A stretch of 63,479 nucleotides of DNA, counting the filler, from Collodictyon triciliatum (taxonomy: Eukaryota): assembly GCA_043381765.1 (NCBI GenBank). It is 5 parts of 5 records of this genome, joined end to end, with 100 filler letters (N's around TTAATTAATTAA, not from the genome) between each part and the next. Parts side by side here need not be neighbours in the genome. Positions count along the whole stretch, not along the records: positions 25,214 to 40,255 come from JBHJMP010001733.1; 4 more parts are not named here. One strand, 5' to 3'. A program made the translations under genes and the position numbers. Shown here one piece after another: positions 1-63,479 of the stretch (within the stretch, counting starts at the first letter, position 1; the number at the start of each line of letters is the position of its first letter). The notes beneath the pieces are model-generated. The model worked only from the letters and a program-made list of their open reading frames with translations. It was not told the DNA's origin and searched no databases.

Positions 1-37
<37 letters not shown>

Positions 38-122
38 TAATAATAATGATAATAATAATGATAATAATAATGATAATAATAATGATAATAATAATAATAA
101 CAATAATTATGAAAATAATAAT
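1..122. repeat. (AAT/GAT)n microsatellite at contig start
   Basis: Tandem ataataataa... directly visible. Confidence 0.95.
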
Positions 123-227
123 CACTTCATTGGAATAATATTCCTTTATTTGATTCGTATTAAAACTTTATTCATGTATGTTTACAATTTTAATGATTGT
201 TTTAACGATAAGGTTTTTACATTGAAA

Positions 228-1620
228 ATGACCTCATCAGCCTTGCATGTCGTATCTGGACTTATTGCTATAGCATCCATGAGTAATCAAATAAGTCAGG
301 AAACGGAATCAATAATGTAAGAAAGTATTCAAACAAGAAAGTCTGTACTTTAAATACATCATACTACAAGAAGCATAAAAGCCCATATTTTCATCCAAAA
401 TTACTATATATATGTAACATTATTTTAAATAAAAAAGGGTTGAAATTCAAGGGATACTCTTGATTATATCAATCCCCGATATTATGTTCAAAATGATTAC
501 CAGAAGGGTTGAAAATAAAATAATAGGCTGGTTTTAATCATTTAATTAATCTATTTTATTTTTATACAGATTTTACAGATAAGTTATATGAATATAAAAA
601 CTAAAGCTAATATAATCGAAATAGATCTAGACATAATCTTGGAATTGTTCAGTTTTAGTATTTATCTCTTTAGTCTCTCATATGGCGAGGTTTTTATAAG
701 AAAACATAAATTTTAATCAATTCTCCATTTATTTTGTCAAAATTTAGTTCGCTGTGTCAAATTAAAAGAGAATCAAACTTGACTTTCCCTATTTATTCAG
801 TCTTATTTAGGACTTCTCTCTGTTAGAATAATTTGGTTTTTTTACATATTCATCCTTAATCCACACTGGAGAATCAGCCAAGATTTCTTTGTAATTTAAC
901 CGCTTGGCATATATTTTGAACTTCAAAGCACCATTATTTTTCAGAAATTTAACTATTTTATATCAAAACAAAGGATGTAGTTAAGACTCTCATGTCATCA
1001 GCAGAGGCCCTTGTTCTAGTCGCAATATTAGAACTGTGTCTTGTGATATTTTTCTCTTCATTGATGTGGTATTTTGAGCGAGGTTCTTTGCACAATGGTG
1101 TCTGGATGATAAATGGAGAAAGGAGGTACTGCCTCTTGTTGATATGAAAAGTCATGAATATATTCAATATTTAATATGATTCTTCTGATTAGCAAGTTTC
1201 AGTCCATACCCGATTCCTTTTGGTGGACTATCGTCACTATGTCGACCGTAGGATATGGTAAGAAGCTTTTGAGTTCATATTTATTAATGAAATAATTATC
1301 TCATTATACTTTCTTTACTAGGTGATATTTCTCCAGTAACAATTGGAGGCCGCATTTTTGCAGCGGTAGTGATATGTACTGGGATGTTGGTAAATTTTTC
1401 ATTTTTATTAAGCAAATAATATTGTGGGTGTTAATAAATCAAAGATATTCTTGGCGAAGCTTTTTTCTACAAAGTGTAATTTTGATCATTAATTCTGTTA
1501 AATTAGGTTTTAGCTTTACCAGTGGCTGTCCTCTCATCTAACTTTAATCAAAATCGTATAATTCAGCGAATTGAAAAGCTCGATGGGTATACCACGAATT
1601 CCGATAGCAGTTTATCCTGA
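228..1620 (+). CDS. Kv-like 6TM potassium channel, spliced, probably 5'-partial
   Basis: Spliced exons read ...[30 protein letters not shown]...[63 protein letters not shown] selectivity filter and Shaker-type PVxV in S6; GT-AG introns; 5' exons less certain. Confidence 0.88.
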
Positions 1621-3363
1621 AATATAAATCGTAAACTGCATATTCATCAAATGTCGACTTACCATCAGAATAATGATCATAGTCAACAGAATATATCTGA
1701 TGCACAAAGAACTCATCATTTATCAAGAGAAAAGAAATATTTCAGATTATATTATATTCACCGACCGAAAAAAATCGAGCTATTCTCTAAACTAATTCCG
1801 GTGGTTTGGTCGCATGCACCTTCTGCGAATGTGGGGATGTTTCCATTGAGATTTGTATGGTTTGCATCGGTGTAACCAAATACGACGAGAGATTTGGTGG
1901 TTTTGCTTTATATATAAGATAGGGACAGTATGTTGGTTGCACATGTGAAGAAACCAAATCCCGAGCCGACTTACTGGTTAATGCTTTTTGTATGGTCAAA
2001 TATAATTATTTATTTTTGTATTAAAACGTACGAGCGTTTAAATAAAAAAGAAAAGGTGTCAGGATTTGTACGGTGCATGGAATCAGTCAATTAGCACTAC
2101 AGCCCATCCGCCTATGAAATCCTACATTAATCCGGAAAATCAGAACAAGTGTATCACTTTGTTAGGTAGGTTATGCGCGCTCTTTTGATAATGACAGATT
2201 TTTTATTATTTAATTTTCATAAAAAAAAAAAGAATTTGACAAATATCAAAAAATTGCCTTATGACTTCTATTGATTTTTGAATCGAAAAATAAATTAAAA
2301 CTGTTTTGGTGGTTATAGGCAAGATATGTCGCACTTTCTTTAAAAGGATGATGCAGCAAGAAGAATTGGTTGTATTTACAGCACGATATAATCTACAGAT
2401 TATTGTTTTATTAAATACTCAACGACTCGAAAAAATTGCTCATCGTTATTATGATTCACATGGGTACAAAATATTAAGGTAATTAATCCAAAATTTTAAC
2501 CGTATCAATAAATATCCCAACGTTGCATAATACTTCAACGAATCAATGTTAAGAGAGTCCAAAAATCGCGATTGATAGAAAGAATAATTTTTATTGGACG
2601 AAGTGAAGTAATTATTGAATCGTGTTATACGAATGGCCATAACGACACATTTAAATAATATCTTCTTTTTTTGTAACGAAACCGTTGTTTTTTCCCCACT
2701 GAAGTTCCCCTTCCAAAAATTTTCTATTAGCTAAGAATGGGATTTATTATTATAATTCACCTTGGAATCAACGTGAATATATCTTCTTCAATGGAATAAA
2801 AATACTGCCATAATTCAATATTTCGAATAATCTTTTGTTCTCCTTTTGCTGAATTCTGTTGCGCAGTACATTTCAGTCGATAAGATAAGCCCCCACTATC
2901 GATTTATTCCCTAAAATAAGAAAAAATCGACATATATTCAATTGCACGCTTGGTTAAGCGGTCAATGTTCTGGAATAATTGTCACAAGGTCATGAAGCCG
3001 GTGGAAAACAACCACTGGGCTCAAGCTGCCAGCTCCAAGGACAAAACAGACGCTTTCTGTCTTTGTTCCCTTCCCCACATCTGGAATAACTAAATATGGA
3101 AATAAATCATTCAGTCTTTTTATGGCATGAATAACCAAGAATCAGTCAAAAATATTCGATCATTTGCTGCTCAACCCAGTAACTCCACAAGTCGGCCGAC
3201 ACACCGCCGCATCTTAAAAACTCTGCCAGTGTTCTCTTCAGCCCTCCCTTTTATTTCTCTTTTTCGACTCCTTCCTTCCTTCCTCTTTTTCTTTTTTCCT
3301 GAAAGACTTTGCCTAACAACGACAGAGCCAGTGCCAACAGAAGAAGCACCAGCAGCCCGGAAG

Positions 3364-3746
3364 ATGTCGACCGGTTTGCAAGGTAAGCGACTACTTTCGT
3401 TGTGTGATGTTGGGGCTTGAAGCCTTCCCCAACTCCCTTAAGCAAACTGATTGTCTTTCTGTGTTGCTGAGTTTGTCCACCCTGCATTAGCAGAGGATGC
3501 AGGAAAATATTTCCCCTTAAAAGAAAAAAGAGGCAAAAGAGATAGAACCCATTTATAAAAATATTTGGGGTGTGAAGCGGTTCGCAGGCTCTAGTTAGAT
3601 ATAAATTGTCGTGATATCCATAATACGATGGAGTAATTGTTGTTGCTTGCCGAAATAGATGAAGTTACTGACCTGCAGGCAATATTGACTCAGAAAGAAC
3701 AGGATTTGAGGCTCGCAGCAGGTAAAATTGGAATCGCAAGTCAATA

Positions 3747-3781
<35 letters not shown>

Positions 3782-4086
3782 NNNNNNNNNNNNNNNNNNN
3801 NNNNNNNNNNNNNNNNNNNNNNNNNNNNNNNNNNNNNNNNNNNNNNNNNNNNNNNNNNNNNNATTTCTATCTATCTATCTTTCTATCTTTCTATCTCTCT
3901 CCAAAAAAAAAAGAAGCAGTGGACGAAAAGAAGAAAACGATTGTTCAAATCACAGAACCTTACAGGGTAGAAAATGTACCAGTCATGGTCAAATCCTCGA
4001 AACGACCGGACTTCAAATCCGTACATGACACTGTCTCCTGCTTCGACATCCACGACCCAAACATCGTTTCCAAAGTCAACGAGTGA
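3364..4086 (+). CDS. Coiled-coil protein with HAP1/TRAK/BICDR-like N-terminal motif; interrupted by an N gap
   Basis: Exons MSTGLQ|DEVTDLQAILTQKEQDLRLAA| with GT-AG sites; in-phase exon after the gap ends ...IVSKVNE*; the middle may be hidden in gap 3782-3862. Confidence 0.45.
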
Positions 4087-4129
4087 ATCAAACACGCGGA
4101 GCACTTTTTCCGGCTTTTCGTCGCCGAGA

Positions 4130-5472
4130 ATGGGCGAGAACGCTCCCGAGTTGGCCAAGGATATGCCTTCCACCTTTTGTGGAGCTGCTGGTCCACCGCT
4201 TTTCTTTACTACGGCGCTACTTCTGATGGTTTTCGCCGTTTGCATTGGCAGTTGGACTGAAGTTTGCATTGTTATATAAATATAAATGTGTTAATATATC
4301 TGTTGCAAATATAGATCAGCCGACTTATTTGTAGAGGCCTTTCTCTTTTTCTTTCTTTTTGAGCTATTTCTCTTCTTTTTTTTCTCTTCTACAATTGATT
4401 TTATGAAATAATTTAGGTATGTTTTCCATTGGTTTGCTTATTCTTTTATACACAACTAGTCTCAAGGTACATTCCTTGGCATAGAGGCTGATATACATTT
4501 CGGGCTTGTCTCGGTCATTTTTGATACTGAAAGGGAAATTCGTGAGTATGAGTATGGAGAGTTGTATGATCTATGCGAAGAGTTTAAAATAAGTAAGTAA
4601 TTTCATGTCTAGAAGTAATTTATCAGTTGCATATTTGCATTTTATTCCAAGTTATGGTATAAACAATAACATAAATCAGTAAACTCGTGAAAACAAAAAA
4701 AATTGCCAATCTGTAATGTAACTTCGTATTTTCCCCCTTTTCATTTTGAGTACTTTCTCTAGATTCTTTATTTACTCAAATGGTAGCCGCACATGTATAC
4801 TAATCATCACATTTCGTTGGGAACTTTGCCGTCGTGATTTTAAAGCTCACTCATTTGCTTCTTTATATCCATACCTCAGTAGATTGTGGGGATGTTCTGG
4901 AGTTGATGGAGATATCGTACCTTGTATTGGCATTTGTCTTCACATCGATCGCAGCAAATTTCCTTTCCATCGTATCGCTGTATGCTTCTTACAGAGTCAA
5001 GATTCCGTCTCGTGTTCAAGATATTCTTATAATTCTTGCGATTCTGGGGTCTCTTATCGCTTGGCTACTATGGATTCTCGTGGCCCATCCTATATGTCAG
5101 GTAAACGAAACTGATCATATTAGATTTAGTATACGAGTGATAGAAATGATATGATTGCATAAAAGAAAAGTCTTAATCATTATCATAGGATATAGCTAGC
5201 TCGTTTCTTGCTGATGTCAAGGTATCATATATATTTATATATACAACCTTTTTAATTAATCGAGCACTGGTTCTGCTTTTTCATTTTATTATTCCGGATG
5301 CACTTACCCATTCTCGGCGTATGCAAGCTTCCCTTTTAAAATAACAAAACATCATCAGTCCTACCCAGAAATATTCTCCAGCTTTGGACCTGCTGTTTTG
5401 GCCTCGCTCTTCAATACAATCGGATATGGGATTACATACTTTTACCAAGATGCCACCTATGCATACGTTTAA
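4130..5472 (+). CDS. Claudin/amastin/PMP22-like four-TM membrane protein
   Basis: 5 exons: TM1 (LFFTTALLLMVFAVCIG), W..FGL..C..C extracellular loop, TM2, TM3 (ILIILAILGSLIAWLLWILV), TM4 (FGPAVLASLFNTIGYGI), TAA at 5470-5472. Confidence 0.6.
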
Positions 5473-6050
5473 CTACAAAGAATGACATCAAACAGGGAAC
5501 TTGCGCAACGAAAGTGCCTTAAGATATCAAATTGTGACATTCGTTGTGATATAGAAAATTATTCGTTCTGTCCAGAAAAAAATAATAATCATGCGTCGAA
5601 CTCGTGTCAAAATCGATGGAATTTCTAAAGATATCCACAGTTTTGACGTCCTTTTGGGTCTATCTTTCATTTATACGCATATCTTGTTTGAGTCTGTTAT
5701 GACCCTTTATACATTTAGAAGCAACCATTCTCAATATCTTGAACATCAGTCCTATCAAACAAATCACTGGAATACAAAGAAATAAAGCCAAAATAGATAG
5801 ATTCAGAGCGGGAAAGCCAAAGACATGGCCAATGGATAGTGACGAAAATCACTTCCCTTGAAAAGAAAAAAAATATAACAGTGTATTCAGCCCAATAATA
5901 CTTTCAGAAATTTATCTATCTTACATCTATTATTTATTCAAAGCGTTATAATTAGTTCTTTCTCTTTTTCTTTTTCTTTCTATTTTTCACAGAAAATTCT
6001 TATTTGAAGGTCAGAAAAAAAAAACATTTGCTCATTCGCGCGTGATGTCC

Positions 6051-9000
6051 TCAACTGGATGACTTTCTCATTAACGGACTCTTGTGATACATGCGAATCC
6101 GAGGACTTGCACGAGGCTCGGGAATAGGTGCAAACACTGGGAAACAAATTTGTATGAGTAGTGCACAGCTGTAATCTACAACAGACAGCATAATATACTT
6201 ACATAAAACCCTAAGTGGAAAAAGAAAAAAAAGGAAGCTAAATAGGCTATGATGTCAGAAAAAGAAACCAGGGTTTCTCTCGTGATGGTGTCGAGCAGAG
6301 TCTGGGCCATTCGACATCATCATATGTTCGAAGCCCACAGATTGAATGCGAATCGAGACCCTCCCTGTCGGTGGCTTTGGTGGGGGTTCGGGGTTCAAAG
6401 GTATCACCGGCAGTGTTTCTTGAATCTCACTGAGACTCTGAAAGGGATTGATGAGTTAAAAAAAAAAATTTAAAATTTTTTTTTATTGAAATGAAGGGTG
6501 CACATTACTTTGTATTTGCTGTTTAAGGGGATTTGATTTTAAATAACAATAGCGGTAATGTGGTGGAATAATTCTTTCAGTAAATAACCAATAAAACCTT
6601 TGCTCTTTCTCGCTCCTCCGCAAGGATTTGTTTCCCATCAATGGATGATATTCCTGGGCACCGACTCAACATAAATAGCCGAAACATTGGTCTCCGCGCG
6701 ATAGGATTTTGCGAGATGGTCAAGTCGATGTTGTAAAGATTTTGTAGACCCTTTTGCAGATTATTATCAGCATATCACATTAACGATAGGTATGGAAACA
6801 TATATGGGAAATTAAGGGGACAAAAAAAAAAAACGCAAAAGTTGTAATTGTTGCACATCGATTACGTCAAGTTCACAAAGGTCAGAGATTCTATTGGCAG
6901 CTATCGATAATCGAGAAATTCCCGACATTAAATGTAAATTGATACAAGATTTCATCATATTGTCGCTAAGGGGTAAAAATGAAAGAATTATTACAAAAGT
7001 GTAAGTTCGTAAAAGAATCACTTTGGTGCATAAAATATCTAAATTTTGAGGTTGTGTAAAGACTGATATATTACTCCAAGAATAATATGTGAAGATTGTA
7101 AAGGTTTCTCAAAGAAGCTCCATCGAAGTAACGGATTCGGTTGCGGCGAAGGTCAAGCTCGCGAAGGTTGTCTAACAAATCGAATGAATCAACCTATATT
7201 TTGATGAAATAAGTGAATCGACACAATTATTCTAGTAGCTATGATATATTCAATATTGTATTGAGTAATTAAGTTGTTGAATATATATATGATTTTTTTT
7301 ATTCTTACATACTAACTCCTTTTTGAAAGTGTATACATTTATGTTAAATAGCGGTTATGTAAACCTTAGTTAAATGATTTCCTTCTAAAGAAAGAACGCG
7401 CAAGTTCGACAAATGGAGAAAATGACAGTTGGAGATGGATGTGATATAATTATAGCTCAAGTTCAAATAGGTAAGTTTCGTCATAGAGTAAAGTCCCATT
7501 GACTCGTCATACTTTTCCTATGTGTAAATTAAAAAATGGCTTGCATGAGAAAATAATAATGTTAATATATTAAAATTATGCTACATAATAATTTTATTAA
7601 AATAATAAACTGAATTATGAATTGAAACTACCAACTTCGGTTGTAAAAAAAAAAAGAAACCTTATGAACACACAGGTTTGAACACTCAATTTTATTGTGA
7701 CTGAGCTGAAGTCTCAACAAGCCACCTAATGAGCATAATCCTGAAAGACTATCGAGATTGTTTTTTGATAAGTTCAGCTCCAAAAGACTTTCAAACTCCA
7801 GGCCGCTTAGAAGCTCGATTTCTTTGACATTGCAGTTGCTTACATCAAGAACTTTTATGTCTAATTTGAAATAGATTAAGGCTGTGCTAAATAAAAGTAT
7901 AGTTTGAATGTGCAAGATACTAGAGGGAATGAGAAAACATGAAATATTATTTTACAACGGTAAGAGTTTAAACATGAATATCAAATACTTTGGCATTGCG
8001 TTTGTCCTATTCTCTCTCGTAGAAAATCTACGGTCAGTCGACCACCGTATTTTTCTCTAGATTCCAAAACCTCGACTTGCTCGATCGTAATCCCATCCAG
8101 TATCTTTTATCGATTAAAATAAAAAAATTGCAATACTTAATTATTAATAACGAGTATGAGTATGAGTAATGTGTGAGTATAAAGGTAAAATTTGGTTATA
8201 TGCTTTCGTATATTCATGCATTTCTGATAACAAACGAATCAGTCAAGTAAAATAAAATAGATGAAAATGACCTTGAGCTTTTTTAAGTAAAATATTGAAA
8301 ACTGTCGGTATTCAGGCTCTCTGGTGATATTTCCATTTATTTTTTATTTCAGATAATATATATGATGGAAAGCTATAGCTATAATTTACATGAAAATGAG
8401 GAGAATACAATACTTTGACACAGGATTTCCCATAATATCTAAAATCAATAGATTTGACAAGTGCTTAAGCAAGGAGACGTCTTTAAGGCTAGATATATAG
8501 TTGTTTCCCAAGTCTGAACCGTAGAGAAAGATAGAAAATCATCATTATCATAGACCTTACAATATGGTCGAACAAGATTGAATAAAAATGTCAATATTAT
8601 TATAAATTTAAGGTTTTATTTTAACATCGCTAAAATGTTACATATTTCGATGACGTTCTCCAGAATATCGAGCCCCAGCAATGATGATAGCTTATTACAG
8701 TCAATCGAAAATTGGGTGATTGAGAGCTTTTCCAAGTTGTTTAATGATGCAATATCATTTGACCCTATCGTTGGAGAACACAGTCAGATTATATTATTTT
8801 TTTTTGTTATAATGAAGGGTACATAAGGTGATATACGTAGAGTCGTTGGTTTTGCATTTACCTAAATCAAGTCGTTGGAGATTCACAAGAGTAGATATAT
8901 TTTCAATTTTTGTTATTCGATTTCCAGATAACAATAATTCTTCTAGTTGTTGGCAACTCTCCAGTCCTTCAATTTTCGTTACTTGGTTATCACTTAAATT

Positions 9001-9281
9001 TAACTTTCTCATATTGACCAACCTTAGAATAATTAGAGCTTTTTAAATAATACAGTTTCTAAATTGTATAAGAATTTGATTAGTGTTGATAAATTGCCAT
9101 CAACCGTAGTAAAAATATTTAATTACTTTTCCATGCAAGTTAATTTTCTAATATGACAATGTCTAAGGTCCATTTCCATCACATGATTCCACCATGTCTC
9201 AGATGTCTTCATAGTATATGATGAAGATAGTTTCCAGGACATATTTGAACTATGAAGGAGGACCAGACAAGTAAGCAAGGC

Positions 9282-9378
<97 letters not shown>

Positions 9379-12300
9379 AAAGAAAGAAAAGAAAAGAAAG
9401 AAAAGAAAAGAAAAGAAAGAAAAGAAAAGAAAAGAAAAGAAAAGAAAAGAAAAGAAAAGAAAGAAGGGGATTTACCAGTAAGTGGGTTATTATATGATAG
9501 TATAACAACTAAGTCTGTTGTGAATAAAAAAAATAAAATAATTACGTGATAGTATAGCTCCGCACTTTAATAAAAGAACTTTCTTTTATGATGTTATTGC
9601 TCATCGTGAATGGTATTTGACTTGATGTTGTCTATGAGTTTATTTTAAGGTATCGAATGCATTGATAAATGAGATATTCATGTGAGAAAATTTATTTTTT
9701 GTGGGATATCTATCAACGTGAACTATGTGACACGAATGAAGTACATAATATTGAGAATAATTGTTCAACTTCGCGATATACCATTAGCTGCTCAGAAACC
9801 TTGTAATCATCGAAACACTCCAATGTTCCAATTCTCTTTACAGTATAATGAATGTAATCTCGTAGCCATGATATAGGGTTGCCCCTCAAGGTGATACTTT
9901 TAAGATTCGGGACATTCCTTTGTATATACATAATCAATACAATGACCTAAATGAAAATATTTCAAAAGATCAGCAAACAATTCGTCCACAACTTACTTTT
10001 TTACGTAATTCATTTCTTCCAGCTTTCGTATTGAATTTCCTTCTAGGCACAGCTTAGACAATTGTGGCATACATTTCAACCCTGAGAGTCGAGATATTAG
10101 GTTATATGATAAATCTAATTCTTGGAGTGATGGAAAATCATTCAAATTATCGATTGACTCGATGTTATTCATCGACAATATCAAAATGCGAAGATTGCTG
10201 AGTCCTGAAACACTTTCTATAAGCCTTATGTTTGAATTATTCAGGTTGATTGATTGAATGTGTTGAAGAGAACTTTCATCTACAACTTTCCCCTGAAATG
10301 TGAGAATTTTAGAAATATTCAAATGTCTGCCCATATGAAAAATTGATGTCTCACGTAGTTACACCCAAGACATATACAATTATGATATGGTACTAATGAA
10401 TCTGATTGAATTTGCCCGAAACATACCCTTATCAAACCCTGAGAAAAAGATGGTATAATGGAGAATGATACATTCGAACTTGATATTCTGGATGCTGCTT
10501 TCATTAAAAATTCCGCCGACTCGTATAACTAAACATTTGAAGTTACACTTTTTTAATAGAATATATAAATGAGATCAGTTTTAACAGTATTTACAAGTAT
10601 TTATATATGTTTTACATTTTTTAACTTAAAAATCATACATCTGAAATAAAAAAAATTTATTTAGTTGAATCATTTACTTTATCAGTTTCATCAGTGTATT
10701 TTTTTGTTATAGTCACAACTACATCTGACAAATTTTGTAAAGATACATTATTTGACAATTCATGTGCAACAGCTTCGCTTTGATGAGTAAGTAGCGGTGA
10801 TGAAGGCCCTTTCATAATCTTCGATGATGATTCTGGCCTCTCCATGAATGAAGTTTCTTCATTATGATGTATTTTCTGATGAAAATTTTTAGTTTAATTA
10901 CATAGAATTGAAGTCATAGTGGAGGTGCCTATCCAGATCAAATACCTCGCGAGTGTATTCATATTCGATGTAGTATTCAGGTGAAATATTTTCTTCATCA
11001 AAAATGAACCATTGCTTTTGCCTGTGCGTTCATACATAAAGATGATATAAACAAATAATAGTGTTTTCAAATCAGCGATATTATTTTCGTTTTGTATCTT
11101 TTTGAAATTTTTAATTTTGTAAATCATACCGTGGATTATTGGGAGCAATCCTATATACAGCATCAAAATCTGGGTAATCTATTTTCTTTATGGATCGTTG
11201 CAGCAATGAAAATTGGTTCATAGAATTGCTTATTCCTAAAAAAAATAGAAACGCTTTGTTATATGGAAGCAGTCACATGATCGATTATCATTTGTTGAAA
11301 AATATAGTTCAAAAGAGAATTAGTGAATATGCCTGCTGATAGAGGTATCTGAGTGTGTTCGTCACAGGCTCTATCCAAAGAGGCTTTGGATACAATACAT
11401 TGCTTAACTAGAGATCTACAAGCAGAATGAATTTTAAGCATCATGAGGTATCTAATATTTTCTTCTTTTTTTCCTTTTGATTTTCAGAAAGTAAGCTAAC
11501 CCTATGCGCTTTTCGCGAACTTTACAATGGCCGTATTTTGATGGTGAATTCAAAGTATTTAGTTAAATTATGTTGAATAGCTATTATCATCGTAATAAAA
11601 ACCATGGAAATTACCGAATCGGTAAAATGTATTATAAGGTATTTTTAGGATCATCTTGTTAACGATATCAATAATTGCTACAGTATGCTAGATCAAGGCT
11701 TTGAAGGAGGCTGTAGCATACAATCCCATCATCTTCATTGTCGGTCTAATAAACAAACAAAAGTATATAAAGCATAATCAAACTTGAGGATTAATATTTA
11801 AAAAAAATACAACGGAAGTGAATCAAGATGAAAATAATTGTAAGGAGTCCATATGAATATGATCTCACTGGTTTATTTTGAATGAATCCTTGTTCCAGAA
11901 AGCTTATTATCTTCGCTGTGTTTGACGTCGATAATGAATGAAATAGGAATTCTGTAGTCATTTCCTTTCCAGATTCCAAAGGCTCAAAAAGGACTTCTGT
12001 TGTATTCTGAATAAAAGATAGGGTTAAAAAGGAACATAAATAGTTTGCCATATCAAATAAATTTTATTCTTAGATTTAAGGAATTATTTGATCTAATACA
12101 TCGTATCTTGACTTTTTCAACTTCGAGTGGATTCGGACGACGCGCCGAATTTTGATGCCTTTTATTCCGACTACTGAAAAGGCTATCTCATCAAATCGAG
12201 AATTCATCAATTTCTCACAATAATTATAGGTTGGATCTTGCGAATTTATTTCGTCGAAAATGATTGATCCTCCCGTTTCCAAATCAATTTGCAATTTTCT

Positions 12301-14872
12301 AATTTAAACATCCACAGTTTAAAGGGATATATGTATTAAAACGAGTGCTTCGAGTGTCTAAAAGTCATTTAAAAAGGTTTTAGGAAGTCAAGTGTTCTCT
12401 TATCCACGATAATTTATTTAACAAATAAGAATTAGAATAATAATAATAATAATAATAATAATTTATTCAACAAAAAATATTATTAATTTGGTCAGTGGAA
12501 CCTCAGCTGCACGTCCTTGATATTTCTAAGCTCTGAAATAAAATTATTCATTCTCCGTGTAATATCATCTATCTCTTTTTGTCTCTTCGTTACAAACTTG
12601 TAAATATTATCCCGTTTTTCTTTGTGCCTCTCGGTCCGGTTCTAGAATAGAAATAGAAAGATATATAAGGAAAATTCAAAAAAAGAAAAGACGAGGCCTT
12701 CATAGCATCTGACTATACGACTTCATAAGTTAATTCTTGATGTGGTTTGTAAAAGTGTGAAACTATATTTCAACTTACATCTTCGTTAATGACCGAAAAC
12801 TTCTCGGAGGGTTGTAAGAAAAACAGGAATTAATCAAACAGTTATTTGATTAAAAAAAAACCAATCTAAATTTTTACTTTGATGTTTGCTTCCGGAGCTG
12901 AATCTCGGTTGTGGTAGGAGTAATCATATTCTCTTAAGTAAGGTATTGTTTGCTTGATTAACTGTGTGTACAATAAGATTTATTATTAATATATTTCATT
13001 GTTCTAGGGGTCACAATCCGCTTCGTTTTATTTCTCAACAATATCCTTTAAATAGAATAAAGGGAAGACATTCTCAGCAATCTTATTTATTTCGGACTTG
13101 ATTTCAATGATGTATTATACGAGAAAGTATAGCTTAATATAGTACCGCTGATAATTGTTCTGCTTTTGATAAACTATGTAGCTTTGCTGATGTTATATTA
13201 AGGTCTATCATACGACTGATAACCTTACTTTTCATATTACAATACCTGGACATTATGTTTCATTTTATTCAAAAAAAATTAAGTAGGAGTAACGAATAAG
13301 ATGTGGTGAGTGAAATTGTATAGAACTATCCGAAGCTGCATGACGTTAAGGATATGGTAATAATACATACATTTTTCTTTTCAAAACCAAAACTTGTGAA
13401 TTAATTCTAATTTCCTCGGTAATCTCTTTCCCGTCAAGATAACGTAATTGTGATGTAAAATTGACCATGTATGGGAAATAATAATTAGATTTGCATATTG
13501 GGTTGGACCCATGGTTTGGATCGCAAAGGCTCAAAGAAGTGAGGTTTGATAAGCAGGAAAACGATTCGCTGTCATCATGATGGCATAGGAGGTTGGCAGA
13601 TAGGTTTATCCCCTGATATTTTTGTGTTAATTTTTTTGTCAGTATTACCTATTCGGAATGATTGGTATAAAAATCAGATTTAAAATATATGTTTATTAAT
13701 CTTTATATTTTAATAATGGTTCCAATAATGTGTCAAATATCCAACACTAATTACGATGACGATGATAATGATGTTGATGTTGATGTTGATGATGTTGTTG
13801 ATGGTGATGAAAGTCATAATTAATCATCGATAATCATACTTGTAAAGATATTAAATTATCTAATGCTTTTCCTATGTGCCGAATGCAGTTACTTGCTAAA
13901 TTTAATTCCCTTAAATTTCTTAATCCATCTAAATCCTCAATGCACTTTATCTCTATAAAAAAAATCTTACTTAAATACTTTCTTTTAAAACGTAGCAGAA
14001 TAAGAAATAATGAATGTATATTCATATACTCCTTCGGTGATATGTTAAGGGTATTTTGATACCATTTTCATGTAAATAGAGACTTTCTAAGAGTGTCAAT
14101 TTCGATATATTTTCGATTTTCAGAATTCTGTTTCCTGACCTGATTTTTTTTTGCATGAGTATATTAAAAGGTTAGCAAAGTATTATACTATTAGAGAATT
14201 GTATATGTTAGGTCTTCAGTGCATGATGGCTAGATTATTAGCATAAAGAATTGTAATATCGTATAAAGAATTATGGCACTACAAGTTTAATCTCTTCAAG
14301 TATTTGCAGTGGTCTAGTCCCTCTATTTTTGATACCTTGATGGTGTTGGATCAGAAAATTGAAACTTATTTTATAGAAAAATAGCAAATTTTATAACCTA
14401 GGGATATTAGTCAGGTTGTTATCACAGAGAAAATGCCAGGATGGTTGAATTGGGGTATAGCGTTACCAAGGTCTCTGAAAAAGTTAGACTTTCCAACGAT
14501 GTAATAGTGGATAGATGCTCCATTGTGTCAATTTGTTGTTGGACAATAGACAATGATCGAAGGTTTAAAAATTGATTAAAGCCCTGTAAACTTGATGTAT
14601 TGAACATGAACATTTCTAATTCTTCAATACTGGAGTTATGTTGAAGAAACTGCTCATCTGAGATACCATTAGCCTGGCACTTTATTTTTATGAGCATGTG
14701 AGAGTTTTTGATTAAATATAGCTAACCGTTTGCGTTGGGTAGATAATATCATTGAAATATATAAGCATGGCAAATTTGAAAGATAGAAAAGAACTCTTTG
14801 CAGAGATTTGGTGTTTTCGAGTATATTTTTGTTTTTATTCCAGTTACTTTTGGTTTGTATGCATTCATTCAT
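6051..14872 (-). CDS. LRRC9: Leucine-rich repeat protein 9-like (cilia-associated), about 28 introns
   Basis: N-terminal CQANGI, SDS22-type LRRs, LCDP..GSNPIC, KRKMYCNM, DLETGG, KQWFIFD...PEYYIEYEY motifs and C-terminal LRR blocks in LRRC9 order; start codon uncertain. Confidence 0.8.
9283..9465. repeat. Intronic (GAAA)n/(GAAAA)n microsatellite
   Basis: Direct tandem repeat inside an LRRC9 intron. Confidence 0.95.
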
Positions 14873-14904
14873 ATTATATTAAATAAATGATTTATATTTA
14901 TATT

Positions 14905-15056
14905 TTACTATTATTAGTAATAGTAGTATTATTAGTAGTATTACTAGTAGTAGTATTAGTAGTATTATTATTAGTATTATTATTAGTATTATTATTAGTA
15001 TTATTATTAGTATTATTATTAGTATTATTATTAGTATTATTATTAGTATTATTATT
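14905..15056. repeat. (TAT/TAG)n microsatellite at contig end
   Basis: Direct tandem repeat. Confidence 0.9.
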
Positions 15057-15156
15057 NNNNNNNNNNNNNNNNNNNNNNNNNNNNNNNNNNNNNNNNNNNN
15101 TTAATTAATTAANNNNNNNNNNNNNNNNNNNNNNNNNNNNNNNNNNNNNNNNNNNN
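15057..15156. other. Artificial contig linker N44-TTAATTAATTAA-N44
   Basis: Exactly 100 bp with stops in all six frames; recurs four times. Confidence 0.97.
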
Positions 15157-15238
15157 CCGTTGGTTTTTTTTTTGGGATTTAGGATTGATTTGTTAATTAA
15201 AAGAAAAAAAAAAAAAAAAAACTATTTTATTTATTCAG

Positions 15239-17054
15239 GTGTAGAAAAAATCAATGAATTGGAAAGAATGACTATCCAAAAACTTTTGTCAACACCTCTC
15301 TATAATGAAACTGAAGACTATGATGGCGCTGACGAAGGTTTCTCACTCGTCATTTAGTCTCCAATCAGCTTCGTTTATTATTTCCTCATATTATTAATGT
15401 ACACAACATGCTTTCTCAGTGCTGTTTCACAACACTCTCTTGTAACCAAGCTCAAAGTATTTGGGGCAAATATCTTAGAGCTAACCCTTAATAGTCGAAT
15501 CTAACCAACTGGCCTCCAAGAAGCAGCCCCAAGACAGAGAGCGAAATGGTGCAAGAGAAAGGAAAGAGAAAGTGACATTTTTTTTTCTATTTTATAATTT
15601 TTTGCACTGAGTGATTTCTGTCGTGTTATTCACATGTACTTGAATTCATTTGTTTATCTGTTGGAACTCTTATTACATAATAAGTTATACACTCAAACAC
15701 TGTTCCAAGGGCTCTGCGGCAAAACACTCTTCGAATGATGAGCTATCTTCAGATGAAAGCGAGAGCAGCGACGAAGATAACGATTCATCTGGACTAGATA
15801 CACGTTTGTTTGAATTCAAATTCTGGATTAGTATGTTGTATTCTATTTGTCTTACTTGTGCAAATTTCCATTAGCCAAAGCCCACGCCCAACCCATCGCA
15901 CCTTTGCGAACTTATAAGAGTACGAACAGATTTATTTCATATTGCAGGCACAAGATATCTCACCCGCATAATGAATAGCATATTTTATCCTGAATAGAAG
16001 TGCCAGATTCGCGTCTTTTCTTTCTTGCATTCAAACGTTGCTGTGAGCATAAACTGACATTGGGACTTTGTTCATTTGCATAGTTTCATTTTACGGAGAG
16101 GCGCCCGAAAGCGAGTTTCGCATTTCCAAGAGGCGTGAGAAAGGCGCCAGAGGCATCACACCCAGACTCAACCGAACACCAATACAGGAACAAACTCAAA
16201 CTCAAACCCAAACTCAAACCCAAACTCAAACCCAAACTCAAACCCAAACTCAAACCCAAACCCAAACTCAAACCCAAACTCAAACCCAGCCTCGAACCCA
16301 AACCCAAACTCAAACTCAAGCTCCGACTCAAACTCAAACCCAGCCTCAAACCCAAACTCAAACCCAAACTCAAACCCAGCCTCAAACTCAAACTCAAACT
16401 CAAACCCAAACTCAAACTCAAACCCTGCCTCAAACCCAAACTCAGCCTCAAACTCAGCCTCAAACTCAAGCTCCGACTCAGGCTCGGACACAACCTCAGC
16501 CACAGAAAAACAAGGATACCAAGTATGTACACTCATTGAATGCCTTTGATGCAACAGCCGCGTATGCCCGCACCAACCCGAAACCATCAAACTTAACAAA
16601 CAAATCCTCCTTTTTTGTTTCTTTTACCAATGCACGTCGATCGTTATGGTGAACACCAAACCAAAGACCGAGAAGGACACCAGATTCCACTGCTGTGAGT
16701 AAACACGCTTTTATCTAATTCGCCGCAATGACACCACGATACACACAAAAACCGAGATAGGCTTCTCTGGCCCATTCGCCGCTTCTTCTGTATCTATTTC
16801 TCGCTCACCCGTTTTCCAACTTTTTGCTGCGACCCACGCAGGGCAACATCGGCAAAGAAGCAGAGGCCTCGCCAAGCGATGCAGGTGGCTGGAGTCACAG
16901 CGCAAAGCCTCACGACCAGACGGGACTGCAACCCAGACAGCAGCAACAACTGCCTCCTGTGCACACAGCCGAGAGCATCGACCGCGCAGCAGTGAGGATT
17001 GCGTTGCGCTTGGTTTGGCCTTTTCTTCCCGCAGAGTACACAAAGGACTTCTAA
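15239..17054 (+). CDS. Hypothetical low-complexity protein with acidic Ser/Asp/Glu patch and (Gln-Thr)n repeat; 5'-partial, 3' end uncertain
   Basis: GT-AG-bounded exons (VEKINELERMTIQ..., SSDESESSDEDNDSS, VSFYGEAPESEF...QTQT..., GNIGKEAEAS...). Confidence 0.5.
16188..16500 (+). repeat. Coding hexamer repeat CAAAC(T/C) encoding QT/QP
   Basis: About 50 units, open frame within an exon. Confidence 0.9.
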
Positions 17055-17437
17055 CGAACGCTTGCATTTCCCCTTTCCCTGCCGCCAAGCACTCCGGTGT
17101 CTGTATACGCGCGCAGCTCCAATCGGTGGTGGTGTCTGGGAATAAACGCAGCTTCCGATTCCGTCGGTACCTGTTACCTGGCGAAGAGCTCGTGTCGTGC
17201 TTGCACAAGCGCCTACTAATTCGATTTGTTTCTTTTTCTTTTCTGTCGATAAGGGTTGTGTTTAAGTTGGGTTTTACTTGTGGGTGGCTCTCGGCATAAG
17301 AAAGGGGTGATGAAGGCAGCGATTTTCTGGAAGGAGAGAAAGAAATGGGGAAGGAAGGAGCAGAGAGACTTCCACCAACCGCGGGGTGAATGGCGGGCCC
17401 AACAAGCGCAGACTTCCTTTGGCCTCTTTTTCTCGCA

Positions 17438-20400
17438 TTAATTGGTCTGGGCCAGGAAGGCCTGGACAACGAGAAGCAGGTCCAGCGAGTAGGAGAGGGA
17501 GATGTCGGGCAGGGGATACTCCTCGCCAACGAACTCAACTATTTGGGAAAAGCAAAATGTAAATGAGGGAGGGAGACGAAGGACTGGCGATGGAGACGGG
17601 CTGCACTGCCGGGCCAACTCAAGACACAAGAAGCAGCACAGATGTGCAAATGAACAAGACTGATGAAGACGTACCAAGGCCGCCCATGTAGTTGTTGATG
17701 TCGTGCGATGGCTCGTAGGCGTCAGCATCCAAATAGTCGCTGATAAATCCAGCCAGGCCTTCTTCCAGCTCCTCGACATACCCTCCGGGCAGGGCTCGGA
17801 GATACTGGTCCAGCGACTGGCGTTGGGCGGCCTATGAAACAAAGGGACAATCCGGTGGTGAGTGTCTGAAAAGGAGCGAATCTGATAGTGGACGCGCTTT
17901 CAATTAATAACAATAACAATAACAATACCAATAACAATACCAATAACAATACCAATAACAATAATCGTAGCAACAACAAATAAAAGAAAATTTTTACAGA
18001 GAGCTTCTGCTTGTATGCCGGTGCTGTGCGGTTCTCCAGCGTAGAGTTTGCGATGTTGGACAGGTAGTGGAACAGGCCGCGAATGTGGCAAAGCTTGAAG
18101 CGCTCGAAACACTTTGGTGTGTTTGTCTCCATCAAGTTGCTCTGAAGGTACTGCACAAGAGAGGTCGACGGGTCTCCTCCAGTGAGTCGCAGCCAGTTGA
18201 GACAGTATTCCACTGTGCGCATCAATCGCTGCGCCTCAGGGATGTTTCGCTGAAGTCCCTCCGCACCCAAGTAGTTTGTCAGTTCTGGAGAGTTTGTGTG
18301 CACATGAGTGTATGTGTGTATATGTATGCGTATGTGAAGTGTGTAAACCCAGTGCAGTAAAGGCTTTTGCTATGGAAAGCCATAAAAGGAGAGTGAAATA
18401 TTTTGCTCAAGCAGCATGGTGCGCGTATTGTCTTGTATACAAGCAATCATCTGCTGTTTTTCTTGGCGGAAGTACAGTACAACTCCATGTATTTTTTTCT
18501 TTTTCATTTGCTGAAGTTTAAGGGTGGGTCAACATCTGTGTGGGAAACAAACCGGGTGTCAAGTTAAGCTGAGGAATCTTTGTGGCAACCACTTCGACAG
18601 TGTCCGAGATGTGAGCTTCGTTGGCAAAGCGGAATGACCTGGTAACAAACAACTGTTAGGCATCTCTCATTTTAGCACAAAGCCCAAACGAGTATCCATA
18701 CAACACGCTCTTCAATTACGATGTCGGGGAATGGCAAAGAGTAATTGAGCCTTTCAAAATATGATACTAATCGATTGAATATTGAACATGATCCGGATAT
18801 CACCCAGACATTAACATACACCCGCATGCCCTTGAGAGATCTTTTATGTCTGATAGAGGAAATAAATACTACTTACGGTAGTGTAGGTGGATTACGCTCA
18901 TCTTTTCCGATGAAGGGCTTATTGTCAAAGTACATCAAGAATAGTTGGTGTTCCAGCGTATCATAATCAAAGTTGATAGTGGTACCCTCTCCGTAATTGT
19001 AGGAAAGATTTGAGCATTTGTGGAGTAACGAAATCAGATTGTGAAGGATTTGTGAGTTATGATGATAATCAAGGTCGATGATTTCCGACGTGGACACTTG
19101 CTCCAGATCGACACTCCAGCTGGCGCGGTTAATCTTCGGCTGTAATAGAAAGAAAGAAATAAGTTTTTGACAGATCATATTGCATCGACCAGGAATGTAA
19201 AGCACCATGTCCAATCATCTCGAAAATTCAATTAATCAGAATGCAAAACTTGTGAGGTCGGGGAATTCATATGGAAAACAAGGAATATGTAAAAGATGTT
19301 TACCTGGCCTGTTACTGGGTCAATCTCAGAAATCTTATTGGTCATCTGCTCCTGAATCTAAACGAGAAGCTTCATTAGTCTGCAGCCCAGAATGTGGCTC
19401 TTGATTTGGTTCTTTGTTTTTACCTTTGGAAGCATCACTTTGTTTAGTATCTGGTTCTGGAGCGAGACCATGACTTTGATGATTTCCATGGGAATACGGC
19501 CTTCGTGTGAGGAGTTTGTCAATGCGAATACAATTGGAGTCTGCAAAAGATAGCAGGGATGGGTTAGTAGGCCAATGAAATTCGCAACGTGGAGACTCTA
19601 TTCCATGGGTGAATGGGATTACAATCAATTAGGAATCCTCGAAACTGCATGGCAAGTACAGCGTACCTTCTCGTCCATCGGGGGAACACGGACGTTACCA
19701 TTTTCCTTGCGGAGCGTATCTTCGACGACACCGCGGATGTTATTCCATCCTCTGCAGAATTCCTTGAATGTGACAGCGTATGTGTTGAGAGTATTTTCGC
19801 TTGAGAGGAGAGAAAGGGCATCACCCATAGTCTTCCCACGGGCTTCATCTCTGGTCAAGCGCTTGTCATACAGATTATGTAGCGATTTCATCCAACAAAC
19901 CATGCTTGGGAGATATCTGGTTGGGTATTTGCAGCCATATGAGGATGTTTGCATAAGTATATGCTTTTTACAATAACAATAACAAAAAAAAAAAATAGTA
20001 TTTGATACACCATTAAACTTTTTGTTTCTTTTTGCGACCGAAATCAAAACCAAAGTTTTACCGGAGGGATAAAATATGCTCGTCACATTCGAGAAGAGTG
20101 CTGAGAGAGACGTATTGAGCAGCAGAAGGTGGTGCCTTTGTGTACTGGGAAACAAAGAGGTCCAGGATATTCAATCGGACACGGAATGCAAGGGGCAAAC
20201 TGTCCTTGATGAATTCGGGGTGCTCGGCGTCGGATGCCAGCAAATTGTCTTCCATGTCATTGCAGAAGCGCTCATTCATCTTTTGCACGGCATTGATGAC
20301 AACGCGGCCTTCTGCCACACCTTCGTTGGGGTCCTTGGCAAAGCGGTCAAGGCAGGAAGTGAGGAGGTACTTCTCAAACTTCTCGCGAAGCTTGTAGGTA

Positions 20401-23400
20401 ACAAGTGTCGAGTAGTTTTCTGATGTATCGTTGCCTAAGTGGCGAAGGGTCATGTGCAAGATGACGGCAATGTCCTCGTCACTCTTCTTTGTGATTTCAC
20501 GCAACACAATCCAGTCAGCGCTCAGATGCTTGAAGAGAGTTTCAGTGTCGGAGGCACCACGGATATTGAGAGGCTTACGAATGGCCGACATGAAAAGAAC
20601 AGCGTTCAAGATGAAGCGAATGACACGGAATGAAATCGGGTGCAGATTCTTCTCAGTGTAAGTCTTTGAACTTATAATGGAGAATGGCACTTCATAACCC
20701 TTTGGTGAACGCTCGGTGAGGTCGGAAATGTACGCGCGCTCGGCCTTGTAAGGGAATGGCGCGGTGTCGCCGTCACGCATCACGCGACGATGACCAGTCA
20801 GCTGTAATTTGTTTTTACAAAGCAAATATAAAAAAAAAAGTAGTGTTATTGAAAGAGTGTCTGAATACGTTGCATAAAACTATGTAATCAAGGTATTATC
20901 ATGTATGAGCCTTTGACACTCAATAATCTCAGCATAGAATCTCAAGTAATAAGGTCAAATGTACAGGAATATGTCCAGTTCCTCCTGTGTCTTCGTTTCC
21001 GCACTCTTGGCAACGAACAACTTCGTACGGCCAGGTACAATTCCACACATTGTATAGGCACCCATTGGGAGAGACATATACACCATATCCAGTAGTCATA
21101 AGGCGAGCTAGGTGGAACATTATTCGGTTATATTTTGAAATGCATGCATAGTTCAAGACAAATATCTATGAGTATCATAGTCGTAGTGACGATAAGGGAG
21201 GTTATTGATTAATAATTGCGTCTAAAAAAAAAAACTTTTGATTATTTACGCTCTAATTACCAGCTTCCTTTTTGCGGGGGTCGTCTGGCATGGAGACCCA
21301 ATAGCTGTCCATCACGGAGTCGGGCTCGTTGATCAACTTCAAGAATGGGGTGGCGTTTTCTGAAACAGAAATTACGCTGGCAAAGATATGGGCTAACACT
21401 GCAGTGAGGTATGCGTAGAAATGTGGGTAGTTGGGCTTGCAAACGAGCTCTGCTATCGGTAGCTTGTTCTCAACAAACAGAAGCAACAGGTCCTTTTGGA
21501 ATTGAGGCCAAGGCAAGTCTTGGATATATTGGACGATTTCGGCTGTGGTAAACTTGCGAGCGTGCTCGTCGATAGCTCCATATCGAAGGAAGANNNNNNN
21601 NNNNNNNNNNNNNNNNNNNNNNNNNNNNNNNNNNNNNNNNNNNNNNNNNNNNNNNNNNNNNNNNNNNNNNNNNNNNNNNNNNNNNNNNNNNNNNNNNNNN
21701 NNNNNNNNNNNNNNNNNNNNNNNNNNNNNNNNNNNNNNNNNNNNNNNNNNNNNNNNNNNNNNNNNNNNNNNNNNNNNNNNNCACACACACACACAGAACG
21801 GTATAAGAAAAATTAAGAGGAAAGAAAGACAAAGAAGGAGGTGAGAAGGAAAAGGGTGATAATTACGCGGTCATAAATGGCCAGGGTGAATGCCCTCTTG
21901 AAAGACATGCTGTTCTTTTCTTCAGCAGAGTACTCTGGGAACTGGCCTGTCTTTCCAGAAAGAGAAAACTCGAGACAATCGACAATCTTGGAGTAAAACA
22001 GGTTGTGACTCTCGATTTGCTGCTTGGCGTTGGTAAGATGGGAGAAGGGAATAGCAATCGGGACGTCACTGGCGCTCTGTTGTCCGAGAGTTCGGACCAT
22101 TTCAGAGTTTGATAGGGCAGTATGCTTCTGGAGCAAAAGAAGGATGATTGTGCGCGAGAGTTGGAACCCGCCCTTACTGTAGAGCCTCTTGATAAAGTAT
22201 TTGATGAGAGCAGAGAAGTAAATGCCCTCAGCTCCAGGCAGCGTCATTCCAAAGAGAGTCATGTATTCCTCAGAAATGGACTGAACCTCGCGGAACTCCA
22301 AAACAATATCAGATGCCAAGGTGTCGTACAAGTGCTTTCTGAATGCGATGTTCTCCAGCACATCAATCATGGAGTCGCATGAGGAGAGAGGATTCTCCTT
22401 AACAAAATCGATGTAAACCTGGCTGTTCTCGTAGTGGAGCTCTGAGATGAAGTCCTGGAAGGTTTCGATGTAGAGAGCCGCAAGGGGGCATGATATAGAA
22501 GCAAGTGGGGCAAGCAGTGTCTTTGCCTTTGACCTCCATTGGCTGTTGGCCCAGTTATTTCCTTCTAGTTGTAGGACTCTGTCAAAGATGGATGTGCGGA
22601 TTGATTCTGTGACAAAGATGCCAGAATTGACGAGGCGGCTGTCACTGTTGAAGACAACACGGGATATTTCATCCAGAAGGAAATCATCGGTGATATTTGT
22701 ATTGAGGAAGAGTGAGCGCGCTGAATCAAGGAACATTCTTTCGATGCAAGAGTTTTCAAGAGCAAAGTCCTTCTTCACAGAGACGCAGAAGGTAATAAGC
22801 TCCTCCCACAGCTCAAATGACTGGAAGTGTGATGGGTCGGTGATGGTGGATTTCAGGGTGCTGATAAACTCTTCAATTCGGCTGCGTACAAGTTCATTGC
22901 CTGAATTTGAAATCAGAATTTGGGACAGCTGCAGTAGGCGGTACCTCACAGTGACATCAACAATTCCCTGGTCATCAGACGATATGGCAATCTCGTCGCT
23001 TTCGATTCTCTTCTTTTCCAAGTTGAGGATATTGACCAGCTTTCCGAGCTTCTCAAACAAAGCATGGTTTTCGTGAGAAAGGATTGTCTCGTCGCCGAGA
23101 ACAGCCAACAAGATTCGCACCTCCAGGTCAAGCATGCTGTCAGGCTCCTCCGAGCGAATAATGTCGTAGATGCGTGCCAGCGACTCGAGGGGAACAAACG
23201 AAAAGACTTGGTTCAGCTCGCGCAGGAAAGTTTCGTGGTACCATGAAATGACATGGACTGTGTGCACATAGCGGATGGACTTGAGCAGCTGCAAGGCAGT
23301 CTCAAAGAACTCCAACATGATGTTTGAAATGCTTTCACGCACTTCCTCGTCCTTGTGAATGGAAAGGTACTCGAGTGAGTGCACGTAGTCGATGAGATAC

Positions 23401-24930
23401 AGATTGGTGAAGGGGTCCAGTTCGTCTGCGTGGATGTTGTATAGGAATGGGAAGGACAGGCGGCAGAGACCCTCAAGTGCGACGATGCATTGATTCATTT
23501 TTTTGTTGGTGTCGATGATGGACCCAACCTCGCCGCGGTATCCTTCGATGGACGAAGCGATGAATGTGCTGAACGGGAAAACCAGCCTGCTCCCCACATG
23601 GAGCAACCTCTTGGATACACCCAAGGCAACCTGGCCTTTCGTGTTGCCCGCCTCGAGTCTCCAAAGAGGGTCGTACGAAAGGAAAGACAGCCAAATGTCG
23701 TGAGTGGATTGCTTCAGGCTTGGTTGTTCGTTCGACTGCAGGAGGAGGAGATTGCGTCCGTAGCAGGATATGTCCAAGAGATGAGACAGCTCGGTGTAGA
23801 ATGCCTCGCGCAGCTTCTCAAACATGGCGTTTCGCAAGCAGCCCTCCTTCTCGAGCAGCTTGATATCCTGGGCATCGGTAGGGCTCCACAAACTTGAGCC
23901 GAGGAAAGTGGATGTCTTGTTTTTGAGAGCAGTGATGAGTCTGTGCAGGAACTTGGCGCGGAAGGATTCATCCCCTCCTCGGCGGAAGAGCTCTCCGAAC
24001 AGCTGGATTTGCTCGGTCAAGTGTGAGCCCATCTGCGTGGCTGAAAGGGGCATGGCACGAGCGTATTCCTTCTCAACAAGCACTTCAAAGTTCATAATGT
24101 TTGAATCGCTGATGGCCTGTGAAACCGTCTTTTGCACCAGAGATGAAAGCTCTGGAATACCGTCGATATATCCAGGAAGCAGCGTATCAAGGTAGATGTG
24201 GGTCCATGTCCGGTCAAATATGGTGGATGCCTCGGTTTTCTTTTGGTCCTTTGTCTCAAGTGCATTTGCCCTCTCTGCACGCTTCGAACGGCGCGGGACG
24301 TAGTGAATGAGAATGATGTGCTTCTTTGAAGGGTTGTGGCAAGTTAGCTGCTTCTCCAAGTAGATAAATCTGAAGTGGTCCAGTCGTTCTAATGAGCAGT
24401 ACGATGCTTGGAATCCAACAATAAGATAACTCTCTTCCTGCTTGTTGAAGAAATCTCCAAGGCATGTATTGAGTGCTTGTTCTGTCAGGAGGCAACCCAG
24501 GTCCAGGGTGTCGACGGTCCAATGGAACTTGCGCTCTAGAGTTTGCTTCACAACGTCCAGGCCAGACCCAAGCGCGTGGGTCCAGACAGAAAGGTGAAGT
24601 CCGTTGGACTTTGTGTGAGGGAAGCTCTTCTCCACTCCATGCTCGCCAATATAGGACATCAAGTCAACAAGATTTTGGTGAGATTGTTTGTCAAAGTATA
24701 TGTCTCGGACTGGCAGGTTGGCAATCTCGAGCTCACTCCCGAGGTTCAAGGCCCATTCTGGCTTGGCAATCCAGATGAGAAGCTTCATGGAATGGGCAAA
24801 GATGTCCTCCGGTGTCTCTGCGATAGTACTTGCGCACAAGACAAGGGACTGGAATATTCCATCGTGGTAGCCAGCGAATACTATTTCGGGGCTCCACTCG
24901 CGACTCTTGACGTGCTGAGAGACCCAATTC
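17438..24930 (-). CDS. RNF213: RNF213/mysterin-like E3 ligase, C-terminal part (late AAA/E3 core, RZ finger, CTD); 5'-partial
   Basis: 3-kb exon with KHIILIHYVPR/WTHIYLDTL and FPFS motifs; RZ-type finger PNG..C..CQECG..GG..H; C-terminal motifs YLP..WMK, YNYGEG..FDYD.LE, TGGDP..L..Y, LCHI.GL match the RNF213 order; N gap 21594-21781. Confidence 0.8.
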
Positions 24931-25014
24931 TAAACGGTGAGGGGTGCATTATGAGACTGACTATGCCGTATCGATATTCGATGCGAGTGTGTATAATCAT
25001 AAAGATAAACATAA

Positions 25015-25113
25015 AGGTGAAGGTGAAGGTGAAGGTGAAGGTGAAGGTGAAGGTGAAGGTGAAGGTGAAGGTGAAGGTGAAGGTGAAGGTGAAGGTGAAG
25101 GTGAAGGTGAAGG
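25015..25113. repeat. (GGTGAA)n intronic microsatellite at contig end
   Basis: Perfect hexamer array upstream (on the minus strand) of the RNF213 exon acceptor. Confidence 0.95.
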
Positions 25114-25213
25114 NNNNNNNNNNNNNNNNNNNNNNNNNNNNNNNNNNNNNNNNNNNNTTAATTAATTAANNNNNNNNNNNNNNNNNNNNNNNNNNNNNNN
25201 NNNNNNNNNNNNN
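25114..25213. other. Artificial contig linker
   Basis: N44-TTAATTAATTAA-N44. Confidence 0.97.
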
Positions 25214-25763
25214 CTTTGCCTTTTGGCAGGTTAGTGAATCATGCCGTATTAAGATAATAATTTATATTTGGAAAATTTAGCAATATACAATTAAATGCAG
25301 CATATGATCGACTAGGGGTCGTAAAACATATAATCTATCAGAATTTATGATAATCGATACGAATTATACTTGCGGAACCTTTAGGAACATTCTAGATTCA
25401 TCTTAATAAAAAAATATTATCTCGCACGACTTTTCCACGAAAAATCTAATTGTGGTAATGCACCACACAACATTTATTTTCCATATAAAAAGATATCCTC
25501 ATCGATTTGTCGATCATGTCGTTGTTTTCATAATGCACAAGCCAGAACAGCAGAAAGGACGGAGATGACAGATCAAGAGAGGGAATGGCCTGAAGCGTCT
25601 CGGCCAGAGAACCGCGGGTGCGGCTTGTAGGGGACGAGGGAAGGCTCACAAGACACCCAGACAACAGGCGAACGGACTCCGCGGCACCGAACTTGTCTCT
25701 TAAACTAAACAGCAGTTTGATCGATAGTTCCTGCAACTGGCCTACAGATAGCTGTATCCGACC

Positions 25764-26886
25764 ATGCAAAGCCCTTCTATTCCAAGCGACCACCCTTTTA
25801 GTCTACTCTCCACTGATCCTATAAGTGAGGATGCTTTGCTCATGTAAGTAGACTATAGATGCACTTGTGCCGAAAGTTCCCTTTCCCCATCACGTCCACA
25901 ATTTTCCTTCTCCCTTTTCACATATGGCTTACTTACAGTCGAGTGGAGAATGTCCTTCTGTCTAAATCCCATGCGAATGAAGAACTCTTCAAACCATACG
26001 AAAGACAAGACAGCGAAGGTGTCGATCTCCTTAGGGTTGCGCTTTTCCCGAGGCCATATAGCATCGAGGAAAATACAGGAAAATCCCTGCAATTATCGTT
26101 CCGTATTTGGATAAGCGGGGTGTCTGCGCATTTATGTGTCCTGGACATAGATAACAATCCTGTGGAGAAGGCCATTCTTGTTGAACATTCTAAAGTAACT
26201 TTTCCTCTCGATGTCTCGCAGTACAAAGTATTATTATCTCTTTTAGCTGTAACCCTGGCATAAGCCCGAGAAGAATCACTTAATGTCCTATACTCTAATA
26301 GAAGGATTATATTCGACAAACGTTCCTGGAGTTGCAACCGGAGCCGAACTCTGCATTCGTGTCGTCCAAGTTCGGGATCGCCGCAACAACGCACGAGTAC
26401 TACGGCCTATGCATCCGTGACATTACCGAAGGGAACCACTTTCGCCTGGGCCTTGTAGTCTCGCTACCAAGCAACTCCTCCTGGTGCGGCGGGCAACGAA
26501 CTTTCGCCCTGGCCCCCTTTTGGTGCACAAAGAACTTGACCCTCTCGCGCCTTTCCTCTTTCAACGCCTTCGCCGAACTCACCTCCCGCGAAGCCCGTAG
26601 TCAAGTCGACAATGAGTGCCCCTTCACCACTCCGACAAGACGTAGGCTTCGTCGCCGCACAAATGATAACAACAACGCATCCCGCAGGGGACGTCGCACC
26701 ATATGTGTCGATTACACCGGTGAGTAGTTCGCATCTGTCATCAGGCCACTCACCTCTGCATGACTCTACAAGGACACCGAGCTGTTTCATTCTTGACCGA
26801 TTCCATGATGCATCTGACCTGTAGGTTACTGCAACAAGTTCGAAAACATCCTCGTGACCACCTTCAACATGCAGCCTGCTGCCTAG
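25764..26886 (+). CDS. Hypothetical protein, possibly a p53/RHD-like Ig-fold DNA-binding protein (Velvet/CBP60/CudA-like)
   Basis: 4 phase-compatible GT-AG exons MQSPSIP...|IRVENVLL...|KDYIRQTF...|YCNKFEN...AA*; motif LCIRDITEGNHFRLGLVV...ALAPFWCTK followed by a basic RRRLRRR. Confidence 0.55.
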
Positions 26887-27259
26887 AGGGATTATACTGA
26901 GAAGTGGCCACGCCTCTAGATGCAAGTCTCTGTCGTAGCGCCGTTGCTTCTGCGTCCACTCAACCGCAGGGCAGCGGCTCTATACCATAGGCTTCGTCTC
27001 AGTGCCCGTGCCACTTCTCAGGATGGTCTGTCTAGTCTCTTGGACTCTATCCACTTTCAATCGCCCACTCCCATATACTCGTCAACCAACACTCACACAA
27101 TTCGGTGATGTGAATTAAACAAAATGGAGCCGATTGCAAAAAACCAAAAAGTTGCGAAATAGAGACCTTTCTGTATCCATCCAAAAAAACAAACATCAAT
27201 AATAATTTATTACGCTTGCCTCGTTGCGTATGTATGGGTGTGTGTTTATTATGCATCCT

Positions 27260-34963
<7,704 letters not shown>

Positions 34964-35300
34964 GATCTCTGTCTTGTCTTTCTCTTGACTCGAAACGTAG
35001 GTTTGAGACGGCAAAAAGAGAACAAATCCTAAAGTCCTTTTCGCACGCGACTATGGTTTGGCTTGGCCTTTCGGTTTCTCGTGATCGAAGGCGGTTTTTT
35101 TTTTTTTTTAAGCTGGAGGAAGGCAGGATTAAGACTCGGATCTCCCACAGATCCTGCATTTTAATCGAAACATCAATACGTAGAGAAGAAGAAACTCTTC
35201 AGCATATGCTGGACTCGGCGGATTGTTTGTTCCTTCCAAGGTTCTTCTGCTGTGTATTGGATGTGTTTGAATCTTTCGGCCAGAACTAATTTCCTTGAAA

Positions 35301-35903
35301 ATGAATATTCCAGATGAGGATGTCGTTAACTATACACAAGCATGGAATCGAACACAGACGCCGGTTGTTGTTGGCGCAATTTATTTCTGCTGCGCTAAAA
35401 AAACCAGCCCCGCTTCTCCTTTTCTGGCCGTAACACGAACACAAAGTGCTTGTTGCGTTTGTGTCGGGCTTCCTGTCTGGGTAGGTTTTCACATAATCGG
35501 CCTATTATATATAAGACTTATTACATTCATAGTAATATTTTATCTACTACAGATAATTTTGATCAATCCCATATTGTGTTTTGCGTAAATAATCATTACT
35601 TCCACATAAAAAAGCCAACAGACATCCCAGTTCGGGCTCAGGTTTTCTGTGTATTCGTCCCAAAAGTGCATAATCGCATCAGAGGAAGCGTTTGGATGTC
35701 ACTTGCCACTGTTTTTGTTGCTGTCCAGAAATGCCTGTTCCGAGCTTTCTCAGCATCGGGAGTCAATCAAAGCAATCAATACTGCTCCTGGGTGTCTGGC
35801 ACCAACTCTTCCCAACAAACTTCAACTCTCGGGTGCTCTTTCTTTCACCGCCCAGTTAAGCATAGAAACCAACCATCTTAATATCTTTTTTTATTCGATC
35901 TGA
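35301..35903 (+). CDS. Possible two-exon hypothetical protein divergent from TTC21B
   Basis: ATG-initiated exon ending at a GTAGGT donor and a downstream GC-richer open segment; no recognisable motif. Confidence 0.25.
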
Positions 35904-36936
35904 GGCGATCTTGGTTCTTGAAACCAAAAAAAATAAAAAATAAAATAAAAAATAGCGATCAGATAATTCAAAGGATAGAAAGCAACTAAAAAAAAAAAAA
36001 ACTCATCACCAGCTTCAGGAGAGAGACCTCAAGGATAACCGGAAAAAAAAAGAGAAGAGAATATAAAGAAGAAAGCTTGGCAATATAGCTCTTAAACAAG
36101 ATTCTAGAGTGACTAGTAGAACTCATCAAAACGAAATGTCTATTTATCGTTAGCCTAAACGATATCTTATGCATAGATCCCCTTCAGGAATGAATGAAAC
36201 ATGAATACAGTATTAAACCCATACGCAGCTTCAATATTTTAATTTCTTGTCATCTCATTATACCAGAGTTCGATGCTTGTCATTCGAAGCCATTCGATTC
36301 GATGAGCACCCCCTGTGCCCTGAGTTTTTTCCCCTACCAACCCCTAATATATATCTATATCAAATGATGCACAGATGAATTAGATTATTTAATAGCGCAC
36401 ATTTTTAATGTGGTTCGTGCCCTCCTTTTTTTTTTTTTTTATCTACGGTCGAAATTTTATCACAAATGTACATAAAAAAACTTGGTTGCTCACCTTTCCA
36501 CCTCGAAAAAGTTTGACAGAATGTTTCCATCCAAATATGAATTTTTGTTGTAATTTAAATTATCCTTATTTATACTTCTTTTTTTTTTTTTTTGAAGCTT
36601 GCAATTTTTTGTTAAGGCACATTTAGAAGGACTTAACGAAAGATTATTATTCTATCTGATAAATAAGGAACAAAACATCTCCTACATATCTAATGAATTG
36701 GTCATACTTGATAAAAGAACCTTTATATCAAACTTGTATAAATTATCTGTAAACAGGATACTCAAGATCGATTTGTCCATAAAGCTGAATTTTGACGTTA
36801 TAATTTGGTAGATAAATCTAAATTAGGTAAAGTCTATGATAGTATTTTTCTTTGAATACATCTCGTATTTAAAATGACCAATCATGTTTTCAAATAAATT
36901 CTTATTTCTCACACTAAATGTATATTTACCAAATCG

Positions 36937-39900
36937 ATGTCTAAATTTTATAGAATGGAATTATCTCCAAAGGGTGCCCGAGTTGCTGTGCTTATAGGTA
37001 GTTTATAATTTTTTTTGGAATCCTAATAATAATTTAGCATAAACACTTGGTCTCTAGGACTTTTCATATCTGGACAATTCTGCCTCGGTCAAGAAATAAA
37101 CAATCAGGACCTTTCAATTCGTACTCTTTCTGCCCATACTAGCACTGTTTGGAGTGTTACTATTGCTCCCGACGGCTCGAAAATTGTTTCTGGAAGTGCT
37201 GATAGAACAATTAAAATTTGGAATTTTTCTGATGGAACTTTAATTCGCACGCTAACTAGCCATACTAGTGATGTTCGAAGCGTTGCTATTACCCCGGATG
37301 GATTCAAAATTGTCTCTGGAAGCTTCGATAAAACAATCAAGGTTTGGAATCTTTCTGATGGAACTTTAATTCGCACTTTGACAGGATTTTCCTACATCGT
37401 TGAGACTGTTGCTGTAACTCCCGACAGCTCCAAGATAATATCTGGATGTAGGGATATCAAAATTTGGAACATACTTGATGGAATCTTGATTCGCACATTG
37501 ATTGGTAATACAGGTGGTGTTAGTAGTGTTGCTGTCACACCTGATGGTGCCATGATTGTATCTGGTAGTGAAGATAAGACCATCAAAATATGGAATCTTT
37601 CTAATGGTGACGTAATTAGCACACTTTCCGGTCATAGTCTTAAAGTTAATTGTGTTGCTGTCACACCTGATGGTGTCATGATTGTATCTGGTAGTGAAGA
37701 TAAGACCATCAAAATATGGAATCTTTCTGATGGAATTTTGATTCGCACATTAATGGGTCACACCGATTGGATTCGTGGGGTGGCTGTTACTGCTGATAGT
37801 TCTATGGTTGTATCTGGAGGTGGGGATACGACAATTAAGTTATGGAATCTTTCTGATGGGACTTTGATGCGCACACTTACTGGTCACACTAATAATGTTT
37901 GGACTGTTTCCGTCACTCCTGACGCCTCAAATGTTATATCTGGAAGTCAAGACAAAACGATCAAAATATGGAGAAATTGTAATCCTGGCTCCTTCTATGA
38001 TATAGAGCAAGAATCATGTCAATTGTGCGCAGTTGGAACCTTCAATAATGGGCTAAGTCCAACTTGTACTATGTGTCCAACTGGAACATATAACCCATTA
38101 ATGGGCTCCGCCAACCAAGATTCGTGTATTCCATGCGCAGCTGGCTCTTATAATTCATTAATTGGGCAGTCAAAGTGTACTACATGTGTAGCTGGAACAT
38201 ACAATCCATCAACAGGCTCCATCGACCAAAATTCGTGTATTACATGCGCAGCTGGTACATACAACCCATCGACAGGCTCCACCAACCAAGATTCTTGTCA
38301 TTCATGCACATCTGGAACATACAATCCATTAATCGGGCAGTCAAAGTGTATTACATGCGCAGCCGGAACATACAATCCATCGACAGGCTCCACCAACCAA
38401 GATTCATGTCTTCCATGCCCATCTGGAACATACAATCCATCGACAGGCTCCACCAACCAAGATTCATGCCTTCCATGCGTAACTGGAACATACAATCCAC
38501 ACACTGGCGTTGGAACCAATTGCACTTTGTGCCCATCTGGAACATATAACCCAGAAACAGGCCAAAGTGAGTGTATTTCCTGTGGAAGTGAATGGAACGG
38601 GGACAAGGTTGGCTCAAAGACGATAAAAGATTGTCTGTGTTTTCGTTCAACCTATTTAGAGCCCAAATCTAGTCTGTGTAAAGATTGTCCATATGGCTTT
38701 GTGTGTGATGGAACCAGTAATGTCGAAGTAGCTCCTGGTTATTGGAAAGCTCCCAGCTCTAACGATGTGTATATTGCATATAAATGCCTTAATCGAGATG
38801 CATGCATTGGAGGAAACCACACATGTGCTGATGGTTACACAGGGGTATTATGTGGTGTCTGTGAAGAAGGCTATGGCAAAACAGGCGGATTTTTCTGCAC
38901 TAAATGTACATCAGCAGGGTTTAATGAGTTTTTGTTCTTTTTGAGTATCTTAATGCCTATGGCATTCATTATATATATGATAGAACAATCCAGACAGCCA
39001 AAAACAGAGAGTATTCAAATATTAAAGACCATGGCAACACATTTTCAAATTTTATCATATTTGGCCAACTTTGATGTTAATTGGAGCTCAACTATTATAT
39101 CAATAATGAAAATCCCAGCTATTTTTTCGTTTACGCCTTCTATAGATACTTATACATCTGAATGTCAGTTCGAAATGTCCATATATGATAAAGTACTTTA
39201 CTCGATGGTCACTCCGATTATCTCAGCTTTCGTTGTAGGTATTATAATTTTCATTAAAATTTTATGGAGGTTACGTAAAAATCTGATAAGAAGGACAGAC
39301 ATTAATATCTATAAATTGAGTAAAAAATTCGCGTACTCTATACTAGTTTTGTTATTTTTCATCCACCCAACAGTTACATCAACAGTCTCAAAAATATTTA
39401 CCTGTGAGGTATTGGGTGATGAAAGCTATTTAAAGGCTGATATGTCGATTATGTGTGATGGTTCATCTTATATTTTATGGAAAAACACATCTTTGGCCTA
39501 TGTTATTTTGTACTGTTTTGGTGCTCCCCTAATTCTTGCAGCATACATGTTTTATAAAAGGGCATATTTGTTAAATTCTAAATCAGAAACGTACAATCTA
39601 TTGAGGTTTCTGGTTGATGGCTATACTAAGGAATGCTATTATTGGGAAATTGTGACCATGATGCAAAAGCTTCTTGTTGTCATTACCAGTGCGTTCTTTT
39701 CCCCAACTCTGCAAATTTATTTGGGTTTATGGATATTGATATTAAGCATTGCATCTTCAATATATTTTGAACCTTTTGTATCTAAGGAACTCAAGAATTC
39801 TCAGCTTTGGTCTATCTCAGTTCTATATTTTACACTCATGACCAGTTTGCTGTTTCGATACACAGCTCTAACATACTTTCAAGAGACTGCCCTCATAATC

Positions 39901-40071
39901 ATGGTTGTATTTTTCAACGGACTGATAGGTATTCTTTCATTTATGAAAGCAGGACCAGCATTTATTGCGTCCTTGTTTGAAAATATTAAAAAAATTTCAC
40001 GATTTATCGTTAAGAAAGTGAGAGATACATCGATTGTTGAAAAAGCCAGTAAAAAAATGAGAAAAATTTAG
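36937..40071 (+). CDS. Signal peptide + 7 WD40 repeats + Cys-rich (ephrin-receptor-like/GCC2-GCC3) repeats + about 9-10 TM TRP_C-like domain
   Basis: Exon 1 36937-36997, intron 36998-37057, then one open exon to TAG; N-terminus RVAVLIGLFISGQFCLG-QE; seven GH..V..V..TPD..IVSGS.DKTIKIW repeats; CxxGTYNPxxGxxxC repeats; GY...YYWEIV...K motif in the TM region. Confidence 0.88.
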
Positions 40072-40157
40072 AGAAGGAATATAAATGAACGAATTTCCAT
40101 GATATTCCTCCTCCAAGTTGCTAGAAATCTCCCGTTCATATTATCTTTTCTTTCAAT

Positions 40158-40255
40158 CTCTCTCTCACTCTCTCACTCTCTCACTCTCTCACTCTCTCAC
40201 TCTCTCACTCTCTCACTCTCTCACTCTCTCACTCTCTCACTCTCTCACTCTCTCA
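40158..40255. repeat. CTCTCA-type microsatellite at contig end
   Basis: Direct tandem repeat. Confidence 0.9.
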
Positions 40256-40355
40256 NNNNNNNNNNNNNNNNNNNNNNNNNNNNNNNNNNNNNNNNNNNNT
40301 TAATTAATTAANNNNNNNNNNNNNNNNNNNNNNNNNNNNNNNNNNNNNNNNNNNN
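40256..40355. other. Artificial contig linker
   Basis: N44-TTAATTAATTAA-N44. Confidence 0.97.
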
Positions 40356-40495
40356 AGAAGAAAGAAAAGAAGAAAGAAAAGAAGAAAGAAAAGAAGAAAG
40401 AAAAGAAGAAAGAAAAGAAGAAAGAAAAGAAGAAAGAAAAGAAGAAAGAAAAGAAAAGAACCAACAAATACGATGAATAAAATCAACACTCATAG

Positions 40496-42673
40496 GCAGA
40501 AAATCATATATATGTTGGAGTTCCGTCTATTAGATGTATATAATTGCGAAAACATTAAGAGTTGCACCAGAAATCAAGCACATTCATGTTTTGATTGATT
40601 GAAAATCTTTAGATAAACCACAAATCTGCTGATGAACGCATTCTTTCTGATGTAAATGTCCTCGGATATGTAACACCTTGGTACGTGCATAAAATAAGAA
40701 TGTAACGATAAAAAATGAGACATTTTTTTCTTCATCACATATGGTTCTGCCATCTTGAATGAGAACGGGTATAGTCTACTCCCAAATCGTATATTATTTC
40801 ATTTTCGTCTTCGATATTATTTTTTTTAAGGCTCACGAATATATTCATCGTAAATGTAATTGTAAGATTGTTAATCATATTATTCATGATGACCTATCCC
40901 TATTCAAGCTCTTTAATAACCTTTTTTTCAATATATATCCATATTTACGATTCCTTTTACTAACATTATATTTATTTCGATGATTCTACGTTTTCCCCTT
41001 TCATTTGTTTAAGGAATAATAGAGGCTACGACGTCGCAAAACAATACAGCAAGTTCAACATGATAAGCCCTGTATGGATTCGGCTTGTATGGAATGGAAA
41101 GCAGTTCTCCTTTGAAGGGCTACATGACATCGACGCCGGCTGGTTGACTGACGTGAGGAAGGCATCCAAGATTAATGTAAAGATGATTCCCAGAGTTCAG
41201 ATTTCTCTCCAGGATATTGCAGGATGGAACGCTTTGTGGAACCAGAAACTTCACGCCTCATCGCTGATTCGGCAACTGTGCATGTATTAATCAATTTCAT
41301 CTCTAAAAGACTCTCAAGAAGAGTCAAAGTAAAGATCTATTTATTGTATGTAATCAAAAGTGAATTCAAATTGTGTGTTTCCCATCCCAGTACTTGGATG
41401 AGGGCACAATAGTTTTTTTTTCACCTCGTTAATGATACATTCATTATCATATAATTTATATAATGTGTATATAAGCACACACAAGTTCGACGGAATTTCA
41501 CTTGAAATCTGGGATGAAATTCCTTATGATATTGCTGGAGATTACAAGGACGCCATAGATTTTGTGAAGGCTCTCTACAATAGCCTCCAAAAGATAAAGA
41601 AGACGCTAGTGTTGATTGTCCCAGTACACATTTGTCTAGAATTCAGAAATAAGCATCCAAACAGATAAACCTTAAAAAAAGGGGAAGAACAAAAAAACAA
41701 TTTATATTCAAAAGATAGATTTCTAATAGAAACAATTTCCTTCATGCTCTTTTTGTAAAATTAATAAAATCAAGAATTGTGCAAATATAGCCGATAGCTC
41801 CTGATCATGTTAAGGCACCTTTCAAAAGAAATCACTACAGAGAGCTACTCGAGCATGTGGACTATTTCTCCTTTATGACATACGATCTTTCGAGTGATTC
41901 CGGGTATTTTATCCATATGTTTATTGTTTTTGGATGATTTTAAGCTCGCTGAATGTTGATTTCTCTTCAGTTCTGGTCCAGTTTCGTCTCTCCGCATTTT
42001 CAAACAGTGTATCGAAATGATAAGCGAGATGTCTTCATACTATGAGCACAAAGTCTTGATTGGCCTAAACTTTTATGGTTCTGCATTTCTATTTTATTTT
42101 CTAAAAAAATCTCATTGATAACCATTCATTTCTACTTTCCTTCATCCTGCGCAGTGATGACTAACTGAAAAAAAAAGCATCGATATAATATTGCTGCATC
42201 GAAAACCAAAAAAAAAATAATGCAAAAATATTTATACCTGACGCGATTATTTTTTCAAAATAATACCATATAGGTAGATACTACACTACTCCAAAAGGAG
42301 GTGATGCGATAGTTGGTCGTGATTATATTTCTCTTCTGCAGAAGCACAACCCGAAGATTCAGTGGTCAGAGGAGGATGCTGAGCACTACTTCAACTACGA
42401 AGTGGACCGCAGGAAACACGTGGCATATTACCCAACGATTCATGTAATTGTTGATAAAAGATGCATCATTACTCCGAGTTTTATCAACTCCCACATGGAA
42501 CATAATTAATAGCGATACTTACAACACACAATCGCATAACTACATTTTCATGGATTTGTTGTCTTGCCAAACAGAGTCTCAAAGAACGCATCAACGTCAT
42601 CACGGAAGCAAGGTTTGGCATTGCAATTTGGGAGTTAGGACAAGGATTGGATTACTTTTATGACTTATTCTAA
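40496..42673 (+). CDS. CHID1: Chitinase domain-containing protein 1 (non-catalytic GH18), 5'-partial
   Basis: [75 protein letters not shown]. Confidence 0.95.
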
Positions 42674-43498
42674 CTGAATGAGGATTTAATAAATTGCTCC
42701 ATCCCTTCAGTTTGTCTTGTATTTTACCTCAAAACTTGTCGAGAATGAATGCATTATCAAATATTCTCTTTGTGTTCTCAGCGGGAATCACGTCAAGTTT
42801 TTTTCATCGGAATATGACTCTCTCTTTCATTTTTTCCCTTTAGCTTTTTATGTGTAGCATTTCAAACAAAGGAGGTGGTAATAATCGTGGGGTTAACAAT
42901 AGTTAAAGCCACATAAAATGTAAAATTGTGAGATGGTCCAAGTTCTGAGATATCATAGAATGACGATATGAGCATTTTGATAATTTTTTTTCCCTTACAT
43001 AAAACTGTTTAACATTTTTTGATTTCATTTCGACAGTTAATCGAGAGAAAAGAATATTATTTAGCAGAATGTTTCGGTCTTAGCTTGCTTGCTTCAATAC
43101 GTATAAGAAACTTGACATATAGTGTCCTGTTACAAAAATGACTCACCAGCTGATAATGCTTATTTTATCTTATCTGTAAATAGGAATCTATCAAACATAT
43201 ACCGAAAAATTAATTCCGTCTCAGCAATAAATTCTTTTATGGCTTTTTCTTCGGCCTGGTTATGAGATTGACGAATAAAACATTATGAATCCAAACCACA
43301 CAAAAAAAATATGAAAAAAGAGATTCTAAGTGACATAATTTAAATTTTTTTCTTTGTTCTTTTATTTGTTTCGGGTCGCTTTCTTTTGCACTCTGCTGGG
43401 GTGTTCTTTAGTTTTTGCTCCTTTTTTTTTCTTTCATTCCGTTTCCAAGGCTGAGATAGCACGCTCACTCGTTCATTCATTCCTTGGGTCGAGATTCG

Positions 43499-46400
43499 TC
43501 ATATCGCCTGAACAAAGTCGATATCATCAACTTTCCGCTCCTTGACCAAATCCCTGAAGTCCGGGCGAGCATCCGGGTTAGTGTCCCAGCAAAGCTGCAT
43601 CATCGCAACAGCCCGCTTATCCATCCCACCACGGATTTCTGGCCTCAAGCCTTTGATGATATCGAACTGTAGTCTCAGTTGGTCTCTTCCTTGGTGCGGG
43701 ACTTCCCTTGTCTCGATTTCCCACAGAATGATTCCGAAGCTGTATACATCAATCTTTTCGTTGTAGCGAAGGCCTTGCATAATCTGAATAGTTTTTTGAA
43801 TATAAAAGGAGTAAATAAAAAAAGTAACAGAAACGCTTCGTACAACCTCATATTCCAATCATTAACGGAGCAAATTGATAGAGTTGATGACCTCGGGAGC
43901 CTGGTAAACGACCGTTCCGCATTTTGTCATCGTCCTGTTGTTTGCTTTCATTCGCGCAAATCCAAAGTCACACAATTTGCTGTCATAGTTTTTATTTACC
44001 TACACCATTGGAGCAAACGGATAAGTAAGAATAGAGTAAAAAAAAATGAATGAAAGAAAATCATGCCCACCAGTATGTTTGCTGTTTTTAAGTCGCGATG
44101 CAGTACAATCGGACTCATCGAGTGCAAATACACCATCCCATGAATTATGCCATCAATAATGCGAGACCTATGATGAGACAAACATTATATTGAGCGACTG
44201 CATTATGTTTTGAAAACCTGCTTTCCTTTCCATATTTGTGGACGAGCCTAATAAATACTTGTCATTTTGGTTGATAACAATGGTGTGGTCCTGTAGTAGC
44301 TGGCGAAGATTTCCAGGCTCCACAAACTCCATTACAATCGAAAGGTGAGAGAAGTCTGTGCAGGCTCCAATGAACTCAACAATATTTGGATGCTTCAGTT
44401 TTCTGTGAATTTTGACAATAATGGTATTAATGGTTGCTCATTTCGTCAGATAGTCATAATAATGTTTCCGAGCGGCGTATTGTCTTCTTACCTTAGTGTC
44501 ATCATTTCCGAAAAGAACATAATGTAGTTATCATCCACGGTTATATTTCCACTTCCAAGTGTTTTCTTCACCGCAACTTTTCTTCCCTAAAGATATGACA
44601 GGTTCAAAATTATCATTATTTAGAAACCGTATCGAGGGAGATCAAAAAAATCAATTGAATAAAGGATAATGTTTAAGTGGTGTCGGGTTCATCACCTTGT
44701 ATTCTCCCACAAACACAGAACCAAATGACCCTGAACCAATCGGCTTCGAATCCATTTGTACTTCATTCAAATCGATTTCCCATTCTTTCTTCTCTCGTAG
44801 CTTTTCTGTCAATGGCTCCAGTTTCAATCTACCTGGATGTGGGATTGCTCCCAATGGCTGCAGATTTTCAATGGCAGGGAAAGATACTTGATTTTCTTGT
44901 CTAGAGTCTGATATGGTTTTTGTTTGAGTCGGAACATTCGGAAGTTGGCTGCTCTGTGGAGAATTGATGCTAGGCTATAAAAACACATTTTCATTAGAAA
45001 AGGAAACAGAGAAGCCACGCAAGTATCTAGTGAATGCGTCTCTGGAATTATAAATTACTTCACTCGATGAAAAAATATTTAAAAAGTCTGAGTTCATTTC
45101 TTCATGGTAATGAACGCGTTTCTGGATTGCTTTCGGCACCACCTATGACGAACCATTTAGTGAGTTTCCTTTGTTATGCTTATAAAGGTTAATTACGATT
45201 ACTTGGTAAAATAAATTCCTATCATCTTGCACGCCCATCTGACTAATCTGTTGGATGAAGTTTTCATTTTCCAGTATCTTTACTTTTTCACCCATAGCCT
45301 AGCACAAAATAAATGGGGTATTATCAAGAAATCAATAAATTGTGATTAATGTAAATAAAAAAGTATAGTAGAAGGCATAAAAACCTTGTACACTGCTTCG
45401 GTCAATATTATTTGGCCTCCATGACACAATCGACTGATTTTGATTGCTTTGGAGACTGGCTATGAATCAAATCTTTGAATATATTGAACCGATAGCCCAT
45501 TGTGTGTTAATCCTGAATGTAAACCGACCTTTCCATAAAAGATTCTTTTGTTTTTTTCTTCATCAACCCGGCTTCCGCAAACTCCGTACTCGACCGCCTA
45601 AGCATACATAGAAAAGGCATTGAATTCCGATCACATTTCAATTTCTTATTTATTTTTTTTAAAAAAAAAGAGATAAGTTGAGAAACTTGGGAAATAAAAA
45701 AACCGACCATCCGCACTCTGAGACCCTTTAAATCCCCCTCAGCAACAACTTTGCAGTTTTTATGTCTTAAAAGTTCATCAGGCCATTCCATCTTATTCAA
45801 AACCGTTTGCATTTCAGAACAGAATCTATAGAAACAAAACAATCAGGTGAGAAGAATCGCAAAAGATTATATAACATTTTTAAATCAAAGCTTTTACTTG
45901 ATTGCCTCAATTGGCTCTGAAAACACAACTATGTAGCTCTCCTCGTCATTTTGACTGATGTAGCCATGGTACTTTTTGATTTCCTAGAACAGAATCACGA
46001 GAGTCATTCAGAAGGTAAATTATAAAGGGGAGATTACCTCAATGAGTCCATTCAACTTACTTGCTTGACCGTTTTGTTATACAACATCAAGGATTCAACT
46101 GCTGATTCAGGAATATCCTCCCACAATGCCTCGGCTCCGAAAATCCGTGCACAAACAATACACATGTCACCGTCTACTGGAATTTCTTCTTCGTAATCCA
46201 TTATGGCCTGTATTTTTAAAATACGAAATTTGATTACTTTTTGATCCAGATAATTTTTAGTTCAGTATAAATAATAATAAAAAAGATAAAAAAAAATATA
46301 AAAAAGATAAAAAAAAAGGTAAAAAAGGTAAAAAGACAAAAAAAATTAAGATAAAAAAGATAAATAATGAACCATAAATGAAGAGTTTGAAGAGTGTTTC

Positions 46401-49400
46401 GACCCATCGACCAATACCTATATATTTTTAAAAATATGTTTCAAATTTGATAAAGACTGATTATAAACCTGAAATATAAGTATCGATTATCAGATACAAA
46501 CGTTTAGTTTTTTCGATATTTCCTGAAATGAAGGTCTATCCACTGCGTTCTGAGCCCATGTTTCGACGATGAATGACCGGATGTCATGTGGTATATTTTG
46601 TGGCATTGTTGGACGTAGTTGATTCATTACAACTTGTACTGTCACAGCAAAAGTGTTATCAATCTCATAATATGGGTCTTTCCTTGATACAATCTCCCAG
46701 CAAATTATCCCATAACTGTAGACATCAGCACTTGCTGTATATTCTGCACCACCAATCACTTCTGGCGCAAGCCACAACATACTTCCATTAACTTCTTCTT
46801 GGTTTGATGTTCCTTGGATTGTTGTCAGTCCGAAATCACTGCCACGAGAAATATTTAGCGATAACTTTTTTTTTAATGAAACAATATAAACTTACCTAAC
46901 TTTCAGTCGGCTTCTGTCATCAACCTTCATATTATTACAACATCAGCAATAACTCAATAACTTCATTAAAAACATAAAAATGTTTGTTAGTTAATGTTTT
47001 TCTATGAAAAAGTTTTGTTTGAAATTCAAAATAACCAGAATGTTCAAGCTTTTCAGGTCTCGATGGATGATGGGCGGATTATGCATGTGTAGGTATTGCA
47101 TACCTGCATAATATCCTTTGACTTCACACTTCCATTCAGCGCAAAAAAAAAACCAATAAATTTAAATTTCTAATAAAACCTTTCGCTATGTCACACATGA
47201 ATTGAAGTCTCTTGAACATCGCAATATTCATGTCTTGGTGTAGAACATCATATAGACTTCCTTGGTGCATCAGTTCGCAAACAAGACGCAAATCATTTTT
47301 TTCTATGCACGCTCCCATGTAGAGGATGATATTTGGATGTCGCAATTCCCTTTTTGATATGGTATTTAAACTTTTATATGGGATTGAACTAAGAACTATC
47401 TCAATAAAAATACTCACACCATGATTGATATTTCACGCTTGAACGACTCTATTTGTGTCTTGTCAAGTTTCTTCTGAAGCACTTTGATAGCGACCTCAGT
47501 TCCTCTCCATTCTCCTTTGTAAACCTACAAACCGATGAAGCAGGATTTTTACACAAGAAATATCTCATATGCTGCATTTTTGTGTAATTTTATTAGTTTC
47601 TTACATCTCCAAAGCTACCACTTCCTAAAAGTTGACCATATGAAAGCTCATTTGGGTCAATAATCCCATAAAGCCTTTTTTCAGCTCCTTTCATAGTGTC
47701 AAGAATCCTTTTGCGATAGAAGAAAACTGCAGTAATCATAAGCATGAAAGAAAATCCTCCAACACTCCCAACGATTATGCTGACAGTATTTGAGTCTTTT
47801 GATCTAGGCTCTGCATTTTTTTTTATCAAATTTAGTGTTTATATATCAAATAAATAGTGCTATAAGTTCAAACTTGGTGTCAGAGTATTTATGACAAACC
47901 TTTAATGCAGCCATCCTTTATTAATGCAGAGATTTGCAAAAGTTGATGAGTTAAAAATATCGCTGATTATGTGCATAATTATCAATATGTGTTACATTTT
48001 GAAGCAGATATCCATCATCACAAGCGCAAGTCATCTCAGAATCGTCAAACTTTGAGTATAATGGACATTCTATTTTTTAAAAATAATTTAAGATATGTAT
48101 GCAAACATATGAATTATAAAGGTAGTTCATACTGGCGTGTGTAATCGTGAATCCTTCGCATCCAAGACATGGTTTATATTTTGATTCAGTATTTGTAATC
48201 GCTGATGTAAATCGGATGATAAAGCCAGTTTCAGAATGGAAAATATTCTGTTTATTTTCGTCTCCATATTTCGGTGCCGGCATTTCTTTTATCACAAGTC
48301 CACTTCGCAAATCCAATATTTCAATTCTATTTTGAACATGAAAATAATCAGCAAAAGTACATATAAACATATTAAGGTCAAGAAAAACAAACCTATCATC
48401 CGCACGAATCCATTTTTGAATGGAAATGTCGGTAGCATTCGGCAAAATCCATGTACAGTTTGTGTTTTCCAGATACACCCCATCGCCGCTTCCATCATCA
48501 AATGTCGATGAATGAAAGGAACTTTGAATATGCTTTGGTGCTTTCGAACAAAACCCTGAATTGAGTGTTAACTCATTATTTTCCTAATTAACACTAAAGT
48601 AAATTAGCTCCAATATGTTAAATTCACCAAGTACCTGGGCTGTATGCCACCACTTGATTTGTCGTGGAATATCCATTAGAGCCGCCAAAGCTTACCATCA
48701 AGTCATTCATCATGAAACCTGCCTGCTTTGAGATTGATTCATATCCTCTGATATAGTTTGATTGATGCATCAGAGCCTGTTTTGCAAACGCTGTATTAAA
48801 ATGGTTAGTAAAGCAAGTACGCGCAATTTTGAATAAATGTTGAGAAGATAACAAACCATGCTGCGTCATCCAATAGCCATATACTTTTTCTGTCTCGTCA
48901 ACACCACTTATTATTGTATTTTCATGATATTTTCCGCAAATGTGGTTTGATAGAAAAGGAGTCTGTGCTGGAGATTTATATCCCATTTCAGTCCAAGTCT
49001 GATTACCTACGATGAGCAGCTGTTAATTTTTTGGAAGGCTAGAATAAGTCAATAATATTATATATATATTTACGGGTGTCGTATATCCAGTGGTCATTCA
49101 GAGGCTTCCCATTAGTATCGTATCCTCCGTAAACAGAGAAACTTCTTTCATCAATAGTGCAAATGCTGTGGTATGTGCGTCGGGGCTGGTCATGATTTGA
49201 AATCAGTGTAATAATTCAATTGAGCAAACGTGTTCCAAAGAATTTCAATAGATATTAATGAACTCACAGGTACTATTTTCGGAATAGTGTGAGAAAATAT
49301 CATTCCTGTGTTTGTATCCACTTCAATAACAGCAGAGTAGAACTCGACCTTTCTTGAACCAGGCATCGTCTTGTTAAAAACATTTGTAAGTAGTTAAAAA

Positions 49401-52400
49401 GAATATTTTAAAGTCTGGTTTTTTTTATTTTTTCCTTAATTCGATTCAAATAACTAAAGTCTGATATTTGATTTACCTGCCCGCCCCACATCCACATGGT
49501 TTGGCCAATATGGCTGGCACGGATGCCGTATCGATTCATGGGCCGTTGAAATGTAGACAGTTGGTTGGACATCGTTAAAACAGACCAAGTTTTCGTTTCT
49601 AAAATAACGCATTAAAATAATGTAATTTATTTATCAAATCATTTTAGGATAACTTTGTTCAGTATATGATTCCACGAAACGAACCCATACCAATATCAAA
49701 AGACCAGAATCTCTCATCAACCACACCAAAATCTGTGCGACCACCACCCACAACGATTGATGATAACGTGGCACTGACGAACGCACCAGCCCTTGGTGAT
49801 GGCCCGACAAGAGAGGAACCCATGAATAGGGGTGTCCAAGTTGCATTTCCTATTTTAACAAGTGCTCCGTTTTTTCGTTTTATTAAAAAAAAAAAAAAAA
49901 ATAGATATCGAAACGAACAAAAATTTATGAAATTTCGAAATATACCTGTATTGAAAACCCAAAGGTCATTCAACATAACCTCGCCGATATATTCGGTTGA
50001 GCCTCCAAAAACAACGAATGAGTCATCGTCGAACTTGCAAGTCCCTGGCTCCGTTCGGCCGATGGGCTCTCTTGCAATGGATGCGTCCACCCAAGTTCGT
50101 TTTTCTGATAATGCCGAATGCTTGAAATAAGTGGCTTAAACGTGAATTGTAAAGTGAAATAAAAACAACCTGCATCCCAAATCCATACATCATTAACGAC
50201 ATTCTTGGACGTTGTCGCTCCTCCGATTATCATAAGATTCTCTCCTGAACTTACAAAAGCTGCTCCAAATTTTGGTGGTGGGGTTGTGAGCGGCAATTCA
50301 GGAAGAGAAAGTCCGTAGTTTTGTCGGTAAACAACTTGATATGAATCTAATGAATTAACACATGTTTTGAAATAAATAAGAATCCATAACAAATTTATCG
50401 TATTATTTAATCAAATACCCATGTCAAATACAATAAAGTCCGAGAGAGTGTCTCCCTTGCGAACTCCACCGTACGCGTGAAGCTCGTTTCCAAAAAATCC
50501 GTACGAATGTTGTTGCCTGCCAAAGAAACAAGAGCCTCCTTCCTCGTCACAAAAAGTGCACTCATCCAGCTGTATTTCCACCTTTTCTTCGAACTCAAAA
50601 TCTGATTAAAAATATGTCAGATTTTATGAACATGTAATTAATGTTAAAAAAAAAAAGAAAAAAGGAACCTAAGTCATAAATGAGCAGTGAATTTGGCTCT
50701 TCTTTTGAATCTCTTCCTCCAAAAAACATTATTTTGCTGTTATGGAAAATCATCGAGCTGAATGAACGAGAGTCCTTGATGTTCACAAGGATTTCATTCC
50801 ACTCGTCGGTATCTATAAAGATGAACCAGTTTTAATTAAAATGAAAAGGAATATTTTTTCTTTTTACTGTTGAAAAAACGTATCACCTGGTTTATAAGCA
50901 AATGCTCCTAAAATCAAGCTTGATTTCTCCTGTTAAAATAAACTTTATCTTTTACTTTATTCAGCTTTTAAAGAAAATATTGAATTCTTGACAATGTATG
51001 AAAATAATTATTATTTATGCTCAAAATACATCTTCGCCGCCAATCACGTAAATGCTGCCGCCTTTTCTTTGGCAAATGGAACCAATGAAATCCTTTGGAG
51101 CGATTGTTTTCTTTACCCATGTCTTAGTTTTAGGCTCTAAAAAGTAAACAGAATTATCCAAAGTCTCTGTTTTCCCACCAATTAGAACCCCGTATGTGTC
51201 CATCGCTACCAAGCAGCTCTGTATTCTTCGCGGTGGTACAGTTCCGTTCATTTTCATCTTCATCCAGCGAGCATTGACTGATTAAAATTATAGTCTGAGT
51301 TAATATATAGTACTCAATAATACGTTTATTGACAAGACCTATTGATTTAGAATAGTAAATGGAATCCATGTCAAAGTAGTGCTCTGTCTTTGATGTGTCT
51401 GCTGATGTGCTTCCTCCGACAAGGAATACAATCGAATCAATTAATGCAGCTGAGGCGTATATCATCGGTGGTATCCCATGACTAATCTCAATCGATTTTG
51501 TTGTCTCCAAAGTTGATTTATCTAATATGATAGCAATTTACTATTAAGAAAGCCTTGGTTCCAAAATATTATTATAAATTACCAAAGGTATGTGAAGCGA
51601 ATTCTTCAGTCCTTTTCATACTGATGCATTCTTTCTATTGAAAAATATTAGTCTTAAGAATACATGAATAAAAATTAATTGAATAAAAAGTAAAAAATAA
51701 AATAAAAAATTGATATAAACCAAAATGATACCTGATTTTCATCGGGTTGGACAGTGCCCTCGAAGCAGTCGATACATTCTCCTCTAAAGTTGATGAATTT
51801 TCCAGATTCACAGACACAACCTGAAATCCTTGCGTTGAATCCAAGGCTGCATTCTACGATTGTTTGATTTTTACGTTTGCTGAGAAATTTTTTCTAAAAT
51901 TAAAAAAATACACAAAAAAGTGTTACGGAATAGTTTCATTGAAAATCCTTCGCTTGTTTTTCCGTCTTTGTGCACTTTGAATGTGAGTGTTGTTTTTCCA
52001 GTCGGAATCTTGATTACAACACCTTGGTTCATCTCGAAAAGTGAAAGCTATGATGAACTCTTTAAGTTACAATCTACAAAAAAAATTATTATTGAAAGCA
52101 GTATTACCTCCTTGGCAGTGTCATTATTGTATAGTAAATCCCCATCACATTGGTCTTGAGACAGAATTAAAGTAGAGTCCAATGTGATATTAACATACTC
52201 AATCTGTCAAGACGATATCAGTATTTTTAATTTATTAATAGAATAAGAATAAGAATAATAAAATAAGAAGAATTATAATAATAATAATAAATAAGAAGAA
52301 TTAGAATAAGATTAAGAATAATAAGATGGTACTCACCACAATAAAATTCGTCTGGGAAATAATCCATTGGCAGTTTGTCCCAGGGAAATACAGAAATTCG

Positions 52401-55186
52401 CCGCTTCCGTCACTAATTGTAATGTCTTCGTTGGATACATGTTTCACTCCGTCACACCAGAATTTACCTGTCAAATTATATTGGAACAGTGAGCAAATAT
52501 CTTTAGTGCGTATTTATTCCATTTCATTCGATTACTTAAATCTAATTTGTAAATTCCATTTGTTGTTTGTAAATCGCTGTTATATCCTCCAAATATTGTG
52601 AATTTATATGATTCAACGAGCATCAGCGAATCATATCTGCCTGGTGCCATTTTGTTTTCGATGAAGATTTCATCCCAATATGATGTTTTTGCTGATTAAT
52701 TGATTTTATATTAGCAGAAAAATAATAGATGGTATTTATATTCTTTTAGTAGTCCAAAATCTGATTTATTTTTTATTTACGGTTCCCAAGCCACATCAAT
52801 TTTTTATTGGTCTCCCCGTGCCCGCCATATGATATAATATTTGAAGAGTGTCCAACTATGCTCTTATCTGCAATTTCAGCAGGCAAGGTGGATACCATAT
52901 ACCAAGATTTTTTCCCTGTGTGTAATTTAAATTGAATTTATCTTTCAGACAACTGAAATAAGTTCTGTTTAAAAAGAAACCGAACCTTCATCGAAGCACC
53001 ATATTTCTCTTTTGCCACTATATGATTCAACCTTGTAGTCATCATAGAAACAGAATTTATCATCGATGATAATTCCTTTGGCATATTTTCTTAAGCCTGG
53101 TACATTTAAAGCTATATGGCTTTGAACGTTCAGGGTTTCCATGTCAAAAATGGCTATATCACTTCTTGTGGGAGCCTCGTCTGTATTCATGCCACCCCAT
53201 ATGAATAGTCTGCTTTCTAAGAACACGAAAGCTGAGTTGTATCGCATTCCAATATCGTCATAGCCTCCCTTTGGCTCGAAAATGGACCAAGTTGCAGAGT
53301 CTGGTATTCCAAGATAATTGAATAAGTCAAAATATAACGGAATATGATTTCATAAATACCTACCAAAAGAAAATAATCGGAACACAGGCTTTGCATACGA
53401 TTCATATAAACCCCCGATGAGGAAAAGCGAGTTGTTGAAGTATGCGAACGCCTTTTGGGTTAATTTTTTAATATATATTTTAGTAACAACTTTTTTTTAC
53501 AATTGATCGCTCCAAAATTATGACACAAAACATACCGCTTTCTGTACTGCGGGGGCGCAGCCGTCAGAGTCTGGGTGACATACAGACTCTTGTACGATTC
53601 TCTTCCATGAATATGTCTCTAAGCCATGTTTGAAAATCAACAAATTAATTTATTTTTGCATGAAATAGGTATTACCCGTATTAAGTATCCAAAGGTCGTT
53701 AATTGGTTGGTAGTAATCCTGATTTACGTATCCTCCAAACACAGCCGCTTCATTTTCAGATATTTTGGATATGTGTGGATTATCTCTGCTCAAAGGGTAC
53801 GTCGACAGACTGCTATTTATCCACGATTTTTCATCTAATGAGGCCATCAATTAAATTGAAAGATTCGTATTATTCGAAGACGTCCAAATATAAGAGACTT
53901 ACCAATGCCGAAAACCCAGACGTCGTTGTAAACTTGATTGTATCCTCCACCAATGACAACGAAATTTCCTTCGTAAATTGATGATGAAGACAGCATTCTC
54001 TCACAAGGAATGTTTATCGGATATCCAGTTTGAAAGTAAGTCTTCTTTCCCACGATATTTTCGACACTTAGTGTATCTAAGACGTAAAATTAACAGAAAA
54101 TGACTTTAAGATTTTAGGCATTATCTCCAATTAAATTTGAACAAAGTTCTTTTAATTTTTAGAAAGAAAACTGACCCAGATTCAAAATTAACACATCATT
54201 CGAAAATATGTTCCAATAAGTATCCAAAGCACCCCCGAAAATGACCAACTTGTTCTGAAATACAGAAGCACTTCCAAAGGCGGGAATAGAACTTTCATAG
54301 CTTATTTCTTCCTTTTCTTTCCATTTCATCTCAGCTTGTTTTAATATGGAATGTGTGATTACTTAACAAAAAAAATAACAAAAAGAAATTGGGAAAATAA
54401 AACGAACTTACTTGTGTTAAATCTCCAGAGAAAAGGGAATGAATTATAATAGTAATAATCGGATGAAAAGTATTCAGGAATTCCTCCAAACATCACCAAA
54501 GTATCTTTGTATATACCGGAGTAGGGATTGAAAGTTATTGGAGCGTTTTCAAAATCATCAGGCCCTGGTGAGATAAGGCTCCATTTTTTGGATTCTGTTT
54601 CGGATTAAATTGAAATTATTTCATAATTTCGACTTAACTTTTGCAATACTAAAATGGTTACTAGTTTCGTATATCCAAAGTTCAGTAGATTCGTATCCGT
54701 CGTAGCCCCCGTACACAATAATCTTGTCGTTGAAAGAATTACAACTCATCCATCGCCTTGGAGAAGGATTTATTTTCGACGCATATTTTTCATTCTCCCA
54801 GACAAAGGATACCAGGTCGAGTGAATACATTGTGTTTGTCGTCGCTCTTGTGATAGCCATTCTCCCTCCATACAGATAGAGCTACACATTGACAGTTTGA
54901 ACTTAAATTCAAAAGAAAGCAGCATTGTACCCGAATATAATGAATAAGACCTTGTTCTTGATAACAGAAGTGCAGTAGTATCTCCTCCGCACAGGTATAT
55001 CACCACTTGTTGTTTTCCAAGACCATCCGAGTTTTCCTTTAAAAAAGATAATCGTTAGGTTGGATTGGATTGTTTCTCAAATGAATAGAATGAAAAAAAA
55101 TTAGGCTTTCAACCTGCGTCCAAAATCCAAAGACGGTTGAATAAAGGCTTCTCTTGGACGTATTCATGGTTTTTACTGGTATGATA
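43499..55186 (-). CDS. Large single-pass receptor: Kelch repeats + CUB + Cys-rich/EGF ectodomain, TM, TKL kinase, degenerate class III nucleotide cyclase, second TKL kinase; about 50 introns; 5'-partial
   Basis: Many FGG/YGG..NDLW Kelch blades; two CUB-like DGSG..Y..TNC.W.I; TM IIVGSVGGFSFMLMITAVFFYRKR; two kinases each with GSGSFG, VAxK, HRDLK, DFG and APE; ALWE...GLRVRM...HGGQI cyclase fold between them. Confidence 0.88.
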
Positions 55187-55204
55187 AGTCGCTTTCGTGT
55201 AAGT

Positions 55205-55320
55205 ATTTTTTTTATCTTTTTTGTTTTTTTGTTTTTTTTGTTTTTTTTTGTTTTTTTATGTTTTTGTGTTTATTTTTGTTTTTTTTGTTTTTTTTGTTTT
55301 TTTTTGTTTTTTTGTTTTTT

Positions 55321-55396
<76 letters not shown>
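55205..55396. repeat. Poly-T/(GTTTT)n low-complexity intronic tract at contig end
   Basis: Directly visible. Confidence 0.9.
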
Positions 55397-55496
55397 NNNN
55401 NNNNNNNNNNNNNNNNNNNNNNNNNNNNNNNNNNNNNNNNTTAATTAATTAANNNNNNNNNNNNNNNNNNNNNNNNNNNNNNNNNNNNNNNNNNNN
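55397..55496. other. Artificial contig linker
   Basis: N44-TTAATTAATTAA-N44. Confidence 0.97.
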
Positions 55497-55608
55497 GTCA
55501 CTTTTTAGGCAAGAGAGCACTTCACAAATGTGTGTTCGATAGAGTCATCTCCACTATGGCACATGGTGCATTCTGGAGAGGTCGTTGCTGCATGGACTAC
55601 ACGCGCAT

Positions 55609-56175
55609 CTATTTACAGCTCTCTGTTGGAGATATTGAGAAATAGGGAGCAATTTTTTCTCCATCCTTGTTTTTGAACCAGCTCGATTTTTGGATAAGAA
55701 TAGAAAGTTGCTTTTTGAGTAGAGGCCACTCAACCTCGATGGATGCATCACCTGGGATGTTGAATTGAGCTCTGATTTGCTTTGTATGTATTCTATCGAC
55801 TTTGAGCCATTGCATCCTCCAATCTATGTACCCCACCTGCCATCCACAGCCACCATCCAAATCAATGCGAACCAGGTTAGCACTGTGGCTGGGCAGTGCA
55901 GAATGGAATAATATTATTTTCTTGAACCACACATGCGAGTCCCTAGAGCAGAGGAAGTGGTCGATTCTGCTCCTTTTGTTGCCATTTATTGTTCAGAACA
56001 TAGTAGATATGTTATTCTGGGCAACGACGCGAGGCCATCTGCTATGGATTATGTGGATAGCGCGCATATACTCACGCAAAGCAAAAGATTCAACAACCAG
56101 CCACCTATTCCTGATAATAGACTGAATGACATCATACAAATCTCTTTCCTCAATAGCTTCCTTCTCCACCTGCAC
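55609..56175 (-). mobile_element. Degenerate non-LTR retrotransposon (APE/EEP endonuclease) fragment
   Basis: Two same-frame ORFs split by one TGA read IEERDLYDV...TMF*TINGNKRSRIDHFLCS...LPSHSANLVRIDL, resembling the LxD / T / SRIDH / SDH motifs; no introns. Confidence 0.35.
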
Positions 56176-56980
56176 GTTCTCTACTACTCCGACCCGTGAG
56201 AAGAGACATGTGGAAAGAGGCTGAGAAAGATATTAAACCTCGCCTGGTATCTCTCATGCAAGCGCAAGACCCAGGCTACAGATCAAACCGCAGGATGCGA
56301 TTGCTGATTACCGACTACTTCTCCGCCACCTATCCACCAAGAAGCGTCCATGCAAACGATGGCCAGCGAACCAAAGCCAACATCTCCACCGTCCTACACA
56401 AAATTGAAAGGAATAATATATACTGCAGGTCTCTTAAGTAACGCGGCGCAGGGCACCGGATATAAATTGGATAATCCGGAATTAATTATGATTGATTCAT
56501 AATAATTTTCTAAGATTATTAGATAACAAGGTATTTGGAAAGAGTCATATTTGGAGTGTATAAATATATTGTATATATTCCAAAAATATATAAAACTATT
56601 TTTTGGCGTTTGTGATTTTTTTTTTGTTCTGAATCTCTCGGAAAAAAAAATACACGATCGGGCTGAGAGCATTGTTCCAAGTTTCTCACAATCCTGGGCT
56701 CTGGAGGGGATTCTATTATTGCGCGGTGCTAACCCCATTTTATTTCCTTTTCTTTCTTTCTTTGATTTCTTTGTTTATTTGTTTTTCCTTTTCCTTTTTT
56801 TTATTTTATTTTTTTTTTTGTTTTATAGTTTTTGGTTCTTTTTGTTTTTGTTTTTTCCCTTGCTCTTTCCCCAACAACAGTTTCCTTTATGCGAGTTCCT
56901 TCGATCCTGAAGCTCATACACCTGCCACACAGTAGTCTCACGATAAGACACAGATACGTCCTGCCTCCACCGCAAAGGAA

Positions 56981-59900
56981 ATGTCGAAAGATGAGATTTG
57001 GGGCGACCTTCTTCTCCTTGAAGTCGATCCTGGCATTGCCCTGGCCCTTGTGAATGATCCGACGGTGAAGACCTTGGATGATGCCCTGATGAAGGTAAGC
57101 ATCTCAAACTTCACAGTTGGATAGGGACTTTTTTTTTTAATCTGTTTTACATTATGACTCCTTGGAAGAGGATATTATGTATCAGAGGATGAGGTAAGCC
57201 AAGTGAGATATAATCAGAGATGAATGAAAGGAAGATGAAAGAGAAAAAAAAAAAAAAAAANNNNNNNNNNAAAAAAAAAAAAAAAAAGGGAACATAGTCA
57301 GATAGCTTTATCATTACTGTTTTGCATAAACACTGTGGCCACAATCTCCTCCCTGAATGTCATTATGATAACACTACGGTATATATTAGCACACAGAACC
57401 GTACACACACAAAGAAAAAAAAATGAAAATGAAAAGATGAGAAAATTAATATTCTGACTCCAATATTGTATATACTCCCTCATGAATAAGTCTAACCTTC
57501 CAAATGATTATGATTTTGGCACAGTCAAATGAGAAGACATTATCGGAGCATAATAAAGCATCAAACTTCCTGTTCTGATGTAATACATACGTTTTATTGC
57601 CCTCTGTAGCTCCATTCATTCCAGACCCACCCCCACGAACATCCGTCTCACGAGCCACCTCAGTCCACCCCGCAACTTCCAATAGAACTTTCTAAACCAC
57701 AAGAAAAATCACCTCGCGAGTCACAACGTGCACACCAACCAAAGCCTGAGCCACAGTCTTCAAAGTCTCATGAGAAATCCCCTCGGGAATCTCAACCAGG
57801 ACGTCAGCCTGAACCCGCATTGGAAATACCCAAACCACATGGGAAACTAACACCCGAATCTAAACAAAAAATTGCGTCTCCGGCGAGCGCTTCTCGTCGG
57901 TTTTTTTCTGTGAGGCAAAGAAAGAATTCATTCGCCAAAGATTCACCTGATGCTCCAGTTCAGGAGCAAGTTTTTCGCCCAATCACCGCACCGTCACAAC
58001 CAAAACGCCATCCTTTTTCGATCGCTGGGCATCCATTGGTCAGTACTCTTAATCTACGGTTTTTTTTTATATAAATCCAAATGTTTGAATGACAGAAGTT
58101 ATCTTATAGCTGAACTTATGATTTATCTATATGTAATTATAAGAAACTTTTTTTTATCAGAATCCATTGATTTTTTTATATCTCATTTCCTTTCTCTTTC
58201 TTTCTTCCCTCTACCTGCACATTCTCCTAAAATCCCTCACTTTATACTTCTTTGTTTTCTCTTCTCACTTTGCACCGCCCAGATGAACCGAAGCGTTGGA
58301 TCTTTGCCATTGGTATGTAACACATCTACGATACCTTCCAAACCAAACAGATGAGATGAAAATACGGAAGTTTCGAAACAATATTATTCGAATACTCCTT
58401 TTAATAGTTTTTTTTAACTATCAATTGGAAAAAAATCTGACCAAGTCAATAAAGAATGGTTGTATATGATGATGCCATTATAATTTATTTTTTTTGCCAA
58501 TTTTTAAATACCCAGATTCCAAACCTGAGCGAGTATATCAAGAAAGGAAGACAGGATGCATTAACGACAATGTCCTCTCCAATCGAATCAGGGAAGTCAA
58601 TCTTAGGCAAGGACAATGAGGCAGAAAATGCTCATATGATATTTGGCAGCAGGTTAAGGGTAAGGAGCGTTTTTTTTTTTTTTTTTTNNNNNNNNNNNNN
58701 NNNNNNNNNNNNNNNNNNNNNNNNNNNNNNNNNNNNNNNNNNNNNNNNNNNNNNNNNNNNNNNNNNNNNNNNNNNNNNNNNNNNNNNNNNNNNNNNNNNN
58801 NNNNNNNNNNNNNNNNNNNNNNNNNNTTTAACAACCAACGCTCCGTATTCAACAAAAAGGTTTAATTTACTCAATTTTTAATACATACTTATCACCACTA
58901 GCATAATGCATCTGGCCAGCATTACTTTTGCATTCCTGGAGCACAATTTACATCTATCGTTGAAAATCATGTTTGTATATATAGTGATCTCAATTTTTTT
59001 CTTCATTCATATATACCTTTGAATTTTAAAGAACATTTTGTTTCCTTAATCTGATTACTCTTATCAATCTTAAGCACATACTTTATGTATACTCTTAGGT
59101 TCTAGACCTCCAGCGTGCTCTCAACATTGATACTGATGATGCGCAATTGATTTATTTATCATTTCATGGGAACATGGAGAAGATATTGTCTCAAATGGAA
59201 GAAGATAAGGAACTTTTCATCGCAAGGTATTGAAGTTTTTTTTTGAAAAAAAATAGTAATACGCAAATAGTGATGTTATTTATCATGCCCATGATATTCT
59301 ACTAAAAGAGAAAATCTATTCAAAATCAATTATACCATACATAATATGTTTCACTTATTCGATTACATACAAAAGCAATCATATTACCCCACTGACAATC
59401 GTGGAGGAGAGTACAAACTCAGTAATAATTATGTCATTAATTCTTTAATCGAAAAATAGTAGTACTGAAGCATATCACAGCAAGTAATTAAATGCAATCA
59501 TTCAATAGTTCATGGGGCTAGACCTCACGGGGAAAAAAAACAAGTGTGGAATTTGCAAGAAAAAAGCTTCCCTGATCGAATCCCCTTGTGGTCATAGGTT
59601 TGAATGGCTGAATACGGCTTCACCTTAACGATTTTTTATATTAACGGTTTTCATTTTCATTCCTACCTGTATTTTATGTATATGTATATGTATATGTATA
59701 TATATGTATATGTATATGTATATCTATAAGACTATGCAAACGAAGGCCAATGTCCCTTCAAACTGCATAAATTTAAATAAGAAAATCACATAAACATCCA
59801 AACACGTAATTGCCTCTTAATTATTTTTTTCCGATGCCTGTAGTGCCTGTCATAAGTGTTGGGAATCAAGAATGAAAGATATCATTCAAATACCATCCAA

Positions 59901-62446
59901 CGTCATCTCTTGCTATCATGGAAATGTATGTATATAATTTCAAATGGATACAACATGTCCATTCCAATGTGTCATTTTTTAAAAAGAATTAAATTCATAT
60001 GCATGGTATTTATAGTGCCAAAAGCTGCTCCCTATGTCTTTTTCTGGTCAATTTATGACAGACCTCGAATTTCATGTAATGGAGTCGTAATCGGTGCATT
60101 CTGAATAATTAAATTTATTTGTTGTTGATGTATATGATTCATTCGGCATTTCCATTATGGAATCCAACGTGTATAAATTAATCGCTCTTGACATTTTAGT
60201 TGTATTTGAAAAGACTGGGTGAATTGGTTTTTTATCGCTCAAAACCAGTTTTACAGTAAGGGTTTATTATATCTCTAAAGATGCCACATATAATCCCGTT
60301 TAAACGAATAGTTTATGTGTTTCCACTTAAGGTGCCCAAGCTCAAAGTGCACCCGAATTATAATTACGTCCAACTTAAGTGACTTTGAATGTGAATGTGG
60401 ATATCATGGATGGTATTCTTCTATTGATAGGATAATAGTTTATTTCTTTTCCATTTTTATATTAAAAATCGTGCATAAGATGGTTTTAAGGCTCTGCCTT
60501 TTATTTATTTTTTTTTAAAAAAAAATACAATAAGAATAAGAATTAAAATACTCCCCTCCCCTTTATGTGCAAACTCTCCATTGTTTTCTTAATTGTTACT
60601 TTTATCATCAATATAGATATGTTGTTTTCTGTAGGATTTTTTTTTTAGAATGAATAAATATACTATACAGCCTATATTGCAAAGTAAGCCCGGGTCACTG
60701 GCCTATGTCTTGTGAGACATTCTCTAAATGGGCTGAAACCACCTTAATTCACCAAGACGCTTTTCGAATATCCTCTCATACAATTATTTCTAGATTATCT
60801 ATAATGGCTATTTAGATATTAAATGAATGACTTCTAGTTGGATGTGAATATCATTTCTTAACCTAATACGACCAACTCGGAGAGAGAAAATGTTCCAGAT
60901 GTACCTTTCGACAAAAGAAAGACAAAGTAATAACCATATATATAGCCATCAGTCTTGAGCACAAATCACACTCACTTTTCTTTATGATCACTTTTCTTTT
61001 GAATAAATTATTTTTTACTCAGTTTAAAATACCTACCTATAACATAGAGTACGAATTGGTCCAAGTGCAGGACATGGTATTTTACTTCCTTTTCTTTTTC
61101 CAAAAAAAATACAATATTTAATGATTCAATCAAAGCTTTTCCTTATATAACCATCCTAAATGTAAAAAAAAAAAAAAAAAAATGGTCGCTGATTGTAGCA
61201 ATTCGTCGTTGTGTTGGGTATGCATGGGCCCAACATCAACTCATCACTCTTGCTCAAGCTTTGAGGTAACTAATTTATATAATCATGATGTTATCAGCTT
61301 TGTTCTTTTGTGTATAGGCATTAGCACAGTTTGACTTTTAAAAGGGCATGCTTTATTATTTTTTAATTCGTGTTTTCCTCTCAATTCTCGAAATGTTAAT
61401 ATCATTCTTGGACAGAGAGAAGTTGCTCGCCTTAAGCTTCTCAAAATTCCTGTTGGACCGGAGATGAAGTAATTCAAGTATCTCAAAAATATATGACTTT
61501 TCATATCATTATAGTGTAATATGTAACATTTGAACTCCCCATGGGAAAAAAAAAAAGGCTGTCTCACCATCAGCTCAGATACTTTGCACATGCGATGAAT
61601 GCCGAAAACACTTCAAAGCTTCTTGAAAAATTTGTTTCATGTTCAACTCAAGATTCTGGTTTGTTTGTCATTTATATACTACATTCCTCTTCCTAATTTC
61701 AAAAAAAGTAAATGTATTATTCAAACCATTTATCGAAATACGTAGCCTTGCAACCCATGATAGATATTGCGCGCCTCGTTCTCCAGGTTTATATATTCCA
61801 TTCAATAAAATCAGGGGGTTTTTTCCGGGTCTCATAGACACTTTCTATTTTGTTTATTATTTTTCTTTAGCTATTAATATCATTTACCATAGTAATAGTA
61901 ATAAACATCAACATCCTACAGGCTCGTGTCAGATTGTCTCATGCCTATGCAGAATGCTACTACTGCACCGACCTAACTCGGCAGCTGAACACGTAAGACT
62001 TTGCCATTTTCTTCCTATAAAAATACTCACTCATTATTATTATTATGTTTTAAGGAACCAAAAAATAATAGACCCCTTCCTGACAACATTTTTAATTTAA
62101 GATTTCTCATGGAAAGGCTGGAGTATCACCTCGAAGCCCTGTCAAAAGCATTGGATGAATTCCCTCAAACGTAAATGATATATAAATTGTCAAAAATATA
62201 TTCCTGTTGATATTTAAAAAAATATTCCTGTTGATATACAGACAAAGTTTAAATGAAATGATGTGTCTATGCGTTCGTTACTAATTAAATATCCTTTTTC
62301 TCTTATTTTGTTAACACTATTACCCAAATAGCATGAGTAACTTCGATGAGCTCGTAAGCAACTTCGAACTAGTCTACAGCAATTTCAATGACGCATTTGA
62401 AACAAGTCATACCAGTGAGTCATCTGCGATACCCGCATCCCAGTGA
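56981..62446 (+). CDS. Ariadne-family RBR (RING1-IBR-RING2-Ariadne) protein with N-terminal UBA-like and low-complexity regions, about 20 introns
   Basis: UBA-like LNIDTDDAQLIYLSFHGNMEKIL; RING1 CGIC..PCGHSACHKCW..CYHGNC; IBR CPSSKC..CECGYHGCLYC..HWPMSC; RING2 CSRC..CRTC..LCWVCMGP; Ariadne ARVRLSHAYAECYY / FLMERLEYHLEALS; 5' exons less certain. Confidence 0.8.
60768..60869 (+). other. AT-AC U12-type (minor spliceosome) intron
   Basis: 5' ATATCCTC, branch TTTCTTAAC (60854-60862), 3' TAC; phase 0; removes in-frame stops between IBR and RING2. Confidence 0.8.
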
Positions 62447-62952
62447 AAAGAATGGGCGGGCCTTCACGAAAAACAGAGCCTCAGTTCAACCTAAAGAAGA
62501 ATGATGTTCCTTGCCCAAATGAAGCTAAACCCCGAGCTGCTGGAAGGAATAAACTATTACAAATGCAAAGTTCTCCCAATTATTCGCTATGCACACCTAT
62601 TACTTATCTATTTTCTCATGGTCTGTCACTTAATATTCATACTTTGGATATGTAATTGGCGAGCTATTTTGCCTTCGTTTGCGTGGTCGATTCATGGCCC
62701 CATATGTTAATGAGTATGAATTGTACAGAGCCTATTGAATTTAGTGACTCTACGGAGTGGCAGTAGTCAACAGCTTCTCATAGTACAAAAAGTAAAATAG
62801 AACTAAGTGTAATGAAAATATCAAGAAAAAGTCGTTCGAATTTGTGAGACTGTGCGCGCTTGAGAATGTCAAAGACATGAATTCTACTAAGTTCAAGTAA
62901 AAGTGGTCAACCAAAATAAAGCGAGAGCGGTCAAGTGAGACGACGTGGATGC

Positions 62953-63000
62953 GAGCAAGCGAGATGAAGCGGATGTGAGCAAGCGAGATGAAGCGGATGT
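62953..63000. repeat. 24-bp perfect tandem duplication upstream of the tRNA
   Basis: GAGCAAGCGAGATGAAGCGGATGT x2. Confidence 0.9.
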
Positions 63001-63039
63001 GTTGATCATATTGTGACTCTAAACTGAAGATGGCAAGAA

Positions 63040-63058
63040 GCTTCCATGGCGCAACCGG

Positions 63059-63095
<37 letters not shown>

Positions 63096-63112
63096 GAGCC
63101 CACCTGGGAGCG
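63040..63112 (+). tRNA. tRNA-Asn (GTT)
   Basis: Acceptor GCTTCCA/TGGGAGC, D-stem GCGC/GCGC, anticodon arm TTCGG-CTGTTAA-CCGAA, T-arm GGTGG-TTCGAGC-CCACC; oligo-T Pol III terminator follows. Confidence 0.97.
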
Positions 63113-63479
63113 AGTTTATTTTTCATCTCTAGGACTTTCATTTTTTGGCGATAGTTGGATGTTTCAGAAGGAATCGCCTCGTGGCACTGTAGAACAAACA
63201 CAACTCTTTGTCCGAAAAAGAGTGAAGCTAAGAGTAACTGGATTACGTTTATATCACCACCACATTCATATTTTCTTCATATGCACCTTTAATTCGCGAG
63301 AATTACACCATACATTTTCATAATTTTTGTTACATTTCATCAGAGGCAAATATTTCTCTTTTGTGTCCGCAGCTATCCCACAGAAATATGATTCGATTAT
63401 ACCAGATGGAGGTGATTGTCGTCGAATGAGCCCGCTGGAAAAGACAGCCTGGGGCTCATCACGGGCGTCATTAATCAGC

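Follow-up and report, generated by a model that had tools for sequence, protein, structure and literature searches.

A preliminary description of one gene of Collodictyon triciliatum proposed that it encodes a nearly intronless, multipass receptor displaying an NLR-like WD40 propeller outside the cell. This raises the question of whether such a head does face outward, whether the gene stands alone, and how its parts came together. The gene lies within what we call the window, the whole stretch of DNA that was analyzed (63,479 nucleotides, with five parts joined end to end by filler), and all coordinates below count along it. It starts with an ATG at 36937 on the plus strand and is modeled with two exons and one intron, giving a predicted product of 1024 aa with the following parts.

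36937..36997, plus strand: exon 1, encoding the n-region and the first half of the hydrophobic leader (61 nt; this exon type recurs in 56 of 60 paralogues)
36998..37057, plus strand: intron of 60 nt, GT..TAG, phase 1, inside the predicted signal peptide; predicted from sequence
37058..40071, plus strand: exon 2, stop-free until the TAG at 40069-40071
37058..37089, plus strand: remainder of the signal peptide, with cleavage predicted from a small-x-small motif after Gly31 and before Gln32
37117..37983, plus strand: seven WD40 repeats forming one propeller (our own HMM; Pfam WD40 E 3e-69)
37984..38781, plus strand: Cys-rich stalk of CxxCxxG units (Ephrin_rec_like), with tandem periods of 60/111/171 nt
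38782..38907, plus strand: DUF7630 (PF24633), a membrane-proximal Cys domain (E 1.6e-6, over the cut-off; in 33/33 aligned paralogues)
38914..39966, plus strand: nine-helix membrane domain, predicted N-out/C-in (AlphaFold model; K+R loop pattern)
39967..40071, plus strand: short basic cytoplasmic tail (tail alignment of 65 members)
40160..40255, plus strand: CTCTCTCA microsatellite, which ends the contig and is common to the window gene's own clade

Without splicing, the ATG frame runs into a stop after 23 codons, and exon 2 contains no Met upstream of the WD repeats. The donor at 36998 agrees with the split Gly codon of the paralogues, while an alternative in-frame donor at 37001 is the one preferred for this gene by our family-wide leader script. 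The resulting leader has a basic n-region, a hydrophobic stretch and a small-x-small site, which bears out the short upstream exon with a signal-peptide-like N-terminus that had been proposed. The seven WD40 repeats followed by a Cys-rich stalk were likewise recovered, with Pfam finding six Ephrin_rec_like stretches in the stalk, and the estimate of about 9-10 transmembrane segments is in line with the nine long hydrophobic helices of the AlphaFold model of the membrane part (pLDDT 83). The repeats had been called highly similar; there are indeed seven, but their similarity is moderate, with a mean identity of 60% (50-75% aa, 67% nt). Each has its variable codons at positions 10, 12, 28, and 30, and five blades bear an N-x-S sequon after Trp. 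We found no catalytic or signaling domain in the protein with Pfam.

The ORF is intact except at its end, where ~20 residues of the family tail are absent. A remnant resembling the family tail end, in another frame, lies after the stop at 40050-40125. Three pieces from sequencing runs are near-identical to the stalk and chassis of this gene (X1, 501 nt with 6 differences; X2, 159 nt with 0; X3, 151 nt with 0), X2 matching letter for letter over 39982-40140 and so spanning the tail-end remnant. Since X3 alone among these is recorded as RNA, the pieces give a weak hint of transcription. As judged from its sequence, the gene is real, with a predicted spliced leader, WD40 head, stalk, DUF7630, and nine helices.

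The direction in which the head faces can be read from the family as a whole. In the 60 genes whose upstream DNA is available, an acceptor in phase 1 lies 95-130 nt upstream of a fixed point in the first repeat, and YAG sites in the leader region number 65 in phase 1 versus 7 and 5 in the others. A Met-started exon can be joined in phase 1 in 56 of the 60, 48 of these exons being hydrophobic, versus 4 and 6 genes in the other phases (0 and 3 hydrophobic), and a small-x-small cleavage motif is present in 43 of the 48 hydrophobic leader models, in 22 as VxG/Q, where the slash marks the cut. The sequon N-x-S/T after Trp (repeat positions 36-38) occurs in 407 of 858 family repeats, as compared to 3/97 in NACHT-WD40 proteins of the same genome and 90/1584 in database WD proteins; the repeats are related by descent and these counts are not independent, and counted per gene the sequon is found in 51/65, 0/9, and 3/119, respectively. 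Loops of the membrane domain contain 0.17-0.24 K+R per residue when odd-numbered versus 0-0.07 when even-numbered, which fits a positive-inside, N-out/C-in arrangement. Because leader intron, sequons, and loop charge agree as three separate lines, the WD40 head is probably extracellular or luminal and the protein probably surface-exposed, upholding the secretory leader and outward propeller that had been suggested, although WD40 rings ordinarily serve in binding within the cell. If the gene model were wrong, or the leader an uncleaved anchor, the WD40 domain would be cytosolic. The moderate hydrophobicity of the window gene's leader (19-residue mean 1.6) would suit this, as would the RNA, none of the contigs of the four runs examined spanning 36600-37075 and thus the intron, but we give the idea hardly any credence given the conserved intron and cleavage motif, the sequon enrichment, the N-out charge pattern, and the 34 Cys that occur within the 320 residues after the head.

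The window gene has many relatives in its own genome. A 426-aa chassis query returned at least 98 matches on 93 contigs, 88 of the 98 stop-free. These are the scored matches among 176 candidates and a lower bound, because a WD query of the genome (1962 candidates, 150 scored) brings in 20 further contigs, all 20 with the same head type and most running off the contig edge within the stalk. The paralogue set was made of the best 80 of the 98 chassis matches by length of cover, and full-length members have a chassis identity of 43-74%. Counting the window gene, 44 copies retain an intact 5' end, and every one of them has a WD40 head; 36 have repeats in multiples of seven (21 with 7, 8 with 14, 6 with 21, and 1 with 28) and 8 have other counts. 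Their stalks range from 0 to 90 CxxCxxG units, and the longest in the family reach 140 units, with ORFs of >3000 aa. At locus L149 an array of at least 41 WD repeats stands behind a leader, and at L158 the same leader and head sit on an FG-GAP body, confirmed with Pfam; L156 looks alike.

The remaining copies are truncated at contig ends or have an ORF that starts within the stalk or late in the head. In 15 of the 80 the start lies inside the stalk, 11 of these with more stalk immediately upstream, and since the tail end is missing in the window gene as well, some members may be dead genes or assembly errors. Of 68 members, 24 have a CTCA-type microsatellite after the stop; most of these belong to the clade of the window gene, and many contigs end in this repeat (carriers listed are window positions 40160-40255 and loci L013, L027, L031-L057, and L101). 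On this census the window gene is one member of a predicted lineage-specific repertoire of about 90-100 genes or more, which agrees with the modular, variable receptor family that had been envisaged. The same description's recent one-off assembly does not fit paralogues that differ this much in the chassis and have the WD head in common.

Variation within the head is concentrated at a few places. Entropy across 565 repeats is highest at positions 10, 12, 28, and 30 (3.4-3.9 bits), the pairs 10/12 and 28/30 flank conserved Val and Asp residues, and the four residues occur in 666 distinct combinations in 842 repeats. We place them on the top face from the available text of PMC1805685 and general WD40 structure. 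Variability alone is generic, because the same four positions are equally variable in bacterial WD proteins. Codon models with a shared dS gave omega of 2.0-2.7 at these positions versus 0.21 elsewhere (2dL 75-123; 7-20 close pairs among 89 propellers, chosen by scaffold identity), and a counting method gave 2.07 (95% 1.1-3.8; 15 pairs). In six pairs chosen by chassis alone, omega was 2.6 at the four positions (2dL 58.6), with 0.21 for the scaffold, 0.15 for the chassis, and 0.54 for control positions; purifying selection on scaffold and membrane anchor is shown by these codon estimates. When the four codons were given their own rate, omega fell to 1.1-1.3 with a rate of about 2 in three of four fits, values we read as not above 1, and was 3.3 in the remaining one; counting against the four codons' own dS gave 1.2 (95% 0.64-2.0). 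A deep-tree fit, which is saturated, gave 1.06, and repeat pairs chosen by overall identity, a choice biased downward, gave 0.95 for six positions.

The own-rate and deep-tree values would be expected if the family had simply been amplified neutrally by duplication and conversion, the four positions being unconstrained surface sites and their excess an outcome of homogenized scaffolds or multi-nucleotide changes, and the star-like WD tree of the family and its many broken copies are in keeping with this. Yet even at omega = 1 the four codons would need a rate 2.3-3.3 times that of the codons beside them, the adjoining loop codons 8-9 remain at 0.8-1.2, and conversion tracts would presumably be unable to skip single codons without selection; we regard neutral amplification as unlikely. 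Per pair, 22-26 of the 26-28 codons at the four positions differ. What stands is that these codons diverge at least 2.3 times faster than adjacent synonymous sites. Diversifying selection is the simplest cause but is not proven, since a locally raised rate would look the same as omega>1 in these fits.

Repeats and heads also move between genes. For 481 of 565 repeats the nearest repeat is in another gene, and repeats are 58% identical in nucleotides both within and between genes. Head and chassis similarity are correlated (rho 0.73, 33 genes). Exchange of WD heads between genes is shown, on phylogenetic grounds, because an AU test on 20 single-propeller genes finds that the WD data reject the chassis tree (p 0.00015) and because the head of L061 is mismatched with its chassis, its WD scaffold being 87-89% identical to those of L048/L038/L043/L054 while the chassis are 62-66% identical.

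The chassis can be followed much further than the head. A profile of 33 paralogues found 16,177 relatives, two of the best five matches (P0124 and P0127) coming from Rigifila ramosa, and the Atlas clusters that lie closest consist of eukaryotic DUF7630, TRP_C, and Ephrin_rec_like proteins. RCC1, PQQ, FG-GAP, or Kelch propellers occur in 12 of 29 scanned relatives and the rest include TIG, LRR, DOMON, and filamin domains, with WD40 in 0/29. Our own WD profile found only one weak repeat among 152 chassis relatives and one weak repeat in each of 2 of 120 stalk relatives, and of 269 metagenome loci, the 80 examined had no WD repeats ahead of the chassis. In this genome the close copies of the chassis that have an intact 5' end are all WD40-headed, and the more distant DUF7630 genes have LRR heads in 10 of 10 examined (Pfam check on one); this second family (L161-L170) has apparent introns in the membrane part. 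By these homology searches the chassis is old and widespread, often with other beta-propellers, and only the WD40 head is restricted. As to whether the architecture is already widespread and ancient, then, the chassis is, but the WD40-headed form was not found elsewhere among the relatives scanned. The suggestion that the chassis is TRP_C-like becomes a lead only: PF06011, the domain of TRP_C and fungal FLC-Pkd2 proteins, matches 0/33 chassis sequences at E<=0.5, while among six listed Atlas clusters (scores 0.90-0.95) there are three in which 11-15% of members contain it. Searches with the membrane domain, which bear on a seven-helix fold of GPCR or adhesion GPCR type, gave no Foldseek match at E<=0.001 and no clear solved relative in the PDB by sequence, and its best VIA Z of 8.2 (Hrd1, rmsd 5.7, 191 aligned) is within background.

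Where the head came from is a separate matter. It had been proposed to be retroposed or HGT-derived, and a single graft in recent times, whether retroposed or brought in as a transferred cyanobacterial or fungal WD40 module, would account for a nearest named WD match in a Crocosphaera protein (56%) and a best PDB match to 2ymu (E 9e-156). It would also suit the intronless chassis of WD-headed genes versus the LRR-headed DUF7630 genes, which in 10/10 are interrupted behind the first helix, apparently by an intron, and the window receptor's GC3 of 0.29-0.35 versus 0.58-0.81 in its neighbors. Against it are the depth of the family, the retained leader intron, and a WD tree (63 proteins of the family, 120 from databases, and 8 NACHT proteins) that supports no donor; repetitive propellers, moreover, are amplified anew in all lineages (PMC9218822, available text). 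NACHT genes of the same genome are likewise low in GC3 (0.35-0.44) and intron-poor. There are at least 44 NACHT matches, and the 20 NACHT genes examined are intronless, with ORFs of 1376-3173 aa, so the window gene is not unusual in having few introns. A recent graft of either kind is thus highly improbable, while a founder retroposed or transferred long ago is possible. Because the leader intron is retained, copies would have spread as DNA and not been retroposed singly.

Other sources were considered and set aside. The 3' microsatellite is not a retroposon tail, with the intron retained and the repeat marking one clade (24/68). The genome's own NACHT-WD40 genes have repeats of another subtype, which group in a separate clade (8 proteins, support 1.0); these NACHT loci are an NLR-like repertoire in the same genome, and several of those at L121-L140 run, by eye, into their own type of WD40 and Sel1-like repeats. 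An Atlas search with the ectodomain returned plain WD40 clusters only, with scores under 0.8. Two metagenome proteins with homogenized WD repeats, P0095 and P0067, one of them sequon-rich after Trp, are placed within the family clade, with long branches and weak local support (0.69), which we treat as attraction; they are possibly a separate secreted WD40 family.

The contrast in introns with neighboring genes holds for the adjoining TTC21 and kinase genes, as judged from their short coding blocks, but not for a 1038-codon stop-free block in the window (21813-24929, minus strand), which has no Pfam match at E<=1e-5. The TTC21/IFT139 gene (27520-35050, minus strand, GC3 0.81) is divergent from the receptor and suggests a flagellated host. 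Downstream neighbors lie beyond a scaffold gap: short exons at 40600-42700 on the plus strand, which resemble a chitinase-domain (CHID1-like) gene and of which the scanned piece has no Pfam match, and an intron-rich stretch with Kelch-like and protein kinase pieces at about 43500-53400 on the minus strand, probably a receptor kinase.

The best reading, and in our judgment a probable one, is that the family is a non-self recognition repertoire facing the cell surface or the endomembrane lumen. The leader would route the head into the ER, where it would be N-glycosylated near the outer strand of each blade, and the disulfide stalk would set its distance from the membrane, which would differ from gene to gene. 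Binding would take place at the variable top face, the ligand being non-self and most likely a molecule on the surface of prey bacteria, parasites, or viruses, or possibly of kin; through the nine-helix domain, binding would then lead to a response, for example capture, uptake, or an ion signal. Growth of the repertoire would have come from DNA-level duplication, amplification of propellers and stalks, and conversion between repeats, by analogy with HNWD, yet outward-facing. A bolder version, which we put forward tentatively and would not ourselves count on, is an antibody-like outward WD40 repertoire of about a hundred genes or more, its faces diversified by selection and by repeat and head exchange, with a nine-helix transducer of undescribed fold, that separates prey, pathogens, or kin.

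Stalks of up to 140 units, ORFs of >3000 aa, dense sequons, the missing signaling domain, and the occurrence of the same head on an FG-GAP body would all be at home in a variable coat or decoy family, in which heads diversify to escape viruses, parasites, or predators, or serve as adhesins, and the membrane domain is an anchor only. Change is focused on four binding-face codons, however, and not on the whole surface, and nine helices held at omega 0.15 exceed the needs of an anchor, which leaves this explanation rather doubtful. Should the recognition repertoire be real, a free-living protist would have taken to its outside a diversification scheme of the intracellular WD40 sensors of fungi and bacteria, and would offer a testable model for single-cell recognition of prey or enemies. 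The family also offers a handle on a very large, unstudied family of eukaryotic membrane proteins with DUF7630 and nine helices.

Among known systems, the HNWD/NWD proteins of Podospora anserina (HET-D and HET-E) are like the Collodictyon family in having a multigene pool of WD40 repeats that are swapped between genes (PMC1805685, available text), and concerted evolution of repeats across genes is present in both. In HET-D/E, codons 7/9 and 25/27 are positively selected on the top face and flank a conserved Val and Asp (PMC1805685); the four fast codons found here lie at the same places relative to the Val and Asp, which supports the original comparison with NLR-like variable repeats, with the shared-dS omega of 2.0-2.7 here set beside 1.1-1.3 in three of four own-rate fits. 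Unlike the Collodictyon family, HET-D/E are described in that text as cytosolic NACHT proteins with a HET effector domain. The Collodictyon proteins have a predicted leader, sequons, a disulfide stalk, and nine helices, with no NACHT, and there is more divergence between their repeats (58% nt). The whole window gene protein is taken up by WD40, stalk, DUF7630, and helices, leaving no NACHT/STAND domain, and none of the 44 NACHT matches lies on its contig (C1733). Its WD40 sensor is N-terminal behind a leader and sequon-rich, versus cytosolic and C-terminal in HNWD/NLR proteins.

The ectodomain of plant CRINKLY4/ACR4 is a secreted seven-bladed propeller, termed WD40, followed by a Cys-rich domain, but disulfides bond its blades, which are most like those of BLIP-II and UVR8, and it is joined to a single helix and a kinase and is conserved, not diversifying, in the available text of bioRxiv 10.1101/2020.08.10.245050. 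Blades of the Collodictyon family are instead Gbeta-type with few Cys (0.7 per 100 aa), and the window gene has 3 Cys in residues 41-340, nine helices, and no kinase. Cyanobacterial WRAP proteins, with highly repetitive WD40, share the repeat type and blade numbers peaking at 7 and 14 (PMC9218822), and outward WD40 sensing is predicted for six cyanobacterial membrane orthocaspases (PMC7475262). As far as the available text of both sources goes, these proteins differ in being prokaryotic, with a single helix and a caspase or NACHT output; they are also without sequons, stalk, or nine-helix domain. Further counterparts are uncharacterized eukaryotic proteins with the same stalk, DUF7630, and membrane domain behind another head; the window gene follows their order of PF07699 repeats, PF24633, and multipass domain, and differs in its canonical WD40 head, which is lacking among the relatives scanned. 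In the article texts searched, we found no paper naming DUF7630 and no description of the leader-WD40-stalk-DUF7630-nine-helix architecture. By this comparison of predicted architectures the chassis is known, and what is new in Collodictyon is the WD40 head together with its mode of diversification.
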